DNA from: Trichormus sp. ATA11-4-KO1
GTDB taxonomy: Bacteria > Cyanobacteriota > Cyanobacteriia > Cyanobacteriales > Nostocaceae
NCBI GenBank assembly: GCA_019358915.1
Contig: JAHHIM010000023.1
Span: 12,317 to 76,316 of the forward strand
Length of the DNA stretch: 64,000 nt
Direction: 5' to 3'
Both the position numbers and the translations under genes were made by a program. This document shows positions 1-64,000 of the stretch, one piece after another (position 1 is the first letter of the stretch; every line of letters starts with the position of its first letter). The notes below the pieces were generated by a model. The model saw nothing but the letters and a program-made list of their open reading frames with translations, was not told the origin of the DNA and searched no databases.

Positions 1-291
1 ACGGGTGCAGATTTAGTTTTGCTAGATGGAGCAAAACTCATTGGTAGCGCCCAACTGCGACGAGGGGAGGCAATTTTACAACATGGTTCTATGCGTTTAC
101 AACCGGATGCTGCCCTGTTTGCTCAAGTTTTCAATACAGAATCTTTGACAACTGCGCTAATACCTCAAAACCTAAGTTTAGAAAAAATTATTGCAGCTTT
201 AATTGCAGCTGCTTGTGATTGTTTTGTGATGCAGATAGAGGTACAACCTCTCTCTCAATTTGAATGGGAAGCAATATTAGCAAAACTTTAG
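1..291 (+). CDS. Lipoate-protein ligase A family protein, 5'-truncated by the window edge
   Basis: Frame open from base 1; GAKLIGSAQLRRGEAILQHGS is the KxxGSAQ...LQHGS motif of LplA/LipM-like ligases. Confidence 0.85.
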   Translation, partial: TGADLVLLDGAKLIGSAQLRRGEAILQHGSMRLQPDAALFAQVFNTESLTTALIPQNLSLEKIIAALIAAACDCFVMQIEVQPLSQFEWEAILAKL

Positions 292-404
292 CGGTTGCGC
301 CCCAACCGTTAACTAGAGCAGCAGATGAAATAATCTTCCTATAAAACGGGAAAACTATGGTTACCCCCGCATGGGGGAATTTGATGTAAGTCCCCAATAG
401 GAAA

Positions 405-1016
405 ATGCTCCAAAAATCTCTATTTAATCGTTTAATTTGGCCTTTTTTTCTAGTTCCCTGGCTATACGTGGGCATGTTGTTTGATTCAAAGGCTGATGCG
501 TTACCAGGGCAAAGCACAGAAGAAGTAACTACTTGGATGAAAGCACATCCGACATTACGCCCTAGGGCTGGGGAAAAATTGTATGTGCAAAAGAGTGATA
601 CAGCTGCCCAGCGATTCACGTTTCAAGCTTCGGTGTTAGCTCCTGGTAAGGTGACATTTACTAAAGACCGCAGCCAGATTCGTAGTGAGCGCCTGACTAT
701 GTATGATGCCATTAATGGCATGAGTTTTCAACGTCTGCAAGAATCCCTGCGGGTGATTTATGGCTTAGATATTTATCAAGACTTTAATCGCGCTCAAGTA
801 GTATACGAGTATCCTAATCAGAGTGCCATTAACTCGGCTCGTATGGCTAGAACTCCCATTAGGGAAGCTTTACAGGGAGAATTGCGTGTAGGCGATCGCT
901 ATGCCTATTGGCTGGAAATTGCCCAACCACAAGGAGGCAAAGCTTTTACAGGTCAAATGACGATTTTACTCAAAGGTGACCTAGATAAGTTGGAATCTGA
1001 ATTGCGGACTCGCTAA
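405..1016 (+). CDS. Conserved cyanobacterial hypothetical exported protein
   Basis: 203-aa ORF with signal-peptide-like N-terminus ending ADA-LPGQS. Confidence 0.75.
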   Translation: MLQKSLFNRLIWPFFLVPWLYVGMLFDSKADALPGQSTEEVTTWMKAHPTLRPRAGEKLYVQKSDTAAQRFTFQASVLAPGKVTFTKDRSQIRSERLTMYDAINGMSFQRLQESLRVIYGLDIYQDFNRAQVVYEYPNQSAINSARMARTPIREALQGELRVGDRYAYWLEIAQPQGGKAFTGQMTILLKGDLDKLESELRTR

Positions 1017-1068
1017 TAGTTGGCATTTACTGTGGGTTAGGCTGAACCTAGCGTGCGGCAAGTCGCTT

Positions 1069-1437
1069 CTATAATCCTCCTAAGCCAACTGGAGTTGGGG
1101 TTTGCCACACGCCAGAAAAGATGCTTTCTGTTGCTAGGGAAATTCTCAGTAAATCTTCTTTCAGCAGAGGCGGCCAATCAACCCCAGCTTTGCGTCCCGC
1201 TACAAATATCTGTTGCGCCTTAACACCTAACTGATAAAGAGCAAAAGCTAATTCTCGGTCAAGATTGGGCGCTTCTTTCATGGATTCAAACACAACTTTC
1301 AACGCTAACAAAATTGAGGTAATCTGACCGGGTATCGGTGGTTTTCCCAGTTTCATCCGCATTAATAAGGCATCTGGGTTGTCCTCAGTTGTTAGTGTCT
1401 GGGCTACCAGGAGTTTGCGAGCTGTTTCGTAATTCAT
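1069..1437 (-). CDS. Conserved cyanobacterial hypothetical protein
   Basis: 122-aa ORF with ATG start; GKPPIPGQITSILLALKVVF segment familiar from cyanobacterial proteins. Confidence 0.75.
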   Translation of the reverse strand: MNYETARKLLVAQTLTTEDNPDALLMRMKLGKPPIPGQITSILLALKVVFESMKEAPNLDRELAFALYQLGVKAQQIFVAGRKAGVDWPPLLKEDLLRISLATESIFSGVWQTPTPVGLGGL

Positions 1438-1488
1438 GTATCCAGCTTATCTTAGTTGTTAGCACAGCAAGAGTACCTGACTTGAAAA

Positions 1489-1648
1489 AGTGCTGAGTGC
1501 TGTAGACGCTGCTGCGGCTTCCTGCAGGGTGGAGCCACTGACGGGTACGTAGGGGTCTTCCCCGCCGCAGGATGCACGCAGCGCTGTAGTGGAGCATGTG
1601 GTGTTGCTGAGTAAAATATACTAGTTTCTAGTCCCTAGTTTCTAGCCT
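1489..1648. repeat. TGCTGAG heptamer array interrupted by GC-rich small dispersed repeats, followed by CTAGTTT/CTAGTCC heptamers
   Basis: gtgctgagtgctg...[GC-rich ~100 bp]...tgctgagt, then ctagtttctagtccctagtttctag. Confidence 0.6.
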
Positions 1649-1715
1649 CTTTTTCATTTGTTCTGGTGTACACAGTTCATGACGGCTACATACAAATTAC
1701 TATGAGGATGTCACT

Positions 1716-3239
1716 TTAATTTCTATGCCTAGATTTTGCTTCTATTTGTCTCACAACTGTTAACGCTGAATAACTTACCCCAGCTGTACCTTCTCCTGGA
1801 TGGGTTGAATCACCAACTAACCACAGCTGATTGATTGGTGTGCGATTGGCAAAACCAAAAGGGCCAAAGGTAGGTATTCTTTGACCAATACCGCCAACTA
1901 TACCGCGATCGCGGGCTGTGTAATGAGCAAAGGTACGAGGTGTTGCTGCTTCTAGATGCATGATTGTTTCTGGCTTTAGATAAAAGTATTGCGAAAGACG
2001 AGCGATCGCCTGTTGTGTATACTTGTGTTTGAGCCATTGATAATCTTGATGCCACCACGGTGTCGGATCGACAAAAGAAGAAGCAATAACTGTCGCTTTC
2101 CCATCTGGTGCGCGTCCGTCTCCCGGATGGCTGACGGAAACAAACAGAGAATTGTTCTCGCCAACGGGGCCGTTGGCATCATACATAAATTGCAGGTGGG
2201 GCGGACACTCAAGCGGGATGGCACTGGCATCTACGCCTAAATAAATAACAAATGCACCTGACGCTGGGGGTAATTTTTTTACACGGTTTTTATACCCAGA
2301 TGGTGCCTTTTCACCTAACAATTGCACTAAGTTTTGCACAGTGACGTTAGCAACTACATGATCTACGGCTTCTGTCCAGACTTCCCCTGTTTTTTGGTTT
2401 CTAATAACTACAGCACTGGCTTGATTATTTTCTACCTGGATATGTTCTACGGTATGGCGCATGAATAACTTACCGCAGTCTCTTTCTAAAGCTTGTACCA
2501 GGCGATCGCTTAGTACCTGCATACTACCTTGGAGATGAAATAATCCTTGAGGTAATTGGGATACACTCAAGGCGGTGGCTGCATAAAGTAAAGCTGTTTC
2601 CTCGGCGTTAACTTGGGAATAAAGCTTTAATTGTAAATCCAAAAATGTTCTTAGGCGATGATCATTACCCAGTCCGTAGAACCTCAAAGCATCTCCGACA
2701 GTAAATAAGGTATAGGGTACGGTAATTAATGTACTAGGGCGCACCGCCTGAGTTAGCTGCCATAAATCCCACAAATTACGTGGTGGTAGCACCGGATCAC
2801 GTCCTTGGAATTCCCAACTAGCCTCAAATAACACCGCCATCATCTGCCAAAAAGGTTCGCTACCAGGAAATTGTTTTTGGCGTTCCTCTCGCCATTTCTT
2901 GGGGTCGCGCCAGACATTAATTGGTGTACTTTCTCCAGGTAAATACACAGCACAAGCCGGATCACAAGGCGTGGCCTCTGGTAAATTTATGGCTAATTCT
3001 GAAAATATCCGGTGATGAATTCCTCCTGGTTCCAATCCAGCGACCTGAGTCGCACCGACATCAAAGGTAAATCCTCGACGTTTAAATGTAGAAGCACAAC
3101 CCCCCGGAACCAGGGCTTGATCTAGAACTAAAACGCTGTAACCTCGATGGGCTAATAATGCCGCAGCCGTCAGTCCACCTATCCCCGCACCAATTACAGC
3201 GACACGGGATTTGGTTTTGTCAATAGAAATATGAGACAT
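1716..3239 (-). CDS. crtD: Carotenoid C-3',4' desaturase CrtD (myxoxanthophyll pathway)
   Basis: GAGIGG FAD fold, FDVGATQVAGLEPGGIH, C-terminal GDSTHPGEGTAGVSYSA. Confidence 0.9.
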   Translation of the reverse strand: MSHISIDKTKSRVAVIGAGIGGLTAAALLAHRGYSVLVLDQALVPGGCASTFKRRGFTFDVGATQVAGLEPGGIHHRIFSELAINLPEATPCDPACAVYLPGESTPINVWRDPKKWREERQKQFPGSEPFWQMMAVLFEASWEFQGRDPVLPPRNLWDLWQLTQAVRPSTLITVPYTLFTVGDALRFYGLGNDHRLRTFLDLQLKLYSQVNAEETALLYAATALSVSQLPQGLFHLQGSMQVLSDRLVQALERDCGKLFMRHTVEHIQVENNQASAVVIRNQKTGEVWTEAVDHVVANVTVQNLVQLLGEKAPSGYKNRVKKLPPASGAFVIYLGVDASAIPLECPPHLQFMYDANGPVGENNSLFVSVSHPGDGRAPDGKATVIASSFVDPTPWWHQDYQWLKHKYTQQAIARLSQYFYLKPETIMHLEAATPRTFAHYTARDRGIVGGIGQRIPTFGPFGFANRTPINQLWLVGDSTHPGEGTAGVSYSALTVVRQIEAKSRHRN

Positions 3240-3333
3240 TAATATTTATCTTTACATATGCCTAATGTAAATTAAAAATAGAAGTAGCGGCAGTCAGAAG
3301 ATAAAATTTACTAGCAATTCATTTAGCTGAACT

Positions 3334-3594
3334 ATGGCCAAGCCAAACGTTCCACTCACACAAGACGCACTGATAAAAGAAGTCTGTCGCCGGATTCGAG
3401 TAGCTCGCAGCTATTGGGATGCCCACAATAATGGTGCCTGTCGCCATGAACGCGATCGCGCCTTAGCCCTTTACAATACACTGACTAAGGAACAAAAACA
3501 GCAGATTCCGCAAGCGTTGCGGGTATGGCTGCGCTATCGTAGTGAGAAATACTTTGGCGCACACCGAACACCGCCCAAGTCGGCACGCAAATAA
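3334..3594 (+). CDS. Small conserved hypothetical protein
   Basis: 86-aa ORF with RSYWDAHNN...LRVWLRYRSEKYFG. Confidence 0.7.
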   Translation: MAKPNVPLTQDALIKEVCRRIRVARSYWDAHNNGACRHERDRALALYNTLTKEQKQQIPQALRVWLRYRSEKYFGAHRTPPKSARK

Positions 3595-3811
3595 TTAAAT
3601 AATTGATATGCTACGTGATCGCAGTGCACAAGCTAGGCGATCGCCCTAAAGCAATTCTCCCAAACGCTGTTTCAACTGTTGTCTGAATCAATCTCCGTTG
3701 ACTTGAGTATGATGTCCAAAGTTAAGAGCGCAGGGCTATTAAAACGTATTTCTGCACAAGCCTAATCACTCAAAGAAAGCTTTTTTACATAACTAAATCC
3801 TGAAATTGTGA

Positions 3812-4045
3812 CTGTGGCAAACCTTTGAAAATCGCTTCAGTTGGTTTCGGTTGCAGTCTGAAGAATTTGTTCTCATCGAGCCAGATGAGTCAGGTGTAAT
3901 TCGCAGTAGCACTTTTCCAGAGCTGTGGCTAGCGGTGACGGCTTTGTTAGAAGGCAGAATGAGCGATGTGTTGAATACTCTGCAAACAGGGCTGACATCA
4001 CCTGAGCATCAAGCCTTTGTGCAGAAACTGGCCGAGCGTCGCTGA
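3812..4045 (+). pseudogene. 3' fragment of a Uma2-family (PDDEXK) endonuclease
   Basis: LWQTFENRFSWFRLQ...GVIRSSTFPELWL...HQAFVQKL is the Uma2 C-terminus; in-frame TGA directly upstream, N-terminus absent. Confidence 0.75.
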
Positions 4046-4200
4046 TGTGGGGCAATAGCAAACTAGGACTAGGATTGACCTAATTATTTTGCTGATGTGA
4101 ATACTGGTTGTGCAGTTAAACGCTGAGATAGAAACTGCTGTACTCTTAGCATTTCATCTGCCGCGATCGCTGGATAGGAAAGCATCTCTATTTCACTTGC

Positions 4201-4449
4201 GATCAATCAATTTTAATAGTTGTTGCAGTAGATGTTGTGGTGTCACAAGAAAGTTCGATTATTGCCCGATTTGGTATCACTAATACTATTAGATAATTAG
4301 CACTATTCTCATTATTAACTTTACTAATTTGGACTTTAGAATCACTATCTGAATTTATTTATGATCGCCTGTGGCGTAATCTTGCCCAAACTATACAGAA
4401 TGAGTTACGTCTTGATGCTTATAGTCACTTACAAGAACTTTACTATTAA
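4201..4449 (+). pseudogene. Internal fragment of an ABC exporter transmembrane domain with an internal stop
   Basis: Manual translation VAVDVVVSQESSIIARFG...[17 protein letters not shown]...[27 protein letters not shown] at 4294-4296. Confidence 0.7.
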
Positions 4450-4517
4450 GATTGCTTGTTTTTGGCAACACAACCATCAAAATAAAGACAGTTGCCCAGG
4501 CGATACAGTCAACTGGC

Positions 4518-5180
4518 TTACAATAATCCCCGATAATGAATAAAAACCAAAATCACTGCCCACGACCCCAACGCAACTTTGACTGCAACTAAAATATTCA
4601 GCAAGGGGATCACCCCGCCACTAACCAGTGCGCCCAATGCTCCGTGGGGTAACTCCACTCCAGCCAGAGTTATCACCGCCAGTACAATAAAAATCAGTAC
4701 CGAAACTTTCTCCCACTTAGCAGCGTGCCAACGCTGGTAAATCTCTTGCATCCACTCAGGTGATGAGGTAATCGCCACCAGACCGATCGCCGTACCGCCC
4801 GCCACCCCGGCAGCAAAGCCACCGCCAGGACTCAAATGCCCCCGAATCGCTAGTTCAATACCCACTAAAGAGGCAATAGTTGCTCCCAGACGCGCCAAGA
4901 TAATTGATGGTTCATCTGTAAACTGATAGATGGCGCAGAACAGTCTTTCATCAGCCAGCAAAAAACGGGCACCCATGACTGCGATCGTAAATACTACCAC
5001 CTCAAAGATAGTGTCATACAGCCGATTCCTGAGAATGATACCTGTAACCGCATTGGGTATTCCACTATCTTGTACAACCGATGCGACGATAGAGATATCC
5101 CCTAAGTCCGATGCTTGATTGGGCATGATCAGCAATATGAAGTACAGCGCTATTCCTGCTGCAATATAGACCCATTTCAT
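4518..5180 (-). CDS. mnhB: Mrp/Mnh Na+/H+ antiporter subunit B
   Basis: PNAVTGIILRNRLYDTIFE and RGHLSPGGGFAAG motifs; operon context. Confidence 0.9.
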   Translation of the reverse strand: MKWVYIAAGIALYFILLIMPNQASDLGDISIVASVVQDSGIPNAVTGIILRNRLYDTIFEVVVFTIAVMGARFLLADERLFCAIYQFTDEPSIILARLGATIASLVGIELAIRGHLSPGGGFAAGVAGGTAIGLVAITSSPEWMQEIYQRWHAAKWEKVSVLIFIVLAVITLAGVELPHGALGALVSGGVIPLLNILVAVKVALGSWAVILVFIHYRGLL

Positions 5181-5746
5181 CGCTGTTTCTCCTCTGATGG
5201 TGTATTTACGTAGGTCAAGATTGTCACTGGTGACGAAAGCTCGGCTTGCATGATGTCATAGAGGCGTTGAACTCTGGTCGCAGTGTGATAGAGTTGCGCC
5301 TGGTCTGGCGGTGGGTGTAGCGATCGCCTGCTACAGATTGTGTGGACTTCTTTGTCCATCAATGCTCGGTGCAAGGCCTGCATATTCGTATACGGAACTA
5401 GCTCAAGACGCACATAGTGTTTGCCAAAAATTGTGCGTAATTCATCCATCAATTGCCCAAATTGAGCATCTTCATCTGCCTCGCTCGACTCGTCTTTGAT
5501 CACGCCAAGACGCATTACGAGCGATGAACGCACCGCGATCGCATACAGTGTAACTGCCAGCAGGGTACCCATCAATGCTTGGGTCAAAGCCACATCCGCC
5601 GCCCCCAAAACCGCAAATACCAATGCTGCCACAGCTCCCAGTATTCCCTGAATTACTAAGGCATTGTATGGATTAACTTGAAGTACCAGCATGAACGCAG
5701 ATAACGGCAGCAGAGCGGTGATGACATAGATATAACTATCATTCAT
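5177..5746 (-). CDS. DUF4040 (MnhB N-terminal-like) Mrp subunit
   Basis: GAADVALTQALMG motif; probable start MNDSYIY at 5746 overlaps the mnhG stop. Confidence 0.85.
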   Translation of the reverse strand: MNDSYIYVITALLPLSAFMLVLQVNPYNALVIQGILGAVAALVFAVLGAADVALTQALMGTLLAVTLYAIAVRSSLVMRLGVIKDESSEADEDAQFGQLMDELRTIFGKHYVRLELVPYTNMQALHRALMDKEVHTICSRRSLHPPPDQAQLYHTATRVQRLYDIMQAELSSPVTILTYVNTPSEEKQR

Positions 5747-6017
5747 GGTCACCCTCACTGCTAGAACAGTACGCCAACACATATCCCAGCACTGTATTCC
5801 AGATTGCCAAGGAGATGATGCTGAGGATAAGTAGAGGCCATTCACTGGGTATCTTCAGGAGTAGCCCAACAATGATACTCATTGAGCCGAGGGTATCTGC
5901 AACCGAAAGACTATGCAGCTTGAATAATACTGAGCGATTGCCCACCAGAGGCAAGGTTCCCCAAAACCAAAAGACGATGCCTACACCTATGCAGGTATAA
6001 CTAAACAGGTCGGTCAT
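5739..6017 (-). CDS. mnhG: Mrp/Mnh subunit G
   Basis: KLHSLSVADTLG motif, three hydrophobic segments. Confidence 0.88.
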   Translation of the reverse strand: MTDLFSYTCIGVGIVFWFWGTLPLVGNRSVLFKLHSLSVADTLGSMSIIVGLLLKIPSEWPLLILSIISLAIWNTVLGYVLAYCSSSEGDHE

Positions 6018-6264
6018 AATTAATCATGCGTTTAAGTAGATGTGCTAACAACATTAGTCCGGCATTACCCACACTCAGGATAATTACCCCGACAACACCG
6101 ATCATCCAATCATCCCGTAAGACGGATACGACCAGGATCATAATTGATGTCTTGGTGGCAATACTGGCAAACGCCAACATTTTTTGCCAAATATCATCAT
6201 CCTGCCAGGCTTCATAAATGGGTATGAGTAAGGCCAAAATCATTGCAATCAGTACCAGGTTCAC
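6001..6264 (-). CDS. mnhF: Mrp/Mnh subunit F
   Basis: 87-aa hydrophobic protein between mnhE and mnhG. Confidence 0.75.
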   Translation of the reverse strand: MNLVLIAMILALLIPIYEAWQDDDIWQKMLAFASIATKTSIMILVVSVLRDDWMIGVVGVIILSVGNAGLMLLAHLLKRMINYDRPV

Positions 6265-6650
6265 GCCTTTTTTCTCCGTTTAATCTGGTGTACTTCGTAC
6301 CAGCCATGTTTGTGGTATTTCAAGACGATGGTCTTGGGTGTAAAGGTGATCAGAAATATATCCAGAAAAATGAGTCCGGGTGTTCGTTGGGGTTTGATTC
6401 GTTTCATGATCACATCTTCGTGGTTATGGGGACGGAAGATGATTTCAAATGCCTCAATATATGCCTGGGGAATCGCCACTATCACCTCACCCAGCACACG
6501 CAGCCAATCCCTTAAGGCTTCCGGGACTTTTTGACGACCTGGCAATAAAAGTGCAACGCTAACACCGATAATGATGTTTGCCAGACTCACATCAGAGGTG
6601 AGTAAAAACCAGATAGTTAGTCGCAATATTAAATTTAAGTGCCCAATCAT
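6261..6650 (-). CDS. mnhE: Mrp/Mnh subunit E
   Basis: IWFLLT...ITFTPKT motif. Confidence 0.88.
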   Translation of the reverse strand: MIGHLNLILRLTIWFLLTSDVSLANIIIGVSVALLLPGRQKVPEALRDWLRVLGEVIVAIPQAYIEAFEIIFRPHNHEDVIMKRIKPQRTPGLIFLDIFLITFTPKTIVLKYHKHGWYEVHQIKRRKKA

Positions 6651-8080
6651 GCCAATACCATCCCCAAGAGTAGAAGCAACATCAGACTCATTACACCGAT
6701 TAGATGCTCAAATTGCTCAAGGACACGTGGTAGTTTGAGTGCGGAGCGTCGAAAAATCAAAAAATATGCTAACCATCCAAGACCGATAGTTGCCAATGGT
6801 TTCATAATATTGGCAACGGTATATGCCTCGTAATACACAACATTTGCCGCTATTAGCCCAGCAAGCAAAAGTATCACCGCAGGCCAAAAACCGGGTTTTA
6901 CATCCTCTTTTGGTTCATTCCCATGTGCCAGAAATATGAATTTGGCAAAAGATATTGCTGTTCCTAAAGCTGCAAGGTTCATAGCGATCACTTGCCAAGG
7001 CAGCAGATTTTTCGTTGTCAACACCTTCGCCCCAAAGCCGGATAATAGTGGAAAGCCCGATATGGAAAAGCTGGTCATGACTAGAGCAACCCAGATTGAG
7101 GTATTGATCGGCTTCTGTTGCAACTCCTTGAAGTTTCGGCTCGGTAAGTTACCTGCTATCAGGAAAAGCGCCGATTTGACTAGGCCGTGCGTCAGCGCAT
7201 AAAAGCCACCCACGATTGGGGCGGCGAGGATAAAGCCTAACTGCGAAACTGTGTGGAACGCCAGCATCCGCTTGGTATCCTTTTCAAAGACGGCATAGAC
7301 TACTCCCAGCAGCGCTGTCCCCACCCCAAATATCCTGACGATGGGATCAATTTCCTCTACCATCAAAGCACAGCGCACCAACGGAAAGACACCAGTTTTG
7401 ACTACAACTCCTGATAGCAATGCTGACACTGGCGTTTCTGATTCGGAGTGGGTCAACGGTAGCCATAATCCCGATACGAAAATTCCCCCTTTTGTCAAGA
7501 GTCCCACAAAAATGAGAGCGATCGCCTCGGTTGGTGCTTGACTTAACCCGGCAAAAGCAAAAGAATGATTCGCCTGATAGACTAACACTGCGCCAATCAG
7601 ATAAAACAGCATGGCCGTATTGCTGACAAACAGATAGCGCAAAGCCACCCAAATCGAGCGATCGGTTCGGGGATAGGCAATCAAGAGAAATGCCGCAATA
7701 CCGATTACTTCTAATGCCACGTATAAACTGATGAAATCCGCACAGATAAACGCGGCATTGACGCTACCATGCAAAATAATAGTCTGCGTATAAAAGAAAG
7801 CTGACTTATCAGTGTGCCAACAGTAGAGGATGACCGCCGCCGTTACCAGGGCATTTGTCAGTATAAAGTAGGCACTCAACTGATCTACCACTAATGTGAC
7901 GCCGAAATTATCTAGTAACTCCAGAGTCAGTGACGACTGGTTAAAAAATAGCTGTAACGCATATCCCACTGAAACAACGACTACGCCCAGTGCGAGGTAT
8001 CGGTCAAGTATGGGGAGTAGATAAATAACGAACCCCAAAAAAAACGGTAGTGCAATCCAGGTGATCGTCATGGTAATCAT
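6647..8080 (-). CDS. mnhD: Mrp/Mnh subunit D (antiporter-like large subunit)
   Basis: DFISLYVALE, KGGIF..GLWLPLTH, KRMLAFHTVSQLG motifs. Confidence 0.9.
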   Translation of the reverse strand: MITMTITWIALPFFLGFVIYLLPILDRYLALGVVVVSVGYALQLFFNQSSLTLELLDNFGVTLVVDQLSAYFILTNALVTAAVILYCWHTDKSAFFYTQTIILHGSVNAAFICADFISLYVALEVIGIAAFLLIAYPRTDRSIWVALRYLFVSNTAMLFYLIGAVLVYQANHSFAFAGLSQAPTEAIALIFVGLLTKGGIFVSGLWLPLTHSESETPVSALLSGVVVKTGVFPLVRCALMVEEIDPIVRIFGVGTALLGVVYAVFEKDTKRMLAFHTVSQLGFILAAPIVGGFYALTHGLVKSALFLIAGNLPSRNFKELQQKPINTSIWVALVMTSFSISGFPLLSGFGAKVLTTKNLLPWQVIAMNLAALGTAISFAKFIFLAHGNEPKEDVKPGFWPAVILLLAGLIAANVVYYEAYTVANIMKPLATIGLGWLAYFLIFRRSALKLPRVLEQFEHLIGVMSLMLLLLLGMVLA

Positions 8081-8412
8081 GGCGTATTGTTCTTTTCAAT
8101 CTCGTTGCTTTCCAAGGTGGGATTATCCCGTGCCAGTTTCATGACCCCGACCAGCATTAAAGCCTGAATCGAAAATCCGATCACAATTGCCGTCAATATC
8201 ACCGCCTGGGGAACAGGGTCGGCGTAAGCGCGATTTTCGACGTTGGCAACAATGGGTGTGAACAAGCCATCTCGTGATGCAATCAGCACGTAATAGGCGA
8301 TAACCCCCGTGCTCATGACATCCATAGAGATGATCTTCATCACCAGGTTCTTTTTCAAGATGATGCCGAAAAATCCGCACAATATTGTTGCGAAGATGCA
8401 CGCTTCTAACAC
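8077..8412 (-). CDS. mnhC: Mrp/Mnh subunit C
   Basis: ADPVPQAVILTAIVIG motif. Confidence 0.92.
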   Translation of the reverse strand: MLEACIFATILCGFFGIILKKNLVMKIISMDVMSTGVIAYYVLIASRDGLFTPIVANVENRAYADPVPQAVILTAIVIGFSIQALMLVGVMKLARDNPTLESNEIEKNNTP

Positions 8413-8446
8413 GGGAATTATCTGTTGGGTAGTGGGACAGAATTAG

Positions 8447-9835
8447 TTAGCCAATTAAATTGGCTTCCTCTACAGATTCTTTTTCTCCTGGCGATTGTTT
8501 AAATGCAAACCTTAAAAAAGGCGGTGCTAGGAAGGTTGTGAGAATCACCATAATAATTATTGCAGCTTGTAGAGGTTTATCAAGGGTACCACTAGCTGCA
8601 CCAATACCAGCAAACACTAGACCAACTTCACCTCGGGGAATCATCCCCACACCAATTGCTAAACGGTTAATTCCAGATTGACCAAAGACTGACCAACCAG
8701 TCACAATTTTACCGATAATCGCAATCACAATTAAGAAGGTGGCAATAATTAATCCCTCGCGATTCTCAGGAATGACGGGATTAAGAACACCTAAATCAAC
8801 TTTGGCTCCCACTGTGACGAAGAAAATCGGTACTAAAATATCAGCAATGGGTTTAACTTGTTGATCTAATTCTTTGCGCTTATCTGTTTCATCCAAAACT
8901 AAGCCAGCCGCAAATGCGCCTAAGATAGCTTCTAAATGAATGGCATTACCCAAAAATGCCATAAAAAAGGCAAAGATAAATGCTGGGATAATTAAATTTC
9001 CTCGTGTTTGCAATTTATTAGCAATGGCCACAAAACTCTGATTGAAATATTTGCCTAATAAAATTGAGCCAATGAGAAATACAGTGGCGCTAACAATCAG
9101 ATAAATCACGTTGAAAATATCAACTTCACCAGTTTTGGCCAGACTAGCTACTACTGCCAAGACGATGATGCCTAAAATATCATCAATGACTGCTGCACCA
9201 ACAATAATTTGCCCTTCACGAGATTTTAACTGCCCAATTTCTGATAAAACTTTAGAGGTAATTCCAATACTAGTAGCTGTCAGCGCTGCACCTGCAAAAA
9301 TGGCGGGAATGACTGGAACGTGAAAGAGCAACATCAATCCTGTGGTACCAGCTGCAAAAGGAACGGCTACCCCGACACAAGCTACAACAGTGGCTTGATA
9401 ACCGACTTTTGTTAGCTCTTTTAAATCCGATTCCAAGCCAATTTCAAATAAGAGAATGATCACACCCAATTCAGCCAGCACGGAAATGATTTCACTCTGG
9501 CTTTGAAAAATTGATGTTACTGCTGCGGGACTGATGTCGTTAATCAATTGCAGGATAGTCATAATGGTGGAGTCAGAAGCAGCTGCACCACTTTCAGGAA
9601 ACACAACCAAATTTAGTGCAGAAGCACCTACCACCACGCCACCAAGTAACTCACCTAAAACGGGAGGTAAGTCGATCATTCGAGACAATTCACCACCAAT
9701 TTTACTGGCCAGATAAATGACTACTAAACTAAGTAATACGCCAGCCAAGACAATAGGAGCATTTTCTGCTTCGTTTGTGGTTGCGAGTAAAGAATTTTGC
9801 CACACTAAGCTAACTATTGATTCTGAGAAAATCAT
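8447..9835 (-). CDS. nhaS3: CPA2 Na+/H+ antiporter, NhaS3-like
   Basis: LFEIGLES, ATSIGIT, GAAVIDD, GMIPRGEVGL motifs; follows bicA. Confidence 0.85.
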   Translation of the reverse strand: MIFSESIVSLVWQNSLLATTNEAENAPIVLAGVLLSLVVIYLASKIGGELSRMIDLPPVLGELLGGVVVGASALNLVVFPESGAAASDSTIMTILQLINDISPAAVTSIFQSQSEIISVLAELGVIILLFEIGLESDLKELTKVGYQATVVACVGVAVPFAAGTTGLMLLFHVPVIPAIFAGAALTATSIGITSKVLSEIGQLKSREGQIIVGAAVIDDILGIIVLAVVASLAKTGEVDIFNVIYLIVSATVFLIGSILLGKYFNQSFVAIANKLQTRGNLIIPAFIFAFFMAFLGNAIHLEAILGAFAAGLVLDETDKRKELDQQVKPIADILVPIFFVTVGAKVDLGVLNPVIPENREGLIIATFLIVIAIIGKIVTGWSVFGQSGINRLAIGVGMIPRGEVGLVFAGIGAASGTLDKPLQAAIIIMVILTTFLAPPFLRFAFKQSPGEKESVEEANLIG

Positions 9836-9936
9836 GTTATCTGTCTGTTGTGTTGATTAATTCTGTGGTGAGATTAAGTCCTGGGAGAAATACAAAAGTA
9901 ATCATGAAATGGTGGGTAGTTGCCTACCCTGCTTAA

Positions 9937-11664
9937 TTAAGTTTGATATCCGTAGGTATCAGGATCATTTGCTGCGGAACGATATTCACTAGTGTCGGTA
10001 ACGTTGGCACTGACTGCATAAGGATTAATTACAGTCAGGGCTTGCTTGAGTGCTTCTGAACGATTCATCAAGAAATTTTGTGCAGGTACGAATCGCTCGA
10101 TGCCAAATTTTTCTAAGCGGCGTTTAATTTTGCCAGATGCACCGACAATTAACACGTGACGACCTTGTTCACAAGCGTCTTTGATGGCATTTTCAATTGC
10201 TAAAGAAGCCGTCACACCCAACATGGGGACATCGCTGAGGTCTAAAATCAGCACGTCAGAGTCTGCCATTGCTGAATGTTCACGAGCGATCGCTTTGGAT
10301 ACGCCAAAAATCATCGGCCCGCTCAGGTAAAATAGCAGCACACGTCCGTTAGCTTGATCTAGCAATTTTTTCTCTTCATCGTTCAAGATAATGGCATCAT
10401 CCGCATCGGTAATTGTCTTCACATCCTGGGACTGTAACTGAGAAAGACGTTCGATAGTTAAGATGTTGGCAATGAAAACTCCCACGCCGACAGCAACAAT
10501 CAAGTCAACAAATACGGTTAAGAACATGACACCGTACATAATCAGCGCACCCTTGAGGGATACATGATGAGCGCGTTTCAAAAAGCTCCAGTCGAGAATG
10601 TCAATCCCTACTTTGAGAGCAATACCAGCCAATACTGCCATGGGGATGCTTTGAGTTAAACCAGCAGCCCACAAAACTACAACCAGTAAAATCAATGCAC
10701 GAGTCAAACCAGATAAAGCCGTTTTAGCACCAGTCTGGATATTAACTACTGTTCCCATCGTTGCACCAGCACCAGGGAGTCCACCACATAAACCAGATGC
10801 TAAGTTACCGAGACCTTGACCAATTAATTCTTTATTAGACTTGTGTTCAGTGCGAGTCAAACTATCGGCAATTACAGAAGTTAACAAAGTATCAATACAA
10901 CCCAACATCCCCAACATTGCCCCATCAACAATCATCACAGTGATTTGTGATGCACTAAAGGTAGGTATTTGCAATGTTGGCAGTCCCATGGGAATTTCAC
11001 CAATGCGTCTGATGTCAACATTTCCGAAAAATACTAGGGAAACTATTGTTACTACTACTAATGCCACTAATTGTGGTGGGGCAAAACGCTTGAGTTTAGA
11101 TGGCATTAAGAAAATAATTGCCAAGGTCATTGCTCCCAAAGCTGTTTCCACCGGATTAATATTTGCTAACAGCTGAGGGAGATTTTGCACCATTCCTAAT
11201 ACACCACCTTTCGGACTGGGTTGTCCCACAAAAGGGGCAATTTGCAGTAATATCAAAATGACTCCAATCCCAGACATGAAACCGGAAATCACACTGTAGG
11301 GCATGAGGGTGATATATTTACCCAGCTTGAATACTCCCAACAAGATTTGAAATATCCCGGCCAGCATAACTACTGTAAATGCCATTGCCAAGCCGTTTTC
11401 AGGGTCTCTAGCAGTCATGGAACTGACAATTGCCGTCATGACTACGGTCATTGGCCCGGTTGGCTCAGAAATTAAGGTTGGTGTCCCACCAAATAAGGCG
11501 GCGAAAAAGCCGACGCAAACTGCACCATAAAGACCAGCCACAGGCCCAGCACCGGAGGCGACACCGAATGCCAGCGCTAAAGGTAACGAGACGATCGCAG
11601 CAGTTAAACCACCGAACAAATCGCCTCGTAAGTTTCTAAAATGGATAGTATTAGTCAATGTCAT
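9937..11664 (-). CDS. bicA: SulP-family Na+-dependent bicarbonate transporter BicA with STAS domain
   Basis: GDLFGGLTAAIVSLPLALAFG, ISEPTGPM, GAGATMGTVVN; STAS DLSDVPMLG. Confidence 0.92.
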   Translation of the reverse strand: MTLTNTIHFRNLRGDLFGGLTAAIVSLPLALAFGVASGAGPVAGLYGAVCVGFFAALFGGTPTLISEPTGPMTVVMTAIVSSMTARDPENGLAMAFTVVMLAGIFQILLGVFKLGKYITLMPYSVISGFMSGIGVILILLQIAPFVGQPSPKGGVLGMVQNLPQLLANINPVETALGAMTLAIIFLMPSKLKRFAPPQLVALVVVTIVSLVFFGNVDIRRIGEIPMGLPTLQIPTFSASQITVMIVDGAMLGMLGCIDTLLTSVIADSLTRTEHKSNKELIGQGLGNLASGLCGGLPGAGATMGTVVNIQTGAKTALSGLTRALILLVVVLWAAGLTQSIPMAVLAGIALKVGIDILDWSFLKRAHHVSLKGALIMYGVMFLTVFVDLIVAVGVGVFIANILTIERLSQLQSQDVKTITDADDAIILNDEEKKLLDQANGRVLLFYLSGPMIFGVSKAIAREHSAMADSDVLILDLSDVPMLGVTASLAIENAIKDACEQGRHVLIVGASGKIKRRLEKFGIERFVPAQNFLMNRSEALKQALTVINPYAVSANVTDTSEYRSAANDPDTYGYQT

Positions 11665-12010
11665 ACTTTGCTTATAGTTCTAAAAACAACAAAATTTAGA
11701 TTGGTAAAAATTGCCAGTGACTTTCAGTAATTCTCATGTTTTTTGAACATGAAAAATTAGGTAAAGAAAATTTTAATTCTTCACAAAGCAATAGGGTATG
11801 TGCCTTTCTACATGGTGAGTTGCTAAATACGAATCCACAATAGAGAAGGCTTAGGTCAAAGACAGTTCAAAATTTTGACTCAAAGAACTTACATAAATTG
11901 CCAGTTTCTTTTGCTTGCCAACTTTCTAAGGTTAACAATAGCTTACAGCCTTATAATTCAATTTTGTTAATTAAGGAGCATTAATATTAAATAAATATTA
12001 AATTGCTTGC

Positions 12011-12026
12011 ATAGATAAAAGACTAT
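12011..12026 (-). promoter_or_regulatory. Putative CcmR/NdhR (LysR-type) operator upstream of bicA
   Basis: ATAG-ataaaaga-CTAT is an exact ATAG-N8-CTAT, ~350 bp upstream of bicA. Confidence 0.65.
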
Positions 12027-12340
12027 ACTTGTTGACTTACTTTGATGGCAGTAATTAATAAGATAGGTAAAAGTTATATTAATTTTGATGAAAAAGGTTT
12101 TTTGACCAGACTAATTTAGTTCATAAATAGCGATCTAAAATTTTGTCCAATTTTAGGCTTTCCACCTTTGTGCCTTTGTGGTTCAAAAGTCATTCTTTTA
12201 ACCACTAAGACACTAAGACACCAAGAAAAATACATTACACCTGGAAAGGGGTAGTCCTAGGTATATTCTTTCAGACCAAGATGCTGATTTGAATTCGTAG
12301 ATAAGATAAAAGAGTAAAAGGCTTTTCATCCACACTACCA

Positions 12341-13639
12341 ATGACCTCAACCCTGTTAAAATTTCCTCGGATCAATGCTCCCACACTGCACCAAATGCCT
12401 AATGGTTTAACCATAGTAGCGGAGCAAATGCCGATTGAAGCTGTGAATCTCAGCTTGTGGATCAAAGTTGGCTCGGCGGTAGAATCTGATGCTATTAACG
12501 GCATGGCTCACTTTTTAGAGCATATGATTTTTAAAGGAACTGAGCGATTAGCTAGTGGTGAGTTTGAACGTCGAATTGAAGAGCGGGGTGCCGTTACCAA
12601 TGCGGCTACCAGCCAAGATTATACTCATTACTATATAACTACTGCTCCCAAAGATTTTGCTGAACTAGCACCACTACAAATAGATGTAGTATTTAATCCC
12701 AGTATTCCTGATGATGCCTTTGAACGTGAGCGATTGGTGGTTCTGGAAGAAATTAAGCGTTCCGAAGATAATCCTCGTCGGCGCACATTTAGAAGGGCGA
12801 TGGAAACAGCGTTTGAACATTTACCTTATCGCCGTGCAGTATTGGGGCCAGAAGAGGTAATTTCCCAACTTAAACCTCAGCAAATGCGTGATTTTCATGC
12901 TATTTGGTATCAACCCCAGTCAATTACTGCTGTAGCTGTGGGTAATTTACCTGTGGAAGAATTAATTGCAACTGTGGCTGAGGGATTTAGTCACACTCAA
13001 CACTCAGCACTCAGCACTCCCCTTCGACTTCGCTCAGGGCCAGCGCACTCAGCACTCAGTCCTGAACCTGCATTTACAGAAATTGTGCGTCGGGAATTTG
13101 TTGATGAAAGTCTTCAGCAAGCACGGATAGTGATGGTGTGGCGAGTTCCAGGGTTGGGACAATTAGATGATATTTATGGTTTGGATGTTTTAGCGGGAAT
13201 TTTAGGACAAGGACGGACATCAAGATTTGTTAAAGATTTGCGGGAAGAAAAAGGATTAGTGTCTTCCATCGCTGTGAGTAATATGAGTAATTTACTGCAA
13301 GGGACATTTTATATTTCGGCTAAATGTGCAGTGGAAAATTTACAGGCTGTGGAGGAAGCGATCGCCCAACATATCCGTATACTGCAAACAGAGTTAATCT
13401 CAGAAAAAGAAATTGCCCGTGTGCGGCGGCGGGTAGCTAACAGATATATATTTGGTAACGAAACCCCAAGCGATCGCGCTGGTTTATATGGTTACTATCA
13501 ATCTATGATAGGAGATTTAGAACCTGCGTTTAACTACCCACATCATATTCACAGCCAGGATGCAACTGACTTAATGCAAGCAGCCAAAGATTATCTGTCT
13601 CCAGATGCTTATGGTGTAGTTGTCCTCAAGCCGTATTAA
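12341..13639 (+). CDS. M16 (pitrilysin-family) zinc peptidase with an in-frame repeat insertion
   Basis: AHFLEHMIFKGT (HXXEH), NAATSQDYTHYY. Confidence 0.92.
   Translation: MTSTLLKFPRINAPTLHQMPNGLTIVAEQMPIEAVNLSLWIKVGSAVESDAINGMAHFLEHMIFKGTERLASGEFERRIEERGAVTNAATSQDYTHYYITTAPKDFAELAPLQIDVVFNPSIPDDAFERERLVVLEEIKRSEDNPRRRTFRRAMETAFEHLPYRRAVLGPEEVISQLKPQQMRDFHAIWYQPQSITAVAVGNLPVEELIATVAEGFSHTQHSALSTPLRLRSGPAHSALSPEPAFTEIVRREFVDESLQQARIVMVWRVPGLGQLDDIYGLDVLAGILGQGRTSRFVKDLREEKGLVSSIAVSNMSNLLQGTFYISAKCAVENLQAVEEAIAQHIRILQTELISEKEIARVRRRVANRYIFGNETPSDRAGLYGYYQSMIGDLEPAFNYPHHIHSQDATDLMQAAKDYLSPDAYGVVVLKPY
12994..13059 (+). repeat. CACTCAG heptamer array with embedded small dispersed repeat, in frame inside the peptidase
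   Basis: 13008-13059 is the exact 52-bp reverse complement of 32870-32921. Confidence 0.85.
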
Positions 13640-13682
13640 ATTAGGGAGTAGGGAGTGGGGACAATCCTCAAACTCTTATTTT

Positions 13683-13797
13683 CTCAGCGCCTCAGCGCAC
13701 GCCACTTGCTTCTCTTCGAGACGCTTCGCGAACAAGTCGGGAGACCCGCCCAACGCAGTGGCTCCTCTGCGTGTTAGCGCAGCGGGGCGTAAGCCCG
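13683..13797. repeat. Cluster of nested GC-rich small dispersed repeats
   Basis: Arms gccacttgc (13701-13709) and gcagtggc (13755-13762) enclose ctcttcgagacgcttcgcgaa; flanked by ctcagcgc/ctctgcgtg units. Confidence 0.55.
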
Positions 13798-13833
13798 GCA
13801 AAAATCATCCCACCAATCAGCAACGCCTTAAAA

Positions 13834-14697
13834 ATGTGGACTGAAATTGATACTCATATTAGCCAAGTTACTGGCGACAAGTTTCAGAGTCAGCAGCGAA
13901 ATTCTGTCAGTGGCGGCTGTATTAACCAAGGCTATGCTGTTTCTGATAGTCAGCAGACTTACTTCGTGAAGCTTAATCAAGCATCCCAAGTAGCAATGTT
14001 TGCAGCTGAAGCGCTAGGTTTAGAGGAAATGCTAGCGACAGCTAGTATTCGTGTTCCCAAACCTATTTGCTGGGGGACGGCTGGTAATTCTAGCTACATT
14101 GTTTTGGAATGGTTGGAAATGGGAGGGGGTAACAATAAATCTTGGCATGAAATGGGACGCAAGCTAGCAACGATGCACAAAGCTACTAGCAGCCAAGGTT
14201 TTGGGTGGAAAATTCATAATACTATTGGTTCTACACCCCAAATTAATACTTGGACAGCAGATTGGACAGAATTTTATGCGAAACACCGCCTAGACTATCA
14301 GTTTCAGTTAGCAAGGCGACGGGGTGGTAATTTTCCCAAACAAGATCAGTTACTAGCGATTATTCCTGAACTATTTGCAAATCATCAAGTGCAACCATCT
14401 TTAGTGCATGGCGATTTATGGAGTGGGAATGCTGGATGTACTGCTGCGGGAGAACCGATAATATTTGATCCAGCAACTTATTTTGGCGATCGCGAAGTTG
14501 ATATCGCCATGACAGAATTATTTGGTGGCTTCCCAGCCGGATTTTACCAAGGTTATCACGAGGTATTGCCTTTAGATGCAGGCTATGAGCAGAGAAAAAC
14601 GCTTTATAACCTATATCACATTCTCAATCACTTCAATTTATTTGGCGGTGGTTACGCTTCCCAAGCAAATAGGATGATTGACCAGATTTTGCGTTAA
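13834..14697 (+). CDS. Fructosamine kinase family protein
   Basis: VSGGCIN, NTIGSTPQIN, LVHGDLWSGN, FDPATYFGDREVDIAM; ATG at 13834 preferred because the longer ORF starts in repeat DNA. Confidence 0.92.
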   Translation: MWTEIDTHISQVTGDKFQSQQRNSVSGGCINQGYAVSDSQQTYFVKLNQASQVAMFAAEALGLEEMLATASIRVPKPICWGTAGNSSYIVLEWLEMGGGNNKSWHEMGRKLATMHKATSSQGFGWKIHNTIGSTPQINTWTADWTEFYAKHRLDYQFQLARRRGGNFPKQDQLLAIIPELFANHQVQPSLVHGDLWSGNAGCTAAGEPIIFDPATYFGDREVDIAMTELFGGFPAGFYQGYHEVLPLDAGYEQRKTLYNLYHILNHFNLFGGGYASQANRMIDQILR

Positions 14698-14948
14698 GTA
14701 CATGTTTTGGTCTTAACACAAAGCAACAATACTTAATGTTCTGTAGCTCGGGCAGAAGCCAAAATTTGATTTATTATTATAGACTTGTTATCAAATTAAG
14801 AGACCCCCATGACTCATGACAATCATAGGGATCTATAAAGCTCTTAATTTGGATACACCACCAGCTTCTTTTTTGGCATCAGTAGCTGGTTAGTAGCTTG
14901 ACTACATCAAAAGGTGTATTGCAACTGTACCAAGTGTGAACAGTGACA

Positions 14949-14977
14949 CCATAATCCCAAAAATTCTGGGATTATGG
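14949..14977 (-). terminator. Hairpin terminator after the PEP-CTERM gene
   Basis: ccataatccca-aaaattc-tgggattatgg inverted repeat just downstream of the stop. Confidence 0.65.
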
Positions 14978-14996
14978 CTTTAATAAACGGCTGGAA

Positions 14997-15641
14997 TTAA
15001 GCATTGACATTTTCTTTCTTCTTTTTAGCCAAACTGTTGGTGAAGAAAGCTCCCAATCCTAAAGCGGCGAGTGCGGCTGTAGTTCCAGGTTCTGGTATTG
15101 TTGACAATGAAGCAGAGTAGCTACCATCTGCATTGATGGAATTGATCGATAAAGCTCCTCTACCAAGAGAACTACCACTAGCATCGATAAAAGTTCCAGT
15201 TATACCTTGGTCAGTCACTGCAATTCTTACACCACCAGGAAGAGCTAATCTCTCGACGGAAAAGGGGTTATCAACGTTAAATATCAAACCACCGAGTGTA
15301 ATTAAGGGATTAACTGCACTACCAGAGTAGCTTGTACCCGCAATCTGGGTTAAAGACACATCTGACATGGTGGCATTTTGGCCTATGAAACCAGCAAAGC
15401 TGCCGCTTGATAAGTTGCCAACTGTAGCACTGTCAAATATGATTGTGTCATTTACAGGAGCTAACTGAGCACCGTTCACTATGGTGGCATCACCAACGAT
15501 ATTCAGTGTACCTGTAAGTGTTGCTGCCTGAGCAGAGCCTACATTAGCTGTTACAGCTACAGCAGTACCGAGAGCAAATGTAGCACCAGCAAAGGCTACA
15601 CCACGGCCAATTTTGTTGAGAGTTTTCATGGTTTTCTCCAT
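14997..15641 (-). CDS. PEP-CTERM surface protein
   Basis: Signal peptide ending AQA; C-terminal IPEP, hydrophobic helix and basic tail KKKK. Confidence 0.9.
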   Translation of the reverse strand: MEKTMKTLNKIGRGVAFAGATFALGTAVAVTANVGSAQAATLTGTLNIVGDATIVNGAQLAPVNDTIIFDSATVGNLSSGSFAGFIGQNATMSDVSLTQIAGTSYSGSAVNPLITLGGLIFNVDNPFSVERLALPGGVRIAVTDQGITGTFIDASGSSLGRGALSINSINADGSYSASLSTIPEPGTTAALAALGLGAFFTNSLAKKKKENVNA

Positions 15642-16212
15642 CTAAAAGTTTATAGTTGTTATACCAAAGCCTAGGTGAATACTGTGCTTCGGGTACCTAC
15701 GCTTTGTGCCACTTTATTAATAGGCTAAGGTTTTGCAACCTAGTCTAATTAGGCACATATTCACAAAGAAATGGTATTAGTTTGGGGAGTGTAATTCCGA
15801 TATGCAATTTGCCAATACGGTTAGTTGATTACACGCTCTAGCCTTATGGGAACTAAATTTAAGTAGATACAACACCCAGAAATAGCAAAAGTCAAACTTA
15901 AAGTTGTATTTTTAGCTAAATCTTATGTTTCTCCTGTCAGTATTATCACACGCAATTCCTAGGCTTATCATAAAATAACAGTAAAGAAGGCACTAAGTTT
16001 GTGTGAATACTTTTACGTAAATTTCTCTATGAAAATTATAATAAAAGCTATCGAATAATAACAGGCTAATCAACATTGAATGATTAGCCTGTTGTGTATA
16101 ATTTCAATTACATTAGCGGGAACAATTTACAGCACTATCGATTGCTATGACTAGTAGTTTCTCTCAACAACTAAAATTCAGTATCAGAGTATATTTACTG
16201 TAACTAAACAAC

Positions 16213-16875
16213 TTAAACTGAATGCAAAGCTTTTCTCGCTTCATTTGCCACCGCTTCGACCTCATCATCAACAAGAGTTTCTAATACAGATTTAGCATCT
16301 GCACCACCTAAACGAGTCAAGGCTTGCACAACTCTGTAACGAATCTGCCAATCTGAGTTACTAGCAAAGGGTGCTAAAAGAGGGATTGCTTGTATATCTC
16401 CTAACTCTCCAAAGGAACTAATAGCAGCAGTTTGGACTAATTCATTCTCTGAAGAGAGTGCTTGTTTGAGTAATGCAAAAGCTCGCGGATCACCTAACTC
16501 TCCTAATGTAGCAATGATGCTAAATTGCACCAACCACTCCGGGGTTGTGTTGTAAAGCTGCTCTAAATCTGCAAAAGCATCGTGTAATTTTAAAGCCCCT
16601 AAACAGTCGGCGGCGGCGGCTTGAACATCAGGTTCGGGGTCATTGAGTAAACCACGTAATATGTCTAAAGATAGTTGTAAATTTTGGTTTCCTAGGGTAT
16701 CTATTTGACTCACAGCAGAGTATCGCACTCGAGAGTTACTATCACCAATAGCAATTTGAATTAATTCAAAAGCTTTTGCTGGTTCTAATTCGCGGGCTTG
16801 ATTAACAGCACGCAAGCGATCGCCTAAATCCTCAGAACTAAGTAATTGCCTTACAGACTCAGGAGTAATACTCAT
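16213..16875 (-). CDS. nblB: HEAT-repeat phycobilisome degradation protein NblB
   Basis: LLSSEDLGDRLRAVNQ N-terminus and PBS-lyase HEAT repeats. Confidence 0.82.
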   Translation of the reverse strand: MSITPESVRQLLSSEDLGDRLRAVNQARELEPAKAFELIQIAIGDSNSRVRYSAVSQIDTLGNQNLQLSLDILRGLLNDPEPDVQAAAADCLGALKLHDAFADLEQLYNTTPEWLVQFSIIATLGELGDPRAFALLKQALSSENELVQTAAISSFGELGDIQAIPLLAPFASNSDWQIRYRVVQALTRLGGADAKSVLETLVDDEVEAVANEARKALHSV

Positions 16876-16958
16876 TTATTTGTCCTAATTTTCAAAAGTG
16901 TTTAAAAAAGTCAATCACCAAAGCAGAAAAACTCTATACCAATAACTAATGACTAAGA

Positions 16959-17417
16959 TTAACTAGCTGCCATTGCTCGAACAATATCACCACGAGTGAG
17001 AATACCAACAACTTGACTCGCGCTGTCAAGAACTGGTAATCGGTGAACTTTGCGATCGTGCATCAGTTGAGCTGCTTCCTTGACAGTTTTATCTGGAGAA
17101 ATAGTCACAGGGTTTTTACTCATCACTTCGCCAACAGTTTGCCCTAGTGCTTTGTGTAGATCGCGATCGTAAGTGGCAGGATTTTGTAAATAAATCACAC
17201 TATCGAGAAACATAATGTACGCCGGAGGAGTCACACCAGTTTCTTGCCACATCAAATCAGTTTCGGAAATAATACCCACCAATTTACCAACATCATCAAC
17301 AACAGGTATGCCACCGATGCGTCTTTCTGCAAGAATTTGGATAGCTTCCTTTAATGGAGTTTCAGGCCTGACAACAATTGGGTCATGGCTCATCACGTCG
17401 GCAACGGTTTTAGACAT
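16959..17417 (-). CDS. CBS-pair domain protein
   Basis: TVADVMS...LVGIISETDL...VGILTRGDI. Confidence 0.92.
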   Translation of the reverse strand: MSKTVADVMSHDPIVVRPETPLKEAIQILAERRIGGIPVVDDVGKLVGIISETDLMWQETGVTPPAYIMFLDSVIYLQNPATYDRDLHKALGQTVGEVMSKNPVTISPDKTVKEAAQLMHDRKVHRLPVLDSASQVVGILTRGDIVRAMAAS

Positions 17418-17545
17418 TTATTTGCTGACACCTTCGATCAAAGTCTCTGCAATCATTGTAGAAAATTGCGTGACTCAACCTGCTTCAGTTAATACATTGT
17501 TACGGTATTGGGGAATGGGGACTCAGAAAATCCCCCTCATCCCCC

Positions 17546-17965
17546 TCATCTCCCAACTCCCTCCTTTAACGCTGCGATAATTTGACTATTTGCTTGGGGA
17601 AAAGCATATTTTTCTAGATCATCTAAGTTAACCCAGCAAACTTCATCACATTCTAGAGGTTGGGGAACACCTGTCATCAAACGACACTGATGTACTGTTA
17701 GGGTGACGCGCAAGTGAGTGTAAGTGTGATCAATAGTAATTAAATGTTCTCCCACGGCAATTACTATTCCCAGTTCTTCTTTAATTTCCCGTTGAATACA
17801 CTCTTCAATGGTTTCACCAGGCTCAATTTTACCTCCAGGAAATTCCCACAAACCACCCATTACACCTTCTGAACGACGGCGGTCTATTAAAATTTGTTCA
17901 TGGTCGTTCCAAATTACAGCAACACCAATAATTTTGTGGGGTGGGAAAGAACTGGTTGCACTCAT
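17546..17965 (-). CDS. mutT: 8-oxo-dGTP diphosphatase MutT (Nudix)
   Basis: GGLWEFPGGKIEPGETIEECIQREIKEELG; the 5' extension to 18052 is repeat-like, so ATG at 17965 preferred. Confidence 0.88.
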   Translation of the reverse strand: MSATSSFPPHKIIGVAVIWNDHEQILIDRRRSEGVMGGLWEFPGGKIEPGETIEECIQREIKEELGIVIAVGEHLITIDHTYTHLRVTLTVHQCRLMTGVPQPLECDEVCWVNLDDLEKYAFPQANSQIIAALKEGVGR

Positions 17966-18120
17966 AGTTAATGATGTTAAAAATGTGGGTGGAATTTTTC
18001 CAGATGCATGTACACCGTAGCCGCGTTGGAGAGGGGTTGGGGGAGAGGTCAAAAGAGATTTATCGAACTCACGCTAACTACATAATTTTACATTGCTTAA
18101 CTATTTACTTAATAGCAAAA

Positions 18121-18149
18121 CTCGGCAGATGTTGAGTTAATCTGCCGAG
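18121..18149 (-). terminator. Hairpin terminator downstream of DUF760 gene
   Basis: ctcggcagat...atctgccgag, followed by a U-tract on the minus strand. Confidence 0.6.
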
Positions 18150-18280
18150 CTTGCAGTTTATTTAAAGGGAAGGTAAGTTATGAAAAGCCTGCATGTAATT
18201 AATTTTCCATGGGTTTACCCATAACTATGAGACTGTATAAACCCAATAATGTTGCAATCTCCGATAAAAATTTCAATTGT

Positions 18281-18622
18281 TTAGTCAACTTCGCTATTAT
18301 TCTCGGTTCCTTGCAAAACTTTTTCAAAGTTCATTCTCTGCTCTGCATTGCGTAAAAAATAACCACTGATCATCGCTGAGGCGAGTAGCTGACCAAGACT
18401 TTCCCGACTTGTGGTTACGGTAACGTTAAAGTGTTCTGAAGGCAGGTTTCCTAATAATCCTATAATGTTACGCTCCATTACCTGAAAGACTTCGGAAGAA
18501 GTAGGTTTAGATAACTGGGTAACTGTTTCTGGACTCAAAGATTTAACGTACTGCCATAACAAATTACTTGTTTCTGACTCACCATTAAAAAATTCTGAGA
18601 CTCGATTGGATTGGTTACTCAT
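18281..18622 (-). CDS. DUF760 protein
   Basis: LLWQYVKSL...LGQLLASAMISGYFLRNAEQR. Confidence 0.88.
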   Translation of the reverse strand: MSNQSNRVSEFFNGESETSNLLWQYVKSLSPETVTQLSKPTSSEVFQVMERNIIGLLGNLPSEHFNVTVTTSRESLGQLLASAMISGYFLRNAEQRMNFEKVLQGTENNSEVD

Positions 18623-18854
18623 CTTGTACCTCTTGTAGGATCACTACTGGCTGTAGTGCTGGCAACTTGAATAGTAAATGCCTGTTTTTAATTTGATATA
18701 ACTAGCTATTGGCTATCCTTATCAATTAATGTAACAGGCTAATTACCAACCAGCAGTCGGTGTAACCGTACCAAAAGTAGAGTATTTTCTCGTCTTAATA
18801 CAGTATGTTTTTTTCCCAGTACTCAGAAAAAACTCACTACTTCTTTGATAACTC

Positions 18855-19811
18855 CTAACTTGCCAAATATTCATTCATGTTGGCTTTAGACTTGCGAAGT
18901 TTAGTTAAAGCTTCCCGCTCGATTTGCCGCACTCGTTCACGACTGATGTTTAATATCTCACCTATTTTTGCTAGAGTCAGTGCTTGTCCATCAGCTAATC
19001 CAAAGCGCAACGTAATCACTTCCTTTTGTTGCGGTGTGAGTTCCTCCATCAGACGTTCTAAGTCATAAGATAGAGAAGATTGCATGACAAACTCTTCTGG
19101 AGAAGCTCCTGGATCTTCCAGCATTTCTCCGAGTTCGGTATCATAGTTATCTCCTAACCGCAAATCTAAAGATAGAGGTAACCGCGCCTTTTCTAAATAC
19201 TCTCGCACTTGCTTTGGCGTCAGTTCCAATTCTTCAGCTAGTTCAGCAGCTGAAGGTGCACGTCCCAATTGTTGAGATAACTGGCGCTGTGCCTTTTTAA
19301 TTTTATTTAATTTTTCCGTAATGTGAATCGGCAGCCTGATAGTGCGAGCTTTTTCGGCGATCGCTCTAGTGATGGCTTGACGTATCCACCAATAGGCATA
19401 GGTCGAAAACCTATAACCTTTGGTTGGGTCAAACTTTTCTACGCCCCGTTGCATACCGATACTACCTTCTTGGATCAAGTCTAGTAAATCGACGTTGCGT
19501 TTAATGTATTTTTTGGCAACAGATACCACCAGACGCAAATTGGCTTCTACCATTTTGCGTTTAGCAATCTCACCGTCGGCGATCGCATCGTTCAACTCTG
19601 TTATTTCTAAATTTGCGGCTGTGGCCCACTCTTCTAAACTCGGTTGACGACCCAACTGATTGATCAGATACTCCCTGACTTCGTGCAAAGCACTGGAACG
19701 TTGCACTTGTTTGCCATAGAAAATTTCCTCCTCGTGGGTTAAGAGTGGCACACGGCCAATCTCACGCAGGTAAGTCCGCACGAGGTCTGTGGCTGTCTGA
19801 GCGGTCTTCAT
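18855..19811 (-). CDS. sigD: Group 2 RNA polymerase sigma factor, SigD-like
   Basis: [49 protein letters not shown]; no region 1.1; subtype assignment from memory. Confidence 0.8.
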
Positions 19812-20165
19812 GGCGCTACTCTTTGGTAATGATGGACTTGACGGTGGGGTCATTAACTGATAGATGCTTTTGCGGGGTATTACCCAACTGAACTGGGAAA
19901 CTAAGATATGGTTGGTAATTTACGCTTCCGAAAATCTCGGCTGCTCATATTAATCAGATTAAGGTCTTAACTGGTAGACGTTACAGTTATTTCTCAGTTT
20001 TCACAAGTATCTAAGGTTAGATAAAAGGTACAATTTGAACATTTTTTGTATTGACCATTATTAATAATTGTAACATTTATGAGAAAAATTGAAAAGCCTA
20101 ACAGTCCTGATTTTTTTAGCTGTTTTAGTTTATGCCATAGACTACTTGCAGCTGTTTTAGTTTAT

Positions 20166-20355
20166 CAATAAAGGCAGAGGGCAGAGGGCAGGAGGCAGAA
20201 GGAATACTGTCCTCCGTCTTTTGCTGCGACCACTCGTGAGCAAGGGTTTAAGACCCCCACCGAACTCTGTTCGGTAGCCCCAAAACAGGAGGGGTCAGAA
20301 TCCCTTTCTGTTTTGTTCCTTCTGCCCTCTGCCTCCTGCCTCCTGCCTTCTTCAA
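20166..20355. mobile_element. MITE-like 190-bp insert with inverted heptamer-repeat termini
   Basis: Left aggcagagggcagagggcaggaggcagaagg, right ccttctgccctctgcctcctgcctcctgcctt; splits one copy of a 32-bp duplication. Confidence 0.6.
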
Positions 20356-20753
20356 GCCATAGACTACTTGCAGTAGTACGGAAACTAGGGAATGCTAACG
20401 ACAAGGGAGAGGGGAAAGAGAAATTTTCCTTGTCTGCTGGATTTAAAGCTATCCTCACCTTCTAACCAAAGACACTTTTACCATAGGTTTTACACTGTCG
20501 GTTTCTGAGAATTTGTCTGGTAGCCAACCTGATAAAAATTTTGCCAGAGAAAAATTACTTCCTCATATTTGTTAAAATATCTCAATGAAAACAATAATTA
20601 TCCTTCTATAATAATTGCTTAATTTTCCTTGTAAATACTGCTTAATGCAGATTAAGAAAAGACAAGGGGGAAAAATTTTTGAGTTGCAAATTTCCCCCAC
20701 AGCCCCAATTTCTCTGACAAAACCCAGTATTCCTACTTCCTAGACTGAGAGCT

Positions 20754-23700
20754 TCATTCACCAACCTTGCAGTAATCTTGGATAACTTTTACGTCTAAAG
20801 TAGTAGTTTGTAGTGAACGGATCGCGGCGACAGTAGCTTTTGCGCCAGCGATGGTAGTGATAATGGGTATTTTGTAGGATAAGGCTGTACGACGGATTAA
20901 CCTAGCATCAGTTTGGGCTTCTTCTCCTGAAGGTGTGTTAATGATGAGTTGGATTTTCTGATTTTTAATCGCATCTAGGACGTGAGGACGACCTTCATGG
21001 AGTTTCAGCACTAACTCAACATCTAACCCCTGTTCCTGGAGGACACGGCGTGTACCTAGTGTGGCCATCACTGTAAAGCCCAAGTCGAGAAATTCCTTAA
21101 CTACATTAACCGCAGCAGCTTTATCGCGATCGCTCATGGAAACAAATACAGTTCCTTTTAGGGGTAAACGTTCTCCAGCAGCCAATTCTGCCTTGGCAAA
21201 GGCGCGCCCAAAATCGCTATCGATTCCCATCACCTCACCAGTAGAGCGCATTTCTGGGCCTAATATTGTATCAGTTCCCGGGAATTTATTAAACGGTAAT
21301 ACTGCTTCTTTGACAGCAATATGAGAAGGAATCACTTCTTGGGTAAAGCCTAGCTCCTCTAAAGTTTTACCCGACATAATCAAAGATGCTAGTTTTGCCA
21401 ATGGTACGCCCGTCGCTTTAGACACAAAAGGCACTGTACGCGAGGCGCGGGGGTTTGCTTCCAGAATATAAACTTGGGGAGAATAGCCTTGAGCGCCAAC
21501 AACGGCAAATTGAATATTCATTAACCCCACAACTGACAACGCTTGAGCTAGTTGCACAGTCCAAGTGCGAATTTGTGTGAGAACTGCTGGGGACAGGGAA
21601 ATAGATGGTAAAGAACAGGCAGAATCTCCTGAGTGGATTCCCGCTTGCTCAATGTGTTCCATGATACCACCGATTACTACCCTGCCAGTGTGGTCAGCGA
21701 TCGCATCAACATCGACTTCGATGGCATTTTCCAAAAACTTATCAATTAAAATCGGATGTTCAGGTTCCACCTGCACTGCAAATGTCATGTAACGTTCTAA
21801 TTCTGTATCAGAATAGACGATTTCCATCGCTCGTCCTCCCAATACGTAACTAGGACGCACAACTACCGGATAGCCAATGCGTTTAGCGACAATCAGCGCA
21901 TCCTCATAACTCCGAGCAATTCCATTGGGTGGTTGGGCAATATTTAATTGATTAAGAATCTTTTCAAATCGTTCCCGATCTTCTGCCATGTCAATGGAAT
22001 CCGGGGACGTACCCCAAATGTGAGTGCTGAGGCTTCCTTCCTGAGTGCTGAGAAATTGTTGTAGGGGTACTGCTAATTTTAGGGGTGTTTGTCCGCCAAA
22101 TTGAATGATTATGCCTACGGGATTTTCCGCTTCGATAATGTTGATGACATCTTCTTTGGTCAACGGCTCAAAGTACAGGCGATCGCTTGTGTCATAATCT
22201 GTGGAAACTGTCTCAGGATTGGAATTGACCATGATTGTTTCAAATCCTGCTCCCTTCAACGCATAAGCGGCGTGACAACAACAATAGTCAAACTCGATTC
22301 CCTGGCCGATGCGGTTGGGACCACCACCCAAAATCATTACTTTTGGCTTGGTTGTGGGCAAAACCTCGGTTTCTGCTTCGTAGGTGGAGTAATAATACGG
22401 AGTAAACGCTTCAAACTCAGCCGCGCAGGTGTCCACTGTTTTGTAAACTGGGATAATTCCTAGTTGTTTGCGGTAGGCGCGGACTTCATCTTCGGTGGTT
22501 TTAGTAGCAAAGGCGATTTGGCGATCGCTATATCCATCGCGTTTTACACTATATAGTTGTGCCTTTGTCAACTGCTGTAAGGGTGTCCGCTTGAGGAATT
22601 TCTCCACATCCAACAATTGCTGCATTTTATCTAGAAACCACGGGTCAATGCCTGTAAGTTCGTAGATTTCCTCAGGACTTAGCCCCAGTTGCAAAGCATG
22701 ACGCACAGCAAAAATGCGATCAGGGTTAGGTGTCCGTAGTTGGGCGCGAATCTGTTCACCACTAGGTAATTTTTCGGCTTTGTCACAACCCCAACCAGCG
22801 CGGCCAGTTTCTAGGGAGCGCAGGGCTTTTTGGAAAGATTCATTAAATGTCCGTCCAATGGCCATTGCTTCCCCCACCGACTTCATTTGAGTAGTCAGCA
22901 CAGGTTCCGAACCGGGGAACTTCTCAAAAGCGAAGCGGGGAATTTTGGTGACTACATAGTCAATGGTTGGCTCAAAAGACGCGGGTGTTTGCTTGGTGAT
23001 ATCATTTTGAATTTCATCCAAGGTGTAACCCACAGCCAGCTTGGCGGCTATTTTGGCAATGGGAAAACCTGTAGCTTTGGAAGCTAAAGCCGAACTACGG
23101 GAAACACGGGGGTTCATTTCAATGACAACTACATCCCCAGTAATGGGATTGATGGCAAATTGGATATTAGAACCGCCAGTTTCCACCCCAATCTCGCGGA
23201 TAATTTTAATTGCCATGTCCCGCAGCCGTTGATATTCTTTATCAGTCAGGGTTTGGGCGGGAGCTACGGTGATGGAGTCGCCGGTGTGGATACCCATCGG
23301 GTCAAGGTTTTCGATGGAACAGATAATTACGACATTATCCGCTAAGTCGCGCATTACTTCCAACTCGTATTCTTTCCAACCGAGTAGGGACTGGTCAATG
23401 AGAATTTGGGAAACCGGACTAGCATCTATACCTACCTGGGCCATTTCTTCAAATTCTTCTTGGTTGTAGGCAATACCACCACCAGTGCCACCCATTGTAA
23501 AGGCAGGACGAATAATTAAGGGATAAGTCCCAATTTGTGAGGCGATCGCTTTTGCTTCTTCTAAAGATGAGGCTGTACCACTGGGACACACCAGTACCCC
23601 AATCTTTGCCATCGCTTCGTTAAATAGTTTGCGGTCTTCCGCTTTTTCGATCGCGGGTAACTTAGCGCCTATTAATTCAACGTTATACTTCTCTAAAGCG

Positions 23701-24017
23701 CCATTTTTCGCCAGAGCAACAGCAAGGTTGAGAGCAGTTTGTCCGCCCATTGTTGGCAGTAGAGCATCAGGGCGTTCTTTAGCGATCACTTTTTCGACCA
23801 ATTCCGGTGTTAGCGGCTCAATATAAGTGCGATCAGCCGTTTCTGGATCGGTCATAATCGTTGCCGGGTTAGAGTTGACCAACACCACTTCATAGCCTTC
23901 TTCTCGCAGCGCTTTACAGGCTTGAGTGCCAGAGTAGTCAAACTCACAGGCTTGTCCGATGACGATGGGGCCAGAGCCTAACAATAGTATTTTCCGGAGG
24001 TCTTGACGGCGGGGCAT
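20754..24017 (-). CDS. carB: Carbamoyl-phosphate synthase large subunit
   Basis: [35 protein letters not shown], duplicated ATP-grasp, MGS domain. Confidence 0.98.
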
Positions 24018-24484
24018 AGTCGTTGGGTTGGAGTAAGAGAATACAAATCCTGATTATTTTAAGGGTCTTTTCCCCTAGTCATATTATTTATTATTAAGTT
24101 TTCCAGGTTTAACAACACAGACAAAGGAAATAGGTACAGGTAGATGGGAGCGCAGGGGGGAAAACTGCCATAGCTATCCTGTATCAGAGTAGCAGGCGAT
24201 CGCCACTTGGTATAACTATTTAATTTGTTACTTCACATATCTACTTTTCTGTATCTACTATTTTAAATATTTCTCAGTAAAGTTAATCTTAGTTATTTGC
24301 AAATATTTTTGATTTAAACTAATGATGCTTAACCATAATTAAGTATTTGTTGCATACATATTGCACTGCTGACTTTGCATAAATAACTTAAATAACAATA
24401 TTTCTTAACTGGCTAATTAGTAATATTTTCTTATACCTATTACTTGACCACCTAATATCTTGTGTGTTCCTGTTTATTTAAATT

Positions 24485-24523
24485 AAAAATGGCAGAAAGA
24501 ATTCTCTACTTTCTGCCATTTTT
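24485..24523 (-). terminator. Intrinsic terminator after dps
   Basis: aaaaatggcagaaag...ctttctgccattttt. Confidence 0.7.
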
Positions 24524-24596
24524 TAGAGTTTTTTAAGACTTAGTGCTGCTAACTCTTTCATCAGTCTCGATCACACCAATCAAGAAGATGAGGGTA

Positions 24597-25151
24597 TTAG
24601 TTTTGAGCAGGTTGGACAAATGCCAAGGTTAAGCTATCATGAGCGAGGAAGTGAGCCAAGTGGAAAGCTCGTTCCTCAGTTTTTAACAGAATTTTTTCGT
24701 ACAAATAACGTGTGGCTCGGTCGCCTAAACTCTCTGCCTGAGCGGCTTGGCGACGAATAACGTTGATGATAGCTTGTTCTGCCGCTAGGTCATTTTCTAC
24801 CATCTGGCGACAAGAATATACGCCATCGGCTTCTTGTTCAAAACACGTTAATTCTGCTAATTTGCTGAAGGTAGCTACTGGTACACCGCCCAATCCATCT
24901 AAGCGCTCGCCAATTTCATGGGTATGTCCCTGTACTTCTTCATAGCTCTCGTTGAAAAACTGATGCAGCTGATAAAATTCTGAACCTTCAACTACAAAAT
25001 GATGTTTTTGGTACTGTAAATACAGTGCCTGGAAACTAGCTAATACAACATTAAATCCTTCAGTGACTGGCGCTGTTACACTGTGATCCAGCAGGATAGG
25101 ATTGTCATAAACATGACCAAAATTTCTTAATACAGTTTGCGTCTCAGACAT
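24597..25151 (-). CDS. dps: Dps family DNA-protection/ferritin-like protein (DpsA)
   Basis: [31 protein letters not shown]. Confidence 0.92.
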
Positions 25152-25644
25152 TGTTCTCCTCGCTTTTTAGCAGTTGTAGTTTTAACTGCTTATTCTCTAT
25201 ATATTAACATTTAAAAAATAAAGGCAAGCCTAATTAATATCATAAAATTTAGATTTTTTTGTGGCTAAAAGTGCAAAGTTTCCTCTTAAGCAGGATAAAC
25301 ACACACCTATCGTGTAGTCTGTAATTACCACTAATGACAATGTGTGCAAAGTATCTTGTTAAACATCAAAACTATCCCAGCGAACCCCTATTCCTTACTG
25401 GAAATAGGGAAAATATCAAGAATCGAAGCTTTTCTTTGCTGAGTACAGAGAAAGGTTTTTGAGTATTTTTTGTGATTGCCCTCAAGATGCTTTAATGTTA
25501 AATAATTTGCTTAAAAGTGTATATACCTAGAGAAGCCATAGCAGATTAGGGTATTTGAAAAGTAATCCAGTGAACACAAGTTAAATCTAAAATCTCCTCT
25601 GTTTCTTGTATTTGGGAGACTGGAGGCGATTGATAACGAAAAAT

Positions 25645-25695
25645 TATTACAAAGTTTTCATATTTTTTGCCCGGACAACTGAGAATTGTTAGCAC
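25645..25695. promoter_or_regulatory. DIF1-like promoter (minus strand, toward dps) next to a Fur-like box
   Basis: Minus strand TCCGGG-N19-GTAATA; plus strand actgagaattgttagcac at 25678-25695. Confidence 0.35.
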
Positions 25696-25782
25696 TTAGG
25701 GTAAGCTTATTTAAAGATGCTGTAATCCAAAAATTTTAAAAATTAGGGGGTTAAGGCACGGTAGTTACTGCAATTTAGTCGC

Positions 25783-26058
25783 ATGTTGAGGGCTAGTCGC
25801 TTGAAAACGTTCAATTCAGAAATTCAAAAAAAGTACGTTGTTGGGGTGAATTGGGCAGACCGATGGCAAGTCTATAGACGCTTACAGGAGTTAGATATTC
25901 CCTGTTGGTGTGAGACTAACCAGCCATTGATGGTGGAAATTGATAATCCTTTAGCAGCTGTTCAATTTTGGTGTGTGATGCGGCGATTAACAGCTTCCCG
26001 TCAAGACCTGATTTGGTCTCTGGAAAACAGCTGGCAAAGACGCTACCGAAAGCATTAA
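25783..26058 (+). CDS. Asr1405/Asl0597 family protein
   Basis: WADRWQVYRRLQELDIPCWC motif; exact start uncertain. Confidence 0.8.
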   Translation: MLRASRLKTFNSEIQKKYVVGVNWADRWQVYRRLQELDIPCWCETNQPLMVEIDNPLAAVQFWCVMRRLTASRQDLIWSLENSWQRRYRKH

Positions 26059-26131
26059 TAGATGGCAGATATGCAAGCTGTCTTATTTAATGCCTTAAGA
26101 ACATTACTTAGTTAAAAATGGGTTAAACAAC

Positions 26132-26788
26132 ATGAGTGCATCTTACAGTACAGAAATCTCAGAATTTTGCCTTGAAGGAAGGTTTATTGATTTTGTCATT
26201 AAAGATGGCTACAAGCTCAAAGGCTTATTGTTAGGCACTTCCGATGGTGAATGCTATGTTAAACTTGCCAAGCATTTACGAGCAGCTTTTGACTTGCGGT
26301 TACCACCAGGTACTTGGCTACAAGTTGTTGGTTACAAAAAGTACGACATTAAAAAAGATAAAATTACATTAAAAGCTGAACGTGTAATGGCAGCACGTTC
26401 TGAAGCGGGGAGAGTTCCCACTGTCACTTCACTACAAGAACCCCCAGCAATGAACACTACTAAAGTAAAATCAGTTAAAAATAAAGACACAATTTTGGTG
26501 TGTCAAAAGTCTGATTGTATGAAACGGGGTGGTAAAGCACTGTGTCAGGCGTTGGAAGCAGCTTTAAGTAATCGCGGTTTGGAAGACCAAGTGACCATTA
26601 AAGGTACTGGTTGCATGAAAAACTGCAAAGCTGGCCCTAACCTAGTGATGCCAAACAAAACCCGCTATAGTCGCATTCAAGCTGCACAAGTTCCTGGACT
26701 CATGGACAAGCACTTTGCTGACAAGGGATTGGAGGAGCAGCCAGATAATTCAACACAAGTAATCATACCTAACAGCAAATTTTGCTGA
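26132..26788 (+). CDS. Protein with C-terminal thioredoxin-like (2Fe-2S) ferredoxin domain
   Basis: VCQKSDC...TGCMKNCKAGPN four-Cys motif. Confidence 0.88.
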   Translation: MSASYSTEISEFCLEGRFIDFVIKDGYKLKGLLLGTSDGECYVKLAKHLRAAFDLRLPPGTWLQVVGYKKYDIKKDKITLKAERVMAARSEAGRVPTVTSLQEPPAMNTTKVKSVKNKDTILVCQKSDCMKRGGKALCQALEAALSNRGLEDQVTIKGTGCMKNCKAGPNLVMPNKTRYSRIQAAQVPGLMDKHFADKGLEEQPDNSTQVIIPNSKFC

Positions 26789-26950
26789 AGTTGACAGTAA
26801 AAGATTTACTTTTTAATGAGAAAATTTAATAAGAAGATTTTTAGTGTGTTTCTCTAGCACTCGGTGGCAATTTTTGCAAATACTTTGCAAGAGTTCAAAA
26901 GCGATCGCCTAAAATTGGCAATGACTATACAGGCGATCGCTTCACATTTC

Positions 26951-27034
26951 TTATCTATCAAATTCAGCAAGTGTCAGCTGACGCTGTTTCAGAATATCTT
27001 GTAGACTCTTGGGTTTGTTTTGCGGGTTATTCAC
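26951..27034 (-). pseudogene. 5' stub resembling the N-terminus of Nostocales ATP-binding/TPR proteins
   Basis: Manual translation MNNPQNKPKSLQDILKQRQ, then divergence and stop after 27 aa; similarity from memory. Confidence 0.4.
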
Positions 27035-27128
27035 AAGCTTCTGTATTTGAAGTGCTAATACTTACAGAATAACTACTAACCACGCACACTATATTCCAGA
27101 AATTGCTTAATTAACAAAATTCACCACC

Positions 27129-27434
27129 TTACGCATTATCCGACTCTGCAAGTAAAGCTTCTAAATCTTGACGACCACTGACAACGCGCAAAATTTCTAC
27201 TCCATTATCAATTACCCGATAGAGAATTATATATCCATCTAACGGCAAGCCACGCAATGAAGGTTTAATATGAGCATAACTGCGTCCCATATTGGGAAAT
27301 TTTGCTAATTTTCGACATTTATTATTAAATTCTTGAAATAATTTTTCTCCTGCCGCTAGATTTATTATTAAAAAATAATCAGAGATTTCATTTAAATCAC
27401 GGCTGGCAGATGGTGAGATTATATAGCGACTCAT
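27129..27434 (-). CDS. parE: RelE/ParE family toxin
   Basis: YIISPSASRDLNEI...FPNMGR...YIILYR...VEILRV. Confidence 0.88.
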   Translation of the reverse strand: MSRYIISPSASRDLNEISDYFLIINLAAGEKLFQEFNNKCRKLAKFPNMGRSYAHIKPSLRGLPLDGYIILYRVIDNGVEILRVVSGRQDLEALLAESDNA

Positions 27435-27697
27435 TACTGATTTTCACGTGCCTTTTGGAACCTTTCCAGTATCTGCATGACGACAGTTTCACCATCCAAA
27501 CCTTCCCCTCGGTCAAGTTCTGTAATCGCCACATCAACTTTTTGTCGCGTTTCTTCAACCCATTGAAGATACTCGAAATTACATTTTTCTAATATTTGAA
27601 ATGCTATATCAATTACTTCATCTGCGTTTGTAAATCTCCCACTAGCAATTTGAGCTTGAATAAATTGCTCATGTTCGGGTTTAAGTTTAATATCCAC
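27434..27697 (-). CDS. parD: ParD-like antitoxin
   Basis: EQFIQAQIASGRFTNADEVI; GTG start at 27697 after GGAAGG; overlaps toxin start. Confidence 0.82.
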   Translation of the reverse strand: MDIKLKPEHEQFIQAQIASGRFTNADEVIDIAFQILEKCNFEYLQWVEETRQKVDVAITELDRGEGLDGETVVMQILERFQKARENQ

Positions 27698-27822
27698 AAT
27701 TCCTTCCCAGAATTTGCCATCAGTTGTACCCAAATGGTACTAAATCTAAAAAAGAATATGGGCATAGGTAAAGAAGCTTAAACTTTCCATTTTCTTTCCT
27801 ACGCCCTGACAATCCTTAACTC

Positions 27823-28221
27823 TTATGTTCCAGGTATCACCGCAATACAATCAATCTCTACCAAAACATCTTTTGGTAACCGCGAAACCTGCACACAAGC
27901 ACGCGCTGGCGCAGTTGCTTCCTCAAAATACTGGGCATAAACTGCATTGACTGCGGCAAAATCATTCATATCAGCTAAAAATACCGTCGTCTTCACCACA
28001 TCACCAAACTTAGCCCCAGCAGCCTGCAAAATCGCCTCCAGATTTGCCATTACCTTCTCAGCCTGCTGCTTCACATCCCCCATACCCACAATTTCCCCTG
28101 TATTGGGATCAAGGGCAATTTGTCCAGCCACAAACACCATTTGACCAGAAGCAGCGATCGCTTGATTATATGGTCCCACAGGAGCAGGTGCGCTATCAGT
28201 ACGAATAACTTTTTTACTCAT
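27823..28221 (-). CDS. ridA: RidA (YjgF) family enamine deaminase
   Basis: [42 protein letters not shown]. Confidence 0.93.
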
Positions 28222-28256
28222 CTCTTCCTTCGTGTCCTTTGCGTCTTCGCGGTTCG

Positions 28257-28691
28257 TTAAAAACCTAGCCTGGGAAGTATCCCATAATGCCGATAACGCC
28301 AATAATCTCGCAGAATGCGATCGTGGTCAAAACATAAATTACTCGGCACACGCCAAGACTCAAAAACGCCTATATTTTTAGCATCATCTCCCGCCAGTGG
28401 TTCCCCTGTCGCTGTCGCTAAAAACACAATACTGATTGTATGTTGCCGAGGGTCGCGACTAGGGTCAGAATACACCAAAAATTGAGTAATTAACTCCACC
28501 TGCAAACCTGTTTCCTCCTCAGCCTCTCGCCGCGCTGCTACTTCCACAGGTTCACCATAATCCACAAACCCACCGGGAATAGCCCAACCTAAGGGCGGAT
28601 TATGTCGCTCAATTAACACTATCGGTCGATGTGGCCGATCCACTAATTCAATGATGATATCAACCGTTGGTGCAGGATTTCTGTAATTCAT
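28257..28691 (-). CDS. Nudix hydrolase
   Basis: PGGFVDYGE...[18 protein letters not shown]. Confidence 0.92.
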
Positions 28692-28810
28692 AGTCAGTAG
28701 TCATTGGTCATTAGTTACTTCCCTATTCCCCAATCTTCCGAAAGCTTTCAATGCTGACCTTACCGTGATAGATTCGATGGGATCGCTTACTCCTATATTT
28801 GAAGTTAAAT

Positions 28811-30319
28811 ATGCCTTTTCCTAGATCCAGTGGCGTTTTGCTGCATCCTACATCTTTTCCCAGTCGATTTGGCATTGGGGATTTAGGCTTAGAAGCCTAT
28901 AAATTTATTGATTTCCTCAGAGAAAGTTACCAGCAATATTGGCAAGTTCTACCTTTAGGGCCGACTGGGTACGGTAATTCTCCTTATGCTTCTTATTCAG
29001 CAATGGCGGGAAATCCCATGCTCATCAGTCCAGAACAGCTGCAAGAGCAGGGTTTACTAACTGAGGAAGACTTTGCTAACTTACCAGTATTTGAGGACTC
29101 TCAGGTAGATTACGAGCAAGTTAAGCCAATTAAAATTGGGCTACTTAAAAAAGCCTGTCAAAACTTCCAAGTTAGAGCAACACCCCTACAACAAAAAGAA
29201 TTTGCCGGCTTTTGTGACAGTAAAGCCTATTGGCTGGATGATTACGCCTTATTTATGGCGTTAAAGGATGCTCATGAGGATACCAGTTGGCATACATGGG
29301 AGGCGGAACTTGTCAAGCGTGAACCCGCCGCAATTGATCGGGTACGACGGCAATTAACTGGTGAAATTTTTTATTATAAATTCGTGCAATTTGAATTTTT
29401 TCGCCAGTGGTCGGAACTCAAATCCTATGCCAACATGAGCGGGATCTATATTATTGGCGACATTCCCATTTATGTAGCGCAGGATAGTGCTGATGTGTGG
29501 GCGCACCCCGATATCTTTTGTTTAGATGAAGAGACTAGGGAACCGGCTCTAATGGCGGGAGTTCCACCAGATTACTTTAGTGCTACTGGTCAATTATGGG
29601 GTAACCCAGTTTATGACTGGGAGGAATTAAAAAAAAGAGACTTTAAGTGGTGGATTGGTCGCTTTGAAGCGATGCTGGATTATATAGATGTAATTCGTAT
29701 TGACCACTTCCGAGGATTTGAGGCTTACTGGGCTGTGGAACAAGGCGAAGAAACAGCCATCAACGGAGAGTGGATGAAAGCCCCAGGCGAAGAGTTGTTT
29801 GATACGATTAAACAAAAATTGGGCAAGCTGCCAGTTTTAGCGGAAGATTTGGGGGTAATTACACCAGAAGTGGAAGCACTGCGCGACAAATATGAATTTC
29901 CCGGTATGAAAGTTTTGCAGTTTGCTTTTGGTTCTGATCCCGGTAATCCGTTTTTGCCTTTCAATTACACACGCAATGCCGTAGTTTATACCGGGACTCA
30001 TGACAATGACACAACTGTAGGCTGGTTCAATTCAGCTAATGATTGGGAAAAGCGCAACTTACTACTGTATTTAGGTTGTATCAGTCCTGAAGGCATCCAT
30101 TGGGATGTCATTCGCCTGGCTTTGAGTTCCATCGCTAATCAAGCAATTATTCCTTTACAGGATATTTTGGGTTTGGGAACCGAAGCTAGAATGAACTTTC
30201 CTAGTGTTGCTGAGGGTAACTGGGATTGGCGCTATCAGCCGTCGGTATTGACCGCAGAACTGGGCGATCGCCTGAAAAATCTCACTAAACTCTACGGACG
30301 CGCACCGAGTGAGTGCTGA
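28811..30319 (+). CDS. malQ: 4-alpha-glucanotransferase (GH77)
   Basis: RSSGVLLHPTS, GVPPDYFSATGQLWGNP, RIDHFRGF, AEDLG, YTGTHDNDT. Confidence 0.97.
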   Translation: MPFPRSSGVLLHPTSFPSRFGIGDLGLEAYKFIDFLRESYQQYWQVLPLGPTGYGNSPYASYSAMAGNPMLISPEQLQEQGLLTEEDFANLPVFEDSQVDYEQVKPIKIGLLKKACQNFQVRATPLQQKEFAGFCDSKAYWLDDYALFMALKDAHEDTSWHTWEAELVKREPAAIDRVRRQLTGEIFYYKFVQFEFFRQWSELKSYANMSGIYIIGDIPIYVAQDSADVWAHPDIFCLDEETREPALMAGVPPDYFSATGQLWGNPVYDWEELKKRDFKWWIGRFEAMLDYIDVIRIDHFRGFEAYWAVEQGEETAINGEWMKAPGEELFDTIKQKLGKLPVLAEDLGVITPEVEALRDKYEFPGMKVLQFAFGSDPGNPFLPFNYTRNAVVYTGTHDNDTTVGWFNSANDWEKRNLLLYLGCISPEGIHWDVIRLALSSIANQAIIPLQDILGLGTEARMNFPSVAEGNWDWRYQPSVLTAELGDRLKNLTKLYGRAPSEC

Positions 30320-30343
30320 GTGCTGAGTGCTGAGTGCTGAGTG
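30310..30343. repeat. STRR heptamer array (TGAGTGC)n
   Basis: About 4.5 tandem copies overlapping the malQ stop. Confidence 0.85.
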
Positions 30344-30383
30344 TCACGAAAAAATCTACTGACTACTCAGCACTTGCTATATT

Positions 30384-31190
30384 TCAAGACCGAGGTTTGT
30401 TACCAATCTTGATTTCTTCCACTGTTCCCGGTTTTCCCATTTGTTTAGCTTCTTGCTGATTAACACTCATCAACACACTACCAGCATTATCAGTCTTCAC
30501 CGTTAGTTGTTCTTGGGCTTTCCAAGTGCGCTGAGTTCCCTCTGGGAGAATTCCTTCAAACTCGGTTTTGCCATCAGCTACTACACGAATCCAGGATGAC
30601 GCTTTTAAGGTGACACCAATCTGTACTGACTGATTGTCGTTGATGCGGTTAAGGTGATTACTAACAGGTTGAAACTCGGTTGGCAGTTTGGGGGTTGATT
30701 GAGTTGGTTCTGATTGTAAAACAGTTGCTCTCCCCGGCTGTTGCTTGCTGTTGCTGAGAGCAGTATTATTCAGTAATTGCGACAGGCCACTCACAGAGCA
30801 TAAAATCACAAATATGTAAAGTAAGTAAAGATGAAGAGGACGCAGTAGACCAATTGACTGATTTTTTTCAGTAGGCGGAAGGCTAACAGGCTGAGAACCA
30901 AGAGGAAAATTGCTGGCAAAGGTTACTCCATTAAAGCCGAGCGCTTCGGCAAATTGCCTGATTAAACCCTGAATATAAATTGGTTCTGGCAGATCATTTA
31001 AATTCCCTTCTTCGATCGCCTGTAACAACCGCCGGGGAATTTTGGTCAAAACTACCATTTCCTCTAGGGATAGAGCTTTTTCTTGACGGGAGGCCCAAAG
31101 TTGAGCGCCCATTTGGGCCAATTTTTCCGATTGTTGTTGTGCTAACGAAAGTGTGGGCTGCTCTTTATCTTTACTTTTTAGCCATTTCAT
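30384..31190 (-). CDS. rodZ: RodZ-like HTH/TM/DUF4115 protein
   Basis: LQAIEEGNLNDLPEPIYIQG HTH, TM helix, SWIRVVADGK..F.G. Confidence 0.85.
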   Translation of the reverse strand: MKWLKSKDKEQPTLSLAQQQSEKLAQMGAQLWASRQEKALSLEEMVVLTKIPRRLLQAIEEGNLNDLPEPIYIQGLIRQFAEALGFNGVTFASNFPLGSQPVSLPPTEKNQSIGLLRPLHLYLLYIFVILCSVSGLSQLLNNTALSNSKQQPGRATVLQSEPTQSTPKLPTEFQPVSNHLNRINDNQSVQIGVTLKASSWIRVVADGKTEFEGILPEGTQRTWKAQEQLTVKTDNAGSVLMSVNQQEAKQMGKPGTVEEIKIGNKPRS

Positions 31191-31981
31191 GCTTTTTTTG
31201 CGCTCCTGACCTCAGCTGAATCTTTAATAGGTAGATGCTTGATCTGCTCTTTTAAAAAGCGAATTTCCGCATCTTTGAGTGAACGATAGTTACCCTCACA
31301 TAAAAGGGGTAATTTTGGCATTTGTAATTGAATTCGACCTATAGCAGTACGATGTAGCTTGATGACTGGGTACCCCAACTGTTGGGCTACACGGCGAATC
31401 TGTCGATTTCTTCCCTCCTTCAAAACTATTTCTAAACGGCTGGTTTTAGCAAGACTTTCTAGTAAGCGTACTTTAGCCGGACGTGTTTTTCTTCCCTCCA
31501 GTACCACACCTTGACGCCACCTTTCTAGAACTGCTTCAGAGGGATGTCCTTTTACCAAAACCTGATAAGTCTTAGGAATACTGTGACGTGGATGGGTAAG
31601 TCCAAATGTTAGGTCTCCATCGTTTGTCAGGATTAATGCTCCCGTTGACTCTACATCTAGACGGCCTACTGGGTGTAGACCTGAACCCTCGCGTAATTCT
31701 TGAGGTAGTAAATCCAAAACCGTTTTTCTTCCCTGAGGGTCATAGCAAGTGGAAACTACTCCAAGTGGTTTGTGTAGCAAAAGATATATTAAATGCGGCC
31801 GCTGATGAGCAGACACTGGCTTGCCATCTACTGAAATCCTATCTCTTTGAGGGTCAACTTTTTGACCTAAGTGCGCCAATACCCCATTAATTTGCACACG
31901 CGATCGCCGAATCATTTCTTCAGCTTCCCGACGTGAGGCAATACCCCACTGGGCAAGAATTTTTTGTAACCGTACCTCCAT
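31187..31981 (-). CDS. rRNA pseudouridine synthase (RsuA/RluB family)
   Basis: RLQKILAQWGIASRR S4 domain; VGRLDVESTGALILTNDG; EGRNRQIRR. Confidence 0.93.
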   Translation of the reverse strand: MEVRLQKILAQWGIASRREAEEMIRRSRVQINGVLAHLGQKVDPQRDRISVDGKPVSAHQRPHLIYLLLHKPLGVVSTCYDPQGRKTVLDLLPQELREGSGLHPVGRLDVESTGALILTNDGDLTFGLTHPRHSIPKTYQVLVKGHPSEAVLERWRQGVVLEGRKTRPAKVRLLESLAKTSRLEIVLKEGRNRQIRRVAQQLGYPVIKLHRTAIGRIQLQMPKLPLLCEGNYRSLKDAEIRFLKEQIKHLPIKDSAEVRSAKKA

Positions 31982-32124
31982 GTTGAAATTACTGAGTATG
32001 ATGTGAAAGTTTAGATAATAATCATAATATTTGCATTTTGTGCCCAGTAGCCATAAATGTTACATTTAAGGCTTATTTAAATTCAGTCAGTTGCTGAGTA
32101 AATACCCATCAACAGAGTGGTTAA

Positions 32125-32838
32125 ATGCCGGACAAAAATTCCCCAACCAAAAGCTCACATAAGCTCCGCATAATTACAAATGTACTCACAACAGCACTCA
32201 AACTCTGGTTGAAATCACAAGTCAGCCAAGTATCCCAGCTAGAGGTAGAGATAAGAGCGAGCGATCGCCAAATTCTCTCTGGTTGTATTCCCTGGGTATC
32301 TATTTTTGCGAGTGACGCCGTGTATCAAGGTATTCATATTACACGAATTCAACTTTTAGCAGAAAATATTCAGGTCAATGTAGGCTCAATAATCAAGGGT
32401 CAACCACTAAGACTATTAGAAACAGTACCAGTTAGTGGTAGTTTGGTGGTCGAGGAAAAGGATCTTAATAGCTCCCTCTCATCTGAACTATTATCAACTG
32501 CTTTAAATGATGTACTGGTTAAACTTATACCAGAATACTACCCTAAATCTCAGCCAATTTCTTGGCAAAAAATTATCCTTGGTAATCATCAAATTATACT
32601 TTATGCTAGCCTAGCCCAGGCAAGTAAAACTACGCCTCTGGAGATTTATTTAAGTTTAGAGTTAATTGGCACTCGTGAGTTGAAGTTAACACAGATTCAA
32701 GTTATCCAAAACCAAGTAGCGCTTTTAGAAAATGAGCATGGTTATAATTTGGATCTCGGTTCAGATGTCGACCTGCAAGCACTCAGCTTGATCCCCGGTC
32801 AACTGGTGTGTCAAGGACGGATTAATGTTAATCCTTGA
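32125..32838 (+). CDS. DUF2993 (LmeA-like) protein
   Basis: LKLWLKSQVSQVSQLEVEI...AVYQG...GQPLRLLE. Confidence 0.75.
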   Translation: MPDKNSPTKSSHKLRIITNVLTTALKLWLKSQVSQVSQLEVEIRASDRQILSGCIPWVSIFASDAVYQGIHITRIQLLAENIQVNVGSIIKGQPLRLLETVPVSGSLVVEEKDLNSSLSSELLSTALNDVLVKLIPEYYPKSQPISWQKIILGNHQIILYASLAQASKTTPLEIYLSLELIGTRELKLTQIQVIQNQVALLENEHGYNLDLGSDVDLQALSLIPGQLVCQGRINVNP

Positions 32839-32865
32839 AAAAGTGCTTTTGTGAGTGCCTTTGTA

Positions 32866-32990
32866 AGTGCTGAGTGCTGAGTGCGCTGGCCCTGAGCGAA
32901 GTCGAAGGGGAGTGCTGAGTGGGGAGATGAGGAAGTATTTTTGTTCTTGTCCCCATTCCCTATTACCTATTTCCCATTCCCCATTCCCCA
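32866..32990. repeat. TGAGTGC array with embedded small dispersed repeat, plus CCCCATT STRR array
   Basis: 32870-32921 is the reverse complement of 13008-13059; cccattccccattcccca at 32950-32990. Confidence 0.8.
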
Positions 32991-32994
32991 TTTT

Positions 32995-33885
32995 TCACAT
33001 ATCTGCTATCAGTGGCAATAGAAGTGTGACAAAATAATAAACCAAGGGAGCTGTAAAGATATAACTATCGGTGCGGTCTAAGATACCACCGTGACCGGGG
33101 ATCAACTGGCCTGAGTCCTTCACACCTGCGTCACGCTTGAGCATAGACTCGGTGAGATCACCTAAAAGACTGGCAATCCCAATCAGCGAACCTAATGCTA
33201 CACCAGTGAAAAGAAATTTCGGCAAGTGAAGATAATAAGCTCCTAATACAGCTACGGCAATACTAGCAGTGATCCCAAAGACTGCGCCTTCCACAGTTTT
33301 TTTGGGGCTGATCTCAGACAAACGGGTTTTCCCAAAGAATTTGCCAATAATGTAAGCACCGATATCAGCAGCCCAAATACATAAGAAAGTCAGCACTGTC
33401 AAGGTTAATCCTTGTGGTAAAAAGGCAAAACTTTTCTCTTGCAAAATATCTGTCCAGGTTGTAGGCCAGTAACCACCGAAAGGAAGATTGCTGACAGCTA
33501 AACTACCGAGATTGCGTAACCGCACCCAGTAACTTGACAAGTAACCCACATAAAATAACCCCATAATAGAAGCGGAAATATCCGCAATGGTTGCCATTTT
33601 CGGCTGAAACAGCAAATAAAAACAAATAAATGTCCCCGCTATTGGCATCACCGCATCAGCTAAACTGCCATCAACCGTACAAATTACCAGTAAAGTTTGA
33701 CTGACAAACATAGTAGTTTTCGCCGCCGGGACTATACCTCTAGCTCGTACCAAATTAAAATATTCTTGTTGACCTAAAAACACAACTACCGCAATGGCGA
33801 TGGTAAAGTACCAGCCTCCTAAAAGAGTGGCAACCAAAGTCAGAGCGATCGCTACAATTCCACTAATAATCCGAGACCAAGGCAT
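32995..33885 (-). CDS. cdsA: Phosphatidate cytidylyltransferase
   Basis: ISPKKTVEG, GDLTESMLKRDAGVKDSG..IPGHGGILDRTDS; start MPWSRIISG. Confidence 0.95.
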   Translation of the reverse strand: MPWSRIISGIVAIALTLVATLLGGWYFTIAIAVVVFLGQQEYFNLVRARGIVPAAKTTMFVSQTLLVICTVDGSLADAVMPIAGTFICFYLLFQPKMATIADISASIMGLFYVGYLSSYWVRLRNLGSLAVSNLPFGGYWPTTWTDILQEKSFAFLPQGLTLTVLTFLCIWAADIGAYIIGKFFGKTRLSEISPKKTVEGAVFGITASIAVAVLGAYYLHLPKFLFTGVALGSLIGIASLLGDLTESMLKRDAGVKDSGQLIPGHGGILDRTDSYIFTAPLVYYFVTLLLPLIADM

Positions 33886-33929
33886 AGATATATTTTGAAT
33901 TAGGTGTTGGGGAACTCGAGGCCCTCTCT

Positions 33930-34220
33930 GGGTACAAGGGGACAAGGGGACAAGGGGATAGGGGGACAAGGGGAGGGAGCAATGCTCTAACAGTGAGATG
34001 GGTAAGCTCTTGAGGCTCTTGAGGCTCTTGAGGCAGGGGGAGAGAAAGAAATAAGTGTATAAGCAATCCGTTTAGGTAGTAAAAAGTACTAAAAATGTCT
34101 CTTTACTCCCCCTGCATCCCCTGCACCCCCTGCCCCCCTGCCTATTTCACGAGGATCTCACTTTTTCGCGTTGCTCCCCATCTCCCCATCTCCCCATCTC
34201 CCCATCTCCCCACTCCCCTA
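33930..34220. repeat. Intergenic cluster of short tandem repeats (GGGACAA, GCTCTTGAG, CCCCTGCA, CCCCATCT)
   Basis: Directly visible tandem 7-, 8- and 9-mers. Confidence 0.8.
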
Positions 34221-34221
34221 T

Positions 34222-34824
34222 TTAGTCTAGTTTCTCACCACTCAGGATAAAAATGGGATCGACGGCGGCAAAGGTTTGAGAAAAGCCGCGCGTCTCTAGG
34301 CGATTGACCGCAGACTGCACGACTTCAATATTTCTAGCTTGTAACACAGAGAAGCTCTGGGAAATAGCATACAGGCTTTCTAGATTATTGGCAGTGGCAA
34401 CAACTCTGCCTAATGGTGGCAAATACTGCCATATTGCTTGCAAAATGTCCTGAATGGGTCGTCCACCCTCAATGCAAACGCGGTGAGGTGCTACCTTGAT
34501 CTCATGCAAACACTCTGGGGCGCTACCTGCAATTACTTCCACATTTTTGACATCAAAGCGATCGCAGTTACGCTGAATTAAGTTGGCTACTTCTTCATCC
34601 CGTTCCACAGCGATAATCTTTCCTTGAGGACACAGTAGTCCTACCTCTACAGGAATTGTCCCCGTCCCCGCCCCAATATCCCACAACACTGAATCAGGTT
34701 TCAGCCGCAGTTGGGACATCAACAACAGCCGCACTTCTCGCTGGCTGAAGGGAATTCCTGGTAAATGCTCAAAAAATTCATCGGGAATTCCAGGGGTAAT
34801 GTAAGGCCAAAGTTGGGAGGGCAT
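34222..34824 (-). CDS. cbiT: Precorrin-6Y C5,15-methyltransferase subunit CbiT
   Basis: PGIPDE.F, REVR, LWDIGAGTG. Confidence 0.9.
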   Translation of the reverse strand: MPSQLWPYITPGIPDEFFEHLPGIPFSQREVRLLLMSQLRLKPDSVLWDIGAGTGTIPVEVGLLCPQGKIIAVERDEEVANLIQRNCDRFDVKNVEVIAGSAPECLHEIKVAPHRVCIEGGRPIQDILQAIWQYLPPLGRVVATANNLESLYAISQSFSVLQARNIEVVQSAVNRLETRGFSQTFAAVDPIFILSGEKLD

Positions 34825-34922
34825 AGAAAGACACAATTATACTAAAGGTATCAACTTGCCCGATTGGACAAGCCATAAGCTATAAAAGCTTTTAAACATA
34901 CATAGCGTTATCAGCAATCATA

Positions 34923-36326
34923 ATGGTCAGCGAAATTTTAGGCGACCGCTACGAAGTTCAGCAGTTGTTGGGAAAAAAGTCAGGACGGCGGACGCTATTA
35001 GCTAGGGATCAAATAACTGGGGAATTAGTTGTGATCAAGTTACTTACTTTTGGTAGTGACTTTGAATGGGATGATCTCAAGCTATTTGAGCGTGAAGCCG
35101 AAACCTTAAAATCTTTATCTCATCCCGCTATCCCTCGCTATTTAGACTATTTTGAAGTAAATTCACCCCTTGTCAAAGGATTCGCCTTAGTACAGAGTTA
35201 TATCCCAGCACAAACTTTAGAAAAATACTTGCAAGCTGGGCGAACTTTTACAGAAGCTGAAGTTAAACAGTTAGCCACGGCGCTTTTAGAAATACTGATT
35301 TACCTACATGGGTTGCATCCGCCTGTGATCCACCGTGATATTAAGCCTAGCAATATTTTATTGGGCGAGCGTTCTGGGAATAGTGTTGGACAAGTTTACC
35401 TAGTAGATTTTGGTTCGGTACAAACTGTCCTCGCAGCTGAAAGCAGTACTAGGACTGTGGTGGGAACCTATGGTTATATGCCACCAGAGCAATTTGGTGG
35501 GCGGACTGTCCCGGCTTCTGACCTTTATAGTTTAGGCGCAACTTTAATTTACTTGGTGACGGGTACTCATCCTGCCGATTTACCCCAACAGGATTTTCGC
35601 ATTCAGTTTGAGTCAGCAACTGATCTTAGTCCTGGTTTGACTCGCTGGTTGCAGTGGCTCACTGAACCAAGTGTGGAACGGCGGCCAAGTTCTGCTGTGG
35701 AAGCTTTGAAAGCTTTAGATCAGCCACAGTTGACTAGAGCTAATACTTTGACTATTGGTAAATATACTGGTAAACCTGCTGGGAGTAAAATTCAACTCAC
35801 CAAAAATGACGACCTTCTAGAAATTCTGATTCCGCCAGTTGGGTTTAAGCCTTCGATGATGTTTACAGGTGTGTTTGCGATCGCCTGGAATTCTTTTATC
35901 TTATTTTGGACAATTGGTGCTCTTTCTGCCCCGTTTCCCCTCAATCTCCCCTTTGCTTTGTTCTCACTGCCTTTTTGGGGTGTGGGCTTTTTTATGATAT
36001 CTACGTTGTTAATGGGTTTATTTGGCAACATCAGGCTGCGTGTGGATCAGCAGCGAATTGCCTTTACCTATGAGTTATGGAGATGGAAATTTCATCGTCC
36101 CCGGCCAGCTCCCAGAGAAAGTATCACTAAACTCATTTATATTCCCAAACACTTTACTAGAGACTCTGATGGTGATAAAACCTCAGTGCCTACACAATTG
36201 GATATTTGGGCAGGAGTACATAAGTACCAACTTAGTGCTAACTCTAGTGCTATCCCATCTGAAACGGAACTGGAATGGCTAGCCCATGAATTAAGTGATT
36301 GGTTAGGTATAGAAATAACGCAATAA
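34923..36326 (+). CDS. Hanks-type Ser/Thr protein kinase with C-terminal membrane domain
   Basis: HRDIKPSN, DFG, GTYGYMPPEQ, two TM helices. Confidence 0.93.
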   Translation: MVSEILGDRYEVQQLLGKKSGRRTLLARDQITGELVVIKLLTFGSDFEWDDLKLFEREAETLKSLSHPAIPRYLDYFEVNSPLVKGFALVQSYIPAQTLEKYLQAGRTFTEAEVKQLATALLEILIYLHGLHPPVIHRDIKPSNILLGERSGNSVGQVYLVDFGSVQTVLAAESSTRTVVGTYGYMPPEQFGGRTVPASDLYSLGATLIYLVTGTHPADLPQQDFRIQFESATDLSPGLTRWLQWLTEPSVERRPSSAVEALKALDQPQLTRANTLTIGKYTGKPAGSKIQLTKNDDLLEILIPPVGFKPSMMFTGVFAIAWNSFILFWTIGALSAPFPLNLPFALFSLPFWGVGFFMISTLLMGLFGNIRLRVDQQRIAFTYELWRWKFHRPRPAPRESITKLIYIPKHFTRDSDGDKTSVPTQLDIWAGVHKYQLSANSSAIPSETELEWLAHELSDWLGIEITQ

Positions 36327-36378
36327 GTAGTCTTTTAATGTCTATAGTTAATTAAGAACCCTTTACAGGAAAGACATC

Positions 36379-36552
36379 ATGTTTGGACTGGGATGGCCGG
36401 AAGTTGCCATAATTGCCATAGTCGCTATTGTAATTTTTGGACCGAAAAAAATTCCTGAGTTGGGAAATGCACTGGGTAAAACCCTACGGGGTTTTAAGGA
36501 GGAATTGAACGCTACTGATGATGACACCAATTCTGAACAAGAACAGCAATAG
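36379..36552 (+). CDS. tatA: Twin-arginine translocase TatA/TatE (57 aa, not in ORF track)
   Basis: Manual translation MFGLGWPEVAIIAIVAIVIFGPKKIPELGNALGKTLRGFKEE...; AGGA upstream. Confidence 0.93.
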   Translation: MFGLGWPEVAIIAIVAIVIFGPKKIPELGNALGKTLRGFKEELNATDDDTNSEQEQQ

Positions 36553-36557
36553 TTCGC

Positions 36558-36586
36558 AGTAGAGACGAATTCATCGCGTCTCTACT
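36558..36586. terminator. GTAG-type palindrome / bidirectional terminator between tatA and cphA
   Basis: agtagagacg...cgtctctact. Confidence 0.6.
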
Positions 36587-36592
36587 AGGTTG

Positions 36593-39295
36593 CTAAAGTA
36601 AAGTATTAATAACAGAAGATGTCACCCCATTTTGGGTATCTGCGATTGTCGTGGAGGTATTTTGTTGCTGTACCTCCTCTTTCACTAAACCGCGTACTTT
36701 GATTAACTTGATAGCGCGGTTGACGCTTTCTGGCAAAATTACCACCAGACTATTATCAGGAGCCATGTCTAAAGCTTTATTGATAGCTTCGGTTTCATCC
36801 AAAATTGACTCATAGCGACAATCTGGATTTACTTGGGTAATACCTTTTGTAATTAAATCAGCAGCTGATCCCCGTGGGCGACCCCTGGTGTCATCGTCTT
36901 CTTTAACAATGATGTAATCAAAAATCTCGGCTGATAGTTTACCCAAGCTGACAAAGTCTTCGTCGCGGCGATCGCCAGGCCCACCAATTACGCCAATGCG
37001 CTCTCCTGTAGTCCAGTTACGCACAAATGAACCTAACGCTTCATAACTAGCTGGATTGTGAGCATAATCTACTAAAGCTTGGTAGTTCCCTAAATTAAAT
37101 AAATTCATCCGCCCTGGTGTTTGACTCACGGAAGCACGAAACGTCTTTAAACCAGCACGAATTTGCTCAATTGTCACGTTTTGCACGAAGGCTGCCAAAC
37201 TAGCTGCTAAAGCATTAGCAATCATAAACGGTGCCCGTCCACCCATTGTCAAGGGAATATTTTCGGCTCTTTCAATGCGATGCGTCCAATCACCTTTGAC
37301 AATTGACAGATAGCCATTTTCGTAAACTGCTGCGACTCCTCCTTTTTGGATGTGCTTCCGCACTAATTCCGAGTCGGGATTCATTGTAAAGTAAGCAATG
37401 TTAGCTTTCGTTCTCTCTGACATGGCAGCAACGCGGTGATCGTCAGCGTTAAGTACTGCGTAGCCATCAGGAAATACAGCTTCAGCCACTACACTCTTGA
37501 GGTTAGCCAACTGATCGATGGTATCGATATCACCTATGCCTAGATGATCGGCGGCCACATTCAATACTACACCCACGTTAGCCATTTCAAACCCTAGCCC
37601 AGAGCGGAGAATACCTCCACGAGCAGTTTCCAGTACCGCTACTTCTACAGTCGGATCTTCCAGAATCAAATGGGCACTTTGTGGGCCTGTATTATCTCCA
37701 GATTCCACTAAGTATTCACCGATGTAAGTTCCATCTGTAGTTGTATAACCTACTACTTTACCCGTTTGTTTGTAAATATGTGCTAACAGTCTAGTAGTCG
37801 TAGTTTTACCATTAGTACCCGTGACACTCAAGATGGGAATGCGGCTAGATTGTTCGTTGGGGAATAACATATCCATCACTGCGCCGGCGACGTTGCGGGG
37901 TATGCCTTGGCTGGGGGCGACGTGCATCCGGAAACCTGGTGCAGCGTTAACTTCCACGATCACACCATCTACTTCTCTCAGAGGACGACTAATATCCGTA
38001 GTCACAATATCTAGTCCAGCGACATCCAAACCAATAGTTTTTACTACTCTTTGTGCCAGCCAAACATTTTCTGGGTGGATTTCGTCGGTGCGATCTACGG
38101 CACTACCGCCTGTACTTAAGTTAGCGGTTGCCCGTAGGTAGCAAATTGTGCCTTTGGGTGGTATGCTATTTAACGTGTAACCTTGCCTTTCAAGAAGTTG
38201 ATAGCTATTGCGATCTAGTTCAATTTTGGTGAGGATATTATCATGCCCTTCACCGCGATTTGGGTCTTTGTTGGTTTCCTCAATTAAATCGGCAATAGTA
38301 GATCTACCATCACCAACCACATGAGCTGGCACACGTTCAGCTACTGCTACTACTTTGCCGTCTACAACTAGTACCCTATGGTCTCGTCCGACGTAATAGC
38401 GCTCGACAATGATTGAGCGGGAAACTTGTCTAGCTGCTTCGTAGGCGGTCTCAGCTTCATCCCAGTTTCTGATGTCGATGGTAATACCACGTCCATGATT
38501 GCCATCTAATGGTTTAATGACAATGGGATAGCCACCAACATATTCAATGGCTTCTTCTAAATCGTCCAAGAAGTTAATCACCGTACCTCGGGGTACTGGT
38601 GCTCCAGCTGCCGCGAGAATGCGCTTAGTAGCTTCCTTATCGCAAGCTAGTTCCACCCCTAGAATGCCGGTGTGATTGGTCATGGTTGCCTGCATCCGCT
38701 TCTGGTTGACGCCATAGCCCAGCTGAATCAAAAACCGCGCACTCAACTGCATCCAGGGAATGCCTCTTTTTTCAGCTTCTTTGACAATTGCTTCTGTCGA
38801 AGGGCCTAAAGAAGATTCACGCCATAAGTCTTTCAGGTCTTGGATGTCTTGCTCGAGTTCTGCCTTGGGATAACGACCTCTATCAACGATGCTTTGGCAC
38901 AGCCGCACAGCTGCTCGTCCAGCGTAGCGTCCCGCTTCCTCATTCAGGTACTCGATTACTACCTGGAAAATTCCGGGTGTGGCAGTTTCACGGGTGCGCC
39001 CAAAGCCTACATGCATTCCAGCTAATTCCTGGAGTTCTAAGGCTACGTGTTCTACGATATGGCCCATCATAGTGCCTTCTCGCACTCGCATCAGAAAGCC
39101 ACCACGACAGCCAGGCGAGCAATAGTGACCCTCCAGACTTGGCAGCGCCTCTACTAACCCTTCATAAAAGCCAGGGATTTCATTCGAGGTCGTCTCGGCA
39201 AGGTTTTCTAAATCGAGGCGCATGACGATCAGCTTGTGGCGTCGAATGCTCCAGTAGTTTGGGCCGCGTAAGGTCTGGATCTTGAGGATTCTCAT
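36593..39295 (-). CDS. cphA: Cyanophycin synthetase
   Basis: MRILKIQTLRGPNYWS, ATP-grasp KPLDGNHGRG, Mur-ligase TGTNGKTT, DYAHNP. Confidence 0.98.
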   Translation of the reverse strand: MRILKIQTLRGPNYWSIRRHKLIVMRLDLENLAETTSNEIPGFYEGLVEALPSLEGHYCSPGCRGGFLMRVREGTMMGHIVEHVALELQELAGMHVGFGRTRETATPGIFQVVIEYLNEEAGRYAGRAAVRLCQSIVDRGRYPKAELEQDIQDLKDLWRESSLGPSTEAIVKEAEKRGIPWMQLSARFLIQLGYGVNQKRMQATMTNHTGILGVELACDKEATKRILAAAGAPVPRGTVINFLDDLEEAIEYVGGYPIVIKPLDGNHGRGITIDIRNWDEAETAYEAARQVSRSIIVERYYVGRDHRVLVVDGKVVAVAERVPAHVVGDGRSTIADLIEETNKDPNRGEGHDNILTKIELDRNSYQLLERQGYTLNSIPPKGTICYLRATANLSTGGSAVDRTDEIHPENVWLAQRVVKTIGLDVAGLDIVTTDISRPLREVDGVIVEVNAAPGFRMHVAPSQGIPRNVAGAVMDMLFPNEQSSRIPILSVTGTNGKTTTTRLLAHIYKQTGKVVGYTTTDGTYIGEYLVESGDNTGPQSAHLILEDPTVEVAVLETARGGILRSGLGFEMANVGVVLNVAADHLGIGDIDTIDQLANLKSVVAEAVFPDGYAVLNADDHRVAAMSERTKANIAYFTMNPDSELVRKHIQKGGVAAVYENGYLSIVKGDWTHRIERAENIPLTMGGRAPFMIANALAASLAAFVQNVTIEQIRAGLKTFRASVSQTPGRMNLFNLGNYQALVDYAHNPASYEALGSFVRNWTTGERIGVIGGPGDRRDEDFVSLGKLSAEIFDYIIVKEDDDTRGRPRGSAADLITKGITQVNPDCRYESILDETEAINKALDMAPDNSLVVILPESVNRAIKLIKVRGLVKEEVQQQNTSTTIADTQNGVTSSVINTLL

Positions 39296-39444
39296 GGGAA
39301 TAGGTAGATGGAGATTCGGAACCAAAATTCTAGTTTCTTACTGAAATTGACCGCTAAACTGTTTATTATGAACAGTTTTTTCTTTTTCTATGGTATTCTT
39401 CTGATTTTTCTACAGCAAGAAATAAAGTCAGCGATCAACACAGT

Positions 39445-39458
39445 GTAACCTCGGATAC
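39445..39458 (-). promoter_or_regulatory. NtcA-type box upstream of cphA
   Basis: GTA-acctcgga-TAC, exact GTA-N8-TAC in the cphB-cphA spacer; no perfectly spaced -10 seen. Confidence 0.55.
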
Positions 39459-39467
39459 TCTATTCCG

Positions 39468-40331
39468 TCAGCTAGAGATGCGGTGTACAGCAGGCAATAC
39501 AGTACGCTGATACAGGTGGAAGCGATCGCCATAGCTGAGGATATGCAGTCGTAAATTATGCACAGTCAGAGGTTCATTAGCGCCGACATGAGGTTCATTG
39601 GTGTGGGTCACTTCTGTAGGATCGACAATGGTGACACTGCCTTTGCCTACAACTTGTAGCCAACCATCGCGTTCAAAAACAGCACAGGTATCTTCATCAA
39701 TGCCGATACCTAAACGGTCGGGATGAGCTGCGATCGCACTAATTAGGCGACCCATGCGATTACGATTGTGAAAGTGCTGGTCAACAATCACCTCAGGGAT
39801 AAAACCCAAACCCGTTGCCATATCGACCAAAGAACGATTGGGTGTCTCACCACTACCGCCGCCAGCAATCATATGATGCCCCATCACTGCTGCCCCCGCA
39901 CTGGTGCCTGCTAGGGTAAGTTGACCCGACCGCACTCGCTGCCGGATAATTTCCATTGCTGGCGTATCTGACAGTACACCACAGAGGCGTAATTGGTCTC
40001 CTCCCGTCAAAAAAACTCCACTACAGGCTTCTAAGGATGCTTTCACTTGGGGAGTTTCGCACTGTTCCCGTTCGCGGATGTCTAAAATTTCGACTTTTTC
40101 AGCACCCATTTCTTCAAAAATGCGAATATACCGACCACCGATGATAGCGGGTTCGCGAGAGGCTGATGGAATAATTGTAATATAGGCCTTACTCGCACCA
40201 GCACGACCAAAAAAAGTTCTGAGGATATCGCGTCCATGAACTTTATCTTCTGCGCCTCCGATGACCAGAACGGCGGTTTTAGTTGCTTGGGGTGTCCTCA
40301 TTTCCAGCGATTTAGCTTTTAATTGCGGCAT
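39468..40331 (-). CDS. cphB: Cyanophycinase
   Basis: IGGAEDK, TGGDQ, GTSAGA (Ser nucleophile), DQHF, GIDEDT; start MPQLKAK after AGGAG. Confidence 0.96.
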   Translation of the reverse strand: MPQLKAKSLEMRTPQATKTAVLVIGGAEDKVHGRDILRTFFGRAGASKAYITIIPSASREPAIIGGRYIRIFEEMGAEKVEILDIREREQCETPQVKASLEACSGVFLTGGDQLRLCGVLSDTPAMEIIRQRVRSGQLTLAGTSAGAAVMGHHMIAGGGSGETPNRSLVDMATGLGFIPEVIVDQHFHNRNRMGRLISAIAAHPDRLGIGIDEDTCAVFERDGWLQVVGKGSVTIVDPTEVTHTNEPHVGANEPLTVHNLRLHILSYGDRFHLYQRTVLPAVHRISS

Positions 40332-40357
40332 TATGTTTCTCCTGTCAACAACTTCAG

Positions 40358-40483
40358 GAGCCATCGCCTTGGACGGTGAGTGCAGCCACACGTGCGGCTT
40401 TGCCGCCGAGTGGACTGCCGTTCGCGTCAGCGTGCCGGAGGCATCACCCAAAGGGGTTCCCCGGCTTGTGGCGAATGGCATGT
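40358..40483. repeat. Nested GC-rich small dispersed repeats in the cphB leader
   Basis: Arms gccatcgcc (40360-40368) and ggcgaatggc (40470-40479) enclose further GC-rich units. Confidence 0.5.
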
Positions 40484-40975
40484 GAATTTAACAAGGTCAG
40501 TAGCCTGATGATTTTTGCACTTTGCTTTTTTTGGGAGGACACTTTTCTGAAGTTGGGAGCGGCGACAGCCACCATGCCATCTTCTCGCTGAATACACATG
40601 TTCCTCAAAATTCATGTGTCCATTGCTGTTCCTCAAAGCCAGCGCCTTGTTGTTCACCTGTCCACTTGTTCCAGACCAGCAAAATAATGCTTGGGAGACG
40701 AGGGAGAACACTTCTGTGAGAGGTTGATCCCGTTTTCGGCGGAACGCTTTCCCGCAGGTGAGAAAGTGTATGTTTCCCCTTTGGGATTGGGGGCGAGCAG
40801 GTTTTAACCTTGCCTTTGAGCGAAGCGAAGGGACGCTTTTTCTGAGGCTGGCTTGATGCATCCTGGAAGTTGTTAACTTGGTCAGATTATTAATTTAAAT
40901 GTAGTTGTGACAATATTTAAACACAAATTAAGTAATTAGAAAAACTTTTGATCCTACGAAAAATCAATAGTTCTG

Positions 40976-40989
40976 GTACTTTTAGACAC
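40976..40989 (-). promoter_or_regulatory. Imperfect NtcA box upstream of cphB
   Basis: Minus strand GTG-tctaaaag-TAC; TAGGAT 19 nt downstream (shorter than canonical spacing). Confidence 0.35.
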
Positions 40990-41085
40990 TATTGATTAAA
41001 CTTATCTGTAGTTCTATCCTACATTGACTGATTGTGTTTGCTAGACATTCATTCTTTAGATTAGTGTTCTCGAATACGAATTACT

Positions 41086-41805
41086 GTGCGCTTTGATATA
41101 GTTACACTTTTTCCTGACTGTTTTACCTCAGTTTTAAGTTCTGGGCTACTGGGTAAAGCCTTAGCTAAACAGATTGCCCAAGTGAATCTAGTTAATCCCA
41201 GAGATTTTACCACCGATAAGCACCATAAAGCTGATGATGAACCCTATGGCGGTGGAGTGGGGATGCTGATGAAGCCAGAACCGATCTTTACTGCTGTAGA
41301 ATCGCTGCCAATTTTACCCCGCAGAGAGATTATTTTAATGAGTCCGCAGGGTCAAGTAATGAATCAACCTCTGCTGCGAGAACTGGCCGCAAATTATGAC
41401 CAGCTAGTGGTAATCTGCGGCCATTATGAAGGAGTGGATGAGAGGGTGTTACATTTAGTTACTCGTGAGGTATCTTTAGGCGATTTTATTTTGACTGGTG
41501 GGGAAATCCCCTCAATGGCATTAATGAATGGCGTGATTAGGCTTTTACCAGGAACTGTGGGCAAAGTTGAATCTCTGAAGGCAGAAAGTTTCGAGGAAGG
41601 GTTGCTGGACTATCCCCAGTACACTCGCCCTGCCAATTTTCGCGGTTGGAAAGTGCCTGATGTTTTATTATCTGGGAATCATGCCGAAATTGCCCGATGG
41701 CGATATGAACAACAAATTCAAAGAACAGGCGATCGCCGCCCTGATTTGCTGGAAAAATGGCAACAGGAGAAGCAGGGGAGCAGGGGAGCAGAGGAGCAGG
41801 GGTGA
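41086..41805 (+). CDS. trmD: tRNA (guanine37-N1)-methyltransferase
   Basis: DDEPYGGGVGM, CGHYEGVDER, SLGDFILTGGE, YPQYTRP. Confidence 0.97.
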   Translation: MRFDIVTLFPDCFTSVLSSGLLGKALAKQIAQVNLVNPRDFTTDKHHKADDEPYGGGVGMLMKPEPIFTAVESLPILPRREIILMSPQGQVMNQPLLRELAANYDQLVVICGHYEGVDERVLHLVTREVSLGDFILTGGEIPSMALMNGVIRLLPGTVGKVESLKAESFEEGLLDYPQYTRPANFRGWKVPDVLLSGNHAEIARWRYEQQIQRTGDRRPDLLEKWQQEKQGSRGAEEQG

Positions 41806-41834
41806 AATTTTTTCTCAATAACTAATGATTAAAC

Positions 41835-42317
41835 ATGAATATTCGGATTGGTAACGGTTACGACATCCATCGATTGGTGAGCGATCGCCCTTTAATTTTA
41901 GGAGGCATCCAAATTTCTCACGAACTTGGTTTATTGGGACATAGTGACGCTGATGTGCTAACCCACGCCATTATGGATGCCATGTTGGGGGCATTATCCT
42001 TGGGGGATATTGGTCATTATTTTCCCCCCAGCGATCCTCAATGGGCAGGGGCAGATAGTTTGCTGCTATTAACTCAAGTACATCAGCTAATTCGAGATCA
42101 AGGCTGGCAGATAGGCAATATTGACTCGGTAGTAGTGGCAGAACGTCCAAAATTGAAACCGCATATTGAAAAGATGCGTGCTAAGTTAGCAACTGTTTTA
42201 CAATTACAACCAAATCAAATTGGGATCAAAGCTACCACCAACGAAAAATTAGGACCCGTTGGACGTGAAGAAGGTATATGTGCTCATGCTGTTGTCTTGC
42301 TCATAGCATCAAAGTAG
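41835..42317 (+). CDS. ispF: 2-C-methyl-D-erythritol 2,4-cyclodiphosphate synthase
   Basis: [25 protein letters not shown]. Confidence 0.97.
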
Positions 42318-42424
42318 TTTGTCTTGGTTTTAACAGTGTAGCTATTTCATAATCCTGAGAATGAAATCAATAGTTTAAAAGTAATTTTTTGTTGAGTATA
42401 GTTCACTATTTGCGTCTGGAAATT

Positions 42425-44215
42425 ATGATATTTACTAGTAGTATCCTTCATGTAATTAAAAAGTTTTGGTTACCAGTAATTCTGGCTTCAGCTACAGCAA
42501 TTACAGTTGCAGGTTGTAACCCATCTAATTTTAAAAGCACAGATGCTCAGGTACCGCAATTAGTCAACAGCATTCTCAGTGATCCCCAAACCTTTAACTA
42601 TCCGCTCAATCAAGATGCATCAACATCAAGTCTGCTGGGATTGATGTTTGATGGCTTAACCAACCAAAACCCGATAACTGGTGAATTTGAACCAATATTA
42701 GCAGAATCATGGGAAATTACTGAAGACAAATTGGGGTTTGTTTTTACCATACGAGAGGGTTTGAAATGGTCTGATGGGCAGCCTTTAACAGTAGATGATG
42801 TTATTTTTACCTACAACGACGTTTACCTGAATCAAGACATTCCCACAGACGCTAGAGACGTTTTGCGGATTGGTGAAAGTCGAGCATTACCGAAGGTACG
42901 AAAAATTGATGCTCGACGGGTTGAATTCAGGACTCCAGAACCATTTGCACCATTTTTGGGAGTTTTGGGACTACCAATTTTACCTGCTCATGCTTTAGAA
43001 AAATTTGTCAAAACCAAAGACCAAGAAGGTAAGCCAGTATTTCTGTCAAAATGGGGTGTTGATACTCCACCTGACCAAATCATCGTTAATGGCCTTTACA
43101 AACTAGAGCGTTATGACACAAGTCAACGTATAATCCTTCAACGTAATCCTTACTATTGGCGTAAAGGGCCACAAGGAGAATCTCAACCTTATATTGAAAG
43201 GATTGTATGGCCAATTGTCGAATCAACAGATACTTCCTTGCTGCAATTTCGTTCTGGCGGTTTAGATTCTGTAGCAGTGACACCAGAATATTTTTCTTTG
43301 TTAAAAAAGCAAGAAAAACAGGGTAATTTCACAATTTATAACGGCGGGCCAGCTACTGGGACGACGTTTGTTTTGTTTAATCTCAACAAAGGGAGAAGAG
43401 ATGGCAAACCGCTAGTAGATCCAGTAAAGTCACGTTGGTTCAATACAGTTGAATTTCGCCAGGCGGTAGCTTATGCTATTGACCGCCAAACGATGATTAA
43501 TAATACTTTCCGTGGCTTGGGACAAACTCAAAATTCACCAATCACCGTCCAAAGTCCTTATTACATGTCGCCGGAAGAAGGACTAAAAACCTACGATTAT
43601 AATCCAGAAAAAGCTAAAGAACTGCTACAAAAAGCTGGATTTAAATATAACGCCCAAGGTCAACTATTAGATGCCCAAGATAACCGCGTTCGCTTTACTT
43701 TGTTGACAAATGCGGGAAATAGAATCCGCGAAGCAATGGGAGCGCAAATTGCCCAAGATTTAGGCAAAATGGGGATGCAGGTCGATTTTACTCCAATCGC
43801 ATGGAATACTTTTACAGATAAGCTGGCGAATACACTCGACTGGGATGCTTCTTTACTAGGATTTACTGGTGGTTTAGAACCGAATAGTGGAGCTAACGTC
43901 TGGAATCCTGAAGGTGGATTACATATGTTTAATCAAAAACCCCAAGCCGGACAAAAGCCCATTGAAGGTTGGGAAGTAGCGCCTTGGGAAGCAAGAATTG
44001 GTGAGCTTTACATTCAAGCCGCCAGGGAATTAGACGAAGCCAAGCGAAAAGCAATTTATGCCCAAACCCAAAAAATTACCCAAGAAAATTTACCATTGAT
44101 TTACCTGGTTAATCCTTATTCACTATCAGCAGTGCGGAATAAATTTGCAGGAATTCAATTCTCAGCCTTGGGTGGCGCATTCTGGAATATTCATGAAATC
44201 AAAATTGTTAATTAA
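42425..44215 (+). CDS. ABC transporter substrate-binding lipoprotein (peptide/nickel family 5)
   Basis: Lipobox VAGC; DPQTFN; LKWSDGQPLTVDDV; FRQAVAYAIDR. Confidence 0.92.
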   Translation: MIFTSSILHVIKKFWLPVILASATAITVAGCNPSNFKSTDAQVPQLVNSILSDPQTFNYPLNQDASTSSLLGLMFDGLTNQNPITGEFEPILAESWEITEDKLGFVFTIREGLKWSDGQPLTVDDVIFTYNDVYLNQDIPTDARDVLRIGESRALPKVRKIDARRVEFRTPEPFAPFLGVLGLPILPAHALEKFVKTKDQEGKPVFLSKWGVDTPPDQIIVNGLYKLERYDTSQRIILQRNPYYWRKGPQGESQPYIERIVWPIVESTDTSLLQFRSGGLDSVAVTPEYFSLLKKQEKQGNFTIYNGGPATGTTFVLFNLNKGRRDGKPLVDPVKSRWFNTVEFRQAVAYAIDRQTMINNTFRGLGQTQNSPITVQSPYYMSPEEGLKTYDYNPEKAKELLQKAGFKYNAQGQLLDAQDNRVRFTLLTNAGNRIREAMGAQIAQDLGKMGMQVDFTPIAWNTFTDKLANTLDWDASLLGFTGGLEPNSGANVWNPEGGLHMFNQKPQAGQKPIEGWEVAPWEARIGELYIQAARELDEAKRKAIYAQTQKITQENLPLIYLVNPYSLSAVRNKFAGIQFSALGGAFWNIHEIKIVN

Positions 44216-44305
44216 GGGGAGTAGGGAGTAGGAAGTATTTTTGTTCTTGCCCCCTTGTCCCCTTGTCCCCTTGTCCCCCCATCCCCCACTCCCTATTAAA
44301 CTACC

Positions 44306-45094
44306 GTGACTCAACCTGAAGCCTTGCGATCGCTCCTCCAATCGGTTGCCAATGGTAAAGTTACCCCAGAGATGGCATTAGAATCACTCAAAGATTTAGC
44401 CTATGAACCTGTGGGTGAGTTTGCTAAAATTGACCATCATCGCCAGCTAAGAACTGGTTTTCCAGAGGTAATTTGGGGGCCAGGTAAGACTCCCGAACAA
44501 ATTGCCCAAATTATGCAGGTAATGCGCCTCCGTAACCCGGTGGTAATGGCAACCCGGATTGAACCAAGCGTTTATACAGCACTGCAACCACAAGTTAGTG
44601 ATTTGCATTACTACGAATTGGCGCGAATTTGTGCTATTGCTCCCCCTAATGTCGAACCCCAATTTGCAGGATTAATCGGTATTCTCTCTGCTGGTACTGC
44701 TGATTTACCTGTAGCTGAAGAAGCGGCCATTACGGCAGAACTTTCTGGTTTTCGTGTCCAGCGTCTTTGGGATGTTGGCGTTGCCGGAATTCACCGCTTG
44801 CTTAGTAATCGCCACCTCATCGAATCATCATCAGTATTAATTGTTGTGGCGGGGATGGAAGGCGCTTTGCCTAGTGTTGTAGCAGGTTTGGCAAGTTGTC
44901 CTGTGATTGCTGTTCCTACTAGCGTGGGTTATGGAGCGAGTTTTGGCGGGTTAGCGCCCCTATTGACAATGCTCAATTCCTGTGCTGCTGGTGTGGGGGT
45001 AGTAAATATTGATAATGGTTTTGGTGCTGCTGTTCTAGCAGGGCAAATTTTGCGAACAGCCGAGAAATTGCGGTTGGCATCGTCTGCATCTTGA
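44306..45094 (+). CDS. larB: LarB/CpmA-like PurE-related protein
   Basis: RTGFPEVIWGPGK, AGTADLPVAEEA, AGMEGALPSV, VVNIDNGFGA. Confidence 0.9.
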   Translation: MTQPEALRSLLQSVANGKVTPEMALESLKDLAYEPVGEFAKIDHHRQLRTGFPEVIWGPGKTPEQIAQIMQVMRLRNPVVMATRIEPSVYTALQPQVSDLHYYELARICAIAPPNVEPQFAGLIGILSAGTADLPVAEEAAITAELSGFRVQRLWDVGVAGIHRLLSNRHLIESSSVLIVVAGMEGALPSVVAGLASCPVIAVPTSVGYGASFGGLAPLLTMLNSCAAGVGVVNIDNGFGAAVLAGQILRTAEKLRLASSAS

Positions 45095-45206
45095 GTTATG
45101 ACAGTTAAGTTATACGTAAGATTTCCGTATGTGGTCAGTGTGTAGTAGTGAAAAACACATATCTGTCCACTGTTAATTACAACCCATAACTCATGAATTA
45201 CCAAGT

Positions 45207-45413
45207 ATGAACTACTTTAGTGATGTGATATCTCAGTTACTTTGGCATGTACCTGTAAATCTGACGATGCTAGCTCAACACATTACCGATCCAGACCTGA
45301 TGGGTCAGATCCAGCAAAGTTGGAACAACTTTGTACAAACAGGTCAAGTGTGGGCGCTATTGATTGGATTGATAGTTGGTTATATCCTGCGGAATCTCAC
45401 AAGTTACGGTTGA
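45207..45413 (+). CDS. Small conserved membrane protein
   Basis: WNNFVQTGQVWALLIGLIVGY single TM. Confidence 0.7.
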   Translation: MNYFSDVISQLLWHVPVNLTMLAQHITDPDLMGQIQQSWNNFVQTGQVWALLIGLIVGYILRNLTSYG

Positions 45414-45454
45414 TACGAGTGGGGAGTGGAAGGCGACAAGGGGACAAGGGGACA

Positions 45455-45657
45455 CTCATATCTTGCACTCCTGCACTGGAAGTCGCGGCTACACAGGCCA
45501 AACCCGCACTTCGACAAGCTCAGTAACCACCTACGCGGGTTAAAACCCTTGATTTTCCGTGAGTCCGCGCAGGCGGACTTAGTTTGTATAGCCGCGTACA
45601 GCCTAGCGGCATCCGGAGGCTCTTTTCTAATCGCCAGGGCTAGGTGCAAGATGTCAG
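45455..45657. mobile_element. MITE with 14-bp imperfect TIRs and 4-bp target duplication
   Basis: ctcatatcttgcac ... gtgcaagatgtcag flanked by GACA on both sides; inserted into a GGGACAA array. Confidence 0.75.
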
Positions 45658-45744
45658 GACAAGGGAAAGGAAGAGTGATAAATTCTTCTTGTGTCTTCCA
45701 ATTCCCAATGCCCAATTCTCCATTCCCTACTCCCCTAATCATCT

Positions 45745-47130
45745 ATGACTAAAGAACAAACTTGGAGTCAACGGTTTGAATCAGCGTTGCATCCAGCGAT
45801 CGCTCGTTTTAATGCCAGTATAGGTTTTGATATTGAATTAATAGAATACGATCTCACTGGTTCTCAAGCTCATGCCAAAATGTTGGCTCACACGGGTATT
45901 ATTTCCCCAGCAGAAGGAGAACAACTGGTTGCGGGTTTAGAGCAAATTCGTCAAGAATACCGCCAAGGAAAATTTCAGCCTGGGATCGATGCTGAGGATG
46001 TACATTTTGCTGTGGAACGGCGATTGACGGAAATTGTGGGTGATGTGGGTAAAAAGCTGCACACGGCGCGATCGCGTAATGACCAAGTTGGCACTGATAC
46101 TAGACTTTATCTGCGTGACCAAATCCAACAAATCCGCAGCCAGTTACGGGAGTTTCAACGTGTCTTACTAGATATCGCGGAACAGCATGTTGAAACCTTG
46201 ATTCCTGGCTATACTCACCTGCAACGCGCCCAACCTCTGAGTTTAGCTCATCACCTCCTGGCATACTTTCAAATGACACAACGCGATGGGGAACGCCTGG
46301 GGGATGTGTATCGCCGGGTGAATATTTCACCTCTGGGGTGTGGTGCATTGGCGGGAACAACTTTCCCCATTGACCGCCATTACACAGCCGAACTCTTGAA
46401 TTTTGATCGCGTTTATGAGAATAGCTTAGATGGAGTTAGCGATCGCGACTTTGCGATCGAATTTCTTTGTGCTGCTAGCTTAATCATGGTTCACCTCAGC
46501 CGTCTTTCAGAAGAAATCATTCTTTGGTCATCAGAAGAATTTCGCTTTATCACCCTCAAAGATAGCTGTGCTACTGGTTCCAGTATTATGCCCCAAAAGA
46601 AAAACCCCGATGTCCCAGAATTGGTACGGGGAAAAACAGGGCGTGTCTTTGGTCATCTCCAGGCCATGCTGGTAATCATGAAGGGCTTACCCTTGGCGTA
46701 TAACAAAGACCTACAAGAAGATAAAGAAGGTTTGTTTGACAGTGTTAATACAGTCAAAGCCTCTCTAGAAGCAATGACAATTTTGCTAAGAGAAGGTTTA
46801 GAATTTCGTACCCAACGTTTGACAGCAGCCGTGACAGAAGATTTCTCCAATGCTACCGATGTCGCAGATTATCTAGCGGCGCGGGGTGTACCCTTCCGAG
46901 AAGCCTATAACCTCGTGGGAAAAGTCGTAAAAACCAGTATCGCCGCAGGTAAACTCTTAAAAGATTTGACCTTGGAAGAGTGGCAACAAATACATCCAGC
47001 ATTTGCCACAGATATTTATGAGGCAATATCTCCCCGTCAAGTTGTAGCCGCCCGCAACAGTTACGGTGGCACAGGTTTTGTACAGGTAAATCAAGCGCTT
47101 GTTACAGCCCGCGCTCAAATTGTTGAATAG
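45745..47130 (+). CDS. argH: Argininosuccinate lyase
   Basis: [32 protein letters not shown]. Confidence 0.98.
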
Positions 47131-47284
47131 GGGAGTAGGGGAGTGAGGGAGTGAGGGAGAATTATAGAAGCAATTTCACCCCATTGCCAATGCCCAATGC
47201 CCCATACCTAATAACAAATAAGGGCGTACAAGTGTACGCCCAAAAAACTATGAAACTCAAATAACAAGGATTTAAGTAGGCAGC

Positions 47285-47449
47285 TTATTCAGTATCAGCT
47301 GCTGCTGTCCCCTCTTCTTCCTCACTCTTCGGCGGTCTCTGTTGGAACCTTCTCTGCATTCTTCCTGTCGTAGTTCGTTTACGAAACTTTCTGGCATACG
47401 CCTGGTTCCGTAGCGCCTTTTCTTTTTTCGGGTTACGGCGCTTGGCCAT
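47285..47449 (-). CDS. 54-aa highly basic small protein (not in ORF track)
   Basis: MAKRRNPKKEKALRNQAYARKFRKRTTTGRMQRRFQQRPPKSEEEEGTAAADTE; GAGGTG Shine-Dalgarno upstream. Confidence 0.85.
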   Translation of the reverse strand: MAKRRNPKKEKALRNQAYARKFRKRTTTGRMQRRFQQRPPKSEEEEGTAAADTE

Positions 47450-48162
47450 GTTCACCTCATTTAATAAACAACAAAAAAGTGCAACTAGGCATCACGTAGG
47501 CAATATCAGCTACTGATGTTATTGATATACTTTTGGCCTAGCTTAATAACTTCGTCTACTTTTAACAGTATACTAGTCTAACGTATTCAATTTATTTATG
47601 TCAAGACTAACAAGCAGTCAAATCCTTGAAATAGCAATCCGAAATTAGTCCTTGTGCAAATATTGCGCCTATCAAGCAACACTCAATTGTTATCCTAGTA
47701 AGTCTGCACTATTGACTATAGATGAATCTCACGCGATCAGCGTAACTTAGTTCAGGTATACATCGTTGTTTAGTAACAATTCATTTTGATGACAAACTTG
47801 GGCAAATTTAATATTAATAATTACATTCTTGAAAGCTATTTAAATATACGTAATAATCAGTTTATATATTTTATAATTTTGTATTTAAAACCTAATATCG
47901 ACCTCTGCTTGCAGTCCTAATCATAGTAATTTCAATTTGAACATGCAAATTAACTCTAGCTAATCTTTGTATAGATAAATACAAATAATCTCAAAATTTG
48001 TCGGGAAACAAATGGAAAGATTGATATACTATACAAAAGTCGTTAGAATAAAATCCCAAACCACAAGCATATTTGTGTAACACAAAAATCAACTATCATA
48101 AGGTTGATTTTATGTAAGTGGAAGGAAGTTAGAGAACATAACACATAATATATATTTTAAGT

Positions 48163-48657
48163 TTGAACGTTCTTGCTTTTTTTACGACACCTGTTCAGTC
48201 CATGCGTAACTTATGGCGTGTTGGTCAAACAGTACTGGGTATTATTTTCCGTCATCCCATTACTGGCACTAGTATCATTCCAATATTACCCGATGGTCGA
48301 ATTGTGCTGATCCGGCGGCGCGACGATGGCTGCTGGGCATTACCTGGAGGCATGGTGGACTGGGGAGAGGATATTCCGCAGACAGTCCACCGAGAGTTGA
48401 TAGAAGAAACTGGACTGGAGTTAGTAAAAATTACACGCTTGGTAGGAGTTTATTCCTCACCTGACCGCGACCCTAGAATCCATTCAATTTGTGTGGTGGT
48501 GGAAGCAGAAGTGCGAGGGACAATGGAAATTCAAGACAGGATGGAAGTGATGGAAATCCAAGCTTTTCCTCCCAATTCTCTACCTCCAGGAAAAATGTCT
48601 CATGACCATACTCGGCAGTTACAGGACTACTTAAATGGGTTGACAACATTGGCATAA
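48163..48657 (+). CDS. Nudix hydrolase
   Basis: LPGGMVDWGE...RELIEETGL; RDPRIH; start may be ATG 48202. Confidence 0.9.
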   Translation: MNVLAFFTTPVQSMRNLWRVGQTVLGIIFRHPITGTSIIPILPDGRIVLIRRRDDGCWALPGGMVDWGEDIPQTVHRELIEETGLELVKITRLVGVYSSPDRDPRIHSICVVVEAEVRGTMEIQDRMEVMEIQAFPPNSLPPGKMSHDHTRQLQDYLNGLTTLA

Positions 48658-48737
48658 AACTATTTTGGATTTTAGATTTAAGCTAAAATATCTTATTTAA
48701 AATCTCAAGTTTGCTAAAAGTTCACAGTTAAATTCAG

Positions 48738-49553
48738 ATGAATACTCTAATCCGTAACTCCCGGAGAAAACTCTCTCAAGGGCGATTATTTTGGCGTGAA
48801 GCTGGAGAAGGCACTCCGATAATTTTATTGCATGGTGCTTGGAATGATAGCAGTCAATGGGTATCGGTGATAGAGTCCCTATCTCAAAATTTCCATTGCT
48901 TGGCACCAGATTTATTAGGGTTTGGTGAGTCAGAAAATCCTAGAGTGCATCACTCAATTGATTTCCAGGTGGAGTGTATTGCTGAATTTCTGCAAGCTGT
49001 GAGGCTCGAAAAAGTATATTTAGTGGGATATTCTCTTGGTGGTTGGATTGCTGCTAGTTATGCTTTGAAATATCCAGAACAAGTGAATGGTTTAGTACTA
49101 CTAACGCCAGAGGGTGTAGCGATTGAAGGCCAAGAAAAACATTGGCAAAAAATGCGAAAATTACTAAATCGTCCATCGCTAGTATTTAAACTATTAAAAA
49201 TGTTTCATCCTTTAACTAAAATCCTAGGATTGCAAGAAAAAATTGCCAAAGATTTTAGTCTGCGTCAGATGTTGCTGCAATATCCTGTTGCCTGTCAGTT
49301 ACTATTTCAAAGGCGGCGGTCAGAAATTGACGCAGAATTACTGCACAACCGATTGTACTTGATGGAAGTTCCAGGTTTAATTTTGCAAGGTGGTCTAGAT
49401 TTACTAGATGCCGTAGTCAGAAGTCAAACTTATACTGAACTTATTCCTAAAGTCGAGTTAAAAATAATTGCTCACGCAGGAAACGATTTACCTGAATCTT
49501 GTCCTGGAGTTATAGCAGAAAATATTCGAGATTTCATTAAAAAGAATGGGTGA
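48738..49553 (+). CDS. Alpha/beta hydrolase
   Basis: LLHG, PDLLGFGES, GYSLGG. Confidence 0.9.
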   Translation: MNTLIRNSRRKLSQGRLFWREAGEGTPIILLHGAWNDSSQWVSVIESLSQNFHCLAPDLLGFGESENPRVHHSIDFQVECIAEFLQAVRLEKVYLVGYSLGGWIAASYALKYPEQVNGLVLLTPEGVAIEGQEKHWQKMRKLLNRPSLVFKLLKMFHPLTKILGLQEKIAKDFSLRQMLLQYPVACQLLFQRRRSEIDAELLHNRLYLMEVPGLILQGGLDLLDAVVRSQTYTELIPKVELKIIAHAGNDLPESCPGVIAENIRDFIKKNG

Positions 49554-49574
49554 TGAGAAGCAGATAAATTTCTC

Positions 49575-50363
49575 TTACCTGTTACTCATGAATATTTCCC
49601 GCATTCCCCAAAAAGTTAAATTTGGTTCCACGATTAAACTGGCGGCAATTTCCGGAAACTGGGCTTGAAGATAGTTAATTAATAACAGGCGATCGCCTCC
49701 TTTAATGGCAATTTTTCCTTGAGGAAATAACTGCCACCATGCCGCAATAAAATCTTTTATTCCTGCTACTAAAGTGTAAATAATTCCACTTTGAATTGCC
49801 TCTGGTGTATTCAGTGCAAAGCGCCGAGGTAAAGTAATAATTTCTGTTTCCAACTGTGGTAATTGTCCTGTTTTTTGACCTAAAGTTGTAAATTGCAAAC
49901 CTAATCCCGGCAGAATTGCTCCCCCAATTAAACATTGTTCAGCATCTGCACCTGTAAACGTTAATGCTGTACCAGCATCAATAACTAACATGGGAAAACC
50001 CCAAGTTTTGCCAGCACCAAACAAAGCTAAAGCGCGGTCAATTCCCAATGTGGGATACATACTTAATAGGGGTACTTGGTCTAAGGTAATAATTTGCACG
50101 TGAGGATAGGTTTGCCAAAGTGCGGTTTGACTAGGAACGACGGAGGATAAAAGGAGAGGGGGGGATGGGGGGATAGGGAGATGGGGGGGAAATTTTTCTG
50201 GAGGTAAATCATTCAGAGTTTGACATTGAGCAAGTTGCTGTATAACAGACTCAGGTAAATGCTCAGTATCCCAAGTGTAGTTAAGAATTTCGCCTGTAAA
50301 TAAAGCCCAATGCAACCGGGAATTGCCAATCTCTAACGCCAACCAAAGTCTCTGTGGTTTCAC
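49575..50363 (-). CDS. coaX: Type III pantothenate kinase
   Basis: [29 protein letters not shown]. Confidence 0.92.
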
Positions 50364-50473
50364 ACTTTTAACTTTTTTAAGTCACTCATAGGTTTTTTAA
50401 TAAAACTTAACAATCAAGGCGTGTCACAATAAAACAGAGGAAAAAATACTCATTTTGTTTAAGGAGGGGAGTT

Positions 50474-52198
50474 ATGGTAGCGCTCACCGAAAGAACTGAA
50501 AAACGGCTCACCATAGAGACTGTGGAAATTGCTCAAGAAACTATGGCAATACGATCTCTAGACTGGGATCGCGATCGCTTTGATATTGAGTTTGGTCTGC
50601 AAAACGGTACCACCTATAACTCCTTTCTGATTCGCGGTGAACAAACTGCCTTAGTTGACACCTCCCACGAAAAATTCCGCAAATTATATTTTGATACCCT
50701 CACCGGATTAATCAATCCCCCAGAAATTGATTATCTAATTATCAGCCACACCGAGCCAGACCATAGCGGCTTAGTTAAAGATTTGCTGCAAATGGCTCCA
50801 GATATCACAGTTGTGGGTTCTAAAGTCGCAATTCAGTTTCTGGAAAATTTCGTTCATCAGCCATTTAAACGGCAAATTGTCAAAAACGGCGATCGCTTAG
50901 ATTTAGGCAACGGTCACGAATTTGAATTTGTCATTGCTCCTAATTTACACTGGCCTGACACCATTTTCAGCTTCGACCACAAAACCAAAATTCTTTACAC
51001 CTGTGATGCTTTTGGACTGCATTATTGTTCAGATAGCACCTTCGACGAAGACTTAGCAGCTATTGAAGCGGATTTTCAATATTATTATGACTGCTTAATG
51101 GGGCCAAATGCGCGTTCAGTACTGTCTGCCCTCAAGCGCATGGGGGAACTGAAAACCATCGAGATGATTGCCACTGGTCACGGCCCCTTATTATCCCACA
51201 ATGTCGAGGAACTAACAGGACGTTACCGCACTTGGAGCCAGACCCAAACCAAAGCCGAAAACGCCGTAGGCATATTTTACGTTTCCGAATATGGCTATAG
51301 CGATCGCCTAGCTCAAGCAATTGCCAATGGTATCAGCAAAACTGGCGTGGCTGTGGAAATAGTGGATTTAGGATCAGGAGTTGATTTACAAGAACTGCGA
51401 GAACTAGTTAGCCGTTGTACGGGAATTGTCGTAGGTACGCCTCCTGTGGGTGCTACCGCGACTACCCAAGCTGCTCTCAGCACTGTTTTAGGATCTGCCA
51501 AAGAAAAACAAGCCATAGGCATATTTGAAACAGGCGGTGGAGATGATGAACCGATAGATCCTTTATTGAGTAAATTCCGAAATTTGGGTTTAGTAACAGC
51601 TTTCCCAGCGATTCGGATTAAACAAACGCCCACAGAAAACACCTACAAATTGTGTGAAGAAGCGGGTACAGACTTGGGACAATGGGTGACACGCGATCGC
51701 AGCATCAAAGCCATGAAGTCCCTGGGTGCAGACCTCGACAAAGCCCTAGGCAGAATCAGTGGCGGCTTGTATATCATCACTGCCAAAAAAGGCGATGTAT
51801 CCAGTGCCATGCTAGCCTCCTGGGTGAGTCAAGCCAGCTTCAAACCCCTAGGATTTTCCATTGCCGTAGCCAAAGATAGAGCAATTGAATCACTGATGCA
51901 AGTAGGCGATCGCTTTGTCCTCAACGTTTTAGAAGAAGGCAATTACCAAAAACTTATGAGACACTTTCTCAAACGGTTTGCCCCTGGTGCTGATCGTTTT
52001 GAAGGTGTAAGAACCCAACCAGCCGAAAACGATGCTCCCATCCTCACCGATGCCTTAGCATACATGGAATGCGAAGTAATTAGTCGGATGGACTGTGGCG
52101 ACCACTGGGCAGTATATAGCACCGTTTACGAAGGACGAGTTTCTAAACCAGAAGCACTCACAGCCGTCCACCATCGTAAAGTCGGCAACCATTACTAA
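50474..52198 (+). CDS. flv3: Flavodiiron protein, Flv3 type
   Basis: FGLQNGTTYNS, canonical HTEPDH ligands, flavodoxin and flavin reductase domains. Confidence 0.9.
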   Translation: MVALTERTEKRLTIETVEIAQETMAIRSLDWDRDRFDIEFGLQNGTTYNSFLIRGEQTALVDTSHEKFRKLYFDTLTGLINPPEIDYLIISHTEPDHSGLVKDLLQMAPDITVVGSKVAIQFLENFVHQPFKRQIVKNGDRLDLGNGHEFEFVIAPNLHWPDTIFSFDHKTKILYTCDAFGLHYCSDSTFDEDLAAIEADFQYYYDCLMGPNARSVLSALKRMGELKTIEMIATGHGPLLSHNVEELTGRYRTWSQTQTKAENAVGIFYVSEYGYSDRLAQAIANGISKTGVAVEIVDLGSGVDLQELRELVSRCTGIVVGTPPVGATATTQAALSTVLGSAKEKQAIGIFETGGGDDEPIDPLLSKFRNLGLVTAFPAIRIKQTPTENTYKLCEEAGTDLGQWVTRDRSIKAMKSLGADLDKALGRISGGLYIITAKKGDVSSAMLASWVSQASFKPLGFSIAVAKDRAIESLMQVGDRFVLNVLEEGNYQKLMRHFLKRFAPGADRFEGVRTQPAENDAPILTDALAYMECEVISRMDCGDHWAVYSTVYEGRVSKPEALTAVHHRKVGNHY

Positions 52199-52269
52199 AA
52201 ATCCCTTTCCGTGTCTTCTTTGTGTCTTCGTGTTTTAACCACAAAGACACAAAGCCACTAAGGTAAAAA

Positions 52270-54003
52270 ATGAGTTTTAAAGGTATGACTTTCTCTGTAA
52301 ACAAACCCCGCGACGTTCAAATAATTCCCATAGGCACAGAGACAACAGTACTGCGATCGCGCAGTTGGTCAAGGCTGAGATTTGAAATTGAATATGCTCT
52401 TGCCAAAGGTACAACAGCCAATTCTTATTTAATCAAAGGTGATAAAATTGCTCTCATTGACCCTCCAGGAGAAACCTTCACGCAGATTTACCTTGAGGCT
52501 TTGCAGCAGCGACTTGATTTAAAAACTATTGATTATGTAATTATCGGTCACGTTAATCCTAACCGTGCTGCTACTATCAAAGCTTTACTGGAACTGGCAC
52601 CGCAGATCACCTTTGTGTGTTCTAATCCAGGAGCGATTAATTTACGGGGAACTTTAGAAAACCCGGATTTACCAATTATGGTCATGCGGGGGGAAGAAAC
52701 TCTAGATTTAGGCAAGGGTCATGATTTGGCATTTATTCCCACTCCTAACCCCCGATATGCCGATGAACTTTGCACCTATGACCCACAAACAGAAATTCTC
52801 TACTCAGATAAATTGTTTGGCGCGCATATTTGCGGTGATCAGGTATTTGATGAAGGCTGGGAGACAATTAACGAAGACCGACGCTATTATTTTGATTGCC
52901 TGATAGCGCCTCATGCCCGTCAAGTGGAAACAGCATTAGATAAACTTGCTGACCTACCCATCAGAATGTATGCCACCGGACACGGCCCCATAGTGCGTTA
53001 TGGCTTAATCGAACTTACTAAAGCATATCGACAATGGATTCAGCAGCAAGCTGCTGCTGACTTGACAGTAATACTAATTTATGCATCAGCCTACGGCAAT
53101 ACTGCGACACTGGCACAGGCGATCGCTCGCGGTATTACGAAAGCTGGTGTCGCAGTAGAATCAATTAACTGTGAATTTACAGAACCAGAAGAAATCCGTA
53201 CTGCCGTAGAAAAAGCTGATGGCTTCATCATTGGTTCACCTACTCTCGGCGGTCATGCACCCACACCAGTACAAACAGCTTTAGGGATTGTCCTATCCAC
53301 CGCCACTAACAACAAACTTGCTGGTGTCTTTGGTTCCTTTGGCTGGAGTGGAGAAGCCGTTGATTTAATCGAAAACAAACTCAAAGATGCAGGCTATCGC
53401 TTTGGTTTTGATGCCATCCGCGTTAAATTTAAACCAGATGACACCACACTGCAATTATGTGAACAAGCTGGCACCGACTTTGCCCAAGCATTAAAGAAAT
53501 CCAAAAAAGTCCGTGTCCCCAGCCAACCAGCCACCAATGTAGAACAAGCAGTCGGTCGGATAGTGGGTTCGCTGTGTGTAGTTACAGCTAAACAAGGCGA
53601 TATTTCCAGTGCCATGTTAGCCTCTTGGGTATCTCAGGCCAGCTTTAACCCTCCAGGTTTAACCGTAGCTGTAGCCAAAGACCGGGCTTTAGAATTATTA
53701 ATGCACTCAGGAAACAAATTCGTCCTCAACATCCTCCAAGAAGGCAATCACCTAGGCTTAATGAAACATTTCCTCAAACCCTTTGGCCCAGGACAAGACC
53801 GATTTGCTAATGTTACTACCGCAGAAACTGAAAATGGTTCTCCTATTCTTACTGATGCTTTAGCATACTTAGAATGTTCTGTACAGACCCGAATGGAATC
53901 TGGTGATCACTGGTTGGTTTATGCAACTGTAGAAAGTGGCAAAGTATTAAATCCAGATGGTGTGACAGCCGTGCATCAACGGAAAACTGGAAGTCATTAT
54001 TAG
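52270..54003 (+). CDS. flv1: Flavodiiron protein, Flv1 type
   Basis: RLRFEIEYALAKGTTANS, non-canonical HVNPNR site; paired with flv3. Confidence 0.88.
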   Translation: MSFKGMTFSVNKPRDVQIIPIGTETTVLRSRSWSRLRFEIEYALAKGTTANSYLIKGDKIALIDPPGETFTQIYLEALQQRLDLKTIDYVIIGHVNPNRAATIKALLELAPQITFVCSNPGAINLRGTLENPDLPIMVMRGEETLDLGKGHDLAFIPTPNPRYADELCTYDPQTEILYSDKLFGAHICGDQVFDEGWETINEDRRYYFDCLIAPHARQVETALDKLADLPIRMYATGHGPIVRYGLIELTKAYRQWIQQQAAADLTVILIYASAYGNTATLAQAIARGITKAGVAVESINCEFTEPEEIRTAVEKADGFIIGSPTLGGHAPTPVQTALGIVLSTATNNKLAGVFGSFGWSGEAVDLIENKLKDAGYRFGFDAIRVKFKPDDTTLQLCEQAGTDFAQALKKSKKVRVPSQPATNVEQAVGRIVGSLCVVTAKQGDISSAMLASWVSQASFNPPGLTVAVAKDRALELLMHSGNKFVLNILQEGNHLGLMKHFLKPFGPGQDRFANVTTAETENGSPILTDALAYLECSVQTRMESGDHWLVYATVESGKVLNPDGVTAVHQRKTGSHY

Positions 54004-54142
54004 GAGTGCCAAAAAAACAAATCCTCCCATTTTCCTCGATGGGCTTCCTCGCCCGTCCCCTGCATGACTACAAATTCTTGGCGTCTACAGCCCTTTAGAT
54101 AAATTAAGTTTTTGGGCGAATGCGTAAGTACTGACTGTATTT

Positions 54143-54610
54143 CTATTCGTCATCAGTATCTTTATTCGACCTTTCCACACTAGTAAAATAATATCCTGTC
54201 ACCGCAGTAGCTAGTAGGCCCAAAAACGTATATAAGGTTTTAGACGCCTCATTTACATTTGCTGTAGCGCTGTTGATTCTTTCAGCATATTGCTCTTTAT
54301 CATCAGCAGCAGGTGTTCGTATTAAATGCCAAGAAAAAATAATAGTTGACAGCAAATTTGCACACACTACAGACCCAAGTAAATACCATAAGAATTTTGC
54401 CAAATCTCCAGAAACAAGAGTTTTCTAATTCTTACGCTCTTCTACAAGGGAAAATTTATCTTTACTAGATCCGGCAAAACTACCAAATTTTTTGGTAGTC
54501 TCTTCCAGTTTTACTGATACTTGTGGATCAATTTTATGATGAAAGCCATTACTTGAAGACAGTGGTGGCTTTTGATCAGAACTTACAGATATTTCTTGGC
54601 TTTCCGACAT
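54143..54610 (-). pseudogene. Two-TM membrane protein gene interrupted by one in-frame TAG
   Basis: ORFs 54425-54610 and 54143-54403 share a frame, separated by TAG (54425-54427) and 7 sense codons. Confidence 0.6.
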
Positions 54611-54619
54611 GAAAATTCA

Positions 54620-54841
54620 CTAAGCAAGGATTAATTCTCTAGTTATATCTCCTTCTCTCAACAGAATTGCCGCAGTACCATTGCCTTGCTTCTCATTTTC
54701 TTTCAATTTTGCATACAATCCCATAACAGCCAAGCCTTTTCTTAAGACTTCTGTCTCTGAAATGCCTAGCTCTCTGGCAATTTCTTTTAAATCTTCAGAA
54801 GCTTTTTCATTCAAACTGACTTTTACAGCACGCTTATTCAT
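54620..54841 (-). CDS. Ribbon-helix-helix (CopG-like) DNA-binding protein
   Basis: VKVSLNEKASEDLKEIARELGISETEVLRKGL. Confidence 0.75.
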   Translation of the reverse strand: MNKRAVKVSLNEKASEDLKEIARELGISETEVLRKGLAVMGLYAKLKENEKQGNGTAAILLREGDITRELILA

Positions 54842-55113
54842 ATATGTACTGTTTGACTCCTTGTGTCATATTTACTTGGTGAAGGGACAGGAATTACCCC
54901 AAAACGACCCCTCATTTACTCCTAAAATACCCTAAATTCTTGCAAAAGTGATCCGTAATACATAGTTTTTAATGGTAAAAAATCGCTATCATCCCTATGA
55001 AATAAGGGTTTGAGAATTTTCTACATGGAAGCTTACATAGCTTACCTAAAGATATTAAGAGGAAAGTATGGCTATGCTTCGCTTATTGATAAAAAATACG
55101 TAAAATTACAGTT

Positions 55114-55154
55114 TTTTACCTTCACTTAACCTAAAGCACCTATTTACTTAACCT
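55114..55154 (+). promoter_or_regulatory. Pho box (SphR/PhoB-type)
   Basis: TTTTACCT (55114), CTTAACCT (55125), CTTAACCT (55147), in 11-bp register. Confidence 0.75.
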
Positions 55155-55351
55155 TTGGGCGATAGTTTTCAGGTGTAACTGTAGTTGCTAGTCAGCTTTA
55201 TCCCGCGTCATCACTTTCCAAAACTGGCAACATAAATATCCTGCAAAGTTGCATCACATCATGAGTGGGCCATTTTTCGTGTGCTTGTATTTGGGGTATA
55301 GGGATAAACCACATCTGACCGATATCTGAAAGCCAAGCATTTAATTATTTC

Positions 55352-57028
55352 GTGGAAATCATGACCATTCAAAAGTTTATCGCCTTAATAGCTCCATCCG
55401 CTATTCTTTTAGGAGCATTGACAGCTCCGGCGGAAGCAGTTTCGCTCACACCTCTCGGTACTTATAGCACGGGTCTCTTTGATGAGGGCGGCGCTGAAAT
55501 CCCGACTTATGACCCACTAAATAAAAGGCTGTTTGTGACTAATGGGGCAGACAAAACCATTGATATTATAGACATTAGCGATCCAACTAATCCATCACGA
55601 CTGTCTCAAATTGATATCACTCCCTACGGCGCTGGAGCTAACAGCGTTGCATTTAACAATGGTCTGCTAGCAGCAGCAGTTGAAGCCAATAATACCCAAG
55701 ACCCAGGAAAGGCTTTATTTTTTAACGCTGATGGTGTTTTCTTAGGTGGTGTCACCGTAGGAGCCTTGCCTGATATGCTGACCTTCACTCCAGATGGCAA
55801 TCGCTTGTTAGTGGCTAATGAAGGAGAACCGAATGATGACTATATGATTGACCCGGAAGGCTCGGTAAGTCTTATAGATTTAAATATCTCGGATCTCTCT
55901 AATTCCAATGTGATTACTGCTGGCTTTGGGGACTTCAACGACCAAATTGATGATTTACGGGCTGCGGGGGTACGCATTTTTGGGACGAATGCGACCGTTG
56001 CTCAGGATTTAGAGCCAGAATACATTACAGTTTCTGATGATTCTACTAAAGCTTGGGTAGCGTTGCAGGAGAACAATGCCTTTGGGGTGCTGGATCTGAT
56101 TAACAATAAGTTTACAGACATTATTCCTTTGGGCTTTAAAGATCGTAGCTTGCCAGGGAATGGATTTGATGCTAGTAATCGCGATGGTGCTATTAACATT
56201 GCTAACTGGCCTGTCTTTGGTCTGTACCAACCCGATGGGATTGATTCCTACACAGCCAGTAATGGCAAAACCTACATTGTCACAGCTAACGAAGGTGATG
56301 CCCGTGATTATGATGGTTTTAGCGAAGAATTGCGATTGGGTGATGATGAGTATCAGCTCGATCCTACTGTGTTCCCCAATGCTAATGAACTCAAGGAAGA
56401 TGAAAATCTAGGTCGTCTGAATGTAACTAATACTCTGGGTGATGCAAATGGCGATGGTCTATTTGAGCAAATCTACGCCTATGGTGCCCGTTCCTTCTCC
56501 ATTTGGGATGCTGAGACACTCGATCTGGTCTACGACAGTGGCGACGACTTTGAGCAGATCATTGCCCAACGCTTACCTGATTTCTTCAACTCTAATAATG
56601 ATGAGAATGGCTTTGACACCCGCAGTGATGACAAAGGCCCAGAACCAGAAGACGTAAAGATTGCCGAGATTGACGGTCGCTTTTACGCATTTATCGGACT
56701 AGAGCGTGTCGGAGGCATTATGACTTATGATGTCACTGATCCAGAAAATCCTGTCTTCATAGACTACATCAATAACCGTGACTTCAGTGTTGAAACAACT
56801 TTGATCAATGGGGATGTTAACCCAGATGTTAAAGACTTAGCCCCAGAAGGTTTACTTTTCATCTCTGCTACAGATAGCCCAAATCGTAAACCATTGTTGG
56901 TTGTCGCCAATGAGGTGAGCGGAACAACGACGCTTTACAATGTAAGGTCTGTTCCTGAGCCTGGAGTTGTCCTTGGCTTAGTGGCAGTTAGTTCAATGGG
57001 TCTCCTAAAATTCAAGCGGAAGCGCTAG
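55352..57028 (+). CDS. Choice-of-anchor I (alkaline phosphatase-associated) domain protein with PEP-CTERM tail
   Basis: VGALPDM, ANEGEP, DLEPEYI, ANEGDARD, RSDDKGPEPE, IGLERVGG, ANEVSG; C-terminal VPEP-TM-KFKRKR. Confidence 0.88.
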   Translation: MEIMTIQKFIALIAPSAILLGALTAPAEAVSLTPLGTYSTGLFDEGGAEIPTYDPLNKRLFVTNGADKTIDIIDISDPTNPSRLSQIDITPYGAGANSVAFNNGLLAAAVEANNTQDPGKALFFNADGVFLGGVTVGALPDMLTFTPDGNRLLVANEGEPNDDYMIDPEGSVSLIDLNISDLSNSNVITAGFGDFNDQIDDLRAAGVRIFGTNATVAQDLEPEYITVSDDSTKAWVALQENNAFGVLDLINNKFTDIIPLGFKDRSLPGNGFDASNRDGAINIANWPVFGLYQPDGIDSYTASNGKTYIVTANEGDARDYDGFSEELRLGDDEYQLDPTVFPNANELKEDENLGRLNVTNTLGDANGDGLFEQIYAYGARSFSIWDAETLDLVYDSGDDFEQIIAQRLPDFFNSNNDENGFDTRSDDKGPEPEDVKIAEIDGRFYAFIGLERVGGIMTYDVTDPENPVFIDYINNRDFSVETTLINGDVNPDVKDLAPEGLLFISATDSPNRKPLLVVANEVSGTTTLYNVRSVPEPGVVLGLVAVSSMGLLKFKRKR

Positions 57029-57056
57029 AACAAATTACTGTAGTGATTTAAGCCTG

Positions 57057-57090
57057 AAAAGGGAGAGACTATAATTAGCTCTCCTCTTTT
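57057..57090. terminator. Bidirectional hairpin terminator
   Basis: aaaagggagag...ctctcctctttt between convergent genes. Confidence 0.6.
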
Positions 57091-57124
57091 TAAAGAATGA
57101 CGGTTTTCTCGCTCACTCGATCAA

Positions 57125-57667
57125 CTAACTTTCAGTTCTCTTTTCCAAATATTGACCAATCATCAATTGCTCACCAGCACGAGAAATAATAGTTTGTCTG
57201 GTGCGATATTTACTGCCAATAAGTTTTAATTCCTCCTCAAACACCGAGCCGTTGTACTCAGTTCGTAAACATAATGTTTTAGAGTTGGGGAAATAATATT
57301 TGGCGGTGACTGGTTGGGATGTAGCAAAACCGCGATCGCGATACAGAATATTTCCCAAAGTGCCAAATAGTGTAGAACCTTGAGACTCTTTTCTTGCCTT
57401 TAGCACATCTGTACTCTCCCAGGTGACTTCCGCACCACAGATGAAACCTACAGAACTTTGCAAGTCGTGCATTTGACCCAGCTTTTGCAATTCATCACAT
57501 CCTTGTTCTAAAAACCGGATGGTGATCAAACTTTCCATCTCCTTGGTTTCACCCTCTGGTAGGGTGTAATAACGCCTTTTTGATTGCCACTGGCCAACTG
57601 ATTCCTGGAAAAACTCTGCAATTTGGAATTCGTCAGTGGTTTGTACAACTTTGAGCGGTGATGTCAC
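57125..57667 (-). CDS. CpcS/CpeS-family phycobiliprotein lyase (CpcV-like)
   Basis: EFFQESVGQWQSKRRYY, YRDRGFAT, RTEY..FEEE...RTRQT. Confidence 0.8.
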   Translation of the reverse strand: MTSPLKVVQTTDEFQIAEFFQESVGQWQSKRRYYTLPEGETKEMESLITIRFLEQGCDELQKLGQMHDLQSSVGFICGAEVTWESTDVLKARKESQGSTLFGTLGNILYRDRGFATSQPVTAKYYFPNSKTLCLRTEYNGSVFEEELKLIGSKYRTRQTIISRAGEQLMIGQYLEKRTES

Positions 57668-58228
57668 GCTGAATTATCCTCACCTATAGTTGAATAAAAA
57701 TTGCTCATACTCATATACTATATATATCAAAAAAGCAATTTTTGTTAAAATTTTTAACATACTTCATCAATACCGAGAAATGTGAATTAAGTCACTAGTC
57801 TTTCTGCTACTAATAGGTTATATATAGTTAGTAAAACTAAATATCCTCAATAAATACTAGCAAAGTTAATAATAAATCTGTAAGTTAAGCCGCATTTTTA
57901 ATTTTCAATACTTTCTCTCTTTTGGTTGATTTAAACTAAATATAGAGAGATTTATCTTAAATTGAACTAATTATATCAAATCACAAAAATCCTGGAAATT
58001 TGCATCATGAAAGAGTGGCAAGATTGAATATTTTGAATTATTTTTGTAAATGCAGCTATATTTTAACAATCAAGAATGACAAAGAAATGACAAATAATCG
58101 AGTTATCCAATTTTTCAAATAGCAATCTACACGTAGTTGGTTAGTAATAAGAGGGGATTCTATTGCCAAAAACTCGTTTATAAGTAGTAGAGTCAATAAT
58201 TTTGAGCGGAAGACATATAAAAAAATCG

Positions 58229-59650
58229 ATGAAACAGCAAACTTACACAGCCTCCATCCAGGAAAATATTACCCAGTTAAATTCTACAATCGCCAAGAAT
58301 TTAACCGGAGTACAAAGAAACAAGAAAAAATCTGCATATGGGCTATCCGTTCGCTCTATTTTGTTGGTTGCTAGCTTATTCAGCATGGGAGTACTGATGG
58401 CAAGTTGTGGATCTTTGCCAAAAGAATCTGCTAAGGCACAATCTCAACAACGAGGTGGAAGAGAGCGAGGTAGCAATGCAACACCTGTAGATGTAGCGAT
58501 CGCCCGCACTAGCTCGTTAGGCACACCACTAATTTATACAGGTAATACTACGCCATTTCGTAACGTGTCACTGCGATCGCAAGTAGAAGCCAGGTTATTA
58601 GCATTGAACCTAGATGTAGGCGATAGAGTTGAACGAGGACAAAACGTCGGACAGCTCGATGATGCCCTGCTGTTGACATCATTAAAGCAAGCAGAAGCAG
58701 AACTAGCAGCCCTCAAATCAGAAGTAGCCAGGGCACAGACTCAGGTAAGTAATGCCAGAGCCGAAGTCGAAAGGGCACGATTAGAAGTTGTACAAGCCGA
58801 GGCAGACTCAAAACGACAACAAGAACTCTTCACAGCCGGAGCCATCTCCCAACAAAATGCCGAACAAGCACGCACTGAAGCCAAAACCGCAGCCCAGGCA
58901 CTAAGAGCAGCCGAGGATCGGGTGCGTACAGAACAGGAAGCCGTCGCCGCCGCCCAAGGCAGAGTAGTTGCCCAACAAGCAGTAGTTGCTCAAACAAAAG
59001 AGCGCAGATCCTACGCGCGTCTAATCTCACCCATTACTGGTGTGGTCACAGAAAAAGTGACAGAACCGGGCAATCTTCTCCAACCAGGTATTGCAGTCCT
59101 CAACATTGCCGACTTTAGCCGTGTCATAGTGAGATTTAATGTTTCCGACAGAGATTTATCCAAAATTCAAGTAGGACAATCTGTACAAGTCAGCTTAGAT
59201 GCTTTCCCCAATGAGTCATTAATTGGCAGAGTGACACGCATCTCTCCAGCTGCAAATACTACGTTAATACCAGTAGAAGTAGTGATTCCCAATAACGACG
59301 GCAAAATTGGTAGTGGATTATTGGCACAAGTCAATTTTGAACCCCAGACATCACAGCGAGTAGTAGTGTCACAAAGAGCTATTCAGGAAGAAGTAGGAAG
59401 TAAACAGTCTTCTTCTACAGAGGAGCGAAATGGGACAGTGTTTGTCATTACAGACACAGAAGGCAAGACCAAGGTAACAGCACGCGCCGTTACCTTAGGG
59501 AACAAAGCTGATGGCAATGTGGAAATTTTATCTGGCTTGCAACCGGGAGAGGGCTATGTTGCTCGTAGTGGTAAGCCTTTAAAAGACGGTGACGCTGTAG
59601 TTTTATCAGCTTTGTCAGAAACAGCAGAGTCAACCTCTGCGGCAAATTAA
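58229..59650 (+). CDS. RND efflux membrane fusion protein
   Basis: Possible lipobox MASC, coiled-coil hairpin, ISPITGVV, VEILSGLQPGE; start uncertain. Confidence 0.92.
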   Translation: MKQQTYTASIQENITQLNSTIAKNLTGVQRNKKKSAYGLSVRSILLVASLFSMGVLMASCGSLPKESAKAQSQQRGGRERGSNATPVDVAIARTSSLGTPLIYTGNTTPFRNVSLRSQVEARLLALNLDVGDRVERGQNVGQLDDALLLTSLKQAEAELAALKSEVARAQTQVSNARAEVERARLEVVQAEADSKRQQELFTAGAISQQNAEQARTEAKTAAQALRAAEDRVRTEQEAVAAAQGRVVAQQAVVAQTKERRSYARLISPITGVVTEKVTEPGNLLQPGIAVLNIADFSRVIVRFNVSDRDLSKIQVGQSVQVSLDAFPNESLIGRVTRISPAANTTLIPVEVVIPNNDGKIGSGLLAQVNFEPQTSQRVVVSQRAIQEEVGSKQSSSTEERNGTVFVITDTEGKTKVTARAVTLGNKADGNVEILSGLQPGEGYVARSGKPLKDGDAVVLSALSETAESTSAAN

Positions 59651-59691
59651 AAGTTTTTCACCTAGCCCTTTTAATTGGAGATGAGCAATAG

Positions 59692-62600
59692 ATGCAGCAA
59701 ATACATAAGGGCGGCGGATTTAGTATCAGTACCATTTCCATCCGCCGACACATCGGCACACTCATGCTGGCCCTGGCAGTAATTGTATTAGGCGTATTTT
59801 TTGTCATAAAACTACCCGTAGATTTACTACCATCAATTACTTATCCCCGAATTGGCGTGCGGTTACAAGCACCGGGAATTACACCAGAAGTAGCGATTGA
59901 TGAAGTGACCAGGCCTCTCGAAGAAGCCTTTACCGCTACCGAGGGCGTGCTACAGGTTTTTTCCCAAACTCGTGAAGGACAGGTCAGTTTGGATCTGTAT
60001 TTTCAACCGGGAGGTAATATTGACCAAGCCTTAAACGATGCTACAGCTGCCTTTAATAGAGCTAGAAGTAATTTACCAGACACTATTGAAACACCACGTT
60101 TATTCAAATTTGATCCTTCTCAATTACCAGTTTATGAATTTGCATTAACTTCGCCTTCTTTAGAAAGCCTTGATTTGCGGGTTTTTGCCGAAGAAGAATT
60201 AGCCCGCGAATTAGGTGTTGTACCGGGAGTAGCCGGGGTAGATGTATCGGGAGGAGTTAACGAAGAAGTTAGAGTCAATATTGATTTGAATCGCTTGCAG
60301 GCTTTGGGTGTAGGTTTAACTGATGTATTAGATGAACTGAGAAACCGCAACCAAGATGTTTCTGGTGGTCGAATTTTAGGGCAAAATTCTGAGCCATTGA
60401 CTCGGACTGTGGGGCGTTTCCAAAGTGCGGATGAAATTAAAAATTTATCTTTTGAAGTATCTGCTCCATCTTCCCCAGAAATTAATTCCCAAACCCAAAT
60501 TATCAACCGCCGCGTTTATTTGCGAGACTTTGCCGAAGTTATTGATGGCTCAGAAAAACAAAGGATTTACGTTTTACTTAATGGAGAACCAGCTGTTAAA
60601 GTCAGCATCCAAAAGCAGCCAGATGCCAACACAGTTAACGTTGTCGATGGTGTCAAAAAACGCCTGGAAGAACTCCAAGCCTCTGGTGTAGTTCCTGAAG
60701 GGACAATACTGACACCTACATTAGATGAGTCGCAGTTTATCCGCAATTCTATTTCTAACGTAGCCATTTCCGGGTTGATTGGTACGGGACTAGCTGCCTT
60801 TGCTGTTTTATTATTTCTGGGTTCCCTACGGCAAACTTTTATTATTGTCATTGCTATACCCTTGGCAAGTTTAGCCGCCATTATCTTGATGGGGGTATTT
60901 GGCTTATCCCTTAACGTATTCAGTTTGGGTGGTTTAGCCCTAGGTGTGGGTATCGTTGTAGATAACTCTATCGTCATGTTGGAGAACATTGCTGAGGGTG
61001 CGGGGATGACTCCCGGTAAAGATACAAAAACCCGCCTGGATACCCAGCAACTCATTCAACAAGCTGAACAAAGTAGTCAGGAAGTAGAATCTGCCTTAAT
61101 AGCTTCTACCAGTACAAACTTAGTCGCAGTGATGCCATTTTTGCTCATCGGTGGTTTCATCTCACTACTGTTCAATGAATTAATTCTCACCATCACCTTT
61201 TCTGTAGCAGCTTCCATTTTGATTGCGGTGACCATCATCCCCATGCTCACATCCCGCACCTTAGCATGGCAATTTTCTAGTGGATTAAATAGATTTTGGC
61301 CGCTACAAGAATTTAATCGCCGCTTTGATGCAGCCACAAATAGATATGGTCGTTTCTTGGCAGGGATTTTACATTGGCGATTATTAACAGTCGCGATCGC
61401 TATTATCCTATTTGGTGGCGGTAGTTTGTGGATGGCTCCGCAAATTCCCCAAGAAATCCTCCCTCGGATTAGCACAGGACAAGCTAGATTAAATGCTCAG
61501 TTTCCTCCCGGTACGCCCTTGGAAACAAACCGCAAAGTTATGGCTATGGTCGATGAAATTCTCCTCGACCAACCAGAAACTGAATATGTATTTTCTACAG
61601 CTGGCGGCGCACTTTTTGGTACTAATACTAACGCTAATCCCCTTAGAGGTACTAGTACTATTACCCTCAAACCGGGTACAAATGTAGAAGCTTACATAGA
61701 ACGAGTCACACAAGAGTTTAACAAACTCAATTTAGTGGGAATTCGCCTGCGCCTTTCTCCTGGTCAAGTACGGGGTTTAATTCTCAGTAACTCTCCAGTA
61801 CGTGGTGCTGATGTTGATATTATTCTTCAGGGCAACGACACAGATAGTTTAGAACAAGCTGGTCGGGAAGTACTGAATGCCTTAGAAGAACAAGCTACTT
61901 TAGTCAGATTCCGTCCCGATGCCGATGAGCGTCAACCTGAAGTTCAGATTCGTCCTGACTGGGAGCGCGTGGCAACTTTTGGGTTAAGCACTAGAGATAT
62001 TGGAGACACAATTCAGACAGCGATTGAAGGTAGTGTGCCTACTCGACTACAACGCAGTAACCGTCTAGTAGATGTCAGGGTGCAGTTGAATGAAGCATCA
62101 CTGCAAAGTGTTTCTCAATTAGGGAGCTTGCCTTTATTTGTCAACAACAATCGCCAAGTCCGCCTGAGCGATGTCGCCACAATTACCGAAGGACAAGCAC
62201 CTGGAGAAATTCAGCGAATTAATCAACGTCAGGTCGTCATACTTGCAGGCAATTTGACTGAGGGAGCTAACCTTAGTGATGCTTTTACACAGGTAGATAC
62301 AATCCTCAATAGGATAGATTTACCTGAAGGCGTTAGTGTCTTGCCCAGTTCAGCAGCTGAATCTAATCAGGAACTACAAAACTCGTTACAGCTATTGGGT
62401 GGATTAGCTAGCTTTCTCGTGTTTGTAGTGATGGCAGTACAATACAATTCACTTATTGACCCATTAGTAATTATGTTTACAATTCCTTTGGCATTAGCTG
62501 GGGGAATTTTTGGGCTTTTCATTACAAATACTGCCATTGGTGCGACGGTGATTGTCGGGGCTGTGTTATTGGTGGGTATTGTTGTGAATAACGCCATCAT

Positions 62601-62931
62601 CATGGTGGAACTGGCTAATCAAATTCGTGAACGAGATCAGGTTGACCGGAAAACTGCCATTTTGCAAGCTGCTCCCCAACGCCTACGTCCAGTATTAATG
62701 ACTACCATCACTACTGTTTTAGGGATGTTTCCCCTAGCATTGGGAATTGGGGAAGGGTCAGAATTTTTGCAACCATTGGGAGTGGTAGTATTTTCGGGTT
62801 TGTCTTTGGCAACATTGCTAACGCTGTTTATTATCCCCTGTTTTTATACTCTGCTCCACGATTTATTAAATTGGCGTTGGGCGAAGCCAATGTTAATCCA
62901 TTTGGATGGATGGAAGAAAAAATTCTACTAA
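59692..62931 (+). CDS. RND efflux permease (AcrB-like)
   Basis: LPVDLLPSI, GIVVDNSIVMLENI, RLRPVLMTT. Confidence 0.96.
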   Translation: MQQIHKGGGFSISTISIRRHIGTLMLALAVIVLGVFFVIKLPVDLLPSITYPRIGVRLQAPGITPEVAIDEVTRPLEEAFTATEGVLQVFSQTREGQVSLDLYFQPGGNIDQALNDATAAFNRARSNLPDTIETPRLFKFDPSQLPVYEFALTSPSLESLDLRVFAEEELARELGVVPGVAGVDVSGGVNEEVRVNIDLNRLQALGVGLTDVLDELRNRNQDVSGGRILGQNSEPLTRTVGRFQSADEIKNLSFEVSAPSSPEINSQTQIINRRVYLRDFAEVIDGSEKQRIYVLLNGEPAVKVSIQKQPDANTVNVVDGVKKRLEELQASGVVPEGTILTPTLDESQFIRNSISNVAISGLIGTGLAAFAVLLFLGSLRQTFIIVIAIPLASLAAIILMGVFGLSLNVFSLGGLALGVGIVVDNSIVMLENIAEGAGMTPGKDTKTRLDTQQLIQQAEQSSQEVESALIASTSTNLVAVMPFLLIGGFISLLFNELILTITFSVAASILIAVTIIPMLTSRTLAWQFSSGLNRFWPLQEFNRRFDAATNRYGRFLAGILHWRLLTVAIAIILFGGGSLWMAPQIPQEILPRISTGQARLNAQFPPGTPLETNRKVMAMVDEILLDQPETEYVFSTAGGALFGTNTNANPLRGTSTITLKPGTNVEAYIERVTQEFNKLNLVGIRLRLSPGQVRGLILSNSPVRGADVDIILQGNDTDSLEQAGREVLNALEEQATLVRFRPDADERQPEVQIRPDWERVATFGLSTRDIGDTIQTAIEGSVPTRLQRSNRLVDVRVQLNEASLQSVSQLGSLPLFVNNNRQVRLSDVATITEGQAPGEIQRINQRQVVILAGNLTEGANLSDAFTQVDTILNRIDLPEGVSVLPSSAAESNQELQNSLQLLGGLASFLVFVVMAVQYNSLIDPLVIMFTIPLALAGGIFGLFITNTAIGATVIVGAVLLVGIVVNNAIIMVELANQIRERDQVDRKTAILQAAPQRLRPVLMTTITTVLGMFPLALGIGEGSEFLQPLGVVVFSGLSLATLLTLFIIPCFYTLLHDLLNWRWAKPMLIHLDGWKKKFY

Positions 62932-63053
62932 GAAAACAGTAGTATGATACGCTCTACCCGTTTTCCATTTGGGAAAATATAGGTTTTTATTAGGGGTGCA
63001 GGTTTTGCGCCCCTATAATTTTATTGCCGCCAAACTTATCTTGAAAAGATTAA

Positions 63054-63365
63054 GGAAAAGTTGATGAAACTCTCGCTCTGATTTCTCCACTTAAAGCTAA
63101 AGCGGCTCAAAACTTTTGCCAGTATTTGTCAACCCATCGCCATCGAATTATCAATTATGATTATTATCAAACCGAAGGTATTTGCTCTATCGGTTCTGGT
63201 GCCATCGAGTCTACTATCAAACAGATAGATCGGCGATTAAAAATATCGGGAGCACAATGGAACGAATCTAATGTCTCTCAAGTCCTCAGGCATCGCTGTG
63301 CTTATCTTAATGACAAGCTTTAGGTGCTACTAGTTCTTTTGTTCTAACAAAGTTGAGATGCTCCC
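63054..63365 (+). mobile_element. ISKra4-family transposase 3' remnant with right terminal repeat
   Basis: GKVDE...RIINYDYYQ..ICSIGSGAIESTIKQIDRRLKISGAQW; end sequence aaagttgagatgctccc at 63349-63365. Confidence 0.82.
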
Positions 63366-63839
63366 AATTGTCTCAAAGGCAAACCTGAACATTTGGGTAT
63401 TGAAGTCATTAAAGAATACGGAAAACTACCACTTATAGAGTGCTATGCCGGACAACTAAATCAGGTATTTATGAATATTTTAACTAATGCTATAGATGCG
63501 TTAGAAGAACGAGACCAACAACGCACTTGGCAGCAAATAAAACCCTCTTCTAGCAGAATTTATATTCGTACACAAATGCTGAATGAGCATCAAATTAGTA
63601 TCAAAATCAGAGATAATGCTCTAGGCATACCAGAAAATATAAAACAACTAATTTTTGATCCTTTCTTTACCACAAAACCAATTGGTAAAGGAACAGGCAT
63701 GGGTATGTCTATTAGCTACCAGATTATTACCAAAAATCATGGTGGTAATCTTTATTATATTTCATATCCAGGTCAAGGAACAGAATTTGTGATTGAGATT
63801 CCTCTAAAACAGCAGGTCAAATCTTATAGTAGGGGATAG
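63366..63839 (+). pseudogene. Histidine kinase HATPase C-terminal remnant
   Basis: QLNQVFMNILTNAIDA, FDPFFTTKPIGKGTGMGMSI; no HisKA or sensor domain; frame begins at the IS end. Confidence 0.85.
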
Positions 63840-63856
63840 ATGTGAAAGTCTTTTGA

Positions 63857-63995
63857 TGTCTGCTAACACTTTATTGTCAGTGGGACGATAACTTGTCCAT
63901 AAATGGAAGCATAAGTTGTCCTAAATAAGTTCTATTGAATCTAATTCTGCGTGTTTTTATCACACATTTTTTGACAATTGGAAGCATAAATTGTC
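63857..63995 (+). mobile_element. Probable Tn7-family transposon end (TGT terminus plus TnsB-like sites)
   Basis: TGT-N5, then 14-mers ending TTGTC at 63865, 63884, 63907 and 63982. Confidence 0.55.
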
Positions 63996-64000
63996 TAAAC

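What the first reader, a model, noticed from the sequence alone, without database searches (positions are those of the whole stretch)
63857..64000. Probable Tn7-family/CAST-type transposon end at the window's right edge
Seen: TGT at 63857, five bases, then related 14-mers AACACTTTATTGTC (63865), GACGATAACTTGTC (63884), AAGCATAAGTTGTC (63907) and AAGCATAAATTGTC (63982); the last three are each preceded by TGG. Known: Tn7-family elements, including cyanobacterial CRISPR-associated transposons, end in TGT plus ~5 nt followed by arrays of TnsB sites about 19-23 bp apart; CATAAGTTG and GACAATAAAGT (reverse of the first site) resemble Tn6677- and Tn7-type sites as I recall them. Inference: an element starts here, 17 bp past a truncated kinase gene rather than at a tRNA or glmS, and runs rightward; the predicted 5-bp target duplication is TTTGA (63852-63856). 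Alternative: the sites face the other way, the terminus is ACA at 64001-64003, and the kinase/IS remnants are leftover cargo. No tns or cas genes are inside the window.
Basis: partly seen in the sequence, partly recalled or inferred. Interest (0 to 1): 0.75.

Follow-up and report, generated by a model that had tools for sequence, protein, structure and literature searches.

The report
Tn7-like transposon targeting CHAT-gene ends
The window edge is one end of a small CRISPR-free jumping gene of cyanobacteria whose family lands at a fixed distance behind a conserved motif at the tail of CHAT-protease genes, a multi-copy landing site I could not find described.

Summary
The repeats are real transposase sites, but the terminus is TGT at 63875, not 63857, and the duplication is TTTAT (63870-74). 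Bases 63875-64000 are the first 126 bp of a 5,795-bp cargo-less element (tnsAB fusion, tnsC, one tnsD; no cas) held complete on contig C28. Its last 127 bp start contig C14, followed by TTTAT. The target is not the kinase. Both left ends lie 41 bp past the Trp codon of the HPY[YF]W motif ending a CHAT-domain gene. Across 389 family genomes, 14 of 17 left-end matches sit at +41/+42 of a CHAT motif. With metagenome hits these make seven distinct CHAT sites, five with perfect duplications; the sister genome has empty sites. A 98%-identical element in another Nostoc lies at the equivalent position of a 60%-identical locus. Best reading: TnsD reads CHAT-tail codons as Tn7 TnsD reads glmS (inferred, untested). 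The window junction also seems to hold a 6-bp relic of an older insertion 1 bp away, later rearranged beside the kinase. No paper searched names this target. New variant of the TnsAB-fusion Tn7-like clade.

The parts
63875..64000 (+). First 126 bp of the right (tnsAB-proximal) end of a 5,795-bp TnsAB-TnsC-TnsD transposon; the contig breaks here in the repeat
   Evidence: 100% identical to the first 126 bp of G000:C28:51056-45262
63875..63882 (+). 8-bp terminal sequence starting TGT (true terminus)
   Evidence: Same terminus on C28 and C60, one base different in L010; the left end begins TGTTAGTG
63881..63897 (+). TnsB-type site 1
   Evidence: function inferred from position and repetition at both ends
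63904..63920 (+). TnsB-type site 2
   Evidence: same 16-mer opens the left end
63979..63995 (+). TnsB-type site 3 (a fourth, weaker one follows in the complete copy)
63870..63874 (+). 5-bp target-site duplication TTTAT; second copy follows the left end at C14:128-132, beside a TPR-CHAT gene
63863..63873 (+). Probable relic of an older insertion at the same site: last 6 bp of a left end (CTAACA) plus CTTTA, the 5 bases that flank the degraded right end on C60; offset 1 bp from the newer duplication
   Evidence: inference
63826..63862 (+). First half of a ~77-bp dispersed repeat; homology to the sister genome stops at 63862 (rearrangement breakpoint)
63366..63839 (+). C-terminal remnant (HATPase part) of a sensor kinase that is intact (708-codon frame) in sister genome G001; flank, not cargo
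63052..63365 (+). 3' fragment of an ISKra4-family IS standing where the 5' part of the kinase is in G001
   Evidence: (NF033572 E 1e-25, below cut-off because fragment)

Best explanation
The window edge is the right end of a second copy of a minimal Tn7-like transposon (tnsAB fusion 903 aa, tnsC 399 aa, tnsD 521 aa; 5,795 bp). SHOWN: ends, 5-bp duplications, gene content, and that left ends of this family sit 41 (rarely 42) bp past the first base of the Trp codon in the C-terminal Y-x-[HN]-P-x-[YF]-W-[AG]-x-F motif of CHAT-domain genes, always left end toward the gene, leaving the CHAT frame intact. INFERRED from the family: TnsD's C-terminal helix-turn-helix modules read the non-wobble bases of those codons; TnsD loads TnsC; TnsC recruits TnsAB, which cuts and pastes the element at a fixed distance. 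Because the motif occurs in 1-6 paralogues per genome, one protein gives the element several near-neutral landing sites in most hosts of the family, and mini-elements of 63-304 bp are mobilised or left behind there. INFERRED for this locus: two insertions 1 bp apart at the C14 CHAT gene (older: right end on C60; newer: this one), then a rearrangement that joined the kinase locus 6 bp inside the older left end.
For: Element, ends and duplications. Closest solved proteins are a TnsD and a TnsAB integrase (8v32_J E 4.5e-148; 9bw1_M 1124 bits). Both left ends in G000 are at +41 of CHAT genes (PF12770); chance for one random end about 7e-7. Flank-blind left-end search: 14 of 17 matches in 389 genomes are CHAT-flanked, 12 at +41 and 2 at +42; 12 of 13 exact matches. 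Metagenomes: 6 of 15. Seven distinct targets share only 32-53 of 72 bases pairwise; distance is constant although the stop codon falls 6 nt earlier in two of them. Perfect duplications at 5 sites. Empty orthologous sites in G001. L010: Tns proteins 94-98% identical, inserted at the same codon of a 60%-identical flanking gene. A related family shows the tandem arrangement end-TSD-end directly (L192).
Against: No transposition or binding was measured. Only the C28 copy shows tnsD and a CHAT-adjacent left end on one contig; the other sites are minis, remnants or contig ends whose mobilising TnsD is not seen, and the flanks of the six close TnsD relatives (P0002-P0007) could not be fetched. Nine of the 14 genome hits are one orthologous site (possibly one ancient event). 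One exact left-end match (L122) is not CHAT-flanked. A matrix built without this genome ranks two unoccupied CHAT ends above the C14 site (ranks 2, 3 against 4), so the exact recognition rule is unresolved. The C23-C14 join rests on the duplication and on exact overlap with the element ends, not on reads.
Confidence: 0.85

Rival explanations
1. The site is chosen by something other than TnsD reading the CHAT codons: the convergent partner gene, a head-to-head transcription junction, or a host protein bound there.
For: At sites A, C, D, F, G and L010 the same uncharacterised ~345-aa gene converges on the CHAT gene. The array-targeting relatives could not be reconstituted in E. coli, and host factors were suggested (PMC11837452).
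Against: The window/C14 target has no such partner: in G001 its neighbour is a different gene. The distance is fixed to the Trp codon, not to either stop codon. The motif lies on the left-end side at the 40-50 bp range reported for TnsD sites of this clade (PMC11837452).
Confidence: 0.08
2. One ancestral insertion beside a CHAT gene was spread by duplication or recombination of the whole locus; no targeting.
For: One site (C) is shared by many Nostoc genomes as decaying minis, which fits inheritance.
Against: Five different perfect duplications; targets only 44-74% alike while the two G000 copies are identical over the 253 bp compared; empty sites in G001; a 98%-identical element in a 60%-identical locus.
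Confidence: 0.03
3. RNA-guided targeting (CAST-like), with a Cascade supplied in trans.
For: The clade holds type I-B2 and I-D CASTs (PMC9881144); the genome has several CRISPR arrays.
Against: No cas gene in the element; one TniQ in the genome, of the long DNA-binding type; the two targets match elsewhere only over 15-17 bases, outside the array-like places found; targets vary at wobble positions. The assembly shows no contig under 10 kb, so a spacer could be missing.
Confidence: 0.02
4. One reading: terminus at 63857, duplication TTTGA, target at the kinase end.
For: TGT at 63857 exists and a site-like 14-mer follows.
Against: 63857-63862 belongs to host DNA shared with G001; no other copy of the element carries 63857-63873; the partner end carries TTTAT.
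Confidence: 0.01

Closest known systems
CRISPR-array-targeting Tn7-like elements of cyanobacteria (PMC11837452; first three of six parts read, supplements searched)
   Same: tnsAB fusion, tnsC, single tnsD, no cargo, several copies per genome, defective minis, motif 40-50 bp outside the left end, multi-copy target
   Different: Their target is a CRISPR repeat and their TnsD lacks the C-terminal HTH. This TnsD (521 aa) keeps it and is only 35% identical over 75% of its length to the TniQ on the Allocoleopsis plasmid named in that paper.
tRNA-targeting TnsD of type I-B2 / I-D CASTs (PmcCAST, McCAST; PMC9881144 sections 15 and 22 read)
   Same: Same TnsAB clade; TnsAB and TnsD match 9bw1_M and 8v32_J (that these entries are PmcCAST is recalled, not from a call)
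   Different: No cas genes, no second TniQ, no tRNA at the C28 or C14 flanks. About 50 extra residues (profile 355-408, a second HTH-like module) absent from 8v32_J.
Prototype Tn7 TnsD / attTn7 in glmS (PMC2918618; passages read)
   Same: A conserved protein C-terminus is read at non-wobble positions and insertion falls just past the gene, sparing it
   Different: glmS is a single essential gene; here the target is a motif in a paralogous family (12 CHAT matches in this genome). TnsA and TnsB fused; no TnsE; target on the left-end side.
Tn5469-type minimal elements (described as untargeted in PMC9881144 and PMC11406308; passages read)
   Same: Same three genes, ~5.9 kb, similar end motif; TnsAB 56-59% identical to such elements on Tolypothrix and Nostoc plasmids
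   Different: TnsD only 33-36% identical; different end sequence; those elements show another motif (TAGCGAA) 43-45 bp outside one end. That L192 is Tn5469 itself was not established.

Membership tests
Tn7-like transposons, TnsAB-fusion clade | Fused TnsA endonuclease + TnsB DDE transposase | tested here: met
   903-aa ORF with PF08722, PF00665, PF09299; 1124 bits to 9bw1_M
Tn7-like transposons, TnsAB-fusion clade | AAA+ TnsC | tested here: met
   399 aa, AAA_22 and TniB, Walker A/B present
Tn7-like transposons, TnsAB-fusion clade | TniQ-domain target selector with zinc-finger and C-terminal DNA-binding part | tested here: met
   PF06527; CxxC/CxxH motifs; profile and fold match to TnsD 8v32_J
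Tn7-like transposons, TnsAB-fusion clade | TGT/ACA ends with repeated TnsB sites and 5-bp duplication | tested here: met
Tn7-like transposons, TnsAB-fusion clade | TnsD-dependent cut-and-paste transposition | not testable with these tools
   needs an assay
CAST (I-B2, I-D, V-K) | cas effector genes and an array inside the element | tested here: not met
   three ORFs fill the 5,795 bp
CAST (I-B2, I-D, V-K) | Short Cas-coupled TniQ or a homing spacer | tested here: not met
   single TniQ in the assembly; no spacer-length match to the targets; assembly may be incomplete
tRNA-targeting TnsD elements | tRNA gene next to the left end | tested here: not met
   0 tRNA in L006 and L007, while 12 of 29 loci of distant TnsD relatives hold one
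CRISPR-array-targeting elements | Insertion in a CRISPR spacer; TnsD without C-terminal HTH | tested here: not met
   flanks are CHAT genes; C-terminal module aligns to 8v32_J 348-461

The most novel reading that the evidence does not exclude
A clade of Tn7-like elements has evolved a TnsD that recognises the codons of a protein motif shared by a dispensable, multi-copy gene family (CHAT caspase-like proteases), tolerating targets only half identical. It thereby has 1-6 safe sites in about nine of ten genomes of the family, fills them and re-inserts in tandem. Its TnsD branches among the ~520-aa 'second' TniQs of tRNA-targeting elements, so those unexplained second selectors may also read repeated protein or DNA motifs, and the sister elements called untargeted may have a fixed motif too.
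Probability: 0.6. Interest if true: 0.72.

Novelty: new variant of a known kind. Interest (0 to 1): 0.62.

Why it matters
Known Tn7-family attachment sites are single conserved genes (glmS, parE, comM, nrdB/D), tRNAs, resolution sites or CRISPR repeats (PMC11406308 table passage; 10.1101/2025.07.27.667033 passages). A TnsD aimed at a paralogous protein motif would be a further way to get many safe sites with one selector. With seven natural targets and a close structural homologue bound to DNA, it gives a direct test of how TnsD specificity is rewritten, and a three-gene, multi-site integration tool for heterocystous cyanobacteria.

Tried and rejected
Terminus at 63857 and the ACA-at-64001 alternative: rejected. 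Kinase or IS as target or cargo: rejected. Viral-contig scan for the left end: 0 hits. Plasmids: no record covers 80% of the element; best TnsD matches are under 45%. TnsD search of 401 order genomes: no close relative, best 34-41%; genome contigs gave only L010. Searches centred on G129 reached only 8 and 20 genomes and gave nothing useful. An order-wide 'CHAT tail + TGT' pattern with one mismatch was too loose (192 of 401 genomes; 122 matches not listed); the 3 CHAT-like hits I fetched were chance, so range outside the family is untested, not excluded. L174, a CHAT gene 2.3 kb from a tniQ, is not an insertion at the motif. The element is in public soil and other metagenome runs, but the four runs laid gave no flank letters. 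PADLOC: no match for the CHAT genes or partner. The first target-alignment script had an index error (corrected in 84; its motif count and BLAST were unaffected). The tree is the quick version, midpoint-rooted, SH-aLRT only. Literature: no paper with Tn7 + CHAT domain + TniQ; one CRISPR classification paper listed for Tn7/TnsD/CHAT/cyanobacteria, not read; listed for CHAT domain/cyanobacteria/transposon, none about transposon targeting by title; 'CHAT' absent from the main text of four papers and from the held supplements of three (one file was cut when stored; accession-only tables or figures could hide such elements; bioRxiv supplements and subscription papers not seen). Earlier findings of this scan: none returned.

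Full report
1. Observation. Three share TGGRASSATAANTTGTC (63881, 63904, 63979): 3 matches against 0.03 expected, 0 of 100 shuffles. The window ends at the end of contig C23. A genome search found the same DNA on C28, C60 and C14. Identity with C28 covers 63874-64000, and the terminal TGT common to all copies is at 63875.

2. The element. C28:45262-51056 is 5,795 bp, TGT...ACA, flanked by AACTC on both sides. It encodes TnsAB (903 aa; PF08722, PF00665, PF09299), TnsC (399 aa; AAA_22/TniB) and TnsD (521 aa; PF06527) and nothing else. Nearest solved chains are an integrase (9bw1_M, 1124 bits) and a TnsD (8v32_J, E 4.5e-148 by profile, 3e-23 by fold; model pLDDT 75). The window holds its first 126 bp and C14 opens with its last 127 bp, both exact. 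Both carry TTTAT outside. So the window edge is the right end of a second copy whose body was collapsed in assembly (inference from duplication and overlaps). The genome has one TniQ match and one further broken tnsAB on C63. It is not a CAST.

3. The target. Both left ends follow the stop codon of a CHAT-domain gene (PF12770 E 2e-54 and 1e-44), with TGT exactly 41 bases after the first base of the Trp codon of HPY[YF]W. A random end would land there with p about 7e-7. I then searched for the left end without regard to flank. In 389 genomes of the family there were 17 matches in 15 genomes. Fourteen were CHAT-flanked: 12 at +41, 2 at +42. The three others were L116 and L129 (one mismatch, no further sites, probably chance) and L122 (a true mini-element end beside another repeat, 160 bp from a contig start). 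In metagenomes a 19-base pattern gave 15 matches, 6 CHAT-flanked at +41, two of which duplicate this genome's contigs; the other 9 show no second site or partner end, though two CHAT-flanked remnants show none either. Collapsing orthologues leaves seven targets (A C28, B C14/window, C a Nostoc site seen in 9 genomes and 3 metagenome contigs, D L102/L132, E L130, F L127, G L117). They share 32-53 of 72 bases; invariant are TA, A.CC, T, TGGG, TTT, T, GG, mostly first and second codon positions. The spacing holds where the stop codon comes 6 nt earlier (C, D). Duplications are perfect at A, B, C (in L126, L165; decayed in others), F and G; minis are 63-304 bp. G001 has the A site empty with a single 5-mer, and the B gene without an element. 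L010 carries a copy with Tns proteins 94-98% identical, its right end at the same codon of the convergent partner gene, which is only 60% identical; its left end is not assembled. The invariant-based motif occurs in 56 of 61 genomes sampled, 1-6 times each. In this genome it occurs twice and both are occupied, out of 12 CHAT matches; this is partly circular, and a matrix from the five outside targets ranks occupied sites 1 and 4 and unoccupied CHAT tails 2 and 3. Those two lack the Tyr codon that all five outside targets have.

4. The junction in the window. In G001 the kinase is intact and followed by unrelated DNA after 63862, and the B gene converges on the gene that in this genome lies on C60 beside a third, decayed right end. 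That end is flanked by CTTTA. The window reads CTAACA, the last six bases of a left end, then CTTTA overlapping TTTAT by four bases (63863-63874). This fits two insertions at the same CHAT gene one base apart (+42, then +41), after which a rearrangement joined the kinase locus six bases inside the older left end (inference, about 75%). A related family shows such end-duplication-end tandems directly (L192). The kinase was truncated separately by an ISKra4-type element.

5. Mechanism. Shown: anatomy, fixed spacing, orientation, duplications, empty sites. From established knowledge: Tn7 TnsD binds non-wobble bases in the last 36 bp of glmS and insertion falls about 25 bp beyond (PMC2918618, passages); in this clade the recognised motif lies 40-50 bp outside the left end (PMC11837452). 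Inferred: this TnsD reads the CHAT-tail codons, loads TnsC and directs TnsAB. The CHAT frame survives; the overlapping partner gene has its last codons replaced at A and L010. Six relatives at 68-73% identity form a clade with this TnsD (SH-aLRT 100 in a quick tree), nested among ~520-aa TniQs that are either the second TniQ of tRNA-targeting elements or the only one of minimal elements. They carry about 50 residues more than 8v32_J, resembling a second HTH module. Their flanks were not seen.

6. Comparison and novelty. All testable features of the TnsAB-fusion Tn7-like clade are met; CAST, tRNA-targeting and array-targeting definitions are not. PMC9881144 (sections 15, 22, term search), PMC11837452 (parts 1-3 of 6), PMC10293859, PMC11406308 and 10.1101/2025.07.27.667033 (term searches, passages) list glmS, tRNA, parE, comM, comEC, yhiN, nrdB/D, methylase, resolution sites and CRISPR repeats; the word CHAT was absent from the four main texts and three supplement sets searched. 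Library searches found no paper on this target. Subscription papers and unseen supplements could still hold it.

7. Verdict. End identity about 0.97; CHAT targeting by TnsD about 0.85; new variant of a known kind; interest 0.62.

Noticed in passing
G000:C56:1798-2113 (L168), C15:~23283 (L167); L067, L070, L079, L100, L171, L192, L193: A second family of TnsAB-TnsC-TniQ ends (Tn5469-like) has a TAGCGAA-type motif 43-45 bp outside one end in several genomes and plasmids, so it may be sequence-targeted although such elements are described as untargeted; other ends of the family lack the motif. The target's identity is unknown.
   Followed up: partly
L192:733-7001: Full 5.9-kb element and a 317-bp mini in tandem, sharing one 5-bp duplication, on a Tolypothrix plasmid.
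   Followed up: no
G000:C60:389-459: Decayed third right end, cut after 71 bp by unrelated DNA and an IS1380-like remnant (family label recalled) that also starts C58.
   Followed up: partly
window 63052-63839: An IS fragment replaces about 550 codons of a GAF/PAS-like sensor kinase that is intact in G001.
   Followed up: yes
window 63826-63862: Half of a ~77-bp imperfect dispersed repeat with about 14 other copies in the genome.
   Followed up: no
L006:10030-11073 and homologues in L010, L040, L113, L119, L132, L163: An uncharacterised ~345-aa protein without Pfam or PADLOC match that converges on CHAT genes in kinase-TPR / haemagglutinin-like clusters.
   Followed up: no
L119-L128, L165: Mini-elements at one Nostoc CHAT site range from 63 to 294 bp and collect further small repeats and an IS66-like element (label recalled) inside.
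   Followed up: partly
window 58202-62931: Ordinary RND-type efflux pair (membrane-fusion protein and 1079-aa transporter), conserved in G001; names from the translation, not from a family search.
   Followed up: no
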